From Salinigranum sp. (lineage in GTDB: Archaea; Halobacteriota; Halobacteria; Halobacteriales; Haloferacaceae): 64,000 nt of DNA. Below are positions 1 through 64,000 of this stretch, in pieces. Where the stretch lies: NCBI RefSeq assembly GCF_041641895.1, contig NZ_JBEPXO010000002.1, forward strand, positions 8,814 to 72,813, in the 5' to 3' direction. Under the pieces are notes generated by a model. That model saw only the letters and a program-made list of their open reading frames with translations, made no database searches and had not been told where the DNA came from. The first letter of the stretch is position 1. The number at the start of each line of letters is the position of its first letter. A program made the position numbers and the translations under genes.

Positions 1-525
1 GAGGCCTGCCCGCTCTGCGAGGTGGAGCGCCTCCGCGAACTGGTGGGCCCACATCGACGACGCGCCGACGTGCCGCACCTGCCCCCGCCGCACCGCGTCG
101 TCGAGTGCCCGCAGCGTCGTCTCGATGGGCGTGTCGTAGTCCCAGCGGTGAATCTGGTAGAGGTCGACGGTGTCCATGTCCAGCCGGGAGAGCGAGGCGT
201 CGAGTTCCTGCTCCAGCGCCTTCCGCGAGAGGCCTCCCGAGTTGGGGTCGTCCTCGCGCATCTGCGCGTACCCCTTCGTCGCGACGACGAACTCGTCGCG
301 GTCGTACTCGTCCAGTACCTCCCCCAGAATCTCCTCCGACTCGCCGTACGAGTAGACGTTCGCGGTGTCGAAGAAGGTGATTCCGAGGTCGATGGCGCGC
401 TCGATGACCTCGCGGCTCTCCTCACGGTCGAGGGTCCACTCGTCCCAGTTCGTCCCGAAGCTCATACAGCCGAGACAGATGCGCGAGACGGTCATCCCGG
501 TCTGCCCGAACGTGGTGTACTCCAT
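1..525 (-). CDS. Aldo/keto reductase, N-terminal part; runs off the left edge
   Basis: Manual translation from ATG at 525: MEYTTFGQTGMTVSRICLGCMSFG...GITFFDTANVYSYGESEEILG...VVATK...DLYQIHRWD, with the AKR catalytic D/Y/K/H motifs. Confidence 0.92.
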   Translation of the reverse strand, partial: MEYTTFGQTGMTVSRICLGCMSFGTNWDEWTLDREESREVIERAIDLGITFFDTANVYSYGESEEILGEVLDEYDRDEFVVATKGYAQMREDDPNSGGLSRKALEQELDASLSRLDMDTVDLYQIHRWDYDTPIETTLRALDDAVRRGQVRHVGASSMWAHQFAEALHLAERAGL

Positions 526-580
526 GCCCCGGCTTCGTCGAACGGGCGGATAAAGCTACGGCGGCCCCGTCGTGGTGCCG

Positions 581-1222
581 CTACCGTTCTCGGTCCTGAC
601 GGAGTTCCCACCACTCGTACCGGTGGAGACGCTCGTCGTGCCCGACGAGTCGGTCCAGCACCGCCTCGGCCATCCCTCGGCTGACCGTCGACCCGTCGGC
701 CACCTGTTCGTAGAGCCCCACGAGCGACTCCACTGCGTCGAGGTCCCGCCCGTCGAACGCCGCCCGGCAGCCGTCGCGGAACTCCTGCGGCGACCGGTGA
801 CCGTCGAGACCCGCCCGTGCCGTGAGTTCCTCCCGGACCGCGTGGTAGGCTCTGTCGACGGCCCGTTCGGCGTCGCCCGCCTCGAGCGACTCCTGTGCGG
901 GTGCGAGCGTCTCCGGCGGGACGGTGACCAGCCTCGCGGGGGCCGCCGATACGTCTGGCGACCGGGCGTCGCTCGCGCTCTCGTCTCCGCCCGACGTCGG
1001 TGGCTCCTCCCAGCCTGCCCGGGCCGGGTCGTCGAGGTAGTGACCGCCGGTCGTGTCGTTCGGCGGGAAGACGACGTGTTCGGACTGCTCGGTGGCGTCC
1101 GTCACCTCGTCGGACGGGGCAGCGGTGTCCGACCCCGTGTGGGGCGTGTACCGCCTGAGGACGAGAACCGCCACCGCGCCGAGGGCGACGAACCCTAGGG
1201 CGAACGCGGCGAACGCGCTCAT
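581..1222 (-). CDS. Membrane-anchored protein with C-terminal DUF4129-like domain
   Basis: N-terminal TM segment, acidic linker, then AVDRAYHAVR...SPQEF...LVGLYEQV, typical of DUF4129. Confidence 0.65.
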   Translation of the reverse strand: MSAFAAFALGFVALGAVAVLVLRRYTPHTGSDTAAPSDEVTDATEQSEHVVFPPNDTTGGHYLDDPARAGWEEPPTSGGDESASDARSPDVSAAPARLVTVPPETLAPAQESLEAGDAERAVDRAYHAVREELTARAGLDGHRSPQEFRDGCRAAFDGRDLDAVESLVGLYEQVADGSTVSRGMAEAVLDRLVGHDERLHRYEWWELRQDRER

Positions 1223-1431
1223 CGCTCCGGCGTCCGACGCGCCGTCTGGCTCCCGGGTGCGACCGGCGTAAACTGTGCCACCATGCGGTTCGCTACGGGT
1301 CGAACGGTTATGTCTGTTGCTGATGGTTCAGATTGTGGACATTGTAAATTTTCCAGCGCCCCCGCTCGTGACGATGTTCGGGTCACGCGCCGAGACGGAG
1401 CACCTGTGGCCGGGCGACGAACTCGGGCCGA

Positions 1432-2046
1432 CTACACCTTCCGCGCGAACGCCAACGAGCCGCTGATGTTCTCGATCTTCGCTGTGACGGTCTCGCCCTC
1501 GCGGGCGCCGGGGACGAAGATGGTGTACTTGCCGCGCTCGGCGACGCCGTCGCCCTTCCGGCCGGTGCCAGTGATCTCGACCTCGTAGGTCTTGCCCTCC
1601 TCGAGGGCGTCACGCGCCGTCTGTGAACTGGTCTGGCGCTTCTGTTTCTGGACGGGACGGAACGCCCCACACGCCGTGCAGCGGAGCATGTCGACGCCGT
1701 CTTCGGTCGTGAGCCGCGTGTCCGGCAGGCCACACTCGCTACAGAGGACGAACTCCTCGATGTAGCTCTCGATGGCCGCGTCGAAGTCGGCGACGGTGAA
1801 CGAACCGTTGTAGCGGGCCCGGTCGCCGTCGAACTGGCCCGCCGTGCCCAGTTCGCGCTGGATGGCCCGGTGGACGTGTTCGGGGTCACGCGAGAGCGCG
1901 TCGGCGATGGCGCCGAGGTTCGTCAGTCGCGTGAACGCGCCGTCCGTCTCTCCGGCGGGATCAGGTACTCGGAGTCGACGTTCCTCGCCTGTCGTTCGCT
2001 CCGGGAGCGAGTCGATGGCTCGGTCGAGAGAAGATTCGTAATCCAT
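1432..2046 (-). CDS. eif2b: Translation initiation factor aIF-2 beta with C-terminal TRAM domain
   Basis: Start MDYESSLDRA at 2046; CSECGLPDT...CTACG zinc ribbon; TRAM tail EITGTGRKGDGVAERGKYTIFVPGA. Confidence 0.93.
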   Translation of the reverse strand: MDYESSLDRAIDSLPERTTGEERRLRVPDPAGETDGAFTRLTNLGAIADALSRDPEHVHRAIQRELGTAGQFDGDRARYNGSFTVADFDAAIESYIEEFVLCSECGLPDTRLTTEDGVDMLRCTACGAFRPVQKQKRQTSSQTARDALEEGKTYEVEITGTGRKGDGVAERGKYTIFVPGAREGETVTAKIENISGSLAFARKV

Positions 2047-2169
2047 ATCGTGGGAAGACGCCGGAGACAGATAGGCGTTGGCAATCGGAGACTCGTCCAC
2101 GGACCGCCCAGTCGACGCGCCGCCCGCGGGCACCGACAGGACGATGAGGCTCACGGGCGAGCGAGTCGT

Positions 2170-2415
2170 ATGGCACCCACAGTCCGGATTCCGATTCCGA
2201 TTCCCGCCGACCGCCCGCTCGGCGAGACGCTCCGCCGCGTCGAAACCGCCGTCTGGTCGCTCTGTACGCTCGCGACGGCACTCCTCCTCGTCGCCTGCGT
2301 CGCCGGCGCGTTCGTCGTCGCCGCTCAGCCGGTGACGCTCCCCGTCGCGTCCCTCCTCGCCTGCGTCGTCGTCGGTACGCTCGCGTTCGTGGTGGCCGAC
2401 GTCGTCTCCGAGTGA
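2170..2415 (+). CDS. Small two-TM membrane protein (81 aa)
   Basis: ATG at 2170; two hydrophobic helices (VWSLCTLATALLLVACVAGAFVV; LPVASLLACVVVGTLAFVV). Confidence 0.55.
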   Translation: MAPTVRIPIPIPADRPLGETLRRVETAVWSLCTLATALLLVACVAGAFVVAAQPVTLPVASLLACVVVGTLAFVVADVVSE

Positions 2416-2516
2416 CTGGAGCGATTCGGGGCGACGCTGTGCCGAGGCCGTTGGCGACGTCCGCCCGCGTCACCCGCGTCACCCGCGTCGACGCGCGCCT
2501 CACGGTCTCGCGGCTC

Positions 2517-3362
2517 TCACTCCCGGGAGTCGTGTCGCTGATAGATGACGTGCCCGCAGGCCTTGCAGTGTGAGGCGTCGGCGTCGTGATACTCCAGTCC
2601 GCAGTTCGGGCAGGTCACGTTCCGCATGTCCCGGTGGGTCCACTCGCGGACGATTTTCGACGCCTGCCACGGGATGAGGATGACGCCCGCGAGGATGGCC
2701 GCGATGGTCACGAATCGCCCGGCCTGTGTGGTCGGCGTGATGTCGCCGAACCCGACGGTCGTGAGCGTGACGACGGTGAAGTAGAACGCGTCGCCGAACG
2801 TGTTCACCCGGGCGTTGACCCCGTGCTCGAACTCGTAGAACAGCCCCGCGGCGACGAAGAAGATGGCGACGACGGTCATCAGGAGCTTCATCACCCGGAG
2901 CGTCTCGACCGTGACGGTCCCGAAGAAGAACTCCTCGTCGCGCGTGAACCGGAAGAACCGGAGGACGCGGACGACGCGGAGCAGTCGCAGGACGCCGAGT
3001 CCCGCTGCGCCCGCCGGATACACCGGCCCCGCGAGGACGGCGAACGTCGGGAGAATCGCGAGCAGGTCGACGACGGTGTACGGGTTCGCCACCTCGGCCA
3101 ACCGGCTGCGCGCGCCGTAGACGCGGAGCAGGTACTCGACGAGGAACACTGTCGCGACGACGACTTCGACGACCCAGAGCGCCGTCTCATGTATCGGAGC
3201 GAGCGGGTACGTGTCGGCGACGAACAACGCGATGAACAGGAGGTTCAGCCCGAGCAACGCGACGTCGAGGCTCTTTCCCACCGTCGTCCGGTGGTCGATG
3301 AGGTAGAAGCGGACCGTGTCGCGGTAGGTTCGGGTCGTACCGTGGCCCCGCTGGCCGTCCAT
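2517..3362 (-). CDS. Voltage-gated-type potassium channel with C-terminal zinc ribbon
   Basis: TLTTVGFGD selectivity filter; S4-like RLLRVVRVLRFFR; C-terminal CPNCG...CKACG. Confidence 0.9.
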   Translation of the reverse strand: MDGQRGHGTTRTYRDTVRFYLIDHRTTVGKSLDVALLGLNLLFIALFVADTYPLAPIHETALWVVEVVVATVFLVEYLLRVYGARSRLAEVANPYTVVDLLAILPTFAVLAGPVYPAGAAGLGVLRLLRVVRVLRFFRFTRDEEFFFGTVTVETLRVMKLLMTVVAIFFVAAGLFYEFEHGVNARVNTFGDAFYFTVVTLTTVGFGDITPTTQAGRFVTIAAILAGVILIPWQASKIVREWTHRDMRNVTCPNCGLEYHDADASHCKACGHVIYQRHDSRE

Positions 3363-3445
3363 ACTCCCCCTATCAGGTACGGCCGACTAAGCGTTCCGGA
3401 CCGCGTCGTGGGGTCGTGTCACACGCTATCGCGCGTCTCCAATGA

Positions 3446-3451
3446 CTTAAC
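3446..3451 (+). promoter_or_regulatory. TATA box of aIF-1A gene
   Basis: CTTAAC about 25 nt upstream of the ATG at 3476, the leaderless haloarchaeal spacing. Confidence 0.55.
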
Positions 3452-3475
3452 CGTCGGGGACTCCTATCGCTGACA

Positions 3476-3760
3476 ATGAGTGAAGAAGTCGAGCGGAAGA
3501 ACCTCCGCATGCCGAACGGCAGCGAGCTGTTCGCAGTCGTCACAGAACACAACGGCGGAAACCACGTCCGCGTCCGCTGTGAGGACGGGAAGAACCGGAT
3601 GGGCCGGATCCCCGGCCGAATGAAGTACCGGACCTGGATCAACGAGGGCGACGTGGTCCTCGTCGAGCCGTGGGACTGGCAGGACGAGAAGGCCAACATC
3701 GAGTGGCGCTACTCCGGACAGGACGCCGACCAGCTCCGCCGCGAAGGCCACATCGAGTAA
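3476..3760 (+). CDS. eif1a: Translation initiation factor aIF-1A
   Basis: [47 protein letters not shown], the eIF1A OB-fold signature. Confidence 0.97.
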
Positions 3761-3916
3761 TCCGCGTCGCCGCTCGTCTCGTCCGCCCGCCTCGAGACAC
3801 CGCAGTTTCCTTTCGACCACGACTCCCGCCCAGCCCCGCGGCCGGCAGCCGTGCCTGTTACACGTCGGGGTCGGGTTCCAAGCCCGGCCTCCCCTCAGAT
3901 CCCGTGATTGGTACCC

Positions 3917-4774
3917 TCACCCGCCGTAGACGACGATCTGGTGACCGTCCCGGCTGGCGATCTGACTGGGGACGATCACGTAGTCGTCCGCGTCCTGGCT
4001 GCCCCAGCCGAGTTCGGTTTTGACCTCGTCCAGCAGTCCGGGGTCGGGGTCGACGTAGAGTCGCTCGTCGTCCTCGTCGACGGCCTCGACGATACCGACC
4101 TCGTTGCCGTCGCGGTCGAACACCCGCTTGCCCTGGTCGCTCGCGTCGACCGTCGAGACGTCGACAGTCGCGGTTCCGGCTCTGATTCCGGCTGGGCCGT
4201 CGGCCTCTGTCTCCGTCCCCGTCTCCCCGTCGGTGGCCGACTCGCCCCCGGCGAGGTCGGTCGTCGCCGTCCCATCCGCGTGCGGGTCGGCCGTCCCGGC
4301 GACGTCCTCGTTCGGGTCGACGCGCCCGCGGTCGTCCGTCGCTCCGGCGCGGTCGGTGCCCGTCTCGGCCTCGGCCTCGCTCTCGCCTTCGGCCGAGACG
4401 TCCCACGCCGCCGTGCTCGTCTCGTCGGTGTCGGTCTCCGGCGTCACTCCGGACGTCTCGTCGGTGTCGGTCTCCGGCGTCACTCCGGACGTCTCGCGCG
4501 CCTCCCTCTGGTCTACGAACCGGGCCGTCGGGGCGTCCCCGTCGGCCTCGTCGGCGTCGTCGTAGACGAGGGCCTCGTCCCGGTCGGCGAATCGTTCCGA
4601 GAACTCGTCCCACTCGTGACGCTCGCTGTCTTCGGTGACGTCCCCTTCGTACACCATCTCGTACTGGTCCCGCTCGGGGTAGTAGACGGGCACCACGCCC
4701 CGCTCCGCGCTCCACGTTCGAATCGCCTCTGTGTCTACCAACACGCCGTGCGTCGTCTCTTGCTGGTCGTCCAT
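3917..4774 (-). CDS. Very acidic hypothetical protein with C-terminal PRC-barrel-like domain
   Basis: D/E-rich with halophile codon usage; C-terminal DQGKRVFDRDGNEVGIVEAVD...LYVDPDPG resembles haloarchaeal PRC-barrels. Confidence 0.7.
   Translation of the reverse strand: MDDQQETTHGVLVDTEAIRTWSAERGVVPVYYPERDQYEMVYEGDVTEDSERHEWDEFSERFADRDEALVYDDADEADGDAPTARFVDQREARETSGVTPETDTDETSGVTPETDTDETSTAAWDVSAEGESEAEAETGTDRAGATDDRGRVDPNEDVAGTADPHADGTATTDLAGGESATDGETGTETEADGPAGIRAGTATVDVSTVDASDQGKRVFDRDGNEVGIVEAVDEDDERLYVDPDPGLLDEVKTELGWGSQDADDYVIVPSQIASRDGHQIVVYGG
4419..4496. repeat. In-frame 36-bp perfect tandem repeat (2 copies plus 6 nt)
   Basis: GTCTCGTCGGTGTCGGTCTCCGGCGTCACTCCGGAC at 4419-4454 and 4455-4490; encodes SGVTPETDTDET twice on the minus strand. 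Confidence 0.95.
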
Positions 4775-4984
4775 CGTGACTGGAGAGACGCGGGTCGGTT
4801 CCTTCGCCCCGGTGCTTGTAACTGCACCCCCGCCCGATCCGGTGAGACGACGGTGATAGTGCCCGGAAGACGGGGGCTTCGTCGACGTCGCCCCGAGAGT
4901 GGTCCCGGGGACTCGTCAGACGCCGACTCTCCCGGCGCACGAAAGCAACGAGTTCAGTCCCGTCGGTACCCCCGACCGACATGG

Positions 4985-5218
4985 ATGAGCCTACCAGAGC
5001 ACCAGACGTCGACGACCGACGACCGCATCGAGACGAACTCGCCGACGGACGCCGTTCCCGGTGACGTGGCCGCGCAACTGGTCGCGCTGGCCGCCGTCGG
5101 TTCGGTCCTCTACTCGTGGTACCACTTCTACGTCCGCGGCAACGAGACGTACGGGCTGTTCACCGGCCTGTGGGCACCGACGCTGCTCGCGTTCGCCAGC
5201 TACCTGCAGAACGACTGA
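4985..5218 (+). CDS. Small two-TM membrane protein (77 aa)
   Basis: MSLPEHQ...LVALAAVGSVLYSWYHFYVRGNETYGLFTGLWAPTLLAFASYLQND; followed by an oligo-T tract. Confidence 0.75.
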   Translation: MSLPEHQTSTTDDRIETNSPTDAVPGDVAAQLVALAAVGSVLYSWYHFYVRGNETYGLFTGLWAPTLLAFASYLQND

Positions 5219-5236
5219 ACTGCCGCGTCGTTTCGC

Positions 5237-5242
5237 TTTTTT
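5237..5242 (+). terminator. Oligo-T archaeal terminator candidate
   Basis: TTTTTT 19 nt after the stop at 5218, between convergent genes. Confidence 0.5.
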
Positions 5243-5308
5243 GCTCGCGTGGGTCGTCAGGCCCAGCCGTCGGGCCGTGACGGAGTCGGGTCGGTTCGGA
5301 GCTACCAG

Positions 5309-6136
5309 TCAGGACGAGCGGTTCGACGACGTCGCGTCGGCGTGTTCACCCCGACCCTCCTCCACCGATAGCGACCCGCCGCGGTTCTCCCGTTCGCCGG
5401 GAGGCATCCCGACGCCGGGTGGTCGTTCTCGCGGGTCGTCGAGCCAGCCCTTCTGACTGTGGAGGACGCGGTACATCGCCTGGAGCACCCGCTGTGACCG
5501 ACTGTGCTCGACGCGTGCCTCCACCCGCCCGTCGCGGATGGCGTCGACGACGCCCTCGGCCGTCGGTTCGGCGTCGTGGATTTCGGTGTAGGCCCGACCG
5601 ACCTCGATGGGGAGGTGCGCGTCGCTCCCTCCGACGAGGGGCAGGCCGCGCTCCTCGGCGTAGCGACGGACCCGGTCGGTCGACTCCGTCCCCTTGCCGT
5701 TGACCTCGACGGCGTCGAACGCGGCGTCCGTCTCCCGGACGGTGCTGTTCCGGAACGGGTGGGCGACGATTGCTGCACAGCCGCGGTCGTGGGCGATGTC
5801 GACGACCTGCTCGGGGGAGAGCTCCCCGGCGTCGGTCAGTTTCGGCGGCGACGGTCCCACGACCAGCACGTGGCCGTGCGACGTCGTCACCTCGTTCCCC
5901 GGGAGGAGCGACACGCCGTCCGTCCCGCCGCGCAGTTCGCGGTAGTAGTCGTGGTTGGTCGTCGCGACTGCGTCCAGTTCCCGGCGTCGGGCGACCCGGG
6001 CCAGCATCTTCGCCCCGAGCGGGTCGTAGACGCGGGCGAGGCGGGGGAAGCCGTGGAAGAATCGAGTGTGTGCGTGAAGGTCGACGGAGATGGTCACGTC
6101 CCGTGTCGGGCGTGGTCGCGTTTCAACGTTCGGCAC
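5309..6136 (-). CDS. PHP-domain metallophosphoesterase
   Basis: DLHAHT, ATTNHD, GHVLV, AHPFR and GGSDAH PHP metal-ligand motifs. Confidence 0.9.
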   Translation of the reverse strand: MPNVETRPRPTRDVTISVDLHAHTRFFHGFPRLARVYDPLGAKMLARVARRRELDAVATTNHDYYRELRGGTDGVSLLPGNEVTTSHGHVLVVGPSPPKLTDAGELSPEQVVDIAHDRGCAAIVAHPFRNSTVRETDAAFDAVEVNGKGTESTDRVRRYAEERGLPLVGGSDAHLPIEVGRAYTEIHDAEPTAEGVVDAIRDGRVEARVEHSRSQRVLQAMYRVLHSQKGWLDDPRERPPGVGMPPGERENRGGSLSVEEGRGEHADATSSNRSS

Positions 6137-6193
6137 GCTACTGCGCGGTGGTCAGCGGGCCCTGCTCCGCTCTCACTCCCGGGGTGCGGCCCC

Positions 6194-6688
6194 TCAGCCG
6201 AACAGGCGCCGGAGCCGCGACGGGACGTCGACGCTCCGCCGACACATGATGGCCGTGTGGTCGATGCGGTCGGCGACTGCTTCGGGCGTCGCCCCGAAGA
6301 CGAGTCGCTGGAGGACGCCCTCCCGCGACGCGCCGATGGCGGTCACGTCGTGGCCGGCCGCCTCGGCGACCAGCGTCTCCTCGACGTGGTCGCCCTCGAC
6401 CAGCCGGGTCCGAACGTCGAGGTCGGTCCCATCGTCCGCCGTCTGGCCGGCCAGCACGGCCTCGGCCTCGGCGAGTCGCGCCCGCTCGGTCTCCCGGTCG
6501 GCGTCCGACCCGACCACGCGGACCACGTCGACCTCCGCGCCCGTCGACCGGGCGACGGTGGCAGCCGTCTCCGCAGCGAGTTCGGCGTGGGTGCTGTCGG
6601 CCCACGGGAGGAGGACGGAGTGGACGGTCTCGACCCCGTTCTCGTCGACGTCACCGACCTTCTCGACGGACACGGCGGCGTCGTCCAT
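6194..6688 (-). CDS. Universal stress protein (UspA family)
   Basis: SVLLPWADSTHA...IGASREGVLQRLVFGATPEAVA; start MDDAAV at 6688. Confidence 0.85.
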   Translation of the reverse strand: MDDAAVSVEKVGDVDENGVETVHSVLLPWADSTHAELAAETAATVARSTGAEVDVVRVVGSDADRETERARLAEAEAVLAGQTADDGTDLDVRTRLVEGDHVEETLVAEAAGHDVTAIGASREGVLQRLVFGATPEAVADRIDHTAIMCRRSVDVPSRLRRLFG

Positions 6689-6839
6689 CGAGTTGTCTCG
6701 CTCGTCTAGCCGACGCGCCGGCAGTTGTCGACACTGCCTTCGCATGCGTCCGGCTGAGCGCTCGCTCCTGGCCCACCGTCACCGTCCGACGGCCGACGCG
6801 TTCGCGCCCGCGACAGGGTGTCAAGGGGTCGTCGACGCC

Positions 6840-8348
6840 TCACCGACGCTCGTGGAGTTCTGCCTCGGGGGCGTCCTCGACGACTGCTCGGGCGGTACGC
6901 TCCCCGCTGATGAGACACATCGGCATCCCGATGCCCGGCGTCGTGTACGCGCCGGCGTAGTAGAGACCGTCGGGGCCGTCGCGCCGCCCGGGACGGAGTG
7001 GCCCGGTCTGGAAGAGGGTGTGTGCGAGTCCCAGCGCGGTCCCCTGCGGGTCGTCGAACCACGTCTCGAACTCGCTGACACAGGCCGACTCCTCGACGAC
7101 GATTCGGTCGCGGAGGTCGACGCCCGTCTGTGCGGCGAGGTCCGAGAGGACCCGTTCCCGGTACCGCTCGCGGGTCTCGGGTCCGTCGTCGAGTCCCGGT
7201 GCGATGGGGACGAGGACGACCACCGCGTGGTGGCCCTCGGGGGCGACCGAGTCGTCGGTCTTCGAGGCGACCGACAGATAGTACGCCGGGTCGTCGGGCC
7301 ACGCCGGCCGGTCGAATATCTGCTCGAAGTGGTCGTCCCAGTCGGTCGGTAGCACCAGCGTGTGGTGCGCGAGCGGGTCGACGTCGCCTTCGACTCCGAG
7401 GTAGAGCATGAAGGCCGACGGCGCGTACGTCTTCTCGGCCCACTCGTCGGGCGACCGGTCGCGTCGCTCCGGCGGGAGGAGGTCACGCTCGACGTGGGCG
7501 GGGTTGGCGTTGCTGACGACGACGTCCGTGTGCTCGACGCCGGCGTCGGTCTCTAGCTCGAACGCCCCTCGCTCGCCCCGGATGCGGTTGACCTCGGTCT
7601 CCGTCTCGATGTCGACGCCCTGCTCGCGGGCGAGTTCGGCGAGCGCGTCGACGACGCCCGCGATGCCGCCCTCGGGGTAGAAGACGTTCCCGTTCAGGTC
7701 GACGTGGCTCATGATGCTGTACAGGGCCGGCGTGTTGGTCGGGGCCCCGCCGAGGAAGACGAGGGTGTACTCCAGCAGTTGACGGAGCTTCGGGTGTTCG
7801 ACGTACCGCGACACGTAGTCGTCCATCGTCCCGAACAGCCGGGCCCGCGTGGCCATCGGCAGCAGGTCCGTGTCGATGTAGTCCCGAAGCCGGTCACGGT
7901 CCCGGTAGACGACGCGGTTCATCGCCAGTTCGTAGTTGCGCTCGGCCGCCGCGAGATACTCCTCGAGCGCCTCGCCGGCACCCGACTCGTACGACTCGAA
8001 CAGTTCGTGGACGTTCCGGCGGTAGGGCTCGACCGTCGCCCGGTCGCCGTCCTTCCAGAACACCCGGTACTGCGGGTCGAGCCGTTCGAGGTCGTAGTAC
8101 TCCTCGGGCGTCCGGTCGAAGTGTCCGAAGAACCGCTCGAAGACGTCCGGCATCAGATACCACGACGGCCCGGTGTCGAACCGGAAGCCGTCGCGTTCGA
8201 GCACGCCTGCGTGCCCGCCGAGTCGGTCGTGCTGTTCGACCAGTCGGACGTCCGCCCCGGCCCGCGCGAGGTACGCGGCCGCCGACAGCCCGCCGAACCC
8301 ACCGCCGACGACCGTGACCCGTCGGTCTCCGGGTAACACGTCGCGCAT
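6840..8348 (-). CDS. crtI: Phytoene desaturase family carotenoid desaturase
   Basis: VVGGGFGGLSAA FAD motif; GFRFDTGPSWYLMPD; YAGAYTTPGIGMPMCLISG C-terminal CrtI motif. Confidence 0.9.
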   Translation of the reverse strand: MRDVLPGDRRVTVVGGGFGGLSAAAYLARAGADVRLVEQHDRLGGHAGVLERDGFRFDTGPSWYLMPDVFERFFGHFDRTPEEYYDLERLDPQYRVFWKDGDRATVEPYRRNVHELFESYESGAGEALEEYLAAAERNYELAMNRVVYRDRDRLRDYIDTDLLPMATRARLFGTMDDYVSRYVEHPKLRQLLEYTLVFLGGAPTNTPALYSIMSHVDLNGNVFYPEGGIAGVVDALAELAREQGVDIETETEVNRIRGERGAFELETDAGVEHTDVVVSNANPAHVERDLLPPERRDRSPDEWAEKTYAPSAFMLYLGVEGDVDPLAHHTLVLPTDWDDHFEQIFDRPAWPDDPAYYLSVASKTDDSVAPEGHHAVVVLVPIAPGLDDGPETRERYRERVLSDLAAQTGVDLRDRIVVEESACVSEFETWFDDPQGTALGLAHTLFQTGPLRPGRRDGPDGLYYAGAYTTPGIGMPMCLISGERTARAVVEDAPEAELHERR

Positions 8349-8390
8349 ACGTGGACCCACGGCTCCCGGAGGGAAGTCCCTGACAGCCGT

Positions 8391-8425
8391 TCCCAGCCAG
8401 TTGGAATCCGTTCGGTCGTTTATTA
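8391..8425 (+). promoter_or_regulatory. brp promoter: TATA box plus Bat-UAS-like element
   Basis: TTTATTA at 8419-8425, 25 nt before the ATG; TCCCAGCCAGTTGGA at 8391-8405 resembles the recalled Halobacterium UAS ACCcnactagTTnGG. Confidence 0.5.
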
Positions 8426-8449
8426 GGGACGCGTCCTCCGTACCTACAG

Positions 8450-9514
8450 ATGAGTGCGCTCAGTCAGGCCGCGGTCCGACGATGGCACCGCCAGTCAGAC
8501 GTCCACCCATCGCTCACGCTCTCCCGGGCGGCACTGCTCGTGCTCGCCGTCGGGTTCGTCCTCGTCAGAGCCGCGGGCGTCACCGTCCCGCTCGAGGCGC
8601 AGATGGTCGTCTACCTCGTCGGGATGGTCGCGCTCAACCTCCCACACGGCGGCTACGAACACTTCGAGAACCTCCGGCGCCGCCGGCCGACGTTCCGCTG
8701 GCGGTACGTCGCAACCTACCTCGTCGCCATCACGGGGTTCGTCGCCCTGTTCGTCGTCGCGCCGGTGGCCGGCCTCGTGCTCGCCCTGGCCGTCGCCGTC
8801 GCGAAGGGCGGCGTCGGCGGGGTGCACGTGATGGAGGCGACGAGCGGCACCGACCACCTCCGGACGCGGGTCCAGCGCGCACTGGCCGTCGCCGTCCGCG
8901 GCGGGAGCGTCATGCTCGTTCCCATCGTCTTCTGGCCGGAGACGTTCCACACGTTCAGCGCGCTGATGGTCGGTCTCGTCGACCCCGGCGGCCTCGCTCC
9001 GTACGCCGCGTCCTTCGACGTCACCCGACCGCTCGTCGCCGGTGGCTACGGGCTCGCGCTCGTCGCTCACCTCGGCCTCGGCTACCTCCGCGGCGGCGGC
9101 CGGTCGTGGCTCGTCGACGCCGGCGAGACGCTCCTCCTCGTCGCGTTCTTCGCGGCCGTCCCGGTACTGGTCGCCGTCGGCCTCTACTTCCCGTTCTGGT
9201 ACTCGGCCCGACAGGTCGCACGCACCCGGACGGTCGACGACAGCCACGTCGGCGACGACGGCTGGGACCTCATCGGCGACGGCGACCCCTCGGTGGTCGC
9301 GCTCCGCGCGTGGCTGGTCCTCATCGCCGGTGCGCTCGCGACGTTCGCCGTCCTGGCCGGCGTCTACTGGGCCTTCCCGAACCCGCTCGCTGGCGCCCCG
9401 TTCCTCCCCGGCGCCGTCGCGTTCTGGAGCGTCTTCATCAGCATCGTCGCGCTTCCGCACGTCGTCGTCGGCTCACTGCTCGACGGGGACCGCGGTATCT
9501 GGTACGTCCCCTGA
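8450..9514 (+). CDS. brp: Brp/Blh beta-carotene 15,15'-dioxygenase (retinal-forming)
   Basis: NLPHGGYEHFENLRRR, AKGGVGG, GLYFPFWYSARQVAR, FISIVALPHVVVG...GIWYVP closely follow Halobacterium Brp as recalled. Confidence 0.92.
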   Translation: MSALSQAAVRRWHRQSDVHPSLTLSRAALLVLAVGFVLVRAAGVTVPLEAQMVVYLVGMVALNLPHGGYEHFENLRRRRPTFRWRYVATYLVAITGFVALFVVAPVAGLVLALAVAVAKGGVGGVHVMEATSGTDHLRTRVQRALAVAVRGGSVMLVPIVFWPETFHTFSALMVGLVDPGGLAPYAASFDVTRPLVAGGYGLALVAHLGLGYLRGGGRSWLVDAGETLLLVAFFAAVPVLVAVGLYFPFWYSARQVARTRTVDDSHVGDDGWDLIGDGDPSVVALRAWLVLIAGALATFAVLAGVYWAFPNPLAGAPFLPGAVAFWSVFISIVALPHVVVGSLLDGDRGIWYVP

Positions 9515-9543
9515 CGCCGTCGCGCCGTCCGGCGGACTCCCGG

Positions 9544-9762
9544 TCAGCTCCAGCCGGGACCGTCCGAGACGAACGGGCCGAACCCGGCGGACGTCCGTGC
9601 AACCGTCGTGATTCGGAGCATGTACGCCAGGAGGATGGCGAACGGGAGGAGTTCGACGGTGACGCCGACGGCGACGACGACTCCGAGCGACTGCGCCCCC
9701 GTCCCGAGTTCGAGGAGACGGTCTCTCCGTGTCGTCCGCGTCTCCGTACCCGATACCGACAT
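9544..9762 (-). pseudogene. C-terminal remnant of a paralog of the 10025-11026 membrane protein
   Basis: VELLPFAILLAYMLRITTVARTSAGFGPFV aligns with IVTPLAVFIAYVFRAATIARHTVSVGPFV of the neighbouring gene. Confidence 0.6.
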
Positions 9763-10024
9763 CCGGTCGTGGACGGCTACCCGTCTGGTGTTGATAAGGC
9801 TACAGGTATGGGGCCGAGGCGGGCCGCGCGTCGACGTGTCGGCGGTGTCCCTCACCGTCCCTGCTCTCCGCCTCGACGTTCGCCGTGGACGGAGACGCCC
9901 CCGCCCGCTCCGGTCCTGGCGACTGCAAGGAGCCACGCCTATGCGGCCACGGTGCGAACGCCTCGGGACGCGTGTTCCGACCCGACGACGTCTTCGACCG
10001 TGTGGCGACCCGCACAGGAGAACG

Positions 10025-11026
10025 ATGAGCGACGGCGTGCAGACGGCGAGTTCCGTCAGGAGCATCGACGGTGTCGGGGACCGGGCGATGCACTGGCTGG
10101 TCCTCGGCGGGAACCGCATCGCCGTCTCGGCGCTCCTCGTCGGGGCCGTCGTAGCCGTCTTCTTCGTGTTGACGAGAGCCGGGGCGCTGGCCATCGGCCC
10201 GGGGAGCGCCGCGGCGTCAGCCTTCTCGAGCGGCCTCATCGCCGGCACGGTGACGCTCGTGACCATCTCGCTGTCCATCAACCAGCTCATCCTCTCTCGC
10301 GTGTTCGGCTCGCCGAACGAACTGTTCGACCAGCTGAACGGGACGCGTGACCTCCGGCGACGCGTCCGGGAACACGCCGGCGAGTCGGCCGTCCCGAACG
10401 ACCCGGCCGAGTTTCTGGACCTGGTGGCAGAGACGCTCACCGACCGCGCGAACCGCCTCCAGTCGGCGTGTGACGACGGCAGCGGCGACCAGCCACCAGC
10501 GGTCGCCGACTACGCCGCCGGCATCGCGGCCTACGGCGAGAGCATCAGCGCGAAGATCGAGAGCCAGACGGCCATCGTGAACGTCCTGGAGGTCATCCTG
10601 GGAACCGAGTACGCGAAGAACATGACCGCGACGGAACAGCTCCGGAACGAGTACGGCGGTCGCCTCCCCGTCGAGGCCGAGCGAGAACTCGACGCTATCG
10701 GCGACATCCTGGGGGCGGTTGCCGTCACGCGGCAGTTCTTCAAGACGCTCTCGCTGCAGCAGGACTTCGCTCGCCTCTCCCGCGTCGTCGCCTACAGCGG
10801 CCTCGTCGCCCTCGCGGCCAGCATCGCGATGGCGCTCGTCTACCGCCCCGACTCGGTCACCGTCCCGGCGGGGTCGCTCCCGCTCGTCTTCAGCCTCGGC
10901 CTCGGCGTCATCGTCACGCCGCTCGCCGTGTTCATCGCGTACGTGTTCCGGGCGGCCACCATCGCTCGCCACACCGTCTCGGTCGGACCGTTCGTCCCGC
11001 CAGCGGAACGCCCCGACGCCGAGTGA
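10025..11026 (+). CDS. Conserved-type haloarchaeal membrane protein of unknown function (2 TM, helical cytoplasmic region, 2 TM)
   Basis: Start MSDGVQTA at 10025; TLVTISLSINQLILSRVFGSP and RQFFKTLSLQQDFARLSRVVAY; acidic soluble middle. Confidence 0.8.
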   Translation: MSDGVQTASSVRSIDGVGDRAMHWLVLGGNRIAVSALLVGAVVAVFFVLTRAGALAIGPGSAAASAFSSGLIAGTVTLVTISLSINQLILSRVFGSPNELFDQLNGTRDLRRRVREHAGESAVPNDPAEFLDLVAETLTDRANRLQSACDDGSGDQPPAVADYAAGIAAYGESISAKIESQTAIVNVLEVILGTEYAKNMTATEQLRNEYGGRLPVEAERELDAIGDILGAVAVTRQFFKTLSLQQDFARLSRVVAYSGLVALAASIAMALVYRPDSVTVPAGSLPLVFSLGLGVIVTPLAVFIAYVFRAATIARHTVSVGPFVPPAERPDAE

Positions 11027-11081
11027 CGCGCCGGCGACTCGGGGCGCGGCAGTCCGTCTGCGCCGTTTGCAGGCCGCAGCG

Positions 11082-11147
11082 TTAAAGACAGCCGCGGTCA
11101 ACTCCGGGTGCCCGCGTCGAACGAGCGCGGGCCGAACGACGGAGGTG
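11082..11147 (+). promoter_or_regulatory. TATA-like box and Shine-Dalgarno for the basic peptide ORF
   Basis: TTAAAG at 11082-11087; GGAGGTG at 11141-11147, 7 nt before the ATG at 11155. Confidence 0.55.
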
Positions 11148-11154
11148 TTACTCG

Positions 11155-11256
11155 ATGGGAAAACTCCGTAAAGCGATGAAGACGTGGCGACGACTTCCGC
11201 GCCGCGTCCGACGACGCATCGTTCGCAAAGGACGACGCCTACTCCGACGGCGTTGA
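11155..11256 (+). CDS. 33-aa highly cationic peptide MGKLRKAMKTWRRLPRRVRRRIVRKGRRLLRRR
   Basis: Manual translation, below the ORF-track cutoff; perfect SD and upstream TATA; lies in an otherwise empty intergenic gap. Confidence 0.6.
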   Translation: MGKLRKAMKTWRRLPRRVRRRIVRKGRRLLRRR

Positions 11257-11568
11257 CCCGTCGGAGCCGTTCGTCTCGGTCGTCCCTCGCCGTCTGACAC
11301 CGGACCAGCCGCGGCCGTGTCGGAGAACAGCCCGCTTCGTTCTCGGTCGCTCCCAGCTACTCGTACGGTGTCCGTCTATCCACTCCTCGTCCGACGCTCG
11401 TCCGCCAGCGACTCGTCCGACCTCCGGTCCCCCGAGCGTGGACGCTCGCGAAGAGCCTTCGACCGCCCGTGCTCCGGGCTCTCGGCGACAGAGGAGAATC
11501 AGTCTGCGCCGCGTGTGTCGCACGCTTCGGAACGGGGTGGCGACGAACCGAAACAGCTGGTCGCGGCC

Positions 11569-12083
11569 TCAGTCGCCAGCGACCTGCTGCTGGTCGAACT
11601 GCTCGCTGGCCTCGGTGACCTCGTCGAGGGCCTGTTTCTCCTCGTCGAGGGTCTGTGACAGGAGGTCGGCGGCCTCGTCGTGGCCGGTCTTCTCGGCGAG
11701 CGACGCAAGTTACCGTAAGCGGCGATCTCGTAGTGCTCGGTCTTCTGTGCGACCGCCAGGTTGTAGCGGTCCAGCACCTCGCCCTCGTTGTCCTGTGCGA
11801 ACGACTCGTGCTCGTCGATGCGTGCGCGCACGACCGTCTCTTCTCGGGTTTGTGCGTCCGCTCCGATCTCTTCGAACACCTGCTCGAGGCGCTCGACGTG
11901 CTCTCGGGTCTCCTCGCGGTGCTCGGAGAACGCCTCCTTGGCGGTCTCGTCCTCCGTCTGTTCTGCGAGTGTCCAGAGGGCGTCGTCGAGTTCCTGTTCC
12001 GCGTGGTACATCTTCTGCAGTCCGTGAACGAGGAGTTGTTCTGTTATCGTCGACTCCACCTCCTCCTCCGACGGTCCGAGCAT
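11569..12083 (-). pseudogene. DUF892/YciF ferritin-like protein with a 1-nt frameshift near 11706-11709
   Basis: MYHAEQEL, EETREHVERLEQVF, QKTEHYEIAAYGN; restoring one base gives LASLAEKTGHDEAADLLSQTLDEEKQAL... with a stop at 11569-11571. Confidence 0.85.
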
Positions 12084-12323
12084 TGAGTCGCCGGCCTGCC
12101 CCCGCAGGGGGCGTCACCGGAGGTGGGACCCGACCCGAACGGCGGGTGGGGCTGGAGCGAGTCACCCGACACCGCTCCTCGGCCTCGTCGGTCCGACTCG
12201 CTCACCGCGGTCCGACGCGCTCGGTTCACCCGACCGCTCAGTGAGGGCCGGACGGTGCCCGTGTCTACAGCCAGACGTCCGTCGGATGTGACGGTCAGCG
12301 TGGAACGTTCCGCGTCGACTCAG

Positions 12324-12848
12324 TTACGACCCGGTCTGATCCCGCGACTCGTCCTCCTCGGCTCCCGTCTCGTCTCCGCCGGGAGTCGCTTCGGACCGGG
12401 TCGACGCTACCAGGTTCTGGACGTACTGCATCCCGGTCGCGATTCCCGTCACACTGTCCATCAGCCGCTGCTGGGTGGCCTCGTCGGGGTAGATGCGATG
12501 TTCCATCTGGAGCGCATCGGCGTCTCTGAGTCTGCAGGACTGCCCCTCACTGTCGAGGAACGTGTAGAACCCGGGTGTCGACGCGAGGACCGGACCGATC
12601 TGGCCGAGCAGCTCCGTGCGCGTCTCTTCCTCGCGGACGAGACGCTGTGCTCGCTCCGTGTCGAACGCGCTCCGTCCGACAATCCGGACCGGCCCATCAT
12701 GTTCCTCTTTGATGAGGTGGAGAGGGAGCCGAGAGAGGGTCACCTCGAGGTTGAACTCCGTCTCCTCCTCGGCGTGCGACGCCACGTCCTGTACGGCGTC
12801 GTCGTCGAGCCACCAGCGGATCTGGTCGACGCTGAGGTGGGTTGTCAC
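12324..12848 (-). CDS. Hypothetical protein (possibly DUF2299/YbjN-like)
   Basis: Acidic 174-aa ORF with halophile composition; LQMEHRIYPDEATQQRLMDSV resembles the tail of chaperone-fold YbjN-like proteins. Confidence 0.6.
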   Translation of the reverse strand: MTTHLSVDQIRWWLDDDAVQDVASHAEEETEFNLEVTLSRLPLHLIKEEHDGPVRIVGRSAFDTERAQRLVREEETRTELLGQIGPVLASTPGFYTFLDSEGQSCRLRDADALQMEHRIYPDEATQQRLMDSVTGIATGMQYVQNLVASTRSEATPGGDETGAEEDESRDQTGS

Positions 12849-13141
12849 GCGTCACCTTCGGTCTCACGACGAAAAAGCGCTGAGCCGGCACTCGCAGCGT
12901 CCCCGCTTCGCTCCCGCCGCCGAGTCGACGACGGGGGCGTCGTCGAACGAGCACTACCGCTTCCGACCGGGGCCCGTGGCCACAGCGGTCGGACCGAGCG
13001 TCCGTCGACACGCCGCCGTCGAAGATGGTGGCCTCGGCACTCATAGGGCTCGTCACCGTCGGGTGCCACCCCGACTCTGAGCGGGCTTTCGTCATCGGCC
13101 GTCCGACGCTCCGTGTTCCGTGCGGAAACCCGTTTCTCCGT

Positions 13142-13354
13142 TCACCGGTCGGATGCACGCTCGGGCACGGCGTACGGCTGTCCGCAGCCGTGAATCTCGA
13201 CCCCGCAGTCGGGACACGCGGTGTGTTTCTCCCGGCGGTGGGCGACGGACTGTCGCTGTCGCTGTAGGTCCGCCTCCAGTCGCTCGCGCACGTCGTCCGG
13301 GAGGGCGGCGAACGCGACGACGTCGCCCCCGCAGACGGGACACGTCCGGTGCAT
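13142..13354 (-). CDS. Small CPxCG-type zinc-finger protein (70 aa)
   Basis: CPVCG and CPDCG motifs plus HGCG; start MHRTCPVCG at 13354. Confidence 0.75.
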   Translation of the reverse strand: MHRTCPVCGGDVVAFAALPDDVRERLEADLQRQRQSVAHRREKHTACPDCGVEIHGCGQPYAVPERASDR

Positions 13355-13405
13355 ACGCGTCCGCGTGGCGGCGTCGCACAAAAATCGACACGGTTCGCCC
13401 TCGAT

Positions 13406-14158
13406 TCACTCCCCCGGCGGCCCCGCGGCCGGCACCGTCCGCGGCTCCGACCCGGTCAGCCACAGCAGGTCGCGCTGGTCGGCGTCCCGGGGGTTCACGT
13501 CGCGGTGAACCACGCCCGGCGGCAGGTGGAACCACTCGCCCGCCCGGACGAGCGCTCGGTCGTCCGGACCGGTCCCCCACTCGACGTACCCCTCGCCCTC
13601 GACGACGTAGCCGAAGACGTGGTTGTCGCCGTGGTGGTGCCAGTTCGACGCGACGGCACTGGCGGCGTGGCCGCGTACCTGCTGGACGGTCGCGTCGGGG
13701 AACGGTGTCAGGCGAGTGAGGTTCACCAGCGTCCCCGCCGGGACCAGGTCGCCCTCGCCGGCGACGAGGGGGTGGACCGCCGGCGGTCGGTCCGGCGGGG
13801 CGGCGTCGACGACGCGTGGTCCCGTGCCGGCGACGCCGACGAGCGCGACCTGAACCTCCCGTCCGGCCACCTCCCGGTGGACGACGGCGGCGGGCACGGA
13901 GAAGAAGTCGCCCGGGCCCACTGTGAGGGCGTCGGCGGCTCCCAGGCCGAACTCGATGCGTCCGCGGCCCGCGAGGACGACGCCGTAGACGGCGTGGTCG
14001 CCGTGGTGGTGCCACCCCGAGGACGCGCCCGGCCACAGGCGCGTCCGGCAGAGTTCGAACCCGGCGACGGTGACGAGTGACTCCGTCGTCGGCCCGTCCC
14101 GCTCGGTACTCTCCAGTGCGCTCGCCCCTCCGACGCTCACTCCCGGGTTCGTCGCCAT
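13406..14158 (-). CDS. Bicupin (two cupin_2 domains)
   Basis: Duplicated WHHHGD..V[YF]G.V..G.G and VP/LP..VVHR[ED]V motifs. Confidence 0.88.
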   Translation of the reverse strand: MATNPGVSVGGASALESTERDGPTTESLVTVAGFELCRTRLWPGASSGWHHHGDHAVYGVVLAGRGRIEFGLGAADALTVGPGDFFSVPAAVVHREVAGREVQVALVGVAGTGPRVVDAAPPDRPPAVHPLVAGEGDLVPAGTLVNLTRLTPFPDATVQQVRGHAASAVASNWHHHGDNHVFGYVVEGEGYVEWGTGPDDRALVRAGEWFHLPPGVVHRDVNPRDADQRDLLWLTGSEPRTVPAAGPPGE

Positions 14159-14236
14159 CTCACCCTACAGACGGCAGGCGGACGGATATCGTTCTCTCCC
14201 GTGGGAGACGACGTTCGGTCGGGGGCTCGTCGCGCG

Positions 14237-14686
14237 TTACTCGTTGTCCGCGTCGCTCGCGTCGCCGTTCACGTTGACCGTCAGCACGGGGACCGTCGCG
14301 TTGGCGACGACGCGGGCGGAGACGCTCCCGACCATGTTCTGCCGGTAGTTCGCGCCGTGGGTTCCCATGGTGACGACGTCGATGCCCGCCTCCTCGATGT
14401 ACGCGAGAATCTCCTCGGCCGGGTCACCGCGCCGGAGTACTGCCTTCGTCGCCACCTCGTCGTCCAGCTTCGCCCGGGCGGCGGCGGTGGCCTCGTTCCC
14501 CTCGCCCTCGAGTTCGTCGACCACGTCGTCGACGAGGTCGGGTGCGAGCGTCAGGAAGGCGCGGTCGTCGACCACGTAGAGCACGTGGACGGTCGCGTCG
14601 TGTCGGTGTGCCAGGTCGAGCGTGTGCCGGTAGACGTCGTCCATCGACTCCGTCCCGTCCGTCGGCAGCAGGATGTCGTCGTACAT
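14237..14686 (-). CDS. Universal stress protein (UspA family)
   Basis: MYDDILLPTDG...VVTMGTHG...GSVSARVVANATVPVLTV. Confidence 0.95.
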   Translation of the reverse strand: MYDDILLPTDGTESMDDVYRHTLDLAHRHDATVHVLYVVDDRAFLTLAPDLVDDVVDELEGEGNEATAAARAKLDDEVATKAVLRRGDPAEEILAYIEEAGIDVVTMGTHGANYRQNMVGSVSARVVANATVPVLTVNVNGDASDADNE

Positions 14687-14810
14687 CAGTCTCGTTCGGA
14701 CCGAGGACGCCGGACGGCAAGAACGCTGTCATCCGTTCTCGCTCGCCGGGAACCGCCGGGGACCGGAACGGCCGACAGCCTCTTTCCCGACCACGACCCT
14801 CTCACTCCCG

Positions 14811-15245
14811 ATGGCACTCCCGCCGCGGACCGAGACGGACCTCAGACGCGAACTCACGGGGCTCGTCGTCGAGAGCCTCGCCGTTCGACAGGACCTCTCT
14901 CACCGGAGCGTCCGCTGTGCGGCGTGTGCTGCCCGGGACGACGACAGCGACGCCGACCGAACCGTCGGCGACGAAGTCTGCGTCGTCCTCCGGGAGTACG
15001 AGGGGTTCACCTGGGAGATTCAGGACCTCCGCTGCCCCGACCACTGCGTCGACCGGGTCGCCGACGCGGCCGGTGTCGAGGCCGACGACCAGGTAGTCGT
15101 CGCTGCCGTCCTGGAGGCCGCCGGATACCACTCGCCCGACGGCCAGTACCACCCCGAGGCACTCACGCTCGGGGCCGTCGAGGTCATCGACTACAGCCCC
15201 GCGTCGGAGGGGTACCGCGACCGGGGCCCCGGCACCGACGGGTAG
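14811..15245 (+). CDS. Hypothetical Cys/His-motif (putative Zn-binding) protein
   Basis: CAAC, then LRCPDHC, C-terminal LTLGAVEVIDYSPASEG; acidic; start MALPPRT at 14811. Confidence 0.65.
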   Translation: MALPPRTETDLRRELTGLVVESLAVRQDLSHRSVRCAACAARDDDSDADRTVGDEVCVVLREYEGFTWEIQDLRCPDHCVDRVADAAGVEADDQVVVAAVLEAAGYHSPDGQYHPEALTLGAVEVIDYSPASEGYRDRGPGTDG

Positions 15246-15301
15246 CCGCTCCGCCGGCACCGACCCCCGACTTTGTAGTCCGCCAGCGCGTACGTGCGGT
15301 G

Positions 15302-16261
15302 ATGACCGACCCGACGACGACCACGGAGACGGGCGACGTCGTACTGTACGGTGGGAAGGGCGGGGTTGGGAAGACGACCTGTGCGGCCGCGCACGCCCTC
15401 GCGTCGGCCCGAGACGGGCGGGAGACGCTCGTCGTCTCGACGGACCCGGCCCACTCGCTCGGCGACGCCTTCGAGCGTGACCTCGGCGGCGACCCGGTCG
15501 AAGTCGTCGACGACCTCTTCGCCGTCGAGGTGGACCCCGACACCGGCCAGAACGCCTACCGTCGCGTCGTGGAGACGCTCGTGGGCGAATTCCGGGACGC
15601 GGGACTCAGACTCTCCGAGGAGGACCTCGAACGCCTGTTCGAGGCGGGGCTGATTCCCGGCGGCGACGAAGTCGCGGCGCTGGAGTACGTCGCCCGGTAC
15701 GCCAACAGCGACTACGACCACGTCGTCCTCGACACGGCACCCACGGGGCACACCCTCCGACTGCTGGACCTCCCGGACGTGCTCGCGGAGACGCTCGGCG
15801 TCGCCGGCGACGTCCAGCGGCGGGTTCGCAGCGCGGGCCGGGCGGCCAAGAGCATGGTCCTCGGGCCGGCGGCGTACTGGGGGTCGAACGACCGCGACGG
15901 CGACGAGGTCGCCTCGCTCCAGGGACGCGTCGCCGAGGTGGGCACGCTCCTGCGCGACCCCGCCCGGACCAGTTTCCGCGTCGTCCTCACCCCCGAGCGG
16001 ATGGCCATCGCCGAGGCCGAGCGACTGGTGGCACGGCTCTCCGAGTCGGGCATCGGCGTCGACTCGCTCGTGGTGAACCGCGTCTTCGAGAACGCCGAGG
16101 GGTGCTCCTGCGTCCGCTGTCGGCGCGACGCCGAGCGCCACGCCACGCGTCTCGCGGAGGTAGACGACGCGTTCGACCTCCCCGTGCGACAGGTCCCGGA
16201 ACTCGAAGGCGAGTCACAGGGGTTGGCGGCGCTCGAACGCGTCGGCGCGTCGCTCGACTGA
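15302..16261 (+). CDS. arsA: ArsA/GET3-family ATPase (single domain)
   Basis: GGKGGVGKTT, STDPAHSLGD, DTAPTGHTLRLL and C-terminal CSCVRC. Confidence 0.92.
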   Translation: MTDPTTTTETGDVVLYGGKGGVGKTTCAAAHALASARDGRETLVVSTDPAHSLGDAFERDLGGDPVEVVDDLFAVEVDPDTGQNAYRRVVETLVGEFRDAGLRLSEEDLERLFEAGLIPGGDEVAALEYVARYANSDYDHVVLDTAPTGHTLRLLDLPDVLAETLGVAGDVQRRVRSAGRAAKSMVLGPAAYWGSNDRDGDEVASLQGRVAEVGTLLRDPARTSFRVVLTPERMAIAEAERLVARLSESGIGVDSLVVNRVFENAEGCSCVRCRRDAERHATRLAEVDDAFDLPVRQVPELEGESQGLAALERVGASLD

Positions 16262-17338
16262 CTACTCGCCCGCCCGTTCGCGCGCCGCGGCCACCACGAG
16301 CGGGAGCGTGATGGTCGCGTCCGCGACGACGGTGACGTTCCGCGCGTCCTTCTCCAGTTTCCCCCACGACCGCGCCTCGTCGAGCGTCGCCCCCGACAGA
16401 CCGCCGGTGTCGCTCGAGTCCATCGTCAACTGCACCGCGTAGTCGTACGCGTCGGGCACGGTGAGCATCGTCTGGAGGACGTAGTTCTTCGGGACGCCGC
16501 CGCCGACGACCAGCGCGCCCGCCGAGTCGGCCTCGAACGCGAGGTCAGAGAGGTGGGTCATGTCGCCGAGGGCGTCGAGCGCGAAGTCTGAGGTCTGCCC
16601 GTAGATCCACGCCTGGATGCCGAGCACCGAGTCCTGGATGGCCGGCACGTAGACGGGGACGTCACAGTCGTACGCCGCCGCGGCGATGCCGGCGTCCTCG
16701 TCGACGCCGTGCTCGCGGTTCTGTTCGAGGTTCGCCCGCCCCAGTTCGCGGGTGAACTCCCGGATGGTGACGGTCCGCTCGACTTCCGGAAAGACGTTCG
16801 CTCGCAGGTGCTTCTCGAACAGCGTGAAGTGCTCCTGGGGGAGGTAGACGTTGTAGATGCGGTCGACCCCCTCGTCGCGCAGGCGTTCGTCGTGCTCGCG
16901 CTCGCTCTCGGCGTCGGTGCGTTCCTCGACCCGGTGGTCGTGGGGGCCGACGCTCCCGTGGTGGTGCTTGCCGCCGACCGCCTCGATGGCGTCGTGGGTG
17001 AGGTTCGCCCCCGTCGTCACCAGGGCGTCGACGTGGCCGTCGCGGATGAGGTCGACCACGACCTGCCGCATCCCGGTCGGGACCATCGCGCCCGCGAGGC
17101 CGAGGAAGGTGGTCACCTCGGGCGCGAGCATCTCGCTGTAGATGTCGACCGCTCGCTCGACGCCGGCGGCGCCGATGCCCGCCTTCCCGTACTCGTCGAC
17201 GAGTTCGCCGACGGTCATCCCCGCCCGGACCCGCGTGTGACCGATGGGGTCCTCGCTGAACGTCTCTCTGTGTCCGGTTCCGTCGCCGTCACCCTCGCTG
17301 TCGCCCGCCTCTCCGTCGGGGGCGTCGTGGTCGCTCAT
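16262..17338 (-). CDS. dhs: Deoxyhypusine synthase
   Basis: GAMVPTGMR, TTGANLTHD, GGGVPKN and GGLSGATLDEARSWGK with the catalytic Lys. Confidence 0.96.
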   Translation of the reverse strand: MSDHDAPDGEAGDSEGDGDGTGHRETFSEDPIGHTRVRAGMTVGELVDEYGKAGIGAAGVERAVDIYSEMLAPEVTTFLGLAGAMVPTGMRQVVVDLIRDGHVDALVTTGANLTHDAIEAVGGKHHHGSVGPHDHRVEERTDAESEREHDERLRDEGVDRIYNVYLPQEHFTLFEKHLRANVFPEVERTVTIREFTRELGRANLEQNREHGVDEDAGIAAAAYDCDVPVYVPAIQDSVLGIQAWIYGQTSDFALDALGDMTHLSDLAFEADSAGALVVGGGVPKNYVLQTMLTVPDAYDYAVQLTMDSSDTGGLSGATLDEARSWGKLEKDARNVTVVADATITLPLVVAAARERAGE

Positions 17339-17408
17339 GGCGGGAGATGTGGCGGGCCGGCGTTTGAACGTCTCGGTCCGGCCTGCGGTGTCGCGGGCGT
17401 CGGCCCGC

Positions 17409-18179
17409 TCACAGCCCGGTCGGGTGTTCGACGTACGTCGTCTCCAGCCCCCAGTCCTCGGCGAGCGACGCGAGCGCGCGGACCCCGAACGTCTCCGTCG
17501 CGTAGTGGCCCGCGAGGAGGACGTTCACGCCCGACTCCCGCGCCTGGTGGTACACCTGTTGTTTGCCCTCGCCGGTGACGAACGTGTCGACGCCGGCCGC
17601 GACAGCTTCGTCGAGGAAGTCCGCGCCGCTCCCCGTCACGATGGCCACCTCGTCGGCCTCTTCGGGGCCGAACGAGAGCAGTCGAGTCTCCCCGCCCCCC
17701 TGCGGGAGTTCGTCGAGTTCCTCCTTGAGCGCCCGCGGCGACCGGGGCGTCGTCAACTGGCCACGCTGGCCGATAGGTTCGCCGCCCATCGTCGCGAACG
17801 GCGCTCGCTCCGTGAGGCCGAGGAACTCCGCGACGCCGGCGGCGTTGCCCAGTTGCTGGTGACCGTCGAGCGGCAGGTGTGAGACGTACAGCGCCAGGTC
17901 GGCCTCGACGAGACGGGCGATGCGGTCGTACGTCCGTCCGGTCACCCGTTCGATACCCCCCCACGAGAGGCCGTGGTGGGTCACGAGGAGGCCGGCGCCG
18001 GCGCTCGTGGCCTCGTCGATGGTGGTCCGCGCCGCGTCGACGGCGACGGCGACGTGGTCGACCTCCCGCCCCTGCTCGTCGGCGCCGACCTGCAACCCGT
18101 TGGCGCTGGCGTCGATGTCGGCGTACGCGTCCGTCTGCAGCTTCTCGTCGTACCGCGCGACCAGTTCGCTGAGTTCCAT
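17409..18179 (-). CDS. Nif3-like dinuclear metal-centre protein (YbgI/DUF34)
   Basis: DASANGLQVG, LLVTHHGLSW, SHLPLDGH, GHYATETFG; start MELSEL at 18179. Confidence 0.93.
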   Translation of the reverse strand: MELSELVARYDEKLQTDAYADIDASANGLQVGADEQGREVDHVAVAVDAARTTIDEATSAGAGLLVTHHGLSWGGIERVTGRTYDRIARLVEADLALYVSHLPLDGHQQLGNAAGVAEFLGLTERAPFATMGGEPIGQRGQLTTPRSPRALKEELDELPQGGGETRLLSFGPEEADEVAIVTGSGADFLDEAVAAGVDTFVTGEGKQQVYHQARESGVNVLLAGHYATETFGVRALASLAEDWGLETTYVEHPTGL

Positions 18180-18237
18180 GCCGGATGCTCGGGGGCGACG
18201 CGTTTGTATCTGTACTTCTCGGTCGGGGAGCCCCCCG

Positions 18238-18363
18238 TCAGACCCCGAACCACCGGGCGGCCCCGCCGGCGAGGAGCGCGAGTCCGCCGGTGATGAACGT
18301 CCCCGGAACCGGGAGGACGAAGAGCAGTACACCGAGCGCGAGTACGATTGTCGATATTCGCAC
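18238..18363 (-). CDS. 41-aa hydrophobic microprotein
   Basis: GTG start at 18363: MRISTIVLALGVLLFVLPVPGTFITGGLALLAGGAARWFGV; co-oriented inside the aIF-5A cluster. Confidence 0.65.
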   Translation of the reverse strand: MRISTIVLALGVLLFVLPVPGTFITGGLALLAGGAARWFGV

Positions 18364-18427
18364 GACTGACACGAACACCGGGAACGGGGTAGCCCTTGTG
18401 CCTGCAGTGACGGGGCCCGGGGTCGCG

Positions 18428-19252
18428 CTACTCGTCCCCGGCGGGGCCGCCACCCGCCGCGTGCGTGTAGACGAACTCGCGGAGGAGTTTCCCACCGAGT
18501 GCGGCTGCCTGGCCGTCGTCGCGGTCGTTCACCTCGACCACGTCGAAGCCGACACACGCGGGGGACACCGCCCGGACGACGTCGCGCAGCTGGGTAGACG
18601 AGAGGCCGAACGGCTCCATCGTCCCCGTTCCGGGAGCGACGCTCGGGTCCGCCCCGTCGATGTCGACGCTGAGGTACACCGATCCGGTGGCTTCGAACCC
18701 CGCGAGCCACTCGGTGACCGACTCGGGCGGGACGACGGTCACGTCCTCCTCCTCCGCTCGCTCCCACTCCTCGGGTGATCCCGTCCGCGCCCCGACGACG
18801 ACGGCCTCGTCGACGACGTCGAGGACGTGTCGGGTCACGCAGGCGTGGCTCCACTCGTTGCCGTCGTACTCGGGTCTGAGGTCGAGGTGCGCGTCGAGAC
18901 AGACGAACGTCTCCGGTTCCGTGGCCTCGACGCCCGCGTAGCTCACCGTGTGCTCGCCGCCGAGGAGGAGCGGGACCGCGCCGTCCCAGACGACGTCGCG
19001 GAGCGTCCCCGAGAGGAAGGAGAGATACTCCCGGGCGTCGTCCCACGCGCGGACATCGCCCTCGTCGGCGACGCCGAGTTCGGTGAACTGCTGTCCGGTG
19101 CGGTGGTCGTAGTCGTCGTACGTCTCGGCGTACTTCCGAATCTCGTCGGGCCCGAACCGCGTCCCCGGCTGGAACGTCGTCGAGACGTCGAGCGGTGCGC
19201 CCACGACGACGTAGTCGGCGGCGTCGCGCTCGGCCGTCGCCCCGGGGAACAT
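18428..19252 (-). CDS. speB: Agmatinase (ureohydrolase family)
   Basis: GGEHTV, DAHLD, SVDIDGADP...APGTG..EPFGL, DVVEV ureohydrolase motifs. Confidence 0.95.
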   Translation of the reverse strand: MFPGATAERDAADYVVVGAPLDVSTTFQPGTRFGPDEIRKYAETYDDYDHRTGQQFTELGVADEGDVRAWDDAREYLSFLSGTLRDVVWDGAVPLLLGGEHTVSYAGVEATEPETFVCLDAHLDLRPEYDGNEWSHACVTRHVLDVVDEAVVVGARTGSPEEWERAEEEDVTVVPPESVTEWLAGFEATGSVYLSVDIDGADPSVAPGTGTMEPFGLSSTQLRDVVRAVSPACVGFDVVEVNDRDDGQAAALGGKLLREFVYTHAAGGGPAGDE

Positions 19253-19264
19253 GTGGTTCGACCG

Positions 19265-19645
19265 CTAGGACCGGACGATCTTACGCTGTCCCTCGTACTC
19301 GAGGAACTCGATCTCGTCGTCGGAACTCGCACTGATACCGTCGGGGATGCGCATCGTGAACGTCTCGTAGGAGTCGAGGTCCATCACCTGCATCTCGCCG
19401 CCCGAGGCGGAGAGGACCTGCCCGCCCTTGCGTTCGATGATGGGCACCCAGACTTTCGCGTCGACGGGCTGGGAGAGCGAGCGCTTCTTGTTGTCGAAGA
19501 CGCCCTTCCCCTCGATGCGTGCCTTGGCGCTTCCGTGCTTGCCCGGCTTGGCGGTCGAGTACGCGTTGATCTTGCAGGGCGAGTCCTCCATCATGACGTA
19601 GCTGCCCTCTTGGAGTTCCCTGACCTGCTTCTGCTCTTTCGCCAT
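19265..19645 (-). CDS. eif5a: Translation factor aIF-5A
   Basis: [17 protein letters not shown] with the (deoxy)hypusine Lys; start MAKEQKQ at 19645. Confidence 0.98.
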
Positions 19646-19669
19646 AGATGTGCGTTCTTTCGAGGGCAG

Positions 19670-19675
19670 TATAAA
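19670..19675 (-). promoter_or_regulatory. TATA box of aIF-5A gene
   Basis: TTTATA on the minus strand 25 nt before the ATG. Confidence 0.65.
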
Positions 19676-20114
19676 CCGTTTGGAACGTCGGTGCGAGCGA
19701 ACGACTCGGACGCACCCCCGGTAAGCGGACGTTAACCACTTCGTTCGGTCCTTCGCACTGGCCGCAGTCGCGACGTCGCCCTCGAACTGCGCTCTTCGCC
19801 GTCGTCGTGGGTCCGTCCTCTTCGAGCAGGCCGTGGCGGACGACGCCGACCCGGTGGCTCGCCTCACTGCCGTACGCCGCCTCTCCCGGTACCTAAGCGG
19901 TACATAACTATGTCCGGGCGAGTCGTCGTCCCTGATGCGCATGCGTGTCCCGCGCCGACGCGTCGGTGCCGTATGGCATTCCCTTTCCGTACCCCCGCAC
20001 CGCGCTGTCGGCGGTGCTCCCGGGCACGGTGCGCTCGTGCCTCTGCCTGTCTGTCATGGGACTGATGGATGCACACCGCGCGACGCTCCGTCGTTCACCC
20101 CGTTTCCCCCTCTC

Positions 20115-21185
20115 TCACCGCACGGTCTCGAGAACCCGGCCGACCCTGCGTAACCCCTCTTCCAGCTCCTCGGTCGGCAGACCGAACCCGATGCGGAAGT
20201 AGCCGGGGTAGCCGAACGCGTTCCCCGGTGCTAGGACGACCGACTCCTGCTCGACGACGGCGCGGCAGAACGCCTCGCCGTCGCGGAACCCCTCGGGGAC
20301 GGTGACGAAGCCGTTCACGCCGACGGGGTCGTGCCACGACAGTCCGTGGTCGGCCACCCAGTCGGCGACGCGGTCGTGGTGGTCGCGGACGAGTTCCCGG
20401 TTCTCCCGTAGAATCGTCCGCTCGCGCCGGCCGAGCGCCTGTCGGGCGACGTGCTGGCCGAAGAGCGACGGCGAGATGGTCGTGTAGTCCTTCCACCGCC
20501 AGGCGCGCTCCACGACCTCTCTGTCGCCGACGAGCCAGCCGAACCGCGCCCCTGCGAGCCCGTACGCCTTCGTGAGCGACGTCGTCGACAGGCCGTGCGG
20601 CCCCATCGACGAGACCGGTGGGAGAGGCTCGTCGGCCAGTTGCCGGTACACCTCGTCACAGAGCAGGTAGGCGTCCGCCTCCTCGGCGACGTCGTACAGC
20701 GCCGCGACGGTCTCCTCTGCGTGGTACCGCCCGGTCGGATTGTTCGGGTTGTTGAGCACGAGGAGTCGGGTGTTCGGCTGGACGGCGTCGGCGACGGCGT
20801 CGACGTCGAGCGTCCACCGCGGCGGCGTCAGGTCGACGGTAGTGACCGACCCGAGCGTCCGCGGCAGTTCGTGGAGCGACTGGTACGTCGGTGTGACACA
20901 GACCGCGTGGTCGTCGGCGCCCATGAGCGAGACGAACGTGAGGAAGTTCGCCTCCTGTGCGCCGCAGGTACAGAGCACCTCGTCGGCCGTGCGGTCGTAC
21001 CGCCCGGCGATGTTCGCCCGGAGGTCGGGGTCGCCGTTCGTCGGGATGACGTAGCCGAGTTCGCCGGGGTCGGTGTCGAAGCGGTCGGCGGACAGCGACC
21101 GGATGCCCGACTCCGCGAGCATGATGTCGGCGTCGTGTTCGACCTCGGCGAACCAGCGTTCGAGCGCGAACGGGGCGATGTCCAT
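20115..21185 (-). CDS. PLP-dependent aminotransferase, class I/II
   Basis: LNNPNNPTG, LCDEVY, SLTKAYGLAGARFGW (PLP Lys); start MDIAPFALERW at 21185. Confidence 0.92.
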   Translation of the reverse strand: MDIAPFALERWFAEVEHDADIMLAESGIRSLSADRFDTDPGELGYVIPTNGDPDLRANIAGRYDRTADEVLCTCGAQEANFLTFVSLMGADDHAVCVTPTYQSLHELPRTLGSVTTVDLTPPRWTLDVDAVADAVQPNTRLLVLNNPNNPTGRYHAEETVAALYDVAEEADAYLLCDEVYRQLADEPLPPVSSMGPHGLSTTSLTKAYGLAGARFGWLVGDREVVERAWRWKDYTTISPSLFGQHVARQALGRRERTILRENRELVRDHHDRVADWVADHGLSWHDPVGVNGFVTVPEGFRDGEAFCRAVVEQESVVLAPGNAFGYPGYFRIGFGLPTEELEEGLRRVGRVLETVR

Positions 21186-21468
21186 GCACGCGAGTCGACC
21201 GGCGGGCGCAAAACTGTTGGTTCCGTCTCCGTCGGTGGACGGCCGTCTCACCGCGACTCGGCGTCGGCTGGGAACGGCGACTCGTCAGGGGCACCCGTCA
21301 CGAGCAGGACGAGCGACGACGTCGGCTACGCGCCCGATTCGACCCGCTCTTCTTGTACGAAGCCGCGGCCACACCTCATGTGCACTGAGAACAGCCACGG
21401 GACGTCCCGCGAGTGTGCGGTGCCGCGTCCCGTGTCGCGGCCCCGAGGCACTGCCTGTCCGCCCCTTC

Positions 21469-21876
21469 TCACGCCCAGTCCTCGGGCATCCACGCCGCGC
21501 GCCCGTGACTGACCCTGACGAGGCTCCCGACAGCGCCGGTGAGGACGTTCGGGAGCGTCACGAGGAGCAGCACCGCCGTCGTCACGTCGCCGGGGGTTCG
21601 TGCGTACGGGAAGACGAACTCGAGCGGGAACGGCAGTCCGCTACTCCGCGTGAGCGTCACGAGCACAGCGACGGGAATCAGGACGATGCCCCACGCGAGC
21701 GCGGTCAGGAGGCCGTGCCACGCGCCGTCGGTGACCTCCTCGCTGGCGACGTAGCCGGCGATGGCGCTCCCGACGAGACCACCGATGAGCGACAGTCGGC
21801 CGGAGATCAGCCAGATAATCGCCTCCATGGTGAACGCGACGAGGAGGCCGGCGAGGACTGCGTGCCAGCGAGCCAT
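21469..21876 (-). CDS. DUF5518-like small membrane protein
   Basis: Four hydrophobic segments with G-rich IGGLVGSAIAGY...GAWHGL. Confidence 0.7.
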   Translation of the reverse strand: MARWHAVLAGLLVAFTMEAIIWLISGRLSLIGGLVGSAIAGYVASEEVTDGAWHGLLTALAWGIVLIPVAVLVTLTRSSGLPFPLEFVFPYARTPGDVTTAVLLLVTLPNVLTGAVGSLVRVSHGRAAWMPEDWA

Positions 21877-21951
21877 TAGCTCACGTACGCACCCGCGAGT
21901 ACATAATACTCTCTCCCCGAGCTATCGAAACTGATACCCTCAGACGGCCGG

Positions 21952-22359
21952 TCAGCCGAGCGTCCGCTGGGTCGGCTCTCCCCGTTCGTGGGCGAGGAGC
22001 GCGCGCTTGGCCGCGACACCTCCGTGTGCGGAGAATCCCCCGAGCGACGACGCGCCGACCACTCGGTGACAGGGGACGACGACGGGGAGCGGGTTTCGCC
22101 CACAGGCGCCGCCGACGGCGACGGCGCTGGTGTCGAGCGTCGTCGCGAGGTCGCCGTACGTCCGCGTCTCCCCGTACGGAATCGCCGCCATCGCTCGCAT
22201 CACCGCTCCCGTGAAGTCGTCGGGGTACGCGACGGAGAACGGGAACTCGCGCCTGTCACCGCGTTCGTACGCCGCGACGGCGTCCCGAAGCGCCTCGGGT
22301 GTCCCGTCGACGAGCGTCTCGTCGAGGTCGAACGCGTAGCCGAAGACCGAGAGTCTCAT
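21952..22359 (-). CDS. ogt: Methylated-DNA--protein-cysteine methyltransferase
   Basis: IPYGETRTYG, AVGGACGRNPLPVVVPCHRVV active site, LLAHE. Confidence 0.95.
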   Translation of the reverse strand: MRLSVFGYAFDLDETLVDGTPEALRDAVAAYERGDRREFPFSVAYPDDFTGAVMRAMAAIPYGETRTYGDLATTLDTSAVAVGGACGRNPLPVVVPCHRVVGASSLGGFSAHGGVAAKRALLAHERGEPTQRTLG

Positions 22360-22420
22360 CCCCGACCGATGGACGGCGACGGACAAAAGCAACCCGGCCC
22401 CGATTCCCCGGTTCCCCGGT

Positions 22421-24091
22421 TCAGTCGCCCCGTCGCTGCCTGAGGTTCTGCCGGGTGAACTGTGGGCGCGCCTTCAGTCCCTTCTTCTGCTTGAACGACC
22501 GGTAGAGCAAGAAGACGACGGGGAGCGTGACGACGGCGGCGACGGCTGCGGGTTCGACCCCGTCGAACGCGTAGAGGATGGCCGTCGACAGCACCCCCAC
22601 CGCGAGGAGGACGCCGTAGACGATGCGACGGGCGAGTTTCGAGAGTACGTCGTTCTTGTCCTCGATTCGGACGTTGACGGTCAGGTCGTCGCGTTCGACC
22701 TGGTCGAGGACGCGTTCGAGCTTCGGCGGCACCCGGAAGAGCGAGCGAGTCGTCTCCTGGAGCTGTTCCCCGGTCTCCGTAGCGATGCGTTTGATGGTCT
22801 GCTCGCGGTACCCCTGCTCGGTGAGGTAGTCGGTCGCGACGGCGATGAAGTCGAAGTCGGGGTCGAGGGTGACGCACACCCCCTCGACGACCGTCGCCAC
22901 CCGGAGCACCAGAGCGAGGTTGCGCGGGAGGCGGAGCGGGAACTCGTAGATGGTCGACTCGACCTGCTCGATGATCTGCTGGACGCGGTACTGCTCGATG
23001 TCCTCGCCGCGGGCGTCAGCGATGGCCAGTTCCATCACGTCGCCCATCACCTGCCGGTCGGCCTCGGGCGAGAGCGTCCCCATCTCGATGAGCGTGTCGA
23101 GGATGCCGTCGATGTCCTGGTTCGCTACGGCGATGTAGAAGTCGACGATCTTCTCCTGGATGAACGGGTCGACCTGCCCGCTCATCCCGAAGTCGTAGAA
23201 GATGATGGCGCCGTCGTCGTCGACGGCGAGGTTCCCCGGATGGGGGTCGGCGTGGAAGTCGCCGTCGCCGATGATCATCTGGAGGTAGATACGCTGGAGA
23301 CGTTCGGCGAGTTCCGTCCGGTCGATGCCGCGTTCGTCGAGCGTGCTCAGGTCGTTTATCTTCACGCCCGGCAGATACTCCATCGTGAGGACGCGCGGCC
23401 CGGAGACGTCGTCGACGAGTTCGGGAATCCTGATGGCGTCGTCGTCGATGAAGTTCTCGCGGATGGTGGTCAGAACCCGCCCCTCGCGGGTGTAGTCCAT
23501 CTCCTGGCGGATGGTCTTGGCGAACTCGTCGGCGAGGTTCTCCAGGGAGAACGCGCGTCCCTCGCCGATGAACCGCTGGACGAGCGGGAGCGACCAGCGG
23601 ACCACTCGCAGGTCGGCCTCGACGAGTTCCTCGATGCCGGGACGACGGACTTTGACCGCGACGTCCTCACCCTCGTAGGTGGCGGTGTACACCTGACCGA
23701 GGGAGGCGCCGCTGATGGGGTCGCGGTCGAAGTCGTCGTACACCTCGTCGACTGGACCGAGTTCCGCCTCCAACACCGCCTCCGCGTCTGCCCAGTCGGC
23801 GGGCGGAACGTCGTCCTGCAGGCGCGAGAGGACGTCGACGTACGCCGGGGGGAGGACGTCCGGCCGGGTCGACAGCAGTTGGCCGAGTTTGATGAACGTC
23901 GGCCCGAGTTTCAACAGTGAGTCGAGGAGAATGTTCGCCCGGCGTTTCTGCTCCTCGGTGGCGACCTGTCGCGACCCGCCGAACAGGAGGAACCGCCGTT
24001 TGTCACGCGCGTACGCGACGATGAGCGGGAAGAACTGGTAGAGGACGACGAAGAAGCGCCAGTAGGCGCGGAGATTGACCAGCGTGACCAC
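22421..24091 (-). CDS. ABC1/AarF/UbiB-family atypical kinase
   Basis: LGPTFIKLGQ, ASLGQVY, VAVKVRRP, FHADPHPGNL, YDFGM; C-terminal TM pair. Confidence 0.93.
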   Translation of the reverse strand: MVTLVNLRAYWRFFVVLYQFFPLIVAYARDKRRFLLFGGSRQVATEEQKRRANILLDSLLKLGPTFIKLGQLLSTRPDVLPPAYVDVLSRLQDDVPPADWADAEAVLEAELGPVDEVYDDFDRDPISGASLGQVYTATYEGEDVAVKVRRPGIEELVEADLRVVRWSLPLVQRFIGEGRAFSLENLADEFAKTIRQEMDYTREGRVLTTIRENFIDDDAIRIPELVDDVSGPRVLTMEYLPGVKINDLSTLDERGIDRTELAERLQRIYLQMIIGDGDFHADPHPGNLAVDDDGAIIFYDFGMSGQVDPFIQEKIVDFYIAVANQDIDGILDTLIEMGTLSPEADRQVMGDVMELAIADARGEDIEQYRVQQIIEQVESTIYEFPLRLPRNLALVLRVATVVEGVCVTLDPDFDFIAVATDYLTEQGYREQTIKRIATETGEQLQETTRSLFRVPPKLERVLDQVERDDLTVNVRIEDKNDVLSKLARRIVYGVLLAVGVLSTAILYAFDGVEPAAVAAVVTLPVVFLLYRSFKQKKGLKARPQFTRQNLRQRRGD

Positions 24092-24100
24092 CCCACCCGA

Positions 24101-24463
24101 TTACGTGTCCTTGTCCGAAATCGGGATGCTTCGTTGGGGGGCCGAATCGCGCTTCGGCAGGCGGAGTTCGAGGACGCCGCGGTCGACGGTCGCCTCGGCG
24201 CCCGCACCGGTCGCGTCCGGGGGCAGCGGGAGTTCGGCGTCGAGGAAGAGCGACCGGTTCTCGCGGACGTAGCGGAACTCCGGCGGGAGGCTCTTCTCGC
24301 GGCGCGCCTCGACGACGAGGCGTCCCTTCTCGACGGCGATGTCCACCGTGTCGGCGGTCACACCCGGGAGGTCGAGGACGAGGAGATACTGGTCCTCCGA
24401 TTCGAGGAGGTCCGCGAACACTGCTTCAGGGAGTTCACGCAGCGCGTCGCGCAGTGCTGACAT
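24101..24463 (-). CDS. Small heat-shock protein (Hsp20)
   Basis: LDLPGV...GVLELRLPK alpha-crystallin motifs; 9 nt upstream of the ABC1 kinase gene. Confidence 0.9.
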   Translation of the reverse strand: MSALRDALRELPEAVFADLLESEDQYLLVLDLPGVTADTVDIAVEKGRLVVEARREKSLPPEFRYVRENRSLFLDAELPLPPDATGAGAEATVDRGVLELRLPKRDSAPQRSIPISDKDT

Positions 24464-24584
24464 GGACGGGTCTAAGAAGTCGGGGTGTAAGAAGGCCGCG
24501 GTACCGGTCGCGTCCCTCGTCGAAGCGTCCGTCGTCGCCGACCCGCGGCGACGGTTTTTACCGCGTCGTCCCCCTGTTACGGGT

Positions 24585-25814
24585 ATGCACGACCGGAAAC
24601 GCTCGGGGTTCAAGACCCGAACCCGAGTCGACGACGCCCGGGAGCGCCTGCTCGAGGCGGTCGCTCCCCACGAGCGGACCGTCCGCGTCGACCTCGCACA
24701 GGCCGACGCGAGAACCCTCGCCGAGCGCGTCACGGCACCGAACCCCGTGCCGGGGTACGACCGTGCCGCGATGGACGGGTGGGCGGTCCGTGCGGAGGAC
24801 ACCTTCGGCGCCTCCGGCCGCTCGCCCGCCGTCCTCCGCGTCGCCGGTGACGCCGAAGACGACGACACCGTGGGCCCGTCCGACGCCGTCCGGGTCCACA
24901 CGGGGAGCGCCCTCCCCGACGGCGCTGACGCCGTCGTCATGATCGAGGAGACCGAAGAGGTCGGCGACGAACTCGAGGTGTTCGACGCCGTCACCGAGGG
25001 GGAGAACGTCGGCGACGCCGACGAGGACGTCGCGGCCGGACAGACGCTGTTCGAGGCCGGCCACCGCCTGCGGCCGTCGGACCTCGGCCTCCTCAAGTCG
25101 GTGGGACTCGCTCGCGTCCCGGTGTTCGAACAGCCGACCGTCGGGGTCGTTCCGACCGGCGAGGAACTCGTCCAGTTCGACCCACAGCCCGGAGAGGTCA
25201 TCGAGACGAACGGGCTCACCGTCTCGTCGCTCGTGACCCGGTGGGGCGGTGTGGCGACGTACCGCGACGTCGTCACCGACGACTTCGACGCGCTCCGGGC
25301 GGCCATCCAGCGCGACCTCACGAAGGACGTCGTCGTCACGACCGGTGGGTCGTCGGTCGGCGAGCGTGACCTGCTCCCGGAGGTCATCGACGAACTCGGC
25401 GAGGTGCTCGTCCACGGCGTCGCGCTCAAGCCGGGCCACCCCGTCGCGCTCGGCGTCGTCGAGGAGACGCCCGTCGTCTCGCTCCCGGGGTACCCCGTCG
25501 CCTGTATCGTCAACGCCGTCCAGTTCCTCCGCCCGGTGCTCAAGCACGTCGGCGGGATGCCGTGCCCCCCACTCCCGACCACCGATGCCCGACTCGAGCG
25601 CAAGATATCGAGCGACCCCGGCACCCGGACGTTCGCCCGGGTCGAACTCCGCGAACGGGACGGCGAGCAGGTCGCCGTCCCCACGCGCACCTCGGGGTCG
25701 GGCATCCTCTCCTCGGTCGCACTCGCCGACGGCTGGGTCGTCGTCCCCGAGTCCCGTGAGGGCATCCCGGAGGGCGAACACGTCGCGGTCGAATCGTGGG
25801 AGTGGTCGGCGTGA
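24585..25814 (+). CDS. moeA: Molybdopterin molybdenumtransferase
   Basis: YDRAAMDGWAV, HTGSALPDGADAVVMIE, TTGGSS, KPGHP, LPGYPV; start MHDRKRSGFK at 24585. Confidence 0.93.
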   Translation: MHDRKRSGFKTRTRVDDARERLLEAVAPHERTVRVDLAQADARTLAERVTAPNPVPGYDRAAMDGWAVRAEDTFGASGRSPAVLRVAGDAEDDDTVGPSDAVRVHTGSALPDGADAVVMIEETEEVGDELEVFDAVTEGENVGDADEDVAAGQTLFEAGHRLRPSDLGLLKSVGLARVPVFEQPTVGVVPTGEELVQFDPQPGEVIETNGLTVSSLVTRWGGVATYRDVVTDDFDALRAAIQRDLTKDVVVTTGGSSVGERDLLPEVIDELGEVLVHGVALKPGHPVALGVVEETPVVSLPGYPVACIVNAVQFLRPVLKHVGGMPCPPLPTTDARLERKISSDPGTRTFARVELRERDGEQVAVPTRTSGSGILSSVALADGWVVVPESREGIPEGEHVAVESWEWSA

Positions 25815-27721
25815 CCGAGCGCAAGGAGTTCCGTGACCTGGCCCCGCCCGAGGAGGCACACGAGGCCATCGCCGCTCTCTCGCTCGCTCCCCCACCCGAG
25901 TCGGTTCCGCTCGACGAGGCGAGAGGTCGAGTCCTCGCCGAGCGAGTCGACGCGACCATCGACGTCCCCGGATTCGACCGCGCGAGTATGGACGGGTACG
26001 CCGTCCGGGCGCGTGACACCTTCGGCGCCGACGAGTCCGACCCGGTCGTCCTCGACCTGGTCGGCGCAGTCCACGCCGGCGAGACCCCCGACGTCGAGGT
26101 CGAATCGGGGGCCTGCGCGGAGATTTCGACCGGAGCGGTGGTCCCCCCGGGTGCCGACGCGGTGGTCATGGTCGAACGGACCGACGACCTGGGCGGCGAG
26201 ATAGAGATACGGAAGGCCGTGGCACCGGGCGACAGCGTGATGTTCGCGGGCGCGGATATCGCCGCCGGGTCGCGCGCACTCGGCCCGGGGACGCGACTCA
26301 CGCCCCGCGAAATCGGCCTCCTCTCGGCGCTCGGCGTCGACGAGGTGCCCGTCCGGGGGAGCCCCACGGTAGGTATCGTCTCGACCGGCGACGAACTCGT
26401 CCGTCCCGGTGAGGAACTCGACCCCTCGCGTGGGGAGATATACGACGTGAACTCACAGACCATCGCCGCCGGAGTCGCCGAGGCTGGTGGCGACCCCGTC
26501 CTCTACCCGCACGCCGGCGACGACTACGAGGAGATGGAGCGCTTGCTCAAGAGAGCGGCCGACGAGTGCGATCTGGTCCTCTCGTCGGGGTCGACTTCCG
26601 CCTCGGCAGTGGACGTCATCTACCGCGTCATCGAGGAGCGCGGTGACCTGCTCCTCCACGGCGTCGCGGTGAAACCAGGGAAGCCGATGCTCGTCGGGCG
26701 ACTCGACTCCAGCGGTGCGGACGGCACACAGCAGTCGGCGTACGTCGGCCTCCCCGGCTACCCGGTGTCGGCGCTCACCATCTTCCGGACGTTCGTCGCG
26801 CCCGCCGTCCGCCGGGCCGCGGGCCTGCCCGAACCCCGGACGGCGACGATTACGGGCGAGTTCGCGGTCCGGGAGCGGTACAGTGAGGGTCGACTCCGAC
26901 TGATGCCGGTCGGCGTTCTCGAACGCGCGGACGCCGACCGACCCCTGGTGTACCCCGTCGACAAGGGGAGCGGCGCGACGACGAGTCTCGTCGAGGCGGA
27001 CGGCGTCGTCGAGGTTCACCCGGACACCGAGTATCTCGCTGCCGGTGAGGCCGTCGACGTCCGCCTGTTCTCGCCGGACGTCCGCGTCCCGCGCCTGCTC
27101 GGCGTCGGCGAGGACGACCCGCTGCTCTCGCGACTCCTCGACCGCGTCGACGCCCCGCGGTATCTCCCGGTCGGGAGCCGGGAGGGACTCCGCCGACTCC
27201 GCGACGGGGTCCCGGACGTCGCCGTGGCCTCGGGCCCCACCGACCGGGACGTCGACAGCGCGGAACTCGGCGCGTGGACCCGCGAGTGGGGACTCGTCGT
27301 CTCCGGCGAGGCCGACGACGTCGACGGTCTCGCCGACCTCGTCGACGGCGACTACCGGTTCGTGAACCGCGACCGGACGGCCGGACTGCGGGCGACGTTC
27401 GACGCGGCGCTCGAGGAACTCGCGGCCGAGGGAGAGCGTTCGCGGGCGGAACTCGCGGACCGCATCGACGGCTACGAACTGACCGTGAAGGCCCACGAGA
27501 GCCCCGCACGCGCGGTCCTCGCGGGCAAGGCCGACGCCGGCCTCGGCCTCCGCGCGACGGCGGAGTCGCTCGGACTGGACTTCGTCTCGCTCGGTTACGA
27601 ACGGGTCGTCCTCCACGCGGCGGCGGACCGCGTCGACAAACCCGCCGTCTCCGAACTGGCCGACGCCCTCGCCGACAGCACGCACGAGTGTGAGGCCCTC
27701 CCGGGGTACGACGTCGCCTGA
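25811..27721 (+). CDS. moeA: MoeA fused to a PBP (molybdate-binding-like) domain
   Basis: FDRASMDGYAV, KPGKP, LPGYPVSA, then the PBP domain (FVNRDRTAGLR, ADAGLG); GTGA overlap with the upstream moeA. Confidence 0.92.
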   Translation: MTERKEFRDLAPPEEAHEAIAALSLAPPPESVPLDEARGRVLAERVDATIDVPGFDRASMDGYAVRARDTFGADESDPVVLDLVGAVHAGETPDVEVESGACAEISTGAVVPPGADAVVMVERTDDLGGEIEIRKAVAPGDSVMFAGADIAAGSRALGPGTRLTPREIGLLSALGVDEVPVRGSPTVGIVSTGDELVRPGEELDPSRGEIYDVNSQTIAAGVAEAGGDPVLYPHAGDDYEEMERLLKRAADECDLVLSSGSTSASAVDVIYRVIEERGDLLLHGVAVKPGKPMLVGRLDSSGADGTQQSAYVGLPGYPVSALTIFRTFVAPAVRRAAGLPEPRTATITGEFAVRERYSEGRLRLMPVGVLERADADRPLVYPVDKGSGATTSLVEADGVVEVHPDTEYLAAGEAVDVRLFSPDVRVPRLLGVGEDDPLLSRLLDRVDAPRYLPVGSREGLRRLRDGVPDVAVASGPTDRDVDSAELGAWTREWGLVVSGEADDVDGLADLVDGDYRFVNRDRTAGLRATFDAALEELAAEGERSRAELADRIDGYELTVKAHESPARAVLAGKADAGLGLRATAESLGLDFVSLGYERVVLHAAADRVDKPAVSELADALADSTHECEALPGYDVA

Positions 27722-27878
27722 CCGGCCCGGCACGGTCCTGATACGGCACCCGGGGTCGGTCTCGACTCCGAGACTGTCGGCCGGTGGACGACGTCCCCAG
27801 GACGCTCGAACGTCTGACAGATTCAACTTTGATACTCTGACCCGCTCGTTTATGTAGACGGTCTGCCTCCCTCCGAAC

Positions 27879-28541
27879 ATGCCTGCAACCATCTCCATCC
27901 TGCACGTCGACGACGAACCCGATGTCCTGGACCTCTCGACGAACCTGTTCGAGCGGCGGGACTCGCGCGTCTCGGTCGTCACGGCCGGCAGCGGTGCCGA
28001 GGGGATGGACGCACTCGCGACCAACGACGTCGACTGCGTCGTCTCCGACTCCGTTCGGATGCCAGACGGGCAGTCGTTCGTCGAGGCCGCCAGCCACGTG
28101 ACCGACGCGCCCATCGTCCTCTTCACCGCCAAGGAGTGGCAGGACGTCGCGTCCGACGCCGTGGCGGCGGACGTCGCCGAGTACGTCCGCAAGGCCGACG
28201 TCTCCGACTACAAGACGGTGCTCAAGCACGTCCTCAGACTCACCGACGAAATCGAGACGCCGACGGCCTCGAACCGACGGCTCATCGGCCGTCACGACTT
28301 CTCCTCGCCCACCGAACTCGGTGTCTCCATCGTCCACGCCGTCGAGACGGCCGTCGACGAGGACCTCGAGACGTTCGAGCCCCTGTACGACGTCGTCGAC
28401 CCCGACGCGCTCGAGGCGGTCTTCGGTCCCGTCAGCGGCACTCCCGACGCGAGCCGACTCGAAGTCCGGTTCAGCTACCACGGGCTCGACCTGGCCGTCT
28501 CCGGCGACGGGAGCATCGCAGTCGTCTCGGACGCGAACTGA
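27879..28541 (+). CDS. Response regulator: receiver plus HalOD1 output domain
   Basis: ILHVDDEP, CVVSD, IVLFT, YVRK; C-terminal PLYDVVDPDALEAVF...VRFSYHGLDLAVSGDG. Confidence 0.88.
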   Translation: MPATISILHVDDEPDVLDLSTNLFERRDSRVSVVTAGSGAEGMDALATNDVDCVVSDSVRMPDGQSFVEAASHVTDAPIVLFTAKEWQDVASDAVAADVAEYVRKADVSDYKTVLKHVLRLTDEIETPTASNRRLIGRHDFSSPTELGVSIVHAVETAVDEDLETFEPLYDVVDPDALEAVFGPVSGTPDASRLEVRFSYHGLDLAVSGDGSIAVVSDAN

Positions 28542-28727
28542 CCACCCGACGGACGGACTGCAGGCACTCTCGGTTCCACCCTCTCCACACATGACGAGAC
28601 GCTGTCAGTATGGTTTTATATCACCCGGCGTCCTACTGCCGCCGGGCGCAGAGAGTCCAGGCGTTATGTATCAAGAGAAAGTAACGAAACTCGATAACTT
28701 GTCGTACGCGGTCCCGAGCACGACCTC

Positions 28728-29456
28728 ATGAACGAATCGTTCGTAATCCTCCACGTCGACGACGACGAGAGCTGTCTGCAGCTGTCGCGCTCGTCGTTCG
28801 AGCGTGCCCTCTCGGACGTCGAGGTCGTGACCCGAACCGACCCGGACGAGGCGCTCGCGACGCTCGGCGTCGAGTCGGTCGACGCCGTCGTCTCGGACTC
28901 GGTCGACCTGGCGGACGGCACCCCGTTCGTGGAGGCCGCCCGGAACGCGTATCCGGACCTCCCCATCGTGCTCTACACCGGGCGCGAGTTCACCGACGCC
29001 GCCCCCGTCATCACGCGGGCCGGGGTCTCCGAGTACGTTCAGAAACGCGCGGGCACCACGGTGCAGGACCTCGTCGGCCGCGTCGAACGTCTCGTCGACG
29101 AGGCGGGGTCGCGTTCGTCCACCGACCGGTTCCGGTACACGCCCCCGAACCGTGACGACGACTCGACCGGCGAGACCACTCCCTCCGACACCGTCGCCAC
29201 CGACGAGTGGACCGAACTCGCCTGCTGCGACCCGACGTCGGTGGACGACCTCGTCGTGACGCTCGTCGACGTCCTCGGCGACCGGGCCGACGAACGTCCG
29301 CTGGTCGAACTGTTCGACGCCGAGGCGCTCGCTCGCGTCTTCGAGTCGCCCGCAGACGACGACGCTCGCGTTCAGATACACCTCCGACTCGACACGCACG
29401 AAGTCGTCATCACCGCCGACGGCGTCGTCGCCAGCCGTCCCTCCACCCCCGCGTAG
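28728..29456 (+). CDS. Response regulator: receiver plus HalOD1-like domain (paralog)
   Basis: ILHVDDDE, AVVSD, IVLYTG, YVQK; PLVELFDAEALARVF...EVVITADG. Confidence 0.85.
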   Translation: MNESFVILHVDDDESCLQLSRSSFERALSDVEVVTRTDPDEALATLGVESVDAVVSDSVDLADGTPFVEAARNAYPDLPIVLYTGREFTDAAPVITRAGVSEYVQKRAGTTVQDLVGRVERLVDEAGSRSSTDRFRYTPPNRDDDSTGETTPSDTVATDEWTELACCDPTSVDDLVVTLVDVLGDRADERPLVELFDAEALARVFESPADDDARVQIHLRLDTHEVVITADGVVASRPSTPA

Positions 29457-29473
29457 GTTCCGCCCGTCCCGAC

Positions 29474-30121
29474 TCAGGTCCGGTCGAGTTCGTCGAACGA
29501 CGAGACCCGGTGGTCCGCGAGGACACAGTGTCCTCGCCGCTCCGGTGGGTGTCTCTCGACGTGGATTCCGTCGAGACCAGCGTTCCACGCCGCGCCGATG
29601 TCGCTCGCACCGTCCCCGGCGAGGACGCCGCGTGCCCCTGCTGGGACGTCGAGCTGCGACAGCGTGTACTCGACCGGTGCCGGGTCGGGCTTCCAGCCGA
29701 CTTCGGACGTACAGCACAGCACCGCGTCGAACCAGTCGCGAATGTCGAGGTGGTCGAGGACCGGCTCCGCGAGGAACTCCTGGCAGTGCGTCACGAGACC
29801 GATGGGACGGCCCGCGCGCTGGACGTCGCGGACGAGTGCGGCCGCGTCGTCGTGGAGGTAGGTCGCCTCCGCACGGACGAACGGGTCCTCCTCGTCGTGG
29901 AAGACGGGCCAGAACTCCGCGGGGTCGATGCCCCAGGCTCGGAGCTGTGGGTCGCGCGCGCCGTTGAGGCCGTGCCAGATGATTTCGGCCTCCCGGTCGG
30001 AGAACTCTCTGCCCAGGCGGGTGCCGACGCGCTCGAACACGTCGCGCGTGTACGCCCAGTCGGCGTCGACAATTGTCCCGTCGAGGTCGAACAGCCAGAC
30101 GTCGTACTCGCCGGCGACCAT
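29474..30121 (-). CDS. HAD-superfamily hydrolase
   Basis: FDLDGT, GLVTH, KPDP and GDGASDIGAA motifs I-IV. Confidence 0.92.
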   Translation of the reverse strand: MVAGEYDVWLFDLDGTIVDADWAYTRDVFERVGTRLGREFSDREAEIIWHGLNGARDPQLRAWGIDPAEFWPVFHDEEDPFVRAEATYLHDDAAALVRDVQRAGRPIGLVTHCQEFLAEPVLDHLDIRDWFDAVLCCTSEVGWKPDPAPVEYTLSQLDVPAGARGVLAGDGASDIGAAWNAGLDGIHVERHPPERRGHCVLADHRVSSFDELDRT

Positions 30122-30203
30122 CACCCTGAGGATGGTGACGAAGTGGTAAGTCGTTTGTGCCCCAGCTCTCGGTCGTGAGAACCGCCAGTCCGTCACCCGG
30201 ACG

Positions 30204-30599
30204 CTAGTCCCGCACCCGGATGGACGAGCCGAGGTGGTTGTGTCGCACCTCGTGCACCGAGTCGGCGTTGTACCGGTCGAGTTCGGCGGCGACGGCGTCG
30301 GCCCACGCGTCGTCGTACCGCTCGCTCACCACGCACTCGCTGAACGAGACGTGGTCGACCGGGACGGAGAGCCACTCCTCCATCACCTCGCGGAACCGGC
30401 GCTCGTCGGTCAACTCCCCGCGCCAGAGCCACTCCTCGAAGAACCGCCACCGCCCCTCTTCGTCACCCGGTTCGGCGGCGGGGTAACGGACGACTGTCTC
30501 GAACGTCCCCGGGTCGGTCTCGACGCCGGGCCCGTCCAGTCGGAACCGGACGCGGAACACGTACCACGCCTCCGGGCCGTCCGTTCGGTTCGTCTCCAC
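30204..30599 (-). CDS. LWR-salt family protein
   Basis: YVFRVRFRL, WRFFEEWLWRGEL, HLGSSI. Confidence 0.8.
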   Translation of the reverse strand: METNRTDGPEAWYVFRVRFRLDGPGVETDPGTFETVVRYPAAEPGDEEGRWRFFEEWLWRGELTDERRFREVMEEWLSVPVDHVSFSECVVSERYDDAWADAVAAELDRYNADSVHEVRHNHLGSSIRVRD

Positions 30600-30600
30600 G

Positions 30601-30876
30601 TTATCGCTCGTCGTTGAACAGGTTCGCCAGTCGGATGTCCTTGTCCGTCACGCCACCCTCCTCGTGGCTGGTCAGGCGCACCTCGACGGTCTGGTAGCCG
30701 ATGATTATCTCGGGGTGGTGGAACTCCTCCTCTGCGACTTCGCCGACGTGTGTCGCGAAGGTGACGCCGTCGAGGTAGTCGTCGAAGTCGTACGTCCGGG
30801 TAATCTCGTCGCCGTCACGTTCCCAGCCGTCGGGAAGCCGCTCGTCGACCTCGTCGTCGGAGAGCAGTTCGGCCAT
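30601..30876 (-). CDS. Pterin-4-alpha-carbinolamine dehydratase
   Basis: AEEEFHHPEI, LTSHEEGGVTDKDI. Confidence 0.93.
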   Translation of the reverse strand: MAELLSDDEVDERLPDGWERDGDEITRTYDFDDYLDGVTFATHVGEVAEEEFHHPEIIIGYQTVEVRLTSHEEGGVTDKDIRLANLFNDER

Positions 30877-30922
30877 ACCCGTGGGTCGTCGCCGCGTGGG
30901 TTAACTGTTCGGTCTATCCCGC

Positions 30923-32266
30923 CTAATCGTCGCTCAGGCGGTCGACGACGTGCTGTGGGACTTCGGCGTCGTCGGGAATCGCCTCGGGCATCTCGCTCCT
31001 GGGCAGCGCCGGGGGGTCGCCGCCGAACTCGGGGTCGAACAGCTGCATCGCGGTCTGGATGGTGGTCCAGTCGTCGGCGGCGGCGGCCTCCCGGAGGCTC
31101 TTCGTCGGCGCCGCGAGCAACTGGTTGACGATGGTGTCGGCCAGCGCGCCCACCGTCTCGCGCTGTTCGTCGGTGAGTTCGCCCTGTGACTCCAGTTTCC
31201 GAAGCGCCGTCTCGACCTCGCTCTGCTTCATCCGCTCGGCGTTCTCGTACATCGCCCCGATGGCCTCGTCGGCCCGGTTGCGTTTGAACCGCTCCATCAG
31301 GTGGGTGAACTCCGCGTCGATCATCTCCTCAACGCGTTCGGCCGCCACCCGACGCCGCTCGTGGGTCTCGTCGGTCACCGACTCGAGCGCGTCGATGTCG
31401 CGGACGGTCACGCCCTCTAGCGAGTCGACTGCCGGGTCGATGTCGCGTGGCTGGGCGATGTCGACGAGGAGCGTCGCCCCCGCCCCGGCGAGCATCGCGT
31501 CGTCGAGGACGTAGTCGGGGCTGGCAGTCGCGCTCACGACGAGGTCCGCCTCCCCGACTGCGGCCGCGAGTGCGTCGAGACCGATCGCGCTCGCCGCACA
31601 GGTCACGTCCCGGGCGACGTGTTCGGCGTGTGGCACCGTCCGGTTCGCGACCAGCAGTCGCGGGACGCCGGCGGCGTCGAGCGCACGCGCGGCCAACAGC
31701 CCCATCTCGCCCGCGCCGACGACGAGCGCCGTCGTCTCGGTCAGGTCGAGGTGTCGCTCCGCCAGTCGGACCGCAGCGGACCCGAGCGAGACGACACCCT
31801 CGTTGATGGCCGTCTCGGACCGGGCGCGTTCGCCGACGTGGAGCGCCTTCGTCAACGCCTCGTCGAGCGTCGGCCCGACGCCGCCGACGGCGCGCGCCTC
31901 CTCGAGCGCGGTCCGGAACTGGCCCAGGATCTGGTCCTCGCCGAGGACGAGCGACTCCAGTCCGGCGGCGACCCGCATCAGGTGCCGGATGGCCGCCTCG
32001 TGGTCGAGGTCGACGACGGCCCCGTCACGAACGTCGGGGGCGAAGTCGCGCAGGGCGCGTCGGCCGGCGGCCGCGTCGTCGGTGACGACGTACGCCTCGG
32101 CACGGTTGCACGTCCGCAGCGCGAACGCCTCTTCGACCCCCTCGCGGGCGAGGAGGTCACGGACGGTCTCGCGCTCGGAGTCGCCCTCGACCCGTTCGAT
32201 CTCGTCGACGCTCGCGTCGACGTGCGAGACGCTCACGCCCGTGATGACGTTTCGGCTCCCGCTCAT
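30923..32266 (-). CDS. hemA: Glutamyl-tRNA reductase
   Basis: LRTCNRAEAY (catalytic Cys), GLESLVLGEDQILGQ, GAGEMG, DIAQPRDI. Confidence 0.97.
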   Translation of the reverse strand: MSGSRNVITGVSVSHVDASVDEIERVEGDSERETVRDLLAREGVEEAFALRTCNRAEAYVVTDDAAAGRRALRDFAPDVRDGAVVDLDHEAAIRHLMRVAAGLESLVLGEDQILGQFRTALEEARAVGGVGPTLDEALTKALHVGERARSETAINEGVVSLGSAAVRLAERHLDLTETTALVVGAGEMGLLAARALDAAGVPRLLVANRTVPHAEHVARDVTCAASAIGLDALAAAVGEADLVVSATASPDYVLDDAMLAGAGATLLVDIAQPRDIDPAVDSLEGVTVRDIDALESVTDETHERRRVAAERVEEMIDAEFTHLMERFKRNRADEAIGAMYENAERMKQSEVETALRKLESQGELTDEQRETVGALADTIVNQLLAAPTKSLREAAAADDWTTIQTAMQLFDPEFGGDPPALPRSEMPEAIPDDAEVPQHVVDRLSDD

Positions 32267-32991
32267 GGGCGCTCGTGCTCCGGTTCCGAGGGGTTCGTGG
32301 TCTCGATTCCAATCACGTCCTCTGCTACTTTTCGAGCGTTCGTCGTGCCCGTACGTAAAGCCTTCCAAACGCGCGACGACCGCACGACGCGACGCATCGT
32401 CTCCCGGCGTTCGGTGGGGGTGAGGTCGCGCGTCTTCAGGTCCGCGCGCAACTCGCGGGTCAGGTCCGCCATCGCTCCCGCCCCCGCCAACTCGCCGTCG
32501 AGTCGCTCGCGCAGGTACTTCGAGAGCGCCGGGCTGGCACCCCCGGTCGTGATGGCGACCGAGACGGTGCCGTCGTCGACCGTCGCGGGGACGACGACGC
32601 TCCCGACGTCGCGCTCGCCCGCCCGGTCGGTCCGGTTGACGAGGACGTTCCGGGCGCGTGCCGCCGTGGCGACGGCCGCGTTTACCTCCTCGCTGTCGGT
32701 GGCGGCGACGACCAGCGCCGGGTCCACCCGGTCGATCCAGTCGGGGACCGCGTCGGGCGTCGGCGCGTCGCGGACGAGTTCGATACCCGGCCCCGTCGAC
32801 TCCGACTGCGACCACGTCTCGTGGGTCGCCTCCCGCGCCGTGTGCGTCTCGGCGAGGCCGTCGGTGAAGTCGGGGCTCACGACGACGACGGACGCCTCCG
32901 CGGCGAACCGGCGTGCCTTCCGTTCACCGACCCGGCCGCCGCCGAAGACGAGGACGGTCTGGTCGGTGAAGTCGTGGACGAGTGGGATCAT
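32263..32991 (-). CDS. sirC: Precorrin-2 dehydrogenase/sirohydrochlorin ferrochelatase (SirC/CysG N-terminal type)
   Basis: VLVFGGGRVGERK, VVAATD, VAITTGGASPAL; ATGA overlap with hemA. Confidence 0.9.
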   Translation of the reverse strand: MIPLVHDFTDQTVLVFGGGRVGERKARRFAAEASVVVVSPDFTDGLAETHTAREATHETWSQSESTGPGIELVRDAPTPDAVPDWIDRVDPALVVAATDSEEVNAAVATAARARNVLVNRTDRAGERDVGSVVVPATVDDGTVSVAITTGGASPALSKYLRERLDGELAGAGAMADLTRELRADLKTRDLTPTERRETMRRVVRSSRVWKALRTGTTNARKVAEDVIGIETTNPSEPEHERP

Positions 32992-33010
32992 GTCGTGTGG
33001 TGTGCTCGGT

Positions 33011-34108
33011 TCAGGCGTCGTCGGCCTCGGTCGTCGGTTCGGCCTCTTCGCTCGTGTTCGCGTCCGCGCGCTCGTCGAGGCGGATGCCCGTCTTCTTCAG
33101 GATGCGCGTCGAGAACAGCGTGTCCCAGTCGTCGTCGCCGACGTCCCAGTACTCGGCCATCGTCTCGCGCACCTGTTCGACCCGTTTCGCGGACTCCTCC
33201 TCGGACCGCCCGTGCGTCATCGCGAAGAAGTTGTACGGCCAGACGCCCTCGTGACGCGGCCGCTGGTAGCAGTGGGTGACGAACTCGAGTGCGGCGACGG
33301 CGGGACCGACCGTCTCGACCAGTTCGTCCGGGACGTTCCAGACGGTCATGCCGTTCTCGGTGTACCCGAGGGCGTAGTGGTTCGGGACGACGCCCACGCG
33401 CCGAATCTTCCCCTCGCTGACGAACCGCTTCAGCGTCTCCCGCACCCACTCGACGTCGACACCGAGTGCCTCGGCCACGTCCCGGTACGGCGTCGCGGTG
33501 ACGGGGAGGCCACCCTGCACTTCGAGCACGAGGTCGCGCTCGTCGGGCGTGAGCGTCGTTCTCCCGTCGAGTTCGACCGCCGGGCCGAGGTCCGAGAGGT
33601 CGACGCCTTCCTCGAACAGCGGGCCGTCGACGAAGAACTTCGCCTCGACGCGGAACTCCCGCTCCTTGGGGAGGTTGTACGTCGGTTGGCCCGTCTCCTC
33701 TTCGATGGCCGCGAGCACCTCGTCGACCCGCGACGCGTCGGCGACGCTCACCACGAACCACATGTTCAGGTGCGGGTGTTCGCGCTCGTAGTTGTGGGCC
33801 ACCTCCCGGTGACTGTTCACCTGATCCGCCACCTCGTCGAAGCGCTCCGGCGGCGCGTGCATCGCGACGAGCGTCGCGGTGCCGCCGATTTCCTCGGCGT
33901 TGACGAGCGGGCCGAACCGTGAGAGGACACCCGTCTCGTCGAGGTGGCGGACGCGCTCGACGAGCGTCTCGGCGTCGACGTCGACGCCACGCTCGCAGAG
34001 CGCCGCGGCGGCCGCCTCGAAGGGCCGTTCGACCACCGGGAATCCCCCCTGGAAGGCGTTCACGACTGCGCGGTCGAGCCGCGTCAACTCCGCGTCCACC
34101 GTCTTCAT
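33011..34108 (-). CDS. ahbB: Siroheme decarboxylase (fused AhbA/AhbB, Lrp/AsnC-like)
   Basis: Two Lrp-like repeats; VAHNYEREHPHLNMWFV and VTHCYQRP...WPYNFFAMTHG; next to sirC and hemA. Confidence 0.88.
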   Translation of the reverse strand: MKTVDAELTRLDRAVVNAFQGGFPVVERPFEAAAAALCERGVDVDAETLVERVRHLDETGVLSRFGPLVNAEEIGGTATLVAMHAPPERFDEVADQVNSHREVAHNYEREHPHLNMWFVVSVADASRVDEVLAAIEEETGQPTYNLPKEREFRVEAKFFVDGPLFEEGVDLSDLGPAVELDGRTTLTPDERDLVLEVQGGLPVTATPYRDVAEALGVDVEWVRETLKRFVSEGKIRRVGVVPNHYALGYTENGMTVWNVPDELVETVGPAVAALEFVTHCYQRPRHEGVWPYNFFAMTHGRSEEESAKRVEQVRETMAEYWDVGDDDWDTLFSTRILKKTGIRLDERADANTSEEAEPTTEADDA

Positions 34109-34172
34109 ATCCGACCCTCCGTGCGAGGAGCAGTTAAGCGTCTCGTCCCGGTTCTCACCGACCGAAACCCGT

Positions 34173-34592
34173 TCACTCCGTCCCCTCGTCGTCGGTCCGG
34201 ACGGTCGTCACCCGGTCGACGTGGTCGAGCGCCTCGACGGCCTCGACGACCGACGCCTGGTCGACGCCCGCCTCGTAGTAGAACACGAGGTCGAACGTGC
34301 CCGCGCGCAGGAGTTGCTGACACTCCCAGACGAACTCGTCGTCGTCCAGGGTGAGCCCCTGGAACTGGTTCGAGGCGAACTCCGTGGTGTCGTTGCCGGC
34401 GTAGATGTACGACTCGCCCTTGCCGGCGTGGCTGGCAATGACGTCGTTGAGGTCGACGGTGAGTTCGTGCATCTCCAGGTCCTCGTTCCCTTCGAGGTCC
34501 GTGTGGACGATGAGTCCGACGAGTTCGATGTCGCCGGGTTCGATGAGCGCCTTCGTCCGCCGGTAGAGGTCCTCGTCGTAGACGTCGGCCAT
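34173..34592 (-). CDS. Conserved haloarchaeal hypothetical protein (DUF5778-like)
   Basis: MADVYDEDLY...YIYAGND..EFASNQFQG...FVWECQQLLR...VFYYEA. Confidence 0.7.
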   Translation of the reverse strand: MADVYDEDLYRRTKALIEPGDIELVGLIVHTDLEGNEDLEMHELTVDLNDVIASHAGKGESYIYAGNDTTEFASNQFQGLTLDDDEFVWECQQLLRAGTFDLVFYYEAGVDQASVVEAVEALDHVDRVTTVRTDDEGTE

Positions 34593-34725
34593 ACGTCCGA
34601 CTCGGTGAGACGGGCATTTACTGGTGACGATAGCTGTCGCGCCTCGTGGGGGCGCCGAACGTCGCCCGGGCCGACCGCAGCGCCGAACAAAAGACACATA
34701 TCGGCGGCGGCGAGAGTCGTGTCAC

Positions 34726-35682
34726 ATGTTGCGCTGGGTGCGGACGCAGTTAGAGCAGGCGTACGTCCGCCACCTCGACCGAGCCATCGAGGACGGACCC
34801 ACCCACGTCGCCATCATCCAGGACGGCAACCGACGCTACGCGAGACAGCAGGGCGGCGAGGCACCGGACGGCCACCGCGCCGGCGCCGAGACCACCGAAC
34901 AGGTGCTCAACTGGTGTCAGGAACTCGGCATCGAGGAACTCACCATCTACGCCTTCTCGACCGAGAACTTCGAGCGCCCGCCCGAAGAGCGCGAACCGCT
35001 GTTCGACCTCATCGAGTCGAAGCTGTACGAACTGGCCGACGCCGACCGCGTCCACGACAACGGGATGCGCATCCGTGCCGTCGGCCAGGTCGACCGCCTC
35101 CCCGAGCGCCTCCGCGAGGCGGTCGACTACGCCGAGGAGCGGACGCGGGGACACGACTCGTTCAATCTTAACGTCGCGCTCGCCTACGGCGGACGGGCCG
35201 AACTCCTCGGTGCCGCCCGGGACGTCCTCCGCGCCGTCGCCGACGGTGACCTCGCCGCGGGCGACGTCGACGTCGACGCCATCGACGCCCGACTCGCGGG
35301 CCAGCCGGTACGGGACGTCGACCTCATCATCCGGACGGGCGGCGACGAGCGCACCTCGAACTTCCTGCCGTGGCACGCGAACGGTAACGAGGCGGCGGTG
35401 TTCTTCTGTGCGCCGTACTGGCCGGAGTTCTCGAAACCCGACTTCCTCCGTGCCATCCGGACGTACGAGTCCCGCGAGGAGTCGTGGCGCCACACCCGAA
35501 CGGAGCGCGCGGTGGCGCTCGTCCGGGCCGTCGCCGAGACCGAACTGGCGGAGGCACGAACGGTGTCGGCCCGTCTGCGCGAACAGCTCTCGACGACTGC
35601 GGCCCGCGAACTCAACGCCGAACTCGAGCGGCACGATAACGGCCAGGGACAGCGTGAGAGCGAGGCCGGTTACGCGGACTGA
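34726..35682 (+). CDS. uppS: cis-prenyltransferase (UppS family)
   Basis: HVAIIQDGNRRYAR, YAFSTENFERP, YGGR, DLIIRTGGDERTSNFL. Confidence 0.96.
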   Translation: MLRWVRTQLEQAYVRHLDRAIEDGPTHVAIIQDGNRRYARQQGGEAPDGHRAGAETTEQVLNWCQELGIEELTIYAFSTENFERPPEEREPLFDLIESKLYELADADRVHDNGMRIRAVGQVDRLPERLREAVDYAEERTRGHDSFNLNVALAYGGRAELLGAARDVLRAVADGDLAAGDVDVDAIDARLAGQPVRDVDLIIRTGGDERTSNFLPWHANGNEAAVFFCAPYWPEFSKPDFLRAIRTYESREESWRHTRTERAVALVRAVAETELAEARTVSARLREQLSTTAARELNAELERHDNGQGQRESEAGYAD

Positions 35683-36216
35683 CGACCCTGACCCTGCCGT
35701 TCGGGTGGTCGCGTTACCCTGTGGCCGTCTGAACGCCGGACGGGTGAGACGACACATCACTCGTCGCGTGTACTCTGAGCGAGAGCGACGCCCCCGACAC
35801 GCTCGCAACACGCCGTGACTCGGTCGGGTCGACGTTCTCACACCCCTTCGATCGGTCGCTCGTCTCAGCCCTCCGTGCCGCCGTCGCTGCGACGTCATCG
35901 TCCCCGGTGACGAGACGTCCGACGAGGCGCGCACAGAGCCGTGTGACTGCGGTCGGGTCTGTACTGAATCGCGCTCGGGAACAGTGCAGTGCAGAGCGCA
36001 CCGCGCGAGTCGGTCACGGACGAACCCATGGTCGACGGCCTGGCTCTCGGCCTCGGACTCTCTCTCGTGTATTCCACGTCGGCGGGCCATGGTGCGACCG
36101 GGGTCCGGCTACTCTCCATTTCGAAAACGTATGCAGTCATTGTCAACTGTTCGCACATGTTCTACTCGTGTCGGATAATATATAGGACTAAACAACCACC
36201 TCCGAACGTGTGAGGC

Positions 36217-38037
36217 GTGAAGCGATCACAACAGACGAGCGACCTCGGGCGCCGAGCGGTCTTGGGGCTCACCGGTGGAACCGTCTTCGGACTACTTACG
36301 GGCACGGCCGTCGCGCGCGGCGACTCGGCTGCGTCGGACGGCGCGGCGATTACACCCCAGGTTGAGGGTGAGGCCTCGGGGTACGAGAACCTCAAACTGG
36401 AACAGATCGGTCGGTACGAGTCGAATCTCTTCGACGAGGGCGGGGCCGAGATTATCTCCTACCACGCCCCCACCCAGCGACTGTTCGTGATTAACGCGAA
36501 CCTCGGCGGCGTCGACGTGCTCGACGTCACGGGCGTCGACGCCTACGACGGCTCGAATCCGGCTGATCTCACGAGGGTCGGTCAAATCGATGCCGTGGCG
36601 GCCTCCGGCGTGAGTTCCGCGAACAGCGTCGCGACGTCCGAGGACCTCGTCGCCGTCGCGCTCGAAGCGGACACCGCACAGGACCCCGGACAGGTCGGCT
36701 TCTACGACCCGGAGACGCTCGAATCGATGGGCACGGCACCGGTCGGCGCACTCCCGGACAAGGTCACCTTCACCCCCGATGGAACCAAGGTGCTCGTCGC
36801 GAACGAGGCCGAGCCGACCAGCAACTACGCGTACGACCCGCAGGGCTCTGTCAGCATCGTCGACGTCTCCGACGGCGTCGACGCGGCCACGGTCGACACC
36901 GCGGACTTCACCCGCTTCAACGGCCGCGAGGACCAGCTCCGACAGCAGGGAATCCGTATCTTCGGTCCGAACGCGAGCGCGGCACAGGACTTCGAGCCCG
37001 AGTACGTGACGATCAGTGACGACTCGACGACGGCGTGGGTCTCCCTCCAGGAGAACAACGCCATCGCCGAAATCGACATCAAGAACGCACGGGTCCGCAA
37101 ACTCCTGCCGCTCGGGTTCAAGGACTACAGCCTGACGGGGAACGAACTCGACGCCAGCAACGAGGACGGCGGGGTCAACATCCGCAACTGGCCGATTCAC
37201 GGCATCCTCCAGCCCGACGCGATTGGCGCGTACAGCCCCAACGGCAAGACGTACATCGTGACGGCCAACGAGGGGGACAGCCGCGACTACGACTCGTACA
37301 GCGAGGAGGCAGAGGTGGCCGACCTCCGACTCGACCCCGACGCGTTCGACTTTGACGAGATCGACGGTATCGACAGCGTCGAGGAGCTCCAGGCCCCCGA
37401 GAACCTCGGTCCGAAGGGCGTGACGACGACGCTCGGCGACGTCGACGGCGACGGCCTCTACGAGGAGATCTACGTCTTCGGCGGCCGCTCGTTCAGCATC
37501 TTCACCACGCAGGGCGAGCGGGTGTTCGACAGCGGGAGCGACTTCGAGGACATCACCGCCGAGCGGTTCGGTGACGACTTCAACAACGACAACACGGAGA
37601 ACACGGGTGACAGCCGGAGCGACAACAAGGGTCCCGAGCCCGAAGGTCTCACCATCGGGCAGATCGGCGGCCGCTACTACGCGTTCATCGGCCTCGAACG
37701 CGTCGGCGGGGTCATGGTGTACGACATCACCGACCCCGAGTGTGCGACGTTCGTCGACTACGTCAACAACCGGGACTTCGACTTCGACATTCAGGATGAA
37801 ATCGCGGACGGTACTGCCGATGCTGGCGCCGCTGGCGATCTCGGCCCGGAGGGGCTGGACTTCGCCACCGCAGAGGAGAGCCCGATCGACGACCCCCTCG
37901 TCTTCGTCGGCCACGAGATCAGCGGGACGACGGCGGTGTTCCGCGTCGTGAGCGACGACAGTGACGACGATCAGCGGGAATCGTCGTGTGCCGCTGACTC
38001 ACCCGGTAACGGTAACGGAAACGGCAACGATAACTAG
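36217..38037 (+). CDS. Tat-exported choice-of-anchor I beta-propeller protein (alkaline phosphatase-like)
   Basis: LGRRAVL twin-arginine signal; VANEAEP, FEPEY, LQENNA, QPDAI, TANEGDSRDY, RSDNKGPEPEG, FIGLERVGG, GPEG motifs. Confidence 0.85.
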   Translation: MKRSQQTSDLGRRAVLGLTGGTVFGLLTGTAVARGDSAASDGAAITPQVEGEASGYENLKLEQIGRYESNLFDEGGAEIISYHAPTQRLFVINANLGGVDVLDVTGVDAYDGSNPADLTRVGQIDAVAASGVSSANSVATSEDLVAVALEADTAQDPGQVGFYDPETLESMGTAPVGALPDKVTFTPDGTKVLVANEAEPTSNYAYDPQGSVSIVDVSDGVDAATVDTADFTRFNGREDQLRQQGIRIFGPNASAAQDFEPEYVTISDDSTTAWVSLQENNAIAEIDIKNARVRKLLPLGFKDYSLTGNELDASNEDGGVNIRNWPIHGILQPDAIGAYSPNGKTYIVTANEGDSRDYDSYSEEAEVADLRLDPDAFDFDEIDGIDSVEELQAPENLGPKGVTTTLGDVDGDGLYEEIYVFGGRSFSIFTTQGERVFDSGSDFEDITAERFGDDFNNDNTENTGDSRSDNKGPEPEGLTIGQIGGRYYAFIGLERVGGVMVYDITDPECATFVDYVNNRDFDFDIQDEIADGTADAGAAGDLGPEGLDFATAEESPIDDPLVFVGHEISGTTAVFRVVSDDSDDDQRESSCAADSPGNGNGNGNDN

Positions 38038-38198
38038 CGCGCGAGCGGAAACGGCCGAGGCGCCTCCGCCCAACGAACTGGGCCTCGGTCCTCGTTCCGT
38101 GTCCGAACTCCCGAGTTGCGTGTTCGTCTTCCACCGTCCCCGTGTTCCGCCGGCGCTCGGCGTCCGACCACCATCGCGCACCACCCGACAGGCTCGAA

Positions 38199-38816
38199 CT
38201 ACCGTCCGAACCGCCTGTTCCGGTTCTGGTAGTCCAGCACTGCCCGGAGGTAGTCCCGCCGGCGGAAGTCGCGCCAGTTGACGTCGGTGAAGTACAGTTC
38301 GGCGTAGACCGACTGCCAGATCATGAAGTCTGAGAGCCGTTCGGCCCCCGTCTTGATGACGAGGTCCGGTTCCTCGCGGAAGACGAGGCGGTCCTCGATG
38401 TCCGTCTCGTCGATGGCCTCGATGTCCGCCTCGTCGAGGTCACCGCTGTCGACTGTCTCCGCGAGCGCCCGCACCGCCTCGGCGAACTCGTGTTTCCCAC
38501 CGAGGCCGACGCTCACCTGGATGGGTTCGGTCGCCGGTTCGGTGTCGCCCGGCTGTCGGACCGCCAGCGGGCGCGGGGCGTCGACTTCGAGCAGTTCCCG
38601 TTCGAGGGTCGGCACCACGGCCTCGTCGAGGACGCTCACCGAGATGGTGACGCGCTCGGCCCCGTACTCGAACGCCCACGAGAGGAACTCCTCCAGGGTC
38701 GCGTACGCGCCCTGTTCGAGCAGGTCCCGCTCGGTGATGATGACGGCGACGTGCGCCGGCGGCTCTTCGGGGTGGAGGCGGTGGCGGACGGCGAGGTACC
38801 AGTCGTACAGGCCCAC
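38199..38816 (-). CDS. Second cis-prenyltransferase-like protein (catalytically degenerate, Nus1/UppS2-type)
   Basis: [10 protein letters not shown] replaces the DGNRR motif; [27 protein letters not shown]. Confidence 0.88.
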
Positions 38817-39189
38817 GTCCCCTGGTCACCACCCGGGAACTAAATCCCGTCGGGTCCTTTCGGCCTTCGGCCTTACTTCCCCGACGACTTCCCACTCGCT
38901 GACGCTCGTGGGAATCCCGTCGAGTCCGTTCGCTCCGCCCATCCATCCGACGTAGTCACGTTCGCCGACTCACGGCTTCGCCGCTCGTCTCCTCGCGACG
39001 CTGCCGCGCCGCGCGCCGCTCACGTGACTCCCGTCGAGTCCGTCCTGCCGTGGTCCGCGTCGTCCTGCCTTCGTGCTGGCCCCCCCCGGCCCACTCCGCC
39101 TCGGTCTCTCGGGGCGTCCGACGGACCGCCGCCATGTCGGTCGAATCGGTGTCGGGACCGTTAAGTGTTCGTCCGGGGAACCAAGCGGT

Positions 39190-40536
39190 GTGACATCGAC
39201 GCTCCGGCGGGCAGGCGGCTTCGCCGCCGTGGGCACGCTCTCGCTCGCAGCGCCCGCGCTCGGCGTGGCCGCGGCCGCCCCGTTCGCGGCCGTCGCGCTC
39301 CTCGCGGCGTTCGTCATCACCGACGGGCCGCTGTTCGAACTCTTCGCCCGGCCCGGCGACCGCGAGGACGGCCGACTCAACGGCCTCGCGAGCGTCGCCC
39401 TCGCCGCGACCGGTCTCGCCCTCCTCGCGACGGTCCCGCGCGAACCGATGCCGGTCACCGTCTTCGTCGCCACCGTCGTGGGCGTCACCTACGGCAACCT
39501 CGGGGGACAACTCGCCACCACGCGGCGGGAGGGCCCGTTCGTCACCGTCGCCGGCTTCGCCGCCCTCGGGTTCCCCGCGGCCGTCGCCGGACAGGTCGTG
39601 GTCACGATGGTGGCCGGCGCGGCGGGCCCCTCGGCGCTCGTCGCCGCCGCTCCCGAGTTCGTCTTCGTCGCCGCCGTCACGACGCTCGTCGCCGCGCTCG
39701 TCCGCTCGGCGCTGTACGAACGGGACGACCCGGTCGTGCTCCTGTCGACGGGCATCCTCGCGTGGGTGTTCGACGCGCTCGTCGTGAACGTCGACCCCGT
39801 GGGAATCGCGCTCGCCATCGCCGTCACCGTCGCGCTCGGGTACGCCTCCTACGCGCTCGGGACCGCCTCGGTGACGGGGATGCTCACGGGCGTCCTCCTC
39901 GGACTGCTCACCGTCGTGCTCGGCAGTTTCGGCTGGTTCGTCGTCCTCATCGCGTTCTTCTCGGTCGGCGGCCTCTCGACGAAGTTCCGCTACGAGGAGA
40001 AACTCGACCGCGGTGTCGCCGAGGACAACGAGGGCGCCCGCGGGTCGTCGAACGTCCTCGGCAACGCCGCCGTCGCGTTCATCGCCGTCGTCGGGTTCGC
40101 CGCCTCGTCGCGTCTCTCGCTCGGCGGCCCCACAGTCACCGCGTTCGGCTTCGCCTTCGCCGGGTCTCTCGCGGCCGCGATGAGTGACACGCTCTCCTCG
40201 GAAATCGGCGGCCTGTACGACCGCCCACGGCTCATCACGACCCTCGAACCGGTCCCGCCCGGCACCGACGGCGGCGTCACCTGGCAGGGGGAAGTCGCCG
40301 GTGTCGTGGGCGCGGCGTTCGTCGCCGGACTCGCGCTCGTCCTCATGCCGCTCCCGGGGCCGGCCGCGCTCGTCACGGGCACCGTCACCGTCGGCGGCAT
40401 CGCGGGGATGACCGTCGACAGTCTCCTCGGCGCGACGCTCGAAGGTGACCGCATCGGCAACGAGGCCGTCAACCTCCTCGCGACGCTCGCCGGTGCGCTC
40501 GTCAGCGGCGGCGTCGCGCTCGCGTTGCTCGTCTGA
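39190..40536 (+). CDS. DUF92 (TMEM19-like) membrane protein
   Basis: RGSSNVLGNA, SLAAAMSDTLSSEIG, VPPGTDGGVTWQG, DSLLGATLE, NEAVNLLAT. Confidence 0.9.
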   Translation: MTSTLRRAGGFAAVGTLSLAAPALGVAAAAPFAAVALLAAFVITDGPLFELFARPGDREDGRLNGLASVALAATGLALLATVPREPMPVTVFVATVVGVTYGNLGGQLATTRREGPFVTVAGFAALGFPAAVAGQVVVTMVAGAAGPSALVAAAPEFVFVAAVTTLVAALVRSALYERDDPVVLLSTGILAWVFDALVVNVDPVGIALAIAVTVALGYASYALGTASVTGMLTGVLLGLLTVVLGSFGWFVVLIAFFSVGGLSTKFRYEEKLDRGVAEDNEGARGSSNVLGNAAVAFIAVVGFAASSRLSLGGPTVTAFGFAFAGSLAAAMSDTLSSEIGGLYDRPRLITTLEPVPPGTDGGVTWQGEVAGVVGAAFVAGLALVLMPLPGPAALVTGTVTVGGIAGMTVDSLLGATLEGDRIGNEAVNLLATLAGALVSGGVALALLV

Positions 40537-40571
40537 CTGTCGCGACGTCGGCACACCGAACACCGATACCG

Positions 40572-41096
40572 ATGACTCCCCGTCCCACCGTCCGTCACGC
40601 CGTCCCGGCCGACGAACCGCGCCTCCACGACCTGCAGCGACACCTCGACGAGCAGGCTCCGGCGCTCCTCGACGCGGTGCTCTCGGGGGTGTTCGGGGAG
40701 TGTCTCGTCGCCGTCGACGACGCGGACCGACCGGTCGGCTACCTGCTCGCCGTCGACGGCGACGGTGACCCGCCCGTCCCGTCGGCGTCCGAATCCGCCG
40801 TCGGCGACGTTCCACCGGTCGGCGGCGACGCACGGTCCGGCGACGACACGCCCACGGTCCACGTCGCCGAACTCGTCGTCGCACCCAGCGCCCGGCGGAA
40901 CGGCCACGCCTCCGCGCTCCTCGCGACGCTCCTCTCCGTACACCCGGGGGAGACGGTGACGCTCACCGTCTCGTCGGACAACGACGCGGCGCTGTCGCTC
41001 TACGAGGGGTTCGGGTTCGAGCGGCTGCGAGAACTCCCGGACCTCTTCGACGACGGGCCCGGACGCTTACTCGCTCGCCGGCCGCGGTCCGAGTAA
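40572..41096 (+). CDS. GNAT N-acetyltransferase (RimI-like)
   Basis: [17 protein letters not shown] acetyl-CoA motif; [13 protein letters not shown]. Confidence 0.88.
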
Positions 41097-42602
41097 CTGC
41101 TCGGCGGTCCGGATGCGGACGCTCACCGGGCGCTTGACGAACTCGCCGAGCGAGCGTCCGACGACGTGCTCCGTCCCGCGCTGGGCGGCCACGTCGAGGA
41201 GTCGCTGCGTCACCTCGCCGTCGACGAACACGGCGTACGGTGGGTCCGCGACGTCTTTCAGGAGTTCGAACGCCTCCTCGGCCGGCCCCGACGCGACTTC
41301 CCGGAGCGAGTCGTCCGTCAGGCGGACCTGGCCGGTCTCCGCCGCGATAACGTCGCGCGTGACGCCCCGGAGGGTGCCGACGTCCTCGTCGGCGTCCGCG
41401 GCGGCTCCGGCGTCCTCTGCGTCCTCGGCATCCGCGTCGTCTCCCTCGGCGGTGTCGACGTCCGGGTCCGTGGTCGATGCTTCAGACCCCCCGCCGTCGG
41501 ACCCAGCGTCGCGCTCTGTCTCGGGTCCGTCGTCGGCGTCGGGACCGGTCGGCTCCGAGGTGGCCGACGGGGCCGTCGTCCTCCCGGTCCCCGACGTGAC
41601 GACCCCGCCGGCCCCGTCCGTCTCGGCGACGGTTGCCGTCGACCCCTCGTCCGTTTCGGCCCCGGTGCCGGCGTCCCCTCCGGGCTCTCCGTCGGCGTCG
41701 GGTTCCCCCGCCGGTGCTTCGTCGTCGGGAGCCGTCCGACCGGCCGCGTCGTCGTCCGACACGGCGTCGACGACTGCCTCGGTCACGTCGTCGCTCCCCG
41801 CCGCGAACGTCTCGTAGGGGACCTTGTTCCGGAGCGCCGAGGTCACCGCGGCCCGGTCGAGGTCCTCGACCGACGCCGACTCCGGCGCGAACGCGACGTA
41901 GTCGACGTTCCCCACCTGCACGAGTTCGCGCAGGATGAGTTCCCCGCCGCGGTCACCGTCGAGGAACGCCGTCACGGTGCGGTGCTGGGTGAGGTCCGCC
42001 ACCGCCTCGGGGACGTTCGTCCCCTCGACGGCGATGGCGTTCTTGATACCGTACTTGAGGAGCGTGAGGACGTCCGCTCGCCCCTCGACGACGACGATGG
42101 CGTCGGAGTCGACGACGTTGGGGCCGGCAGGGAGCCCCTCGTACTCGGTGATGTCCTCGACGCGGACGCTCTCGCGCACCTCGTCGAGTATCTCGGTGGA
42201 GGTCATGATGCTCTCGCTGAACGACTCCGCGAGGAGTTCCTTCGCCCGTTCGACGACCTCTCTCCGCTTGGCCTCGCGGACGTCTTCGATGTCGGTGACG
42301 CGGACCTCCGACCGGCACGGTCCCACTCGCGTGATAGTCTCGAGCGACGCGGCGAGAATCGACGTCTCGACGCGGTCGAGGCTCGTCGCGATGGTGATGT
42401 GACCGAACGACTGCCCGCCTTCGCTGTCGATTTCGACGTCGATTCGCCCGACTTTCGAGGACTGCTGGAGGTCTCTGAGGTCCAGCTCGTCGCCGAGTAG
42501 GCCCTCCGTCTGTCCGAAGATGGCACCGACGACGTCGCTCCGTTCGACGATGCCGTCCGTCGTGATGGCCGCGTGAATGAGGTATTTGGATGTGTCGTCC
42601 AT
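41067..42602 (-). CDS. dnaG: Archaeal DnaG-type primase (TOPRIM)
   Basis: [33 protein letters not shown]; long acidic low-complexity linker before the C-terminal domain. Confidence 0.96.
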
Positions 42603-42751
42603 GGCTCGTGTCGCGTGGTGATGGTGCCCCCAGGGTGGAGGCGATGATGGTGATGGTGACGAGGTCGCGGTCGGTCCCGCGACTGACCGTATACTAGCCG
42701 CTCGGCGTGGAAATACCTATCGTGATGCTGACGGCTCTCCTGTCGCGCGGG

Positions 42752-43453
42752 TTACCGGATAGAGAGCCAGTCGGCCGCCGCACGCACCGTTCGGGCGGGC
42801 GCTGCGGGGTCGTCGTGTTCGAAGACGACCCACTCGACGCCCGCCTCCGCCGCCGCCGCGAGGACGCCACCGAGGTCGACGTCACCGACACCGAGGTCCA
42901 CGGGGACGGCGCCACGCGGGGCGGCACTGTCGACGCGGACGTCCTTCAGATGCACGAGCGGCATCCGCTCGCCGAACCGCTCGACGAGCGAGACGGGGTC
43001 GGCCCCGGCGGCCGTCGCCCACCCGACGTCCAACTCGAACCCCAGGCGGGCGGTGGCGTCGACGACCCGCTCGAACGTCCCCGACGCGAACTCGAACTCG
43101 TGGTTGTGGTACAGCAACCGCCCACCGGCGTCCTCGACCCGGGCGGCGAGCGCGTCGAGTCGCGTCGCCGTCTCGTCGACCTCCCCCGGCCGGAACGACT
43201 CCTCGGCGACGATGGGAACGACGACGGTGTCGGTTCCGGCCGTTCGCACCCGTTCGACTACGCCGCCCGGGTCGGCCGCCACCGTCTCGACGTCGACGTG
43301 GGCCGCCGCGACGTCGAGGTCGAGGGCGGCGACTCCGTCCGGTGGGTCGACGCCGACGAGTTCGACCCCCGTGAAGCCCGCCTCGGCGACGACTCGACAG
43401 CGGTCCGCCGCCGGGAGCGCCCGGAGGGAGTACAGCTGTGTCGCGTACTGCAT
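42752..43453 (-). CDS. Sugar phosphate isomerase/epimerase (TIM barrel)
   Basis: GFTGVEL, LLYHNHEFEF, FELDVGW, VHLKD, VFEHD. Confidence 0.9.
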   Translation of the reverse strand: MQYATQLYSLRALPAADRCRVVAEAGFTGVELVGVDPPDGVAALDLDVAAAHVDVETVAADPGGVVERVRTAGTDTVVVPIVAEESFRPGEVDETATRLDALAARVEDAGGRLLYHNHEFEFASGTFERVVDATARLGFELDVGWATAAGADPVSLVERFGERMPLVHLKDVRVDSAAPRGAVPVDLGVGDVDLGGVLAAAAEAGVEWVVFEHDDPAAPARTVRAAADWLSIR

Positions 43454-43670
43454 ACGCGTCGGTCGCCCGGCGGTGACAAAAAGTGTCGCTCCCGTCCCCG
43501 CCCCTCGTCTCGGGTCCCTCTCGGGTCGCTCCGCCGAGGCCTCGCCGCCGCCGCCTCCACGAACGAGTCGACTCCCCCATCCAGGCTCTGTGAAGAAAAA
43601 TTCTCTTCAACACTGCCCACCGAACCAAGGATAGCAACATTTAGGTGTGTCTGTCGATTATCTTCCACTC

Positions 43671-43886
43671 ATGAGCCGACCGAGAACAGATTACCTCTGG
43701 ATAGTGGTCTTCGCCCTGCTCGTCGTCGGGGCGATTCCGTGGTTCCTGTGGGGCGACGCGACAGTGGTCGCCGGCCTCCCCGTGTGGCTGTGGTGGCACG
43801 TCGGCTGGATGGTGCTCGCGGCGGGCGCGTTCGCGCTGTTCACCCGCGGCGCGTGGGACCGCGGGATGGGGGTGCGACATGGCTGA
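43671..43886 (+). CDS. DUF3311 small membrane partner of the SSS transporter
   Basis: IPWFLWG...GLPVWLWWHVGW; overlaps the start of the symporter gene. Confidence 0.85.
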   Translation: MSRPRTDYLWIVVFALLVVGAIPWFLWGDATVVAGLPVWLWWHVGWMVLAAGAFALFTRGAWDRGMGVRHG

Positions 43887-45375
43887 CCTCGGCCTCTCAC
43901 TCGGCATCGTCGCCGCGTACCTCGTCGTCGCGCTGGCCGTCGGCCTGCTCGCGTACCGGCTGACGGGCAGCGAGGCGGAGGACTACTACCTCGCCTCGCG
44001 CTCGATGGGGACCGTCGTCCTCCTCTTCACCACGTTCGCGACGCTGCTCTCCGCGTTTACCTTCTTCGGCGGGCCGAACCTGGCCTACGGTGCCGGCCCC
44101 GAGTGGATTCTCGTGATGGGCCTCATGGACGGCGTCCTCTTCGCCATCCTCTGGTACGTCGTCGGCTACAAGCAGTGGCTCGTCGGCAAGGCGTTCGGCT
44201 ACGTCACCCTCGGGGAGATGCTGGGCGACCGCTTCGGGTCGACCGGCCTGCGAGCGCTCGTCGCTGCCGTCTCGCTGTTCTGGCTGTTCCCGTACGTCAT
44301 GCTCCAGCAGGTGGGCGGCGGACAGGCGCTCGTCGGCCTCACCGACGGGGCCGTCCCCTACTGGGCCGGCGCGGCGCTCATCACGGTGTTCATGATCGTC
44401 TACGTCGTCGTCGCCGGACTCCGAGGCGTGGCGTGGACCGACACGCTCCAGGGCGTCTTCATGCTCGGCATCGTCTGGGTCGCCGCCGCGTGGGTCGTCA
44501 CCGGCGTCGGCGGCCTCTCGGCAGTCGGGGCCCAGTTGGCGGCCGAGAAGCCCGAGTTCGTCTCGCTCGGCGGCGGTCTCTACTCGCCGCAGTGGATGAT
44601 CTCCACGGCGGTCACCATCGCGTTCGGCGTCACGATGTTCCCACAGATCAACCAGCGCTTCTTCGTCGCGAAGGACGACCGCGTGCTGAAGCGCTCGTTC
44701 GCGCTGTGGCCCGTCCTCGTCCTCCTGCTGTTCGTCCCCGCCTTCCTGCTCGGGTCGTGGGCGGCCGGCCTCGGCGTCGCCGTTCCCGAGGGGGGGAACG
44801 TCATCCCTGCACTCCTGAACGAGTACACGCCCGCCTGGTTCGCGGCGCTCGTCATCGCGGGCGCGATGGCCGCGATGATGTCCTCCTCGGACTCGATGCT
44901 CCTGTCGGGGTCGTCGTACCTCACCCGTGACCTCTACCGCCCGCTGGTGAACCCCACGGCCTCGGCGACGAAGGAGGGCTGGGTCGCCCGCCTCGGCGTC
45001 GTCGGCTTCGCGCTCGCGTCGTTCGTCGCGTCGCTGTTCGTCGCCGGTGGCGGTGGCGGCGGGTTCGGCCTCCTCGTCAGTATCGGCGACACCGCCTTCG
45101 GCGGCTACGCCCAGCTCGCCCTGCCAGTGATGCTCGCGCTCTACTGGGCGCGGACGACCCGGCCGGGGATGATTGCCGGCGTCCTCGGGTCGCAGGCGTT
45201 CTACCTCGCACACGTCTTCGGGCCGCTCCCGACCACCTACCTCGGGTGGGACTTCGCGCTCTACGGGATGCTCCTCTCGCTCGTCCTGACGGTGGGCGTC
45301 TCGTTCGTCACGACGGCCGCACCCGGGGAGAACGCGGCGCGGTTCACCGACACCGACGCGCTCCAGGCCGACTGA
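43879..45375 (+). CDS. Sodium:solute symporter (SSS family)
   Basis: DYYLASR, ATLLSAFTFFGG, GVAWTDTLQG, AAMMSSSDS; about 13 TM segments. Confidence 0.93.
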   Translation: MADLGLSLGIVAAYLVVALAVGLLAYRLTGSEAEDYYLASRSMGTVVLLFTTFATLLSAFTFFGGPNLAYGAGPEWILVMGLMDGVLFAILWYVVGYKQWLVGKAFGYVTLGEMLGDRFGSTGLRALVAAVSLFWLFPYVMLQQVGGGQALVGLTDGAVPYWAGAALITVFMIVYVVVAGLRGVAWTDTLQGVFMLGIVWVAAAWVVTGVGGLSAVGAQLAAEKPEFVSLGGGLYSPQWMISTAVTIAFGVTMFPQINQRFFVAKDDRVLKRSFALWPVLVLLLFVPAFLLGSWAAGLGVAVPEGGNVIPALLNEYTPAWFAALVIAGAMAAMMSSSDSMLLSGSSYLTRDLYRPLVNPTASATKEGWVARLGVVGFALASFVASLFVAGGGGGGFGLLVSIGDTAFGGYAQLALPVMLALYWARTTRPGMIAGVLGSQAFYLAHVFGPLPTTYLGWDFALYGMLLSLVLTVGVSFVTTAAPGENAARFTDTDALQAD

Positions 45376-45435
45376 CGTCCGCTCCCCTCGTCGCCTGGCC
45401 GGTAACTAGAAGCTGTCACCACGAGTGCAGCTCCC

Positions 45436-45834
45436 ATGGAGCCGATTCCCGCGGACGTCCACGACCTGTTCGAGAAAGCCACCTTCGCGCACTTCGCGAC
45501 GATGACGCCGTCGGGGTACCCGCACGTCACGCCCGTCTGGGTCGACTACGACGACGAGACGGGCCACCTGCTCGTCAACACCGAGCGCGAGCGGCGCAAG
45601 ACGAAGAACGTCGAGGGCAACCCGAAAGTCGGGGTGAGCATGGTCGACCCCGAGAACCCGTACCGGTTCCTCTCCGTCTTCGGCGACGTCGACGAGATTA
45701 CTACCGAGGGCGCACGCGACCACATCGACGTCCTGGCGGGGCGGTATCTGGGCGAGGAGGAGTACCCGAACCCCGTCCAGTCGGAGCGGGTCATCCTCCG
45801 CATCGCGCCCGGGCGGGTGTTCACCGGACAGTGA
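45436..45834 (+). CDS. PPOX-class (split-barrel) F420/FMN-dependent oxidoreductase
   Basis: AHFATMTPSGYPHVTPVWVD, RRKTKNVEGNPKV, NPYRFLSVFG. Confidence 0.88.
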   Translation: MEPIPADVHDLFEKATFAHFATMTPSGYPHVTPVWVDYDDETGHLLVNTERERRKTKNVEGNPKVGVSMVDPENPYRFLSVFGDVDEITTEGARDHIDVLAGRYLGEEEYPNPVQSERVILRIAPGRVFTGQ

Positions 45835-45964
45835 CCGTCACTCCCGGCGTCGGACGCTCCACCGCTTTCGACTTCGGACGGTTCGCCGTGGAGAACACCA
45901 CGCACGTCGACCGTCTCTCCTCCCAGTTCGAAGTACATTTGTCGCTCGCGCCGAACGCTCGAGT

Positions 45965-46795
45965 ATGAACGAATCGGGCTTTTCGGACCTCCTCGACCAG
46001 GAGACGCTCGCAGCGCGCGTCGACAGCGACGAGGCGCCCGACTGGGTCGCCGCCCACTGGACCTCGTTCCGTGACGGCCTCCTCGGGGACCGGAACGGGT
46101 CGCCGTTCCCCTGTTTCTTCGGCGTCGAGTCGGTCGAGAAGGGGTGGCCGCTCTACTCGACCGTCGAGTCGCTCACCGACAAGGACGCCCTCCTGACCTT
46201 CCGCGACACCCTCCTGGAGTACCTCGCGACCTACGAGGACCACGCGCCGAACGCCTCGTTCGTCGTCTTCTTCAGGCCCGACGGGGCCGAGACCGAGTCC
46301 GACTACCACGAACGCCTCTGGCACGTCCTGCAGTTCCTCCACGTCCACGACCCCGAACCGTGGCCCGACGACATCCCGACAGACCCCGACGACCCTCGCT
46401 GGGAGTTCTGCTTCGGCGGCGAACCGATGTTCCCGACGTGCCGCGCCCCGTTCTATGACGACCGGAAGAGCCGGTACTGTCCCGTCGGTCTCGAGGTCAC
46501 GTTCCAGCCTCGCAGCCTGTTCGACGGCATCACCCACGACACCGACGCGGGTCAGCGCGCCCGCGACGTCATCCAGGGTCGCCTCTCGGAGTACGACGGC
46601 GTCTGCCCCCACGCTGACCTCGGCGACTGGGGCGTCGAGGGTGACCGCGAGTGGGTCCAGTACATGCTCTCGGAAGACGACTCGCAGTTCCCCGACGAGT
46701 GTCCGCTCGCCATCTCCCGCGACCACCCGAAGGCCGTCTCGACACCGCTCGACCCCGAACCCGACGCGGGCCCGAACGCCTCGACGGCGGACTGA
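45965..46795 (+). CDS. YqcI/YcgG family protein (DcsA/GntA-like heme enzyme candidate)
   Basis: FPCFFG, WHVLQFLH..DP.PWP..IP.DPDDP.WEFCFGGEPMF, SRY, TFQPR, EW.QY family motifs. Confidence 0.88.
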   Translation: MNESGFSDLLDQETLAARVDSDEAPDWVAAHWTSFRDGLLGDRNGSPFPCFFGVESVEKGWPLYSTVESLTDKDALLTFRDTLLEYLATYEDHAPNASFVVFFRPDGAETESDYHERLWHVLQFLHVHDPEPWPDDIPTDPDDPRWEFCFGGEPMFPTCRAPFYDDRKSRYCPVGLEVTFQPRSLFDGITHDTDAGQRARDVIQGRLSEYDGVCPHADLGDWGVEGDREWVQYMLSEDDSQFPDECPLAISRDHPKAVSTPLDPEPDAGPNASTAD

Positions 46796-46798
46796 ACG

Positions 46799-47374
46799 AT
46801 GTCCGCGCTCTCGCTCCCCGCCGACCCCGTCCTCCTCCTCGTCGACCTCCAGACGGGCTTCGACGAACCGCACTGGGGCGACCGGAACAATCCCGACGCC
46901 GAAGCGAACGCCGCACGTCTGCTGGAGGCGTGGCGCTCGTGGGGACTGCCGGTCGTCCACGTCCGCCACGACTCCACCGAGGCCGACTCCCCCCTCCGCG
47001 GGGACGCCCCCGGCTTCGCGTGGAAACCCGCGTTCGAACCCCGCGAGGACGAACAGACGTACGTCAAGCACGTCAACAGCGCCTTCGTCGGGACCGGACT
47101 GGAGGCGTGGCTCCGAGACCACGGGTACGAGTCGGTCGTCGTCGCCGGCCTCACGACCGACCACTGCGTGTCGACGACGACCCGGATGGCCGAGAACCTG
47201 GGCTTCTCGCCCGTGGTGGTGTGTGACGCGACGGCGACCCACGAGCGCGAACTCGACGGCGAGACGTTCGACGCCGACACGATGCATCGGACGGCACTGG
47301 CGCACCTCTCCGGGGAGTTCGCCGAGGTAGCGACGACCGACGCGGTGCTCTCGGTGCTGCCGAGCGGGACGTAG
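46799..47374 (+). CDS. Cysteine hydrolase (isochorismatase family)
   Basis: Asp-Lys-Cys triad in [22 protein letters not shown]; 3-nt gap after the YqcI/YcgG gene. Confidence 0.93.
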
Positions 47375-47434
47375 TCGTCGGAGGTGCCGTCACGAAAACC
47401 TCGCCGCCGGACCGGCGACGTGCCCCGTCTCCGT

Positions 47435-47878
47435 CTAGTCGTTGAGGCGAACGAGCGGGCACTCGAACGCGTCGACGGGGTCTTCGGAGACGCTGAGTTC
47501 ACCTGCTCTCTCGTACTGTACCACTTCGTGGTAACTCGTCAACTGCTTCGGGTCGCCGTGCCACGTCAGCGGGTGGACGGCCCAGCGGCCGCCGTTGTAG
47601 TGGCGGTTCCCCGGAGCGGCCTCCGAGACTGGGACGAAGTCGAGGTGGGTGAACAGCTTGTCGTACGACTGTTCGTTCCTGTCGGTGGGCAGCGGCAGGT
47701 CGGCCACGCCCTTCGTGGCCCAGAGCGTCCCGTCGCCGTAGATTCGTCCCTCGAAGCCCGGTGGTTCCGCGGCGGCAGGTGCGCTCGTGGCACCGATGCC
47801 GAGCGCCAGTCCCGAGACGACGAGACCCGTCCGTAGATACCGACGGCGCGACAGCCTCGTGGTGTGTTCTTCGGTCAT
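47435..47878 (-). CDS. Tat-exported small protein of unknown function
   Basis: SRRRYL twin-arginine motif, hydrophobic region, AAA cleavage site; mature part with SYDKLF, VSEAAPG..YNGGRW, FECPL. Confidence 0.8.
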   Translation of the reverse strand: MTEEHTTRLSRRRYLRTGLVVSGLALGIGATSAPAAAEPPGFEGRIYGDGTLWATKGVADLPLPTDRNEQSYDKLFTHLDFVPVSEAAPGNRHYNGGRWAVHPLTWHGDPKQLTSYHEVVQYERAGELSVSEDPVDAFECPLVRLND

Positions 47879-48100
47879 GGTGGTGGGGGTTCTTCCCCGC
47901 CGGAGGAGGGTCGACCACGGATATAGTAATTTTTCCAACACGTTACCGACTCCCGGTGGGGTTCCTGCCGACTGTGTACCGACTCTCTCTCCACTCGGGC
48001 CCGACTCGTTCTCCCGGCGCGTGCGTCGCTCACGGGTGCGCCCCTGCGGAGTCTGCCATCGAGGGGCGTTCGGACGACAGGTTCGACGCCGACCGGGCCG

Positions 48101-50233
48101 TCAGCGGTCGTTCCCCGTCACGAGTGCGACGTTGCCCGACGTGTCCCCGAGCGTCTCGAGGAGCGCTCCGTCGTCCAGGGCGACGCACACGGTCTCGTAC
48201 CGGGCCAGCGTCTCCTGAAGCGCGTCGCCCGCGACCGCTGTCACCTCGAAGTCGTCGGTATCGACACCGGCGGCGGCCACCCGCTCGGTGACGGCCGCTG
48301 CGTCGTCGCTCGACTCCCCAGCGTCCATCGACTCGACGGCGAGCAACGTCGGGACGACTCCGTCGACCGTCGCGAACTCGACGATGCGTCGGGCGACGGC
48401 GGACGCGTCGGCGTCCGGGGTCACCAGCCCCACTGGCGTTCCGACGTCTCCCCGGAGCGCGACGAGGACGACGTCGCACGGTGCGTGCTCGACGAGTCCC
48501 TCGAGCATCGGGCCGACGACGGCTCCGTCGGTGTCGACGGTGCCGTCCCACCCGACGAGCACCTCGTCGGCGTCTTCCTCCTCGAGGACGTCGAGAATCG
48601 CCGCTCCGGTGTCCGGAGCGACGACCGCTCGGGTCCGCAGGCGAACGTCCATCTCCTCGGCGAACTGCTTGGCGGCGGCGAGCAAGTCGCGCTGGTGGTC
48701 GAGTCGGTCGGATTCGACGTTCTGTAAGGGGGATGGGTGTTCCACGTGGACGACGTTGACCGCGACGAGTTCGGGGTCGCCGGCGTCGGCGTTCGCGTGT
48801 GCGCTGGCCGCAGCGAGTCGAATCAGCCGCCGCTGCGTCTCGGGGTTCGCGACGGGGACGACGACCCGGTACGGGTTGGCCAGTTCCGGCCGGAGTGCCT
48901 CTCGCAAGAGCCCTTCACCCACGACGCGGCTTCTGGCGTAGACGGCGTACCAGACGACGCCGAGGGCGACGATTCCCGTCCCGACCAGGACGATGACGGG
49001 TGCCATCTGCGAGACGACGGCGAGCGACAGGACGACGCCGAGAATCGGCACGGCCGGGTAGAGCGGATTCGGGAGGGTGAACGACGGGTCGTACTCGTCG
49101 GGGTCGGCACGTCTGAAGACGACGAGCGAGACGTGGACGAGCGAGTACGCGACGAGGAAGCTGAAACTCGCCGCCTCGGCCAAAAGCGAGATGATGGCAT
49201 CGACGCCGAGGCCGACCGAGACGAGGAGCGCGATGACGCCGCCGGTGACGAGAATCGCCCGGTGGGGGGTGAAGAAGCGGGGGTGGCTCGTGTTCAGCCA
49301 CTCGCTCACGATACCGTCGCGGCCCATGGCGTAGACGACGCGCGAGGCGGCGAGCACGGACGAGTTCGAACTCGAGATGGCGGCGACGATGGCGGCGAAC
49401 ACGATGGCGACCGCACCGATTGGGCCGAGGTACACCGTGATGACGTCGGCGACCGGAATCGGTGAGGCGGCCAGCGCGTCGACCGGGAGCACGCCGGTGC
49501 TGACGAGCATGACGAGCACGTACAGGAGCGTCACCAGCACGACCGAGAGAATCATCGACAGCGGGATGATGCGACTGGGGTTCTTGATCTCGCCGGCGAC
49601 GGTCGCGATGATCTCGAAGCCGAGGAAGGAGATGAACACGATGCCGGTCGTCGCGACGACGCCCGTCGCCCCCGTGGGGGCGAACGGCTCGAGGTTCACC
49701 GGGTCGATGAAGAAGACGCCGACGGCGACGAAGACGAGGATGACCGCAGTCTCGGCCCCAATCATGACGTTCTGGAGGGAACTCGACTCCTCGGTCCCGT
49801 AGTAGTTGACCCCGACGAGCAGCGCCAGTCCGAAGAGGCCCAGAGCGACGATGAAGACGCGCCCGTCGAGGAACGGGACCGGTTCGACGATGTACTGGCC
49901 GAACCCGATCATGTAGAAGGCGCTCGCGAACATCAGCCCGGTCCACATCCCCCACCCGACGATACTCCCGAAGAGCCCCCCAAGCGCGCGGTTGACGTAG
50001 TGGTAGCTCCCGCCGGCGATGGGCATCCCGGTCGCCAGTTCCGAGAGCGACAGTGCGGCCAGCAGCGCGACGAACCCGGCGATGGCGTACGATATCGAAC
50101 TCGCTGGCCCGGCGTTCTGCGCCGCGATTCCGGGCAGGATGAAGATGCCCGCACCGATCATCGTCCCGCCGCCGAGCGTCATCGCCTCGAGGAACCCCAG
50201 GGTCCGCTCGAGTTCCCCACCGTCGACGCTCAT
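48101..50233 (-). CDS. APC-family amino acid permease with C-terminal USP domains
   Basis: GGGTMIGAGIFILPG, FLGFEIIATVAGE, SRVVYAMGRDG; then YRVVVPVANP and a USP fold. Confidence 0.93.
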   Translation of the reverse strand: MSVDGGELERTLGFLEAMTLGGGTMIGAGIFILPGIAAQNAGPASSISYAIAGFVALLAALSLSELATGMPIAGGSYHYVNRALGGLFGSIVGWGMWTGLMFASAFYMIGFGQYIVEPVPFLDGRVFIVALGLFGLALLVGVNYYGTEESSSLQNVMIGAETAVILVFVAVGVFFIDPVNLEPFAPTGATGVVATTGIVFISFLGFEIIATVAGEIKNPSRIIPLSMILSVVLVTLLYVLVMLVSTGVLPVDALAASPIPVADVITVYLGPIGAVAIVFAAIVAAISSSNSSVLAASRVVYAMGRDGIVSEWLNTSHPRFFTPHRAILVTGGVIALLVSVGLGVDAIISLLAEAASFSFLVAYSLVHVSLVVFRRADPDEYDPSFTLPNPLYPAVPILGVVLSLAVVSQMAPVIVLVGTGIVALGVVWYAVYARSRVVGEGLLREALRPELANPYRVVVPVANPETQRRLIRLAAASAHANADAGDPELVAVNVVHVEHPSPLQNVESDRLDHQRDLLAAAKQFAEEMDVRLRTRAVVAPDTGAAILDVLEEEDADEVLVGWDGTVDTDGAVVGPMLEGLVEHAPCDVVLVALRGDVGTPVGLVTPDADASAVARRIVEFATVDGVVPTLLAVESMDAGESSDDAAAVTERVAAAGVDTDDFEVTAVAGDALQETLARYETVCVALDDGALLETLGDTSGNVALVTGNDR

Positions 50234-50267
50234 CAGTGTGCCTCGCGGTCCGTCGCACGGAGTGCGG

Positions 50268-50975
50268 TCATTCGACGTCCCTCACGATGAGTGCCGGACG
50301 GTCGACGTTCTCGACGATTCGGGACAGCAGGTCGCCGATGATGCGGTCCACCAGCGACGGCTCGGTCTCTCCGAGGACGACGAGGTCGTACTCGTTCCCG
50401 AGTGCGGCGATTTCGGCCGAGGGGTCGCCGCCCTCTCCGAGTCGTCCGTCCACCCGCCCCTCGTCGATGCCGTAGTCGGCCAGCCGGTCGATGGCGCCCC
50501 GGAGGAGGAACTCGCCCTGACTCGGGTCTGCACCCTCGGCGACGGCGTGAAACAGCGTCGCCGTCGCGCCGCTCACGTCGAGGAGGCTCGCGACCACCGA
50601 GACGATCCGTTCGAGGTTCGCATCGCCTCGGAGCGGGACGAGGATGCGCTCGAGTTCGTCGACGTGTCCGGTGGACAGCACCGCGTCGCAGTCGTACTGG
50701 TCGGCGACGCGGTCGATGGTGGCCTCGCGGTCGTGAGTGAACACGAGGACCTCCGTGAGGTCGGGTCGCCCCTCGGCGATTTCGCGGAGCCGTCCCTCGG
50801 CGTCGGCCTCGTACTCGTCCTTGATGAGGGCCGGCTCGGCCTGCCGGGGGACCGGGAAGTACCCGAGGAGCACCACCCGACTCGGACCGAGCAGGTCGAC
50901 GACTTCCAGCGGCGGCGTCTCCGGCTTCGAGACATCGACTGGCACGAGAACGTTCAGCTCGTCGACGGGTGGCAT
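50268..50975 (-). CDS. Tandem universal stress protein
   Basis: NVLVPVDVS, ILVPLRGD, DLVVLGET..IIGD...RPALIV; upstream of and co-oriented with the permease. Confidence 0.85.
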   Translation of the reverse strand: MPPVDELNVLVPVDVSKPETPPLEVVDLLGPSRVVLLGYFPVPRQAEPALIKDEYEADAEGRLREIAEGRPDLTEVLVFTHDREATIDRVADQYDCDAVLSTGHVDELERILVPLRGDANLERIVSVVASLLDVSGATATLFHAVAEGADPSQGEFLLRGAIDRLADYGIDEGRVDGRLGEGGDPSAEIAALGNEYDLVVLGETEPSLVDRIIGDLLSRIVENVDRPALIVRDVE

Positions 50976-51099
50976 GAGTCGCTCTGAGTACACCGCCGGG
51001 TATTGTCAATGCTTCGCACGGCCCACACCCTGGGGGCGCCTCCGGTTCTCCGGGCAGGAGTCTGGTTGTTTTTATGAACACCCTCCCACTCTACTGCAT

Positions 51100-52020
51100 A
51101 TGCAGACGCACATCGTCCCGGTGGGGTTCGACTACGACCGCCTCATCGCGCCGCTCATCCGGGACCAGTTCGACGTCGACCGCGTCGTCCTCCTCGAGGG
51201 GGCGGTGGGGTCGGAGGCAAACGTCGAGTACTCGCGTCACCTCTCGAAGAAACTCGAGAAGGACTTCCAGAACCTCCTCGGTGCCGAGACGAGTCGGGTC
51301 GTCGTCGACGACGTCTACGACTACGACGCGGCATTCGAGCAGGCGTACGACCTCATCAACGCCGAACTCGACACCGGCGCGGAGGTGTGGGTGAACGTCA
51401 GTGCCATGCCTCGCCCCGTCTCGTTCGCCTTCGCCACCGCCGCCCACTCCATCATGGTCGAACGGCAGGAGGACAGAGACCGGATTCACACCTACTACAC
51501 GGCGCCCGAGAAGTATCTCGAGACCGAACTCGCCGAGGAGTTGCGCGCGGGCAGGGACCTCCTCGCGGAGGTGCTCGAATCGGCCGACGGCGCGGGCGAG
51601 TCGGTGACCGTCGACGCCGACCGCGAGCGACTCGAAGCCCGCCTCGACGCCGCGTCGAGTCTCCTCGAGGAGTTCGACGAGCGCGGGACGACCATCGGGG
51701 CCAAACGCATCGGGGAGAACCACATCGTCGAACTGCCGGTCGCCTCCTTCTCGAACGTGAAGCCGTTCGAGGAGGTCATTCTGTTCAAACTCGGCGAACG
51801 CGGCGTCTTCGAGTCGGTGTCGGAACTCGCGGAGGCCCTGGCGCGGGAACTCGACGAGGAGTACACAGACTCCTTCCGCTCGAAGGTCATCTACAACGTC
51901 GACCGCCTCGGCCCCGGCGGGAAGGGGTACATCGAGCAGGAAGAACACGGGAAGTCCTACCGGACGCGGCTCTCGCGCATCGGCGAACTGTGGGTGCGCG
52001 CGCACACCGACCGGACCTGA
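51100..52020 (+). CDS. DUF6293/HFX_2341-family CARF-like Rossmann plus winged-helix regulator
   Basis: HIVPVGFDYDRLI, VWVNVSAMPRPVSFA, YYTAPEKY; C-terminal wHTH SVSELAEAL...KVIYNVDRL...KGYIE...TRLS..G. Confidence 0.75.
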   Translation: MQTHIVPVGFDYDRLIAPLIRDQFDVDRVVLLEGAVGSEANVEYSRHLSKKLEKDFQNLLGAETSRVVVDDVYDYDAAFEQAYDLINAELDTGAEVWVNVSAMPRPVSFAFATAAHSIMVERQEDRDRIHTYYTAPEKYLETELAEELRAGRDLLAEVLESADGAGESVTVDADRERLEARLDAASSLLEEFDERGTTIGAKRIGENHIVELPVASFSNVKPFEEVILFKLGERGVFESVSELAEALARELDEEYTDSFRSKVIYNVDRLGPGGKGYIEQEEHGKSYRTRLSRIGELWVRAHTDRT

Positions 52021-52059
52021 GTAGGCCCGAGCAGGCCCGAACCGTTCCCCGCGCCCCGC

Positions 52060-53118
52060 TCAGAACCCGAGTCCGACCGGCTCGCCGGGTTCGAGCGGAC
52101 TCGTCGGCAACTCGTCGGGGAGGTCCGGGTCGTTGTAGACGCCGGGGGCGACGTCGTTGGGGCCGTCGGGGTAGCACAGCGACGCGAGCGCCTGGATGTG
52201 CGTCCGGCCCACGTCGAGTTCGAACTGCCCGCCGCCGTACAGCCGGATTCCCTCCTCCGCGGCGTACGCGAGCGTCTCGAACAGTGACTCGACGGTGCCG
52301 AACCGCGAGGGCTTGACGTTCAGCCACCGCGGCGGGTACGGGAGCGCCTCCACCGAGGCGACGCCCGTGATGGGGTAGTCCCACGAGAGACGGTCCCGGT
52401 GTGCCTCGACGATTCCGTCCGTCTCCGGCACCAGCGCCGGGTCCTCGACGACGGCGTCGGGGAACCCCTCGAAGACGAGTCGGTAGAGGTCGGCGTCGGG
52501 TTCCTGGTCGACTTCGGTCCCCTCGTACTGGCCCTTGAGGTCGAGGATGCGGACGGCGTCGGCCGCCGCGAGTTCCTCGACGAGGGCGGCCGTCCACTCG
52601 ACGGTGGGGTCGAGTTTGAACTCGGCGTCCGGGACCCGGTCGAGTATCGCGTCCACGCGGTCGGTCGACGGTGGCTCGCCCAGGCGCGTGGAGGCGACGA
52701 ACCGGACGGGGTCGTACTCGCGTCCGAGGACGGCGCCGAGGCTCTCGTCGGCCTGTCGGAGCGCGAGGTCCAGCGCCGCCGACTCCAGCCCCCACCGGCG
52801 GTAGTGGTGTCCGGTCTCCCGTTCGGGCGCCTTCGTCGGGAAGAGGTCGACCTCGTCCAGTCGAGCGGAGAACGACTCGAACGTGTACTCGCCGGCGAGG
52901 TCGAACGCGTCGCCGAACGGTTCGGAGTCGGGGGCGGGCAGGGCGTCGTGGTCTTCAGTGTCGTACGTGACGTCCTCGCCGCGGCCCTCGCTCCTGTCGC
53001 CCGAGAGGACGAACGTGGTCGATTTCCGGACGAAGCCGCTGGAGGTGTCGCGGTCCTGCTGGTAGTAGCCGACGGAGTCGACGGTGAGCGGGAGGTCGGC
53101 GACGCGAGAGAAATCCAT
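52060..53118 (-). CDS. Enolase-superfamily-like hypothetical protein
   Basis: WGLESAALDLAL, EFKLD, ILDLKG, VVEDP, SWDYP, NVKPSRFG follow the enolase barrel ligand pattern. Confidence 0.65.
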   Translation of the reverse strand: MDFSRVADLPLTVDSVGYYQQDRDTSSGFVRKSTTFVLSGDRSEGRGEDVTYDTEDHDALPAPDSEPFGDAFDLAGEYTFESFSARLDEVDLFPTKAPERETGHHYRRWGLESAALDLALRQADESLGAVLGREYDPVRFVASTRLGEPPSTDRVDAILDRVPDAEFKLDPTVEWTAALVEELAAADAVRILDLKGQYEGTEVDQEPDADLYRLVFEGFPDAVVEDPALVPETDGIVEAHRDRLSWDYPITGVASVEALPYPPRWLNVKPSRFGTVESLFETLAYAAEEGIRLYGGGQFELDVGRTHIQALASLCYPDGPNDVAPGVYNDPDLPDELPTSPLEPGEPVGLGF

Positions 53119-53204
53119 GCCTCCGCTACCGCTGCTGCGGGCTTAAAACGTCAGGTAACCGGTGGGTTACTGCGGCGGGTCGACGCTGTCTCGACGGCCA
53201 CCAC

Positions 53205-53921
53205 TCATCGCGCGGCTTCGAGCAGTTTCACTCGCGTCGACAGCGCGAGGAACGTCGCCGTCAGGGTCAACACGACGGCGCCGGCGGCGGCGAGTTCGTG
53301 TGCCGGCGAGACGTGCTGGACCACGCCCGACGAGATGGGTTCGGCCGGGACCAGCGTGTGGTGTGGCGTCCCGACTAGCGGGACGAAGTAGTCGACGAGG
53401 TCGTTGAACCCGTACCAGACGACGGCGACGAGCACGGCCCGCACCGGGAAGTTCGAGAAGCGGTAGATGACGAACGCCTCGACGACCATCGCGAGGTGGC
53501 TCCAGAAGAGGAAGTTGTACATCGCCGGGTGGAGGTACGAGAAGTCGTCCATGAAGACGAGGAGGACGTACGGCGTCCACGCGCCGAGTTTGAGACAGCC
53601 GAAGAAGGCCAGGGCGTTGAGGTACTCGTTCGTCCGGCCGAGGTACCACGCGCCGAACGCGAGGGCGATGAACAGCGTCGCAACGGGCGAGTCGGGGACG
53701 AACGGCCACATCACCACCGGTTCGATGGAGAACTGGAAGCGGTAGTACCAGAAGCCGAACGCCGTCCCGACGAGGTTGGTGAGGACGACGAGGGGGACGA
53801 GGTTGAGTCCGAGATTCTCCACGCTCCGGGGGAGCGGGGCGAGCCATCGGGGGAGGTCCGCCGGGGCGGGGAGGCCGTCGCCGTCGAACAGTTCGGCGAG
53901 GCGACGTCGAGCCGTGGCCAT
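53205..53921 (-). CDS. DUF1405 membrane protein
   Basis: GTAFGFWYY..Q, FVPDSPVATLF, KLGAWT, SHLAM, DLVDY; likely start MATARRR at 53921. Confidence 0.85.
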   Translation of the reverse strand: MATARRRLAELFDGDGLPAPADLPRWLAPLPRSVENLGLNLVPLVVLTNLVGTAFGFWYYRFQFSIEPVVMWPFVPDSPVATLFIALAFGAWYLGRTNEYLNALAFFGCLKLGAWTPYVLLVFMDDFSYLHPAMYNFLFWSHLAMVVEAFVIYRFSNFPVRAVLVAVVWYGFNDLVDYFVPLVGTPHHTLVPAEPISSGVVQHVSPAHELAAAGAVVLTLTATFLALSTRVKLLEAAR

Positions 53922-54179
53922 GTCGCATCGGAGGGAGGGGGGTGACAAAGCGGTGGCGGTCCCGTGCGAGAGCCGTGCCGTCTGACTCTCCTCCCGGGGT
54001 AGGGCGAACGGACGGCACGCCGGTGGCTGTGTCCGGGCCGGTGGACGGGGTGCCGTCACGCCGCGAGGCGTCCACCGGTTCTCGTCACGTCACGGCGCAC
54101 AGTGGCCGCCCGCTACTATATAAACGACCGGCCGCCCACGCCGACTCACGTTCCGGCTGTCTCACCCGACCGGTGAGGC

Positions 54180-54196
54180 CGAAAGCACGGCTTAAG
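54180..54196 (+). promoter_or_regulatory. BRE plus TATA of pdxS
   Basis: CGAAAG at 54180-54185, CTTAAG at 54191-54196, ATG at 54220. Confidence 0.65.
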
Positions 54197-54219
54197 TGCG
54201 TCCGGTCCAAGGGTCGGAC

Positions 54220-55128
54220 ATGGCTGAAGAGACCGATCTGAAGGAGCTTCGACGCGGGACCGACCTGGTCAAGCGCGGGTTCGCGCAGATGCAGAAGGGG
54301 GGCGTCATCATGGACGTGGTGAACGCCGAACAGGCCCGCATCGCCGAGGAGGCCGGTGCCGTCGCGGTCATGGCGCTGGAGGCTGTCCCTGCCGACATCC
54401 GCAAGCGCGGCGGGGTCTCGCGCATGCCGGACCCGGAGAAGGTGGCCGAGATCATCGACGCCGTCTCCATTCCGGTGATGGGGAAGGCCCGCATCGGCCA
54501 CTACACCGAGGCACAGATCCTCGAGGCGCTCGGCGTCGACATGGTCGACGAGAGCGAGGTTCTGACGCCGGCGGACAACGAGTACCACATCGACAAGCGC
54601 GACTTCACCGCACCGTTCGTCTGTGGGGCCCGTGACCTCCCCGAGGCCCTCCGCCGCATCGACGAGGGTGCGGCGATGATTCGCACGAAGGGTGAAGCCG
54701 GCACCGGTGACGTCAACCAGGCGGTCACTCACCAGCGGACTATCAAACACCAGATCCGTTCCGTCGTGGGGCTGCAGTACGACGAGCGCGAGAAGTGGGC
54801 CCGCGAACACGAGGCGCCCGCCGACCTCGTCCACGAGACGGCCGAGATGGGACGGCTCCCAGTCGTGAACTTCGCCGCCGGCGGCATCGCGACGCCCGCC
54901 GACGCGGCGCTCATGATGTACCACGAGTGTGACGGCATCTTCGTCGGGTCCGGCATCTTCGGCGCGGAGAACCCCGAGGCGATGGGTCGCGCCGTGGTCG
55001 AGGCGGTCAACAACTGGGACGACCCCGAGGCGCTCGCGGAGATTTCGACGAACATCGGCAAGGGCATGAAGGGTGAGTCGAACGTCGACATGCCCGAAGA
55101 GGAGAAACTGCAGGGCCGCGGTGTATAG
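54220..55128 (+). CDS. pdxS: Pyridoxal 5'-phosphate synthase lyase subunit
   Basis: [53 protein letters not shown]. Confidence 0.98.
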
Positions 55129-55148
55129 CGCGTATCGGTCTTTCTCCC

Positions 55149-55667
55149 GTGTTTCCGAACGGCGATTCGGGCGACGTGTCCCCTCGAACTGTTCGCGACG
55201 TGGCTACCGGCACTTCTCCCGACCACGCCGGTTCGAGGGTCAACCGACTGCTCGACCGTTCGATTTCGGTCGGCGAGGCCCACACGGCACCCCGCTACCT
55301 CACCTGCGCCCGTGAAATCGCGGTCGACGACGACCGCGACCCGGCCTGGCTCCCGTGGCTCGTCGGCGACGTGCTCGCCCGGACTGTCCGCACCGACGAC
55401 TCTCCGTTCGGCGACCGCGACGCACAGGTCGAACTCGTCGCCCACGTCGCGGCGCTCGCGGTCCACCACCGCTGGAAAACGACGGACGTCCTCGACCTCG
55501 ACGGAGACGAGTACTTCGAGCGGATCGTCACGGGCGTTCGGACGGTCGGCAGCGACGACCGCCAGTTCCTCGAGCGCGTCGTCCGGAAGACGGCCACGCT
55601 CCTCGACGAGGAGTACGTCAGCAGCCTCGCCGTCCTCGACTGGCAGGACGCGTTCGACGTTTCCTGA
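55149..55667 (+). CDS. Hypothetical protein
   Basis: Acidic 172-aa ORF with halophile codon usage directly after pdxS; no recognised motif. Confidence 0.55.
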   Translation: MFPNGDSGDVSPRTVRDVATGTSPDHAGSRVNRLLDRSISVGEAHTAPRYLTCAREIAVDDDRDPAWLPWLVGDVLARTVRTDDSPFGDRDAQVELVAHVAALAVHHRWKTTDVLDLDGDEYFERIVTGVRTVGSDDRQFLERVVRKTATLLDEEYVSSLAVLDWQDAFDVS

Positions 55668-55674
55668 CCCGGAT

Positions 55675-56616
55675 TCACTCTCGCTCTCCCGCAAGCCGTT
55701 CGTTCCGCACCGCCCACGGTCTGAGGATCGAATACACCGCCTCCGTCATCGGCACGTCTACGCCTTCCTCGTCGCCGGCCCGCACCACCGCACCGTGTAG
55801 CCCCTCCAGTTCCATCCGCTTGTCGTGCGTCAGATCGTAGTGGAGCGACGAGTACGCGTCCTCCTCTATCCCCTCGGCGAACTCCATCCACCGGTCGACC
55901 GTGTCCTCGGGCATACCGACGCCCCGCGCGTCGGCGACCGCGCAGACCTCTTCGATCACGCGGCGGTACATGGTCCAGGACTCCTCTACCTCCCTGACCT
56001 CGCCGAGTGGGAGTCGAACCGCCGTCGTCAGTCCGGCCTGCGCGCAGATGAACGCCGCCTTCTCCCAGATGTCGGTCTCGATCGTCTCGGAGAGTTCGAC
56101 TGCGAGTTCGGGGGCCTCTTCACAGGCGTCGAGGAGTCGTTCGGCGCGGTCGCTGCGACGGCCGTCGAGTTCTCCGAAGACGATCTTCGTGGGACCCCCG
56201 GTGTGTTCGACGACGCCCGGCGCGCCGATGGTCGAGAAGATGTACGCCACGCCGCCTAGCACGCGCTCTCGCCCCACTTCCTGGGCGAGTATCTCCTCGT
56301 TTCCGACGCCGTTCTGGAGCGAGACGACCGCACCGTCGTCGCCGAGTAACGGGCCGAGGCGTACAGCGACGTCGGCCGTGTCGAACGACTTCACACAGCA
56401 GAATACGAAGTCGCAGACTCCCACGTCCTCGGGGTCGCCCGTGGCTGCCAGCTCGACGTGGGCGTCGCCTGCGACGCTCCGGAGTTCGAGTCCGTTCTCC
56501 TGCAGGGCCCGGAGGTGGTCGCCGCGGCCGATCAGGTGGACGTCGACGCCAGCCTGTGCGAGTCGTGCGCCGACGTACGCCCCGACGCCACCGGGGCCGT
56601 ACACCGCGACCTTCAT
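55675..56616 (-). CDS. panE: 2-dehydropantoate 2-reductase
   Basis: YGPGGVG, CVKSFDT, SLQNGV, IWEK, YSSL..D....KRMELEGLHG. Confidence 0.93.
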   Translation of the reverse strand: MKVAVYGPGGVGAYVGARLAQAGVDVHLIGRGDHLRALQENGLELRSVAGDAHVELAATGDPEDVGVCDFVFCCVKSFDTADVAVRLGPLLGDDGAVVSLQNGVGNEEILAQEVGRERVLGGVAYIFSTIGAPGVVEHTGGPTKIVFGELDGRRSDRAERLLDACEEAPELAVELSETIETDIWEKAAFICAQAGLTTAVRLPLGEVREVEESWTMYRRVIEEVCAVADARGVGMPEDTVDRWMEFAEGIEEDAYSSLHYDLTHDKRMELEGLHGAVVRAGDEEGVDVPMTEAVYSILRPWAVRNERLAGERE

Positions 56617-56824
56617 ACGCGGGCCTTCGACGCTAGCTCGGCGGGGTCGGTCCCTGCGATCACGCTCGCGTGTGGTCGTTCCGTTCGTCGCCCTGACGTC
56701 GTGGTGTCACCCCGCCGGTTCGTCGGCATCACAACCTCCATACAGCCGTCTCACACTTGACAGCACCGAACCCCTGGACGGAGTGACAAGACACATTAGC
56801 CGCCCAGCCGAACCCTCCTCCCGT

Positions 56825-56989
56825 ATGGGACTGTCACTCGCTGAGTACTGGGACGAACTCGAACCGACCGCACTCATCGTCGTCGGGTTCGTTCTGTTCG
56901 TCATTCCCGAACCGGCGACGTCGACCCTGGGCATCGGCCTCATGCTCCTCGGTATCGCCTGGTGGTTCTACGAGTGGGACCGGCCGTAA
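56825..56989 (+). CDS. 54-aa hydrophobic microprotein
   Basis: MGLSLAEYWDELEPTALIVVGFVLFVIPEPATSTLGIGLMLLGIAWWFYEWDRP; two TM segments around PEP. Confidence 0.75.
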   Translation: MGLSLAEYWDELEPTALIVVGFVLFVIPEPATSTLGIGLMLLGIAWWFYEWDRP

Positions 56990-56994
56990 AAAAA
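56988..56994 (-). terminator. Oligo-T terminator for the minus-strand transcript
   Basis: A7 on the plus strand (T7 on minus) 40 nt after the stop of the 57035-57169 ORF. Confidence 0.5.
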
Positions 56995-57034
56995 CGAGAG
57001 ACGTCGGAGAGACGGTGCCGGCGCAGTTCGCGAG

Positions 57035-57169
57035 CTATGCGCCTGGCGCGGAGACGACCGGGGTCGGGTCGTCACCGCCGTTGAGGATGCGGTCGACGAT
57101 TTCGCCGAAGTCCGGCTTCTCTTCGTCGTCCGCAGGTTCGTCCGACGGGTAGTGCGGTGCGATGGGCAT
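57035..57169 (-). CDS. Putative 44-aa acidic microprotein
   Basis: MPIAPHYPSDEPADDEEKPDFGEIVDRILNGGDDPTPVVSAPGA; halophile composition; T-tract downstream. Confidence 0.45.
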   Translation of the reverse strand: MPIAPHYPSDEPADDEEKPDFGEIVDRILNGGDDPTPVVSAPGA

Positions 57170-57379
57170 GATGAGCCACCCCGCACGCCCAGCGTTGTGG
57201 TTTGTCGGCAATAATGGTTGGGACGTGAGGCCCCGAACGTGCTCCGTAGTGCGTGCGCTGGAGTCGTCGACGGGACTGGTGACTCCGGTGGCCGACTCGT
57301 CTCTCCCCGACCGGTCGCTCGTCCTCGGCGGCCGCGCCCCGCCGAAGCGACTTCGTCTGCGGTTTCCACACGCTACCGA

Positions 57380-58261
57380 CTACTGCTCCAGCACTTCGGC
57401 TCCGCGACCGATACGTGTCTGGTAGGCGCGGGCGTCGACGCCCACGTCGCTGAACGCGTCGACCATCGCCCCCGCTACCGCCCGGCGGTCCTCGTCGTAA
57501 CAGGCGGCGATGACTGAGGGGCCGGCCCCGGAGACGGTGACGCCGGTCGCGCCGGCGTCGAAGGCGGCGGTGCGGACCTGCGTGTACCCGGAGATGAGTC
57601 CCGCCCGGGCGGGGGTGACGATTTCGTCGGTCATCCCCTCGCCGACGAGTTCGGGGTCCGACCGGCACATCCCGACGGTGAGGGTCGCCGCGTGGCCCAC
57701 GGTGTCGACGAGGTCCGTCATCTCGGCCGTCGAGGGGACGACCCGCCGCGCGTCGCGGGTCGAGACGGCGATTTCGGGGAGACACGCCACGAGCGGGATG
57801 TCGGCGTCGACGGAGGTGATGCCGCCCCCGGACGCGATGGTGAACCCGCCCAGGAGCGACGGGGCGACGTTGTCGGCGTGGGGTTCGCCCGAGACCACCG
57901 CCTCGCCCTTGGCCGCGACGGGGACCAGTTCCTCCCGCGAGAGCCCCCGGTCGTACAGTTCGTTCAGCGCGAGGGCGGCCGCGGCCGCCGATGCCGCCGA
58001 CGACCCCAGCCCCGACGAGGGACGGACGCCCTTGTTGATGTGGATGTGCGCCGGCGCGTCGAGCGCTTCGGCGACGGCCCCGACGGTGTTGCCGTCGGGG
58101 TCGGTCGGGATGTACGTCGACCCGACGCCGGTCACCTCGATGGACGTCTCGTCGGACTTCTCGACCCGAACGAGGTCCGCGGGCCGGTCGAGGGCGACGC
58201 CGAACACGTCGAAGCCACTCCCGAGGTTCGCGCTCGTCGCGGGTGCCCTGACCGACAGCAT
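57380..58261 (-). CDS. thrB: Homoserine kinase
   Basis: PATSANLGSGFD, KGVRPSSGLGSSAASA, HADNVAP, SGAGPS. Confidence 0.97.
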   Translation of the reverse strand: MLSVRAPATSANLGSGFDVFGVALDRPADLVRVEKSDETSIEVTGVGSTYIPTDPDGNTVGAVAEALDAPAHIHINKGVRPSSGLGSSAASAAAAALALNELYDRGLSREELVPVAAKGEAVVSGEPHADNVAPSLLGGFTIASGGGITSVDADIPLVACLPEIAVSTRDARRVVPSTAEMTDLVDTVGHAATLTVGMCRSDPELVGEGMTDEIVTPARAGLISGYTQVRTAAFDAGATGVTVSGAGPSVIAACYDEDRRAVAGAMVDAFSDVGVDARAYQTRIGRGAEVLEQ

Positions 58262-58434
58262 GCCCCGAGTTTTACGAACGGCGAGTAAAAAGGTAGCGAA
58301 GCGACAGTGTCACCGACGGTCGTGATAACGGCCGACTGCGGCCGTCTCGCGGCCTCTCGAGACGGACGGACCGCCGACGGGTGAGCCGTCCACGAACCAC
58401 AAGGGCCTAACAGTTCTACCTCGAAGCGCGGGCA

Positions 58435-59808
58435 ATGAAACACGTCGTCGGTGGGGGCATCGCGGGCCTCGCCGCCGCCTACCGCCTGCAACAGCAGGGC
58501 CACGACGTCCACGTCTTCGAGGCCTCCGACGCGCTCGGAGGACTCGCCGCGACGTACGGGACCGCTGGTGACCGCATCGAGCAGTTCTACCACCACCTCT
58601 CGAAGTCCGAGGAGACCATCGTGGAACTCGCCCACGAACTGGGCGTCGGTGACCGTCTCGAGTGGCTCGTCGGCGAGAACGCCTACTACGTCGACGGCGT
58701 CGTCCACCCGCTCGACACTCCCTGGGAGATTCTCGCCTACCCTCACCTGTCGCTGTACGACAAGTTCCGGCTCGGGATGCTCACGCTCGGCGTCGACCTC
58801 CGCGAGTTCCCGCCGCGGTTCGACTCCTACGAGTCGCTCGAAGCGTACGAGGACGTCCCCCTCCGGGAGTTCATCGTCGACCACGCCACCGAGGGTGTCT
58901 ACGAGAACTTCTTCGAACCGCTGCTCGACGCGAAGTTCGGCTCCCGGAAGGACGACGTGAGCGCCGCGTGGCTGCTCGGGCGGATCAAGTTCCGCGGCGA
59001 GCGCGATCTGCTCCGCGGCGAGATTCTCGGCTACTTCGACGGCGGCTTCGCGCCCTTCATCGACGCGCTCGTCGACGCGGTCGGTCGGGAGAACGTCACC
59101 ACCGGTGCGCGCGTGACCGACCTCGCTGTCGACGACGGGTCCGTCTCGACGCTGACCGTCGAAACCGACGAGGGGACGGAGACGCACGACACCGACAGCG
59201 TCGTCGTCGCGGCGATGCCGAACGTCCTCGAAGCGCTCTGTGGCTACGAGTGTGACATCGACTTCCAGGGCGCCGTCTGTGCCGTCGTCACGATGGACCG
59301 GCCGCTCACGGACACCTACTGGCTGAACATCGCCCACGACGCGCCGTTCGGGGCGCTCATCGAACACACCAACTTCGTGCCGCCCGAACGGTACGGCGGA
59401 CAGCACATCCTCTACGTCGCCAGCTACATCCAGTCGTACGACGAGCAGCTGTGGCAGGCGTCGGACGAAGAAGTCGAAGAACAGTGGCTCTCCCACGTCG
59501 AAGAGATGTTCCCCGACTTCTCCCGCGAGTCGGTGACCCAGTTCCGCCTCGCGCGCAACCCCCGTGCCGCGCCGGTGTACGAGCGGGGCTATCTGGAGAA
59601 GGTCGTCCCGTACGACCTGAGCGAGGTGGCCGACGGCCTCTACTACGCGGGGATGGCTTCCCGCGCGCAGTATCCAGAACGGTCGCTGAACGGGGGCATC
59701 GTCGCCGGCTTCGAGTGTGCCGACCGCATCGCCGAGCGAGCGGCAGACGGCGGGGAGCCGACGCGCACGGGCGGTCACGTCGGCGAGACGACGCCGCCCG
59801 GTTCGTGA
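58435..59808 (+). CDS. FAD-dependent oxidoreductase (amine oxidase/protoporphyrinogen oxidase-like)
   Basis: VGGGIAGLAAAY..EASDALGGLA, IEQFYHH, YPERSLNGGIVAG. Confidence 0.88.
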   Translation: MKHVVGGGIAGLAAAYRLQQQGHDVHVFEASDALGGLAATYGTAGDRIEQFYHHLSKSEETIVELAHELGVGDRLEWLVGENAYYVDGVVHPLDTPWEILAYPHLSLYDKFRLGMLTLGVDLREFPPRFDSYESLEAYEDVPLREFIVDHATEGVYENFFEPLLDAKFGSRKDDVSAAWLLGRIKFRGERDLLRGEILGYFDGGFAPFIDALVDAVGRENVTTGARVTDLAVDDGSVSTLTVETDEGTETHDTDSVVVAAMPNVLEALCGYECDIDFQGAVCAVVTMDRPLTDTYWLNIAHDAPFGALIEHTNFVPPERYGGQHILYVASYIQSYDEQLWQASDEEVEEQWLSHVEEMFPDFSRESVTQFRLARNPRAAPVYERGYLEKVVPYDLSEVADGLYYAGMASRAQYPERSLNGGIVAGFECADRIAERAADGGEPTRTGGHVGETTPPGS

Positions 59809-59908
59809 GCGAGGACGCGTCCCGCCGCGTCCACGACGGTCACGCGACGGTGACTGTCCGGCAATTCTGACACATAATTGACAAGTGTCGGGCCGTTAGG
59901 GCGTCTGC

Positions 59909-60385
59909 ATGAGCGAACACGGTGACGACCACGACCGAGCGGAGACCGACGACCGACACGACACCGACCTCGAAATCGACCGGGAGACGGGCCAGGCGAC
60001 CATCGTCTACGACCACCCCGAGGAGGGGCGCGTCGAGGAGACTGTCTCGAACGAACAGATCGTCTACGTACAGGACCACTGGGCGTTCGCGTCGGGGACA
60101 GACGACGAGGGGAACGACCTGGTTCGGCGGGTCCCACACACCCGCGTCCACTACGTCGAACGGAGCGTCGAGACGTTCGAGGAAGAGGTCAAGACTGTGC
60201 GCCGGCGGGTCGAGTCGCTCGCCGACGAGGTCCGACAGAAACTCCCGGTGAACCTCGGGGCCCGTGGAGAACGCCGGGGACGGAACGGGTCGGACGAACT
60301 CAATCGAACGTCACCTCAGACCGTCGCCGTCGAGGAGGCGACCGACGGCGACGAGTCTCCCGGTGACTCGGACCGCGACCGGTAG
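59909..60385 (+). CDS. Hypothetical acidic protein
   Basis: 158-aa D/E-rich ORF; EQIVYVQDHW...RRVPHTRVHYVERS core then a predicted helix. Confidence 0.7.
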   Translation: MSEHGDDHDRAETDDRHDTDLEIDRETGQATIVYDHPEEGRVEETVSNEQIVYVQDHWAFASGTDDEGNDLVRRVPHTRVHYVERSVETFEEEVKTVRRRVESLADEVRQKLPVNLGARGERRGRNGSDELNRTSPQTVAVEEATDGDESPGDSDRDR

Positions 60386-60455
60386 AACGAGAGTCGGGAC
60401 CGACGAGCGACGGCCGGGACGTGAGTGACGAACGACGACCGGAGCCGACCCGGTT

Positions 60456-61058
60456 TCAGGCGGTCTTCTCCTCGTCGACGTCCTGCATCCCGGGGGCGGC
60501 GGTGACGTCGACCTCCTCGTCGTCGGGATCGATGGCGTCGCCGACGTGGAGGTTCCCTTCCTCGTCCTCGACGTAGACGTCGTCCGCGAAGCCCCCCTCC
60601 GCGTGGGGGTGTTTGGGTGCGTCGAGCTTCTCGGGAGTCGACGGTGCGCTCGGGACGGTCCGAGTCCGGAAGTCGCCGAGCGGGTCGTCGATGGTGATGT
60701 TCCACTCCTCGAAGAACGCCTCGTAGCGCTCGTAGTGCGCCTCGAGTTCGTCGACGGGGAACTCCATCATCTCGGTCCAGCCGTGGTTGTAGAAGTCGAA
60801 GTTGGCCTGGACGTGGGTCACCTCGCGCGCCTCGGCCTCGGTGAACCCCGCGTCGAGCGCGGCGACGTAGGTGTCGAAGGTGCAGTAGAAGAACGCGGCC
60901 ATGTGGTCCTCCCGCTCCTCGCGGCGGCCCTCGTCGGCCTTCCGGCCGAAGACGTCGACGTGGAGGTCGACGAGTTTGTCGCGGGCGATGTCGCCGACGA
61001 CGGGGGTGGTGAGGGCCTTCTTCGCCGCCCAGTGCCGGAGGTTCTGGCGTATTTTCAT
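60456..61058 (-). CDS. Conserved haloarchaeal protein (DUF6149-like)
   Basis: MKIRQNLRHW; HVQANFDFYNHGWTEMMEFP; HPHAEGGFADDVYVE. Confidence 0.75.
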   Translation of the reverse strand: MKIRQNLRHWAAKKALTTPVVGDIARDKLVDLHVDVFGRKADEGRREEREDHMAAFFYCTFDTYVAALDAGFTEAEAREVTHVQANFDFYNHGWTEMMEFPVDELEAHYERYEAFFEEWNITIDDPLGDFRTRTVPSAPSTPEKLDAPKHPHAEGGFADDVYVEDEEGNLHVGDAIDPDDEEVDVTAAPGMQDVDEEKTA

Positions 61059-61289
61059 CTCGCTCAGACGTTGGAGCGAACTCGGGTAAGGGTTGCGGCA
61101 TCGGGGTCGGCAGCCGACCCGTCCCCGGATTCGGTGCGGTCCGAACTCACCGACGCGGCCGGGCCTGTCGAAGAGGCGACCGTCAGAGCGTCCCGGCGCA
61201 GAGGGACACGCTCGGCGGCCTCTGACCGATTCTCGTGGATGATGCGTGGATAGCAATCCACATTAACCCCGAACTACAACGTCTCGGAT

Positions 61290-62525
61290 ATGACCCAGTC
61301 GTATGTGATCATCGGCGACGGCATCGCGGGGTCGTCCGCGGCCGAGACGCTCCGTGAGGAGGCGCCAGACGCCGATGTCACCGTCATCACAGACGAGGGC
61401 GAGGCCCTGTACAACCGGATCCTCATCAAGGAGTTCGCGAAAGGCAAACTCCCCGAGGCCCCCATCTCCATCCACTCGGACTCGTGGTACGAGGACCGCG
61501 ACATCGACCTCCGGCTGAACACGGTCGTGACGAACGTCGACCCCGACGCCCACACCCTCTCGACCCACGAGGGCGAGGAGATCGAGTACGACAAACTCCT
61601 CGTCGCCACCGGCGGCACGCCGACCCAGTTACCCGTCGAGAACTCCGACGCCGACGGCATCCACCACTTCTGGACGTTCCAGGACGCCCGCGCCATCCGT
61701 GAGCACGCAGAGCAGTCCGACACCGGCGTCGTCGTCGGTGCGGGGCTTCTGGGAATCGACCTCGCCGCCATCTGTGCCGCACAGGGCATCGACGCGCACT
61801 ACCTGATGCGCGGCGAGTGCTGGTGGCGCTACGCGCTGTCGCCCGACGGTGCCGAAATCATCCACGACGCCCTCGAAGAGCGCGGCGTGAAGCCCGTCTT
61901 CGGCTCCGGCGTCGACCACTTCGAGACCGACGACGACGGCCGCGTCGTCGCCACCGTCGACCCCAACGGCGACACCTACGAGTCGGACTTCGTCGGCATC
62001 GCCATCGGTCTCGACTTCAACGTTGAACTCCTCCAAGACACCGACGTCGAGTGCGACGACGGCATCGTCGTCGACGAGTACATGCGGACGAACGACGACG
62101 ACATCTACGCCGCCGGCGACATCACGCAGTTCCACGACGTCATCCTCGGCGAGCAGACCCAGAACGGCGCGTGGGGGTCGGCGAAGGAGCAGGGCACCAT
62201 CGCCGCGAAGAACATGATCGACTACGGCTCCGAGGAGTTCCGCTGGGTCTCGTCGTACTCCATCACCCACTTCGACTTCCCGTTCCTCTCGTTCGGCCAC
62301 CCGACGCTCGGCGACGACGAGGCGGAGCGCAAGTACGAGGACAACACCTGGCGGCGCATCACGTTCAAAGACGGCAAGATCATCGGCGGCGTCCTCGTCG
62401 GCGACCTCTCCGCGCAGTCGGCGTACAAGAAGCTGATGCGCGAGGAACGCGTCGTCTCCGACCAGAAGGACGTCCTCCTGGAGAAGCGCGTCGACCTCGA
62501 CAAGGTGGCGCCGGCCCAGCAGTAA
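61290..62525 (+). CDS. NAD(P)/FAD-dependent oxidoreductase (ferredoxin/rubredoxin reductase-like)
   Basis: IGDGIAG, LLVATGG, VGAGLLG, VDEYMRT...IYAAGD, IIGGVLVGD. Confidence 0.92.
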   Translation: MTQSYVIIGDGIAGSSAAETLREEAPDADVTVITDEGEALYNRILIKEFAKGKLPEAPISIHSDSWYEDRDIDLRLNTVVTNVDPDAHTLSTHEGEEIEYDKLLVATGGTPTQLPVENSDADGIHHFWTFQDARAIREHAEQSDTGVVVGAGLLGIDLAAICAAQGIDAHYLMRGECWWRYALSPDGAEIIHDALEERGVKPVFGSGVDHFETDDDGRVVATVDPNGDTYESDFVGIAIGLDFNVELLQDTDVECDDGIVVDEYMRTNDDDIYAAGDITQFHDVILGEQTQNGAWGSAKEQGTIAAKNMIDYGSEEFRWVSSYSITHFDFPFLSFGHPTLGDDEAERKYEDNTWRRITFKDGKIIGGVLVGDLSAQSAYKKLMREERVVSDQKDVLLEKRVDLDKVAPAQQ

Positions 62526-62665
62526 CGCCGACGACACGCCGCGCTCGGCCGCCCCTCCCGCCCGGACTCCCCGGTCTCTCTCCTCTCCGGCGCCCGGTCA
62601 GTTCTCCCGACGCCCTCGCGGTGTCGACCGACTGTCGTTTTCGGGACAACGCTTATGCGTCGTTG

Positions 62666-62682
62666 TGTGTTACGATAACACA
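62666..62682. promoter_or_regulatory. Perfect 7-bp inverted repeat, operator candidate
   Basis: TGTGTTA-CGA-TAACACA between a TATA-like CTTATG (62652-62657) and the ATG at 62682. Confidence 0.5.
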
Positions 62683-62900
62683 TGTCACGATCTGCCGGAC
62701 CGACGCTCGACGGGTCGGTCACCCTCGTTCCGACTTCGAAGGTGAACGCGAGCGACGAGGTTCGCCACTTCGACCAGCTCACCTCCCGAGCGAAGCGGGT
62801 CGTCGTCGCCGCTGCCGAGGGGCGGTCGTCTCCCGTCTCTGCCCCGTCCCTCGCGACGGTCGACGTCGTCGTCTTCACCGACTACTACCGCGTCGAGTGA
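62682..62900 (+). CDS. Small hypothetical protein (72 aa)
   Basis: TATA-like box about 25 nt upstream; VRHFDQL and VVVFTDYYRV beta-rich tail. Confidence 0.55.
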   Translation: MSRSAGPTLDGSVTLVPTSKVNASDEVRHFDQLTSRAKRVVVAAAEGRSSPVSAPSLATVDVVVFTDYYRVE

Positions 62901-63029
62901 CGCCGTCGGCGGTCCCTTCGAGAACCCGCCCCACCGGGGTGGTGGCGTCGTCCACTGACGGACAGCCGACAGGGCGGACTCCCTGTCCGGAAGCGAAGCC
63001 GTTTTTCGCCACGCCCCGCTTCAGTGAGT

Positions 63030-63449
63030 ATGGACGGCGGTGATTCGAGCGGCACGATGACGCTCGCCTTCGAGTTAGCGGCGCTCAAAGCGCTCTCTGA
63101 CCCGACGGCGGCGTTCTCGGACGCTCGCCAGTGGACCAAGTACGTCGGCGTCGTAAGCGAACAGCCGACGTACGTCGTGACGAACTACACCCGGAAACAC
63201 CGCATCAGACAGGACTTCTTCTCCGGTCCCCGCGGCGTGGTCGAGAGCCTCGAGAACGTCAAACGACAGTTCGACACCGACCGCCACGTCTACGTCGGCA
63301 CCACGGAGGAGGACCGCGCGGCCGCCGAGGAGACCGACTGGGAGTACCTCCCGGTCGAACAGGCCGCCGAGGCCGCCGACTGGCCGCTCGGCGGCGAGGA
63401 CCCGGAAGACGACCCGTTCGAGGATGACGGCCGCGACGACTGGCCCTGA
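63030..63449 (+). CDS. Conserved haloarchaeal protein (DUF7124-like, HAD-like fold remnant)
   Basis: MTLAFEL, DARQWTKYVGVVS, RQDFFSGP, RHVYVGTTEEDRAAAE...WEYLPVE. Confidence 0.75.
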   Translation: MDGGDSSGTMTLAFELAALKALSDPTAAFSDARQWTKYVGVVSEQPTYVVTNYTRKHRIRQDFFSGPRGVVESLENVKRQFDTDRHVYVGTTEEDRAAAEETDWEYLPVEQAAEAADWPLGGEDPEDDPFEDDGRDDWP

Positions 63450-63458
63450 GCAGACTGC

Positions 63459-64000
63459 TCAGGCGCCCAGCGTGCCCGTCGGTGGCCGTGTTCCCCGTGA
63501 CTCCGGACCGGGCCCGTCGCGCAGCTGGACGAACGCGTCGGAGAGGACGGCCAGCAGGTACAGCGTCGAGACGACGTTCACCGTCCCGACGGCGAGACTG
63601 ACGAGGCCGCTCGTCCCCGCGCCGAAGGCGACGCCGAGCGCCGTCCCGAGCACGACGTTCACGAGGAACGTCACGACGAACACGACTCCTAGAAGGACGA
63701 GAACGAGGAGGAACAAGCGGATTCGGTTCCCCTTCGTCAGCCGCCAGCTCCGGCGCATCGCCGTGACGAAGTTCTCGTCCTCGGCGGCGACGTACTGCAG
63801 CATGAACAGGAGGCCGACGTAGGCGACGACTCCCGGGACGACGAGCAGGAGCGTCCCGAGGAAGACGACGAGACCGAACGCGATTCCGCCGACGGCGACG
63901 TTCGCCACGGCGAACACCATCCGGTCGGTCAGGAACCGCCGGGGGACCCGCTCGCGTTCGCCGGCGACGAACGTGCGGACGGCGACGACGGTGACGGTGG
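63459..64000 (-). CDS. Multi-TM membrane protein, C-terminal part; runs off the right edge
   Basis: GTLLLVVPGVVAY...ENFVTAMRRSWRLTKGNRIRLF, the glycerophosphoryl-diester-anchor/DUF7847-like pattern. Confidence 0.75.
   Translation of the reverse strand, partial: TVTVVAVRTFVAGERERVPRRFLTDRMVFAVANVAVGGIAFGLVVFLGTLLLVVPGVVAYVGLLFMLQYVAAEDENFVTAMRRSWRLTKGNRIRLFLLVLVLLGVVFVVTFLVNVVLGTALGVAFGAGTSGLVSLAVGTVNVVSTLYLLAVLSDAFVQLRDGPGPESRGTRPPTGTLGA

Follow-up and report, generated by a model that had tools for sequence, protein, structure and literature searches.

The ribosomal protein eL41/eS32 binds a pocket formed by helices h27, h44 and h45 of the 16S rRNA at the subunit interface. Structured RNA is bound by arginine-rich-motif peptides of the lambda N and HIV Rev/Tat type and by bTHX, all of them short helices rich in Arg that often include a key Trp. 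Haloarchaeal proteomes are acidic and basic proteins are rare in them, ribosomal proteins being among the few exceptions. The archaeal form of eL41/eS32 (PDB 9fny_A2, 6sw9_0 and 6skf_Bk), which is 37 aa long in Thermococcales, has an Arg/Lys-rich helix of about 20 residues after its N-terminal segment. Its distribution among archaea is patchy, annotation often misses it (PMC7005279, PMC3353972), and it is absent from Methanosarcina acetivorans (PMC12605026). In Actinobacteria and Bacteroidetes, the eL41 pocket is occupied by bS22, which is encoded by a stand-alone micro-gene that is frequently unannotated (PMC7005279). The eL41/eS32 and bS22 sequences considered here were both verified against PDB chains. 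The haloarchaeal family described below shares features with each of them: like eL41/eS32, its members are tiny and almost purely basic, and, like bS22 (33 aa; listed with the mS38 C-terminus, Pfam DUF1713/COX24_C; PDB 5o5j), they begin with MG, are polybasic and are specific to a lineage.

In the window (the whole 64,000-nt stretch of DNA that was analysed), an ORF on the forward strand runs from the ATG at 11155 to the TGA at 11254-11256; its 33-aa product contains 14 Arg and 4 Lys but neither Asp nor Glu, giving a net charge of +18. An initial annotation of this DNA had described the ORF with this composition, a GGAGGTG with 7-nt spacing in front of it and a TTAAAG about 68 nt upstream; all three are present, with 67 nt between the TTAAAG box and the ATG. 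The features of the locus are as follows.

11060..11268, + strand: conserved cassette (promoter region, 5′ UTR, ORF and 12 nt past the stop), delimited by DNA matches to relatives
11082..11087, + strand: TATA-like box TTAAAG, the putative promoter, with a TTAAGA-type box at a like distance in most homologous loci
11110..11154, + strand: putative 5′ UTR of about 40-45 nt, its extent estimated from the position of the TATA-like box
11141..11147, + strand: Shine-Dalgarno (SD) sequence GGAGGTG, 7 nt before the ATG, with a like site in homologous loci
11155..11256, + strand: coding sequence of the 33-aa polycationic protein, stop included, from the ORF translation and 31 extracted homologs

Two convergent genes flank the ORF, with a gap of 544 nt between them. 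In a DNA search of relatives, the cassette is the sole part of this gap that matches other genomes of the genus (82% identity in G006 and 76% in G001), and the match of one genome from another family begins exactly at the ATG. Because Arg-rich shadow ORFs are common in this GC-rich window, and indeed fill it, the composition of the ORF alone does not lift it above chance; on the alignments, it is conservation that does so. The Asp-rich +1 frame had been set aside in the initial annotation on account of a TGA at 11179-11181 and the lack of a start codon within the peptide-coding span. The TGA is in fact at 11177-11179, and the second point stands, as no ATG, GTG or TTG occurs in that frame until 11438.

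Matches were translated, and 401 Halobacteriales genomes were searched with a small HMM and then with an HMM built from 30 sequences (alignment A2). Of the 31 homologs extracted, 30 are intact, at 30-42 aa, and one, the G001 copy, has lost its stop; A2 aligns 30 sequences. All 31 open with ATG and follow the pattern MGK(F/L)(R/S)KA..WRRLPR, and all except the decaying G001 copy reach a stop after 30-42 codons. Residues M1, K3, W11, R12, R13, P15 and R16 are invariant across the 30 sequences of A2, and the Leu-Pro hinge (L14-P15) is conserved; one more divergent family member has WQQLPN in place of the WRRLPR-type motif. Over the first 30 codons, the column entropy at the first, second and third codon positions is 20.5, 14.7 and 38.5, respectively, showing that variation is concentrated at third positions. 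The pooled pN/pS in the ORF frame is 0.385, the lowest of all frames. In four of the five alternative frames, pN/pS is 1.1-1.7 and stops are present in 8-25 of the 31 homologs, and on these stops the Asp-rich +1 frame and the other overlapping frames were rejected. The antisense -1 frame, the third positions of which coincide with those of the ORF, is open in all homologs with a pN/pS of 0.60, but it was also rejected as a gene, because its constraint is weaker and it has no conserved start. Pairwise comparisons show the same bias towards synonymous substitutions: the window copy (G000) differs from that of Haloarcula amylovorans by nine synonymous codon changes and one nonsynonymous change and from G006 by seven and two, and two Halococcus-type loci differ by seven and one. 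The stop is kept despite switching of its codon (TGA in 12, TAA in 12 and TAG in 7).

The net charge of the family ranges from +11 to +18, whereas the Arg:Lys ratio swings from 14:3 to 5:10. It is therefore the charge that is selected and not CGN codons, which removes the explanation, raised as a caveat in the initial annotation, that the Arg-rich frame is a shadow of Asp (GAC) codons; this caveat is further dismissed by the stops that the +1 and +2 frames carry in 13 of the 31 homologs. With the frame preserved among homologs, the start, SD and stop conserved, variation concentrated at third positions and purifying selection in the ORF frame, the sequence comparisons show that ORF 11155-11256 is a genuine gene under protein-level purifying selection and not an Arg-rich shadow frame, and the hidden small gene first proposed from the letters of the DNA is real and looks independently expressed. 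The condition for refutation set in the initial annotation, a lack of homologs that keep the frame, is thereby answered. An account in which the ORF is no gene at all, but an Arg-rich frame open by chance or the shadow of something else (GAC-rich or GC-rich sequence, or a conserved non-coding element of either strand), could draw on the abundance of Arg-rich shadow ORFs in the window, on the open antisense -1 frame and on the fact that gene callers almost never predict the ORF. We consider it exceedingly improbable given the low pN/pS and third-position variation of the ORF frame, the conserved ATG, SD and variable-codon stop, and the existence of Lys-rich orthologs. Against it also stands the sole copy that has lost the TATA-like box, which has lost its stop and gained ten nonsynonymous changes as well. 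In this copy (G001; same genus, contig C12, about 12616-12817), the TATA-like box is mutated and the SD is weakened; it differs from the window by 10 nonsynonymous and 6 synonymous codon changes, and the loss of 1 nt near the C-terminus shifts the frame and removes the stop, leaving a 130-codon open frame. The copy looks like a decaying gene or the outcome of sequence errors in an 82%-complete, 360-contig draft; either way, its features decay together.

The family has gone almost entirely unannotated. No Pfam or NCBIfam family matches the protein, nor does any PDB chain, and only about five members are found among 15 billion predicted proteins, a collection from which the window peptide and four other members are missing. 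With a natural 42-aa member as the query, two proteins were recovered from 5.8 billion by a word-indexed search. One is a JGI metagenome protein (P0002) named 'mRNA-degrading endonuclease RelE', a name that no similarity supports; the other is the hypothetical protein HSB1_28910 of Halogranum salarium B-1 (ALJD01000007.1; locus L042, 6001-6132), for which the annotated start is a GTG that precedes the conserved ATG by 8 codons. When 1.84 billion cluster representatives were searched exhaustively with the profile, only three proteins emerged, all 35-38 aa long, and the motif did not occur as a domain of any longer protein. HSB1_28910 and these few metagenomic 'hypothetical' or 'RelE' calls are true, uncharacterized members of the family and the only ones in public protein collections. 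The motif strings appear in no paper in the literature searched, and the locus is not mentioned in the Haloferax small-proteome paper.

The sequence surrounding the ORF suggests that it is expressed autonomously, from its own TATA-like box through a leader of about 40 nt with a strong SD to its own stop. An SD-like GAGGTG or GGAGG is located at -13/-14 in 28 of the 31 homologous loci, and most of them have a TTAAGA-type box some 61-69 nt upstream of the ATG. At 14 loci, exactly 25.5-26.5 nt also separate this box from the start codon of a divergent NIF3 gene; as this is the distance expected for a leaderless mRNA, the box is possibly shared with NIF3. Where NIF3 is 120-185 nt away, the box still keeps its distance to the small ORF, and in the window no NIF3 adjoins it, which allows the box to be assigned provisionally to the small gene. 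T-runs of four or more are found within 50 nt after the stop in 14 of 31 loci. The putative 5′ UTR contains a GC hairpin (CCCGCG...CGCGGG), which is plausible by eye. As a conserved element it was dropped, given that the 31 homologous leaders are no more stable than dinucleotide shuffles (mean z of -0.31). An Rfam scan of 10900-11700 gave sub-threshold noise only, and no cognate RNA element was found by either approach.

Single-copy, full-length HMM matches (E values of 1e-8 to 1e-17) were obtained in 50 of the 401 Halobacteriales genomes (12%, or roughly one in eight), with essentially nothing between these matches and noise. The large searches scored 19-26 candidates per genome, and genus-level reruns with up to 150 candidates gave the same answer. 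By family (coded), the gene is present in 17 of 21 genomes of f6, 15 of 35 of f17, 6 of 14 of f18, 7 of 69 of f1 (window genome excluded), 3 of 69 of f2 and 1 of 68 of f12. At the level of genera, 3 of 7 genomes of the window's own genus and 9 of 13 genomes of a Halococcus-like genus carry it, the four genomes of the latter without the gene being 95-97% complete. The named carriers are Haloarcula amylovorans, Halococcus salifodinae, Haloprofundus marisrubri, Halomarina halobia and Halogranum salarium. Outside the Halobacteriales, about 250 genomes of the phylum gave two marginal, partial matches, neither of them convincing. A mobile or viral origin is unsupported, as plasmid, phage and IMG/VR collections gave no matches, although the low-complexity filter of BLAST may hide some.

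The neighbourhood of the gene in the window differs from that found in most other carriers. The neighbouring genes and the aIF5A cluster, the latter located by tblastn with Halogranum proteins, are listed here.

10100-11026, + strand: upstream membrane-like gene of about 300 aa, with no Pfam family
about 11571-12083, - strand: DUF892 gene (Pfam), the next gene, convergent
13406-14158, - strand: cupin gene
14237-14686, - strand: USP gene
16262..19645, - strand: aIF5A cluster
16262-17338, - strand: deoxyhypusine synthase (DHS)
17412-18179, - strand: NIF3
18428-19252, - strand: agmatinase
19274-19645, - strand: aIF5A

Public gene calls for two family members, together with tblastn of all fetched loci, show that outside the window's genus the small gene is nearly always located antisense in the agmatinase-NIF3 gap of an aIF5A-agmatinase-NIF3-DHS cluster. 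There it is head-to-head with NIF3 and tail-to-tail with agmatinase, and the cluster genes are co-directional. In the window, the cassette is 7 kb from this cluster, the agmatinase-NIF3 gap of which (18180-18427) lacks the small gene. As the initial annotation stated, genes for DUF892, USP and cupin are nearby, but the link to stress functions that it drew from them does not hold up: given that the near-invariant slot of the gene elsewhere is the aIF5A cluster, here 7 kb off, these neighbours are incidental. In each of the three genomes of the genus with the small gene, it follows the same membrane-protein gene; in a fourth genome of the genus, a dehydrogenase comes directly after that membrane gene.

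Three further observations concern these neighbours. The upstream gene (10100-11026) belongs to an uncharacterized multi-copy haloarchaeal family, with 2-7 distant paralogs (25-33% identity) per genome in the genus. The DUF892 gene truly ends at about 11571 and not at 11499: a frameshift at about 11700 makes the frame that reads up to '...AAYGNL' run into Arg/Pro-rich nonsense, and the proper C-terminus, '...EQFDQQQVAGD*', lies in another frame. The frameshift reflects either a pseudogene or an assembly error in this 153-contig draft. Finally, the agmatinase-NIF3 gap of the window contains an ORF of about 46 codons (18238-18378, - strand) that reads in the direction of the cluster, starts with GTG and has a hydrophobic product predicted to include two membrane-like segments.

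Divergent homologs were sought in the region upstream of NIF3 in 40 genomes without an HMM match. Agmatinase is within 1.3 kb upstream of NIF3 in 21 of the 40, the gap between the two genes being 2-97 nt in 10 of those genomes; in two of these they abut within about 2-8 nt. The larger gaps among these 40 genomes contain no Arg-rich ORF. As the gaps are short or devoid of an Arg-rich ORF, the gene is truly absent there and so is accessory and dispensable. Genus g48 (coded) includes both states. In the locus with the cassette (L017), about 250 nt separate agmatinase from NIF3, whose ATG lies 26.5 nt from the TTAAGA box; in the loci without it (L116 and L117), agmatinase and NIF3 abut, with a gap of about 2-8 nt, or seem to overlap. 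No repeats that would point to a mobile origin were found at the junction in one genus with both states. The contrast in g48 suggests that the cassette turns one operon into two transcription units.

These arrangements raise the question of whether the cassette acts mainly in cis, with its promoter, antisense transcription and terminator splitting the aIF5A-agmatinase-NIF3-DHS operon and giving NIF3-DHS a promoter of its own, or with translation of the Arg/Pro-containing ORF sensing arginine or aIF5A activity. The leaderless-transcript spacing of the box to NIF3 at 14 loci, the tight or overlapping agmatinase-NIF3 junctions in genomes without the cassette and the nature of the neighbours, which concern arginine-derived agmatine and aIF5A, would all fit such a role. 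We nevertheless judge it improbable. The window cassette has left the cluster and yet is under protein-level purifying selection. The next gene is convergent both in the window (DUF892) and at the syntenic loci (agmatinase), so that none lies downstream on the same strand, which makes classical attenuation by a leader peptide or uORF impossible. Arg is freely replaced by Lys, and Arg codons as such are therefore not conserved, whereas non-basic residues are. Action in trans, as a protein, is better supported, because the cassette moved 7 kb within the genus and still keeps its sequence, promoter and SD, and because the Lys-rich members keep their charge.

AlphaFold2, run with the family alignment, predicts helices at residues 3-13 and 16-32 with a break at L14-P15 (pLDDT of 83), and each predicted helix bears a narrow hydrophobic stripe. 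The helix-Pro-helix arrangement suggested in the initial annotation fits this model. The product belongs to a haloarchaea-specific polycationic family of 30-42 residues, with two short, predicted amphipathic helices hinged at a conserved Leu-Pro. In overall shape (30-42 aa, +11 to +18, modelled helices 3-13 and 16-32), the family is compatible with eL41/eS32, although not specifically so. An eL41-like peptide had been among the first suggestions for this ORF, but no sequence similarity backs it. Pfam at E <= 10 gives no PF05162 match, a genome search with PF05162 does not pick the locus, and hhalign of A2 against Thermococcales eL41 returns a probability of 0.4%. The family differs from eL41 in its conserved MGK..K....WRRLPR N-terminus and predicted N-terminal helix. 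For bS22/DUF1713, there is likewise no Pfam match, the hhalign probability is 0.85% over a 10-residue low-complexity stretch only, and the BLASTP E value is 1.7. Arginine-rich-motif peptides and bTHX are viral or bacterial and unrelated in sequence to the family. Because these profile comparisons are null and a 12% distribution is unlike that of a core ribosomal protein, the family is not filed as a member of eL41 or bS22. By analogy, that it works as these proteins do lies, in our estimate, somewhere between unlikely and possible.

We infer that the product binds RNA or the ribosome, that it acts in trans and that transcription starts as placed above. Most likely, it would act as an arginine-rich RNA-binding peptide, and it would probably be an accessory, non-essential protein that associates with the ribosome and lies embedded in rRNA, much as eL41/eS32, bS22 or bTHX do. 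A trans-acting polycationic RNA binder is the most economical reading, because non-basic residues are conserved and the relocated copy is under protein-level selection; it is favoured further by the lack of a downstream gene that could be attenuated, of a signal or transmembrane segment and of any copy in mobile elements. Association with the ribosome is the leading guess as to the target for four reasons: size and charge match those of eL41/eS32 (37 aa) and bS22 (33 aa); eL41, by published accounts, occurs patchily in archaea and readily escapes detection there; no Thermococcales-type eL41 was detected in the window's genome or in 81 haloarchaeal genomes, the search of the latter having had no positive control; and the gene's usual neighbours, aIF5A and deoxyhypusine synthase, are translation genes. 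The predicted helix-hinge-helix was also counted in favour of RNA or ribosome binding, as was the rarity of basic proteins other than ribosomal ones in haloarchaea. Against a ribosomal role speak the patchy 12% distribution, unlike that of a core ribosomal protein, the near-complete genomes that lack the gene and the missing sequence similarity to eL41, bS22 or any PDB chain, Pfam or NCBIfam family; the synteny with the aIF5A cluster may, moreover, reflect only vertical inheritance of an intergenic slot. Taken as a whole, by analogy with these systems, the explanation that this is a genuine autonomous gene for a trans-acting RNA-binding peptide, probably ribosome-associated, is held tentatively, at slightly less than an even chance.

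The same extreme charge density (+11 to +18 in 30-42 aa), conserved whatever the Arg:Lys ratio, would also suit a general nucleic-acid binder outside the ribosome, such as a protamine-like coat of DNA or the nucleoid, an RNA chaperone or a condensate-forming peptide, and the accessory, lineage-specific distribution and absence of homology to any ribosomal protein agree with this. The strongly conserved N-terminal 16 residues, with W11 and L14-P15, suggest instead a specific docking site as opposed to bulk charge; moreover, the gene is single-copy, and a good SD is the only sign of high expression in its sequence. We therefore regard a general binder as rather unlikely.

The two predicted amphipathic helices with their narrow hydrophobic stripes, again together with the accessory distribution, could also be read as those of a membrane-active or toxic peptide, a cationic amphipathic molecule of antimicrobial or toxin type directed at the anionic haloarchaeal membrane or at competitors. 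This seems very improbable. The alignment contains no signal peptide, precursor region or transmembrane stretch and no hydrophobic stretch of more than 2-3 residues, and a secreted antimicrobial peptide is made less likely in particular by the lack of either a signal sequence or a precursor form. No export, immunity or antitoxin gene is adjacent, the neighbours being housekeeping genes; the gene is stable in a chromosomal housekeeping cluster; and plasmid, phage and viral collections hold no copies.

A conserved micro-protein with a charge of +11 to +18 is a clear outlier in acidic haloarchaeal proteomes, and it is almost certainly a ligand of nucleic acid. The family is invisible to current annotation, yet six-frame searches uncover it in roughly an eighth of the Halobacteriales genomes, making it an example of a hidden small archaeal proteome. 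Its slot among aIF5A, agmatinase and deoxyhypusine synthase, together with its resemblance to eL41 and bS22, makes the hypothesis of an accessory ribosomal or translation-linked protein directly testable; cultivable carriers exist, and close relatives that naturally lack the gene could be used as controls. A more specific version, in our view doubtful, is that the family is a haloarchaea-specific, dispensable ribosomal protein that fills the eL41/bS22/mS38 pocket by the decoding centre, or another rRNA cavity. On that reading, the antisense side of the NIF3 promoter in the aIF5A-hypusination cluster may have given rise to the family de novo, and, if true, the family would represent a further independent invention of a polycationic 'rRNA filler' peptide.

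Follow-up and report, generated by a model that had tools for sequence, protein, structure and literature searches.

A conserved YqcI/YcgG–cysteine hydrolase gene pair in Halobacteria points to a candidate route for N-hydroxy-arginine-type compounds

Background

What would a YqcI/YcgG-family protein do in a haloarchaeon, and what might it share with the cysteine hydrolase whose gene directly follows? The question is raised by a 64,000-nucleotide stretch of Salinigranum sp. DNA (contig NZ_JBEPXO010000002.1), referred to here as the window. Only six YqcI/YcgG enzymes have been characterized, all of them bacterial and all from natural-product pathways (AglA structure paper). The Bacillus subtilis members that gave the family its name have no known function, nor do any of the archaeal members, and our literature search returned no paper linking hydroxyarginine or YqcI with an isochorismatase and none describing the haloarchaeal genes. 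Here we suggest that the two genes mark a pathway of two steps, so far unstudied, that handles N-hydroxy-arginine-type compounds and does not belong to an antibiotic cluster.

Organization of the locus

The features considered here all lie on the forward strand of the window:

43647-43886, + strand: DUF3311 small subunit (PF11755), preceding the SSS gene
43879-45375, + strand: sodium:solute symporter (SSS; PF00474, E 6e-46), a positional neighbour
45436-45834, + strand: PPOX-class protein (TIGR03618, F420-type) between the SSS and YqcI genes, a neighbour and not core
45926-45941, + strand: BRE/TATA-like promoter element GTTCGAAGTACATTTG, 24-39 nt 5' of the YqcI ATG
45965-46795, + strand: YqcI/YcgG-family protein, 276 aa (PF08892), predicted heme-thiolate guanidine N-hydroxylase with Cys50 as predicted axial ligand
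46799-47374, + strand: isochorismatase-family cysteine hydrolase, 191 aa (PF00857), triad D16-K90-C123

A first-pass annotation of this DNA had described four genes (YqcI, hydrolase, PPOX and SSS), an FPC motif, a 3-nt gap and a D-K-C triad, and all of these were confirmed in place. The FPC motif occupies YqcI residues 48-50, and a 3-nt spacer separates the YqcI stop codon (TGA, 46793-46795) from the hydrolase ATG at 46799. HMM searches upheld both family assignments: the YqcI protein matches PF08892 at 243 bits against a gathering threshold of 27 (E 3e-72; model positions 7-210 of 211), and the hydrolase matches PF00857 at 115 bits, again against 27 (E 6e-33; positions 2-174 of 175).

The promoter motif, GTTCGAAG-N4-TTTG, stands at an equal offset in the window and at five Salinigranum chromosomal loci, and analogous CGAA...TACAAT/ATAAAA elements are found 5' of YqcI in other genera. 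Its position implies a leaderless transcript with a predicted start at or near the YqcI ATG, and the YqcI-hydrolase operon is probably leaderless. Judged by sequence, positions 45965-47374 constitute an operon of two genes that has a predicted promoter of its own and is conserved across Halobacteria, and for which we infer co-transcription.

Conservation of the gene pair

To count the genes across the class we used a sample of 121 Halobacteria genomes, with presence scored by tblastn and adjacency tallied from coordinate tables. The haloarchaeal YqcI clade was present in 80 genomes, every one of which also carried the hydrolase; in 75 the hydrolase lay directly downstream of YqcI on the same strand, and in five the two were apart. 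Four genomes had the hydrolase without YqcI and 37 had neither gene. At the loci of relatives the hydrolase adjoined YqcI on the same strand in 18 of 20, and one Salinigranum congener had YqcI without the hydrolase. Adjacency was kept in branches as divergent as Halorubellus (48% YqcI identity) and Haladaptatus ZSTT2 (54%), and it stayed while the flanking genes turned over. The YqcI-hydrolase pairing is a real unit, far beyond chance, and the conserved neighbourhood on which the first-pass annotation had made its reading depend holds up. Both families are also present in Haloferax volcanii (scored for presence only), a genetically tractable organism.

One clade (support 98/98) unites the hydrolase-linked YqcI proteins, and the nearest cluster outside the main clade is also haloarchaeal (Halorubellus). 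In a search that covered plasmid-borne hydrolase homologues, and bacterial chromosomes only unsystematically, no bacterial YqcI-hydrolase pair was found. The nearest bacterial clade found is that of B. subtilis YcgG (about 41-45% identity), which, like the window gene, is found away from natural-product clusters and shows translational coupling to one partner gene. There the partner is the LysE-type amino-acid exporter YcgF, whereas in the window it is a hydrolase; both pairs are uncharacterized. The haloarchaeal pair looks like part of ordinary metabolism rather than of an antibiotic cluster, because it sits on the chromosome, is conserved to a very high degree and occurs in most of the haloarchaea sampled (about two thirds).

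A predicted heme-thiolate N-hydroxylase

The closest characterized relative of the window YqcI, judged by sequence comparison, is AglA, a heme-thiolate N-epsilon-hydroxylase of aminomethylphosphonate-arginine in the argolaphos pathway of Streptomyces monomycini (PDB 9ub3/9ub5/9uba/9ubb). The sequence match to structures 9uba/9ub3 (E 5e-42) sets C50 of the window protein opposite C44 of AglA, the heme ligand whose mutation abolishes activity (AglA structure study); in ChmN the equivalent change, C47A, leads to loss of heme. An AF2 model of the window protein (pLDDT 76, pTM 0.78; low-confidence loops at 161-169 and 209-227) gave only five significant Foldseek matches in the PDB, all of them AglA entries (E 1.6e-17 to 1e-15; TM 0.72/0.82), and the AglA-type "sandwich" fold is predicted for it. 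The proposal that the FPC cysteine occupies the heme-ligand position is supported by sequence and fold comparison, and C50 is the predicted axial ligand.

The surroundings of this site are equally well kept. In an alignment of 36 haloarchaeal orthologues, with a mean column identity of 75%, residues C50, F156, R170, Q181, R183, F186, R200, E229 and Q232 are invariant, and C50 is also invariant in 27 representatives of the YqcI family. The gating and binding residues of AglA (F152, R166, Q177, R179, F182 and Q228) correspond to F156, R170, Q181, R183, F186 and Q232, so that both phenylalanines gripping the side chain of arginine are conserved, as are the Arg/Gln residues around the guanidine. 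Of the AglA heme-propionate ligands R166, K196 and R200, the first two positions are filled in the window protein by R170 and R200 and the third by Q204, a position that holds Gln in the haloarchaeal clade and Arg in most relatives. Apart from this third propionate position, the window protein has the sequence and fold hallmarks of the heme-thiolate guanidine N-hydroxylases, with heme binding and activity as predictions.

AglA and the window protein also differ, with about 33% identity between them. The phosphonate is bound in AglA by Lys196 and Lys225, whose places are taken in the window protein by Arg200 and Glu229, and AglA belongs to an antibiotic cluster with a PDR/VanB reductase, whereas the window gene accompanies a cysteine hydrolase and lies in no such cluster. 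The first-pass annotation had drawn its comparison with DcsA and GntA. GntA, the L-enduracididine N-hydroxylase of the guanitoxin pathway, shares the Pfam family, but the window protein is not its orthologue: it reaches 47 bits on the GntA equivalog NF041366, against a cut-off of 145, over only part of the protein. DcsA (D-cycloserine) and ChmN (chalkophomycin/graminine-type) can be likened to it by description rather than by sequence, as members of the same family with an FPC-type Cys heme (C47 in ChmN) that act on free L-arginine. Their partners are of other kinds, an SznF-like N-nitrosating enzyme for ChmN and the arginase-family DcsB, which releases hydroxyurea, for DcsA, whereas the window partner has the isochorismatase fold.

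Four further invariant cysteines (C159, C172, C214 and C246) raised the idea of an internal Fe-S or metal site, which their family distribution does not support: C172 and C214 are confined to the haloarchaeal clade, C159 varies elsewhere and C246 belongs to the CP(F) motif of the family. Family representatives include fusions of YqcI to Rieske (one case), methyltransferase, SznF-type HO-like, NRPS C/A/T, aminotransferase IV and GNAT domains, and none to an isochorismatase-type hydrolase.

Substrate preference

Engineering of AglA bears directly on the substrate. The substitutions K196R and K225E make AglA accept free L-arginine, through binding of its carboxylate and amino group, and the corresponding R200 and E229 are native in the window YqcI and in nearly all family representatives. 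A free alpha-amino acid is the predicted substrate, most likely L-arginine or a close analogue. The first-pass annotation had offered arginine or agmatine; arginine is favoured here, and agmatine appears less likely because the residues that anchor the alpha-carboxylate and alpha-amino groups in engineered AglA are native.

The cysteine hydrolase

The triad residues D16, K90 and C123 do not vary among 19 hydrolase orthologues and align with the D/K/C of 3lqy. The top PDB match is 3mcw (E 3.5e-48), an uncharacterized hydrolase with Ser at the position of the catalytic Cys, and none of the closest structures (3mcw, 3lqy and 4h17) has a known function. Fold family and triad are held in common with BiuH, the triuret hydrolase TrtA, N-carbamoylsarcosine amidase, RutB and PncA, but the window hydrolase scores far under the NCBIfam equivalog cut-offs of BiuH (54 bits against 370), RutB (25 against 378), YcaC (22 against 310) and YecD (52 against 195). 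Among characterized proteins of the PDB and NCBIfam, its nearest relatives hydrolyse amide or ureido groups (biuret hydrolase, N-carbamoylsarcosine amidase, RutB). We know of no isochorismatase-family enzyme that hydrolyses a guanidine or an N-hydroxyguanidine.

It might be argued that the two proteins are functionally unrelated, the hydrolase being, for example, an ordinary nicotinamidase and the adjacency an inherited gene order; consistent with this, all three isochorismatase-family genes of the genome score under every NCBIfam equivalog cut-off and none can be securely assigned. The window hydrolase is, by sequence, not a recognizable nicotinamidase, however: it reaches only 29 bits over 48 residues of the PncA model NF008623 (cut-off 174), and a paralogue elsewhere in the same genome fits that model better, with 43 bits over most of its length. 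These scores speak against the concern raised in the first-pass annotation, that the hydrolase might be a plain nicotinamidase. An enzyme of NAD salvage would also not track YqcI, with which the hydrolase co-occurs in 80 of 80 genomes while missing from 37 genomes that lack YqcI, nor does inherited order fit an adjacency that survives complete turnover of the flanking genes. We consider this explanation highly improbable, the least likely of those discussed here.

Plasmid-borne bacterial homologues of the hydrolase are 41-49% identical (those with at least 87% query coverage), and no YqcI gene was found near them. Because these homologues stand alone, the hydrolase would need no YqcI product in those bacteria.

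Neighbouring genes and redox partners

A wider reading of the locus, which builds on the first-pass annotation, joins four genes in one pathway: the SSS protein would import the substrate (arginine or agmatine), the hydroxylase would receive its electrons from the PPOX/F420 protein, and a hydroxyurea-type product would be set free by the hydrolase, as happens in D-cycloserine formation. It draws on the presence of all four genes on one strand in the window and on several Haloferacaceae in which DUF3311-SSS genes directly abut YqcI. The distribution of the neighbours speaks against it. The PPOX protein (98 bits to TIGR03618, cut-off 79) adjoins YqcI only in the window and the five Salinigranum chromosomal loci and never in the class sample, where homologues occur in 70 of 121 genomes, including some without the pair; as a neighbour in Salinigranum only, it was rejected as part of the system. 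Its proposed role as electron donor is largely refuted by this synteny, and known members of the hydroxylase family use ferredoxin/FNR or a PDR/VanB reductase. We are aware of no precedent for a PPOX protein that reduces a heme-thiolate enzyme.

The SSS transporter fares little better as a dedicated importer of the pathway. An orthologue is present in 108 of the 121 genomes, many of them without the YqcI-hydrolase pair, and it lies upstream of and adjacent to YqcI in about 25 of 80, from two families only; the SSS/DUF3311 candidate was downgraded on this near-universal presence. The likeness to the D-cycloserine arrangement also fell away: DcsB belongs to the arginase family and has another fold, and Pfam scans of the neighbouring genes within 8 kb found no homologue of arginase, ATP-grasp, racemase or cysteine synthase, hence no further Dcs-type gene beside the hydroxylase. 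The PPOX and SSS genes lie outside the core unit, and we regard the four-gene pathway as very unlikely.

Electrons may instead come from elsewhere in the genome. Pfam scans found no ferredoxin or reductase gene within about 8 kb of the pair in the window, and a Rieske protein lies upstream of YqcI in Haloarcula marina only. Spinach ferredoxin/FNR can also serve AglA and ChmN, and a dedicated redox partner nearby is not required.

A recurring neighbour is a small MOSC-domain protein, encoded directly upstream of YqcI in 14 of 80 sampled genomes from five families and at three further loci. The MOSC enzymes mARC, YcbX and YiiM reduce N-hydroxy-L-arginine, hydroxyurea and hydroxylaminopurine. Since detoxification of N-hydroxylated compounds is an established function of MOSC proteins, the pair could be viewed as a defence or detoxification module whose target is not cellular arginine: it would modify and destroy a toxic antimetabolite of outside origin, either guanidino or N-hydroxylated (an analogue of arginine, hydroxyurea or a hydroxylamino compound), that is encountered in hypersaline communities. 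The coupling of a related YcgG clade to LysE-type efflux in Bacillus and Natrinema agrees with such a function, and the patchy distribution (80 of 121 genomes) suits an accessory trait. The predicted pocket, however, is the one usual in the family for free amino acids of the arginine type, the 75% column identity and chromosomal syntenic location are more like housekeeping metabolism, and regulator or efflux genes are absent beside this clade. On balance we think detoxification unlikely.

A candidate two-step route

The reading we favour, with confidence that is evenly balanced, is an operon of two genes whose products would first N-hydroxylate a free amino acid of the arginine type and next hydrolyse the N-hydroxyguanidine so activated. 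In the first step the YqcI/YcgG protein, holding heme via Cys50 as its homology suggests, would hydroxylate a guanidino nitrogen with O2, the electrons being supplied by a general ferredoxin-type partner whose gene lies elsewhere. In the second, Cys123 of the hydrolase would attack the amidine carbon of the N-hydroxyguanidine, which would be less resonance-stabilized than in the parent guanidine, and a C-N bond would be cleaved; gene coupling and family chemistry suggest this step. Candidate outcomes are N-hydroxycitrulline and NH3, ornithine and hydroxyurea, N5-hydroxyornithine and urea, or citrulline and hydroxylamine. In other genomes the upstream MOSC protein would reduce the N-OH intermediate or product. 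Oxygenase action followed by an isochorismatase-family hydrolase has a precedent in the breakdown of a nitrogen-rich compound, namely RutB in the Rut pathway. For the clade as a whole we infer that heme is bound, which substrate and product are involved, and which of the two steps comes first.

The steps might also run in reverse, with the hydrolase first deamidating or deacylating an N-carbamoyl, N-acyl or amide precursor and the freed guanidino or amidino amino acid then being N-hydroxylated to give the end product. Characterized isochorismatase-family cysteine hydrolases all act on amide or ureido groups and not on guanidines, as this order would have it, and the pairing of the sister YcgG clade with a LysE exporter instead of a hydrolase suggests that a hydroxylated amino acid can be the final, exported product. 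Yet the gene order is always YqcI then hydrolase, a candidate precursor pathway is absent nearby, and the upstream MOSC reductase fits the handling of an N-OH compound better than that of a precursor. The reverse order is improbable in our estimation, to about the same degree as detoxification.

Several observations count against the favoured route of hydroxylation followed by hydrolysis: the lack of a redox gene beside the pair in the window, Gln204 in place of AglA R200, the solitary bacterial hydrolase homologues, the congener without the hydrolase and the five genomes with the genes apart. A cycle of hydroxylation, hydrolysis and reduction that yields only citrulline from arginine would also be wasteful beside arginine deiminase.

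Taken further, the favoured route would amount to an O2-dependent opening of the arginine guanidino group in Halobacteria that is unrelated to arginase, arginine deiminase and the amidinotransferases. Heme-thiolate N-hydroxylation would weaken the guanidine, the cysteine hydrolase would cleave it via a covalent thio-intermediate, and the MOSC molybdoenzyme, where present, would remove the N-OH group. We put this fuller scheme forward tentatively, as a doubtful but possible extension.

Conclusions

Working out the pair would provide a physiological role for the YqcI/YcgG family and would add a new reaction to the repertoire of isochorismatase-type cysteine hydrolases, with an N-hydroxyguanidine or a compound formed from it as substrate. 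It would also yield a natural free-arginine N-hydroxylase, the property engineered in the AglA study, as a possible biocatalyst, and through the recurring MOSC neighbour a bacterial-type relative of mARC would gain a physiological substrate that is defined. If the fuller scheme is true, hydroxyurea, hydroxylamine or products of the N-hydroxy-ornithine/citrulline type would count among the normal metabolites in about two thirds of haloarchaea, and the YqcI/YcgG family would have its first archaeal and first non-antibiotic role.

Conservation of the YqcI-hydrolase pair

Here we report that the YqcI/YcgG gene of Salinigranum sp. and the isochorismatase-family hydrolase gene behind it are kept together widely across the Halobacteria. 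The region (~69% G+C) has the following layout, in which the gene calls, order, strand and 3-nt spacing of the first-pass annotation proved correct in every particular.

Genes in and around the pair (window positions, strand)
43647-43886, +, DUF3311 small membrane protein
43879-45375, +, sodium:solute symporter (SSS)
45436-45834, +, PPOX-class protein, above the cut-off of the TIGR03618 F420-type model
45965-46795, +, YqcI/YcgG protein (stop codon TGA at 46793-46795)
46799-47374, +, isochorismatase-family cysteine hydrolase (PF00857 passed)
47435-47941, -, small ORF downstream of the pair, weak DUF7482 match
48101-50233, -, amino-acid permease fused to a C-terminal universal stress protein (Usp) domain, downstream of the pair

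Three nucleotides separate the YqcI TGA from the hydrolase ATG. Upstream of the YqcI ATG lies a BRE/TATA-like element, at a distance fixed within the genus and with similar elements in other genera; this conserved offset suggests that the pair has its own promoter and a predicted leaderless bicistronic transcript. The permease-Usp gene converges on the pair, and the small ORF between them encodes an arginine-rich N-terminus, possibly of Tat type.

The synteny survey suggested in the first-pass annotation shows that the pair is conserved. The hydrolase gene lies directly downstream of YqcI on the same strand in 18 of 20 relatives' loci, the exceptions being a congener (G003) and a second, plasmid-borne paralogue. 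Among 121 Halobacteria genomes sampled evenly, each at least 90% complete and with adjacency tallied by hand, the YqcI clade of the window occurs in 80; all 80 carry the hydrolase, immediately downstream in 75, while the hydrolase occurs without YqcI in four genomes and both are missing from 37. The flanking genes are entirely different from family to family, and adjacency is therefore more than inherited block synteny. Even where YqcI has diverged most, in Halorubellus (48% identity) and Haladaptatus sp. ZSTT2 (54%), the pairing is kept, and in a maximum-likelihood tree the hydrolase-linked YqcI proteins form one clade (98/98 support) nested in a larger YcgG-like group that includes Bacillus proteins. 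We consider functional coupling of the two genes very probable. Two genomes look like decay of the unit: G003 (locus L026; 90% complete) has PPOX and YqcI in place and lacks the hydrolase genome-wide, and G135 (Haloferacaceae) has only a YqcI fragment (residues 148-258) and no hydrolase.

A predicted heme site and a probable guanidino substrate

The only PDB relatives of the YqcI protein are structures of AglA (E 5e-42), and Foldseek with an AlphaFold2 model (36 orthologues as input; pLDDT 76) returned AglA as its sole match (E 1.6e-17, TM 0.72/0.82). In AglA, Cys44 is the essential axial thiolate ligand of heme, and three basic residues, Arg166, Lys196 and Arg200, anchor its propionates; the arginine side chain is clamped between Phe152 and Phe182, and Arg179, Gln177 and Gln228 set the position of backbone and guanidine (PMC12866846). 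Counted along the HMMER alignment, these correspond to C50, to R170, R200 and Q204, to F156 and F186, and to R183, Q181 and Q232 of the window protein, the same or an equivalent residue at every position except Q204, and among 36 haloarchaeal orthologues the positions vary little or not at all. C50 is the cysteine of the FPC motif, and its proposed role as heme ligand is thus supported as far as sequence and fold allow. The first enzyme is, with high probability, a heme N-oxygenase. Three further cysteines, C159, C172 and C214, are invariant or nearly so in the clade, the last two being absent from relatives; all lie in or near low-confidence model loops (161-169 and 209-227), the counterpart of the mobile loop L2 of AglA.

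Wild-type AglA rejects free arginine, and a single change, K196R or K225E, lets it hydroxylate free L-arginine, the engineered Arg bridging to the substrate carboxylate and the engineered Glu anchoring the alpha-amino group. These are the residues that the window protein has natively at the two positions, as Arg200 and Glu229; across 27 family representatives Arg/Glu is the default and AglA the exception. The family member ChmN, moreover, accepts free L-arginine, adding a hydroxyl at N-delta and N-omega. From these residues, the family default and ChmN activity we infer that the substrate is a free alpha-amino acid whose side chain carries a guanidino group, homology leaving room for close analogues. 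Arginine or agmatine had been suggested; arginine is the most likely candidate, and agmatine is less likely because it has no carboxylate.

The cysteine hydrolase

All 19 orthologues compared share D16, K90 and C123 together with the subfamily signatures WGxRNNP and HxRHxS. The protein falls below every curated equivalog cut-off (score/cut-off in bits: BiuH 54/370, YecD 52/195, PncA 29/174, RutB 25/378, YcaC 22/310), and its nearest structures, 3mcw, 3lqy and 4h17, have no known function. The genome encodes two further isochorismatase-family proteins, one a better PncA match, and the window hydrolase is not recognisable as a plain nicotinamidase. By its sequence, the window protein is a cysteine hydrolase outside any characterised subfamily. 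The closest solved relative, the bacterial "putative hydrolase" 3mcw (E 3.5e-48), has Ser at the position of Cys123, so some proteins of its subfamily may use another nucleophile or be inactive.

Neighbouring genes

In 14 of the 80 genomes, spanning five families, the gene immediately upstream of YqcI on its strand encodes a MOSC-domain protein (150-165 aa, invariant CxxC). The same arrangement occurs in Natronococcus pandeyae and in Haloarcula marina, where a 147-aa Rieske protein precedes MOSC. MOSC is still next to YqcI in four of the five genomes with a relocated hydrolase, and the orthologue of the window's genome sits on another contig, at the contig end (G000:C22:43006-43455). In Haladaptatus ZSTT2 the MOSC protein takes the longer MOSC_N+MOSC form; the cluster there runs MOSC, YqcI, hydrolase, Cys/Met-type PLP enzyme. 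The MOSC enzymes mARC, YcbX and YiiM depend on molybdenum and reduce N-hydroxylated compounds; mARC converts N-omega-hydroxy-L-arginine to arginine and also reduces hydroxyurea. By analogy with this N-OH-reducing family, the MOSC neighbour is an independent link to N-OH chemistry and the strongest contextual support for the putative hydroxylase.

The first-pass annotation had also suggested that the PPOX protein could supply electrons and had noted the SSS transporter upstream; synteny supports neither as a dedicated partner of the pair. Of the 121 genomes, 70 encode PPOX homologues, some in the absence of the pair, and the homologues adjoin YqcI in Salinigranum only. Since SSS abuts YqcI directly in several other Haloferacaceae (gap just 70-110 nt), PPOX looks like a genus-specific gene between the two. 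An SSS orthologue occurs in 108 of 121 genomes, whether or not they have the pair, and adjoins it in ~25 of 80, from two families only; the link is one of position, seen in part of the class, rather than a dedicated partnership.

A proposed two-step reaction and its relation to known systems

We propose that the heme-thiolate enzyme would N-hydroxylate a free arginine-type amino acid, with electrons from a general ferredoxin-type partner. N-hydroxylation would lower the basicity of the amidine carbon and raise its electrophilicity, and Cys123 of the hydrolase would then attack it and cut a C-N bond. Sequence alone cannot tell which bond; candidate outcomes are N-hydroxycitrulline and NH3, ornithine and hydroxyurea, N5-hydroxyornithine and urea, or citrulline and hydroxylamine. 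This oxygenase-hydrolase logic has a precedent in the Rut pathway, where RutB, of the isochorismatase family, acts after an oxygenase. Against the two-step model, we know of no isochorismatase-like cysteine hydrolase that acts on guanidines, and bacterial homologues of the hydrolase occur without a YqcI neighbour. We give the complete sequence of N-hydroxylation and hydrolysis an even chance of being right.

AglA is the closest solved structure to the YqcI protein and Bacillus YcgG the closest named protein; GntA of the guanitoxin pathway is not an orthologue. The arrangement of the pair differs from the Dcs-type (D-cycloserine) pathway, and the ornithine and hydroxyurea outcome would equal the net Dcs reaction but proceed via another enzyme fold.

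Outside the window, a second haloarchaeal YqcI/YcgG clade (~42% identity to the window protein) lies in a conserved cassette of sulfotransferase, small ORF, adenylyl-sulfate kinase (cysC) and YqcI in four families, mostly on megaplasmids (loci L049, L052 and L055-L059, on megaplasmids or contigs of Halopelagius, Haladaptatus, Haloprofundus, Halomicrobium, Halostagnicola and Halocatena); the cassette predicts an O-sulfonated N-hydroxyguanidine as product, a counterpart to the N-O-phosphate of guanitoxin. In the name-giving YcgG clade, the gene and that of a LysE-family amino-acid exporter share a few nt in Bacillus and one haloarchaeon (L042-L045, Bacillus subtilis and Halalkalibacterium halodurans; L050, Natrinema; plasmid matches H42-H48, Bacillus cereus group), an overlap that points to export of a hydroxylated basic amino acid.

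The six characterised YqcI/YcgG members are all bacterial and all belong to natural-product pathways (PMC12866846), and our literature search found no paper on the haloarchaeal YqcI/hydrolase genes or on the pairing of YqcI with an isochorismatase. The enzyme families are known; their widely conserved pairing is new and implies an undescribed reaction sequence, which may release nitrogen, make a small N-hydroxy metabolite or act in detoxification.
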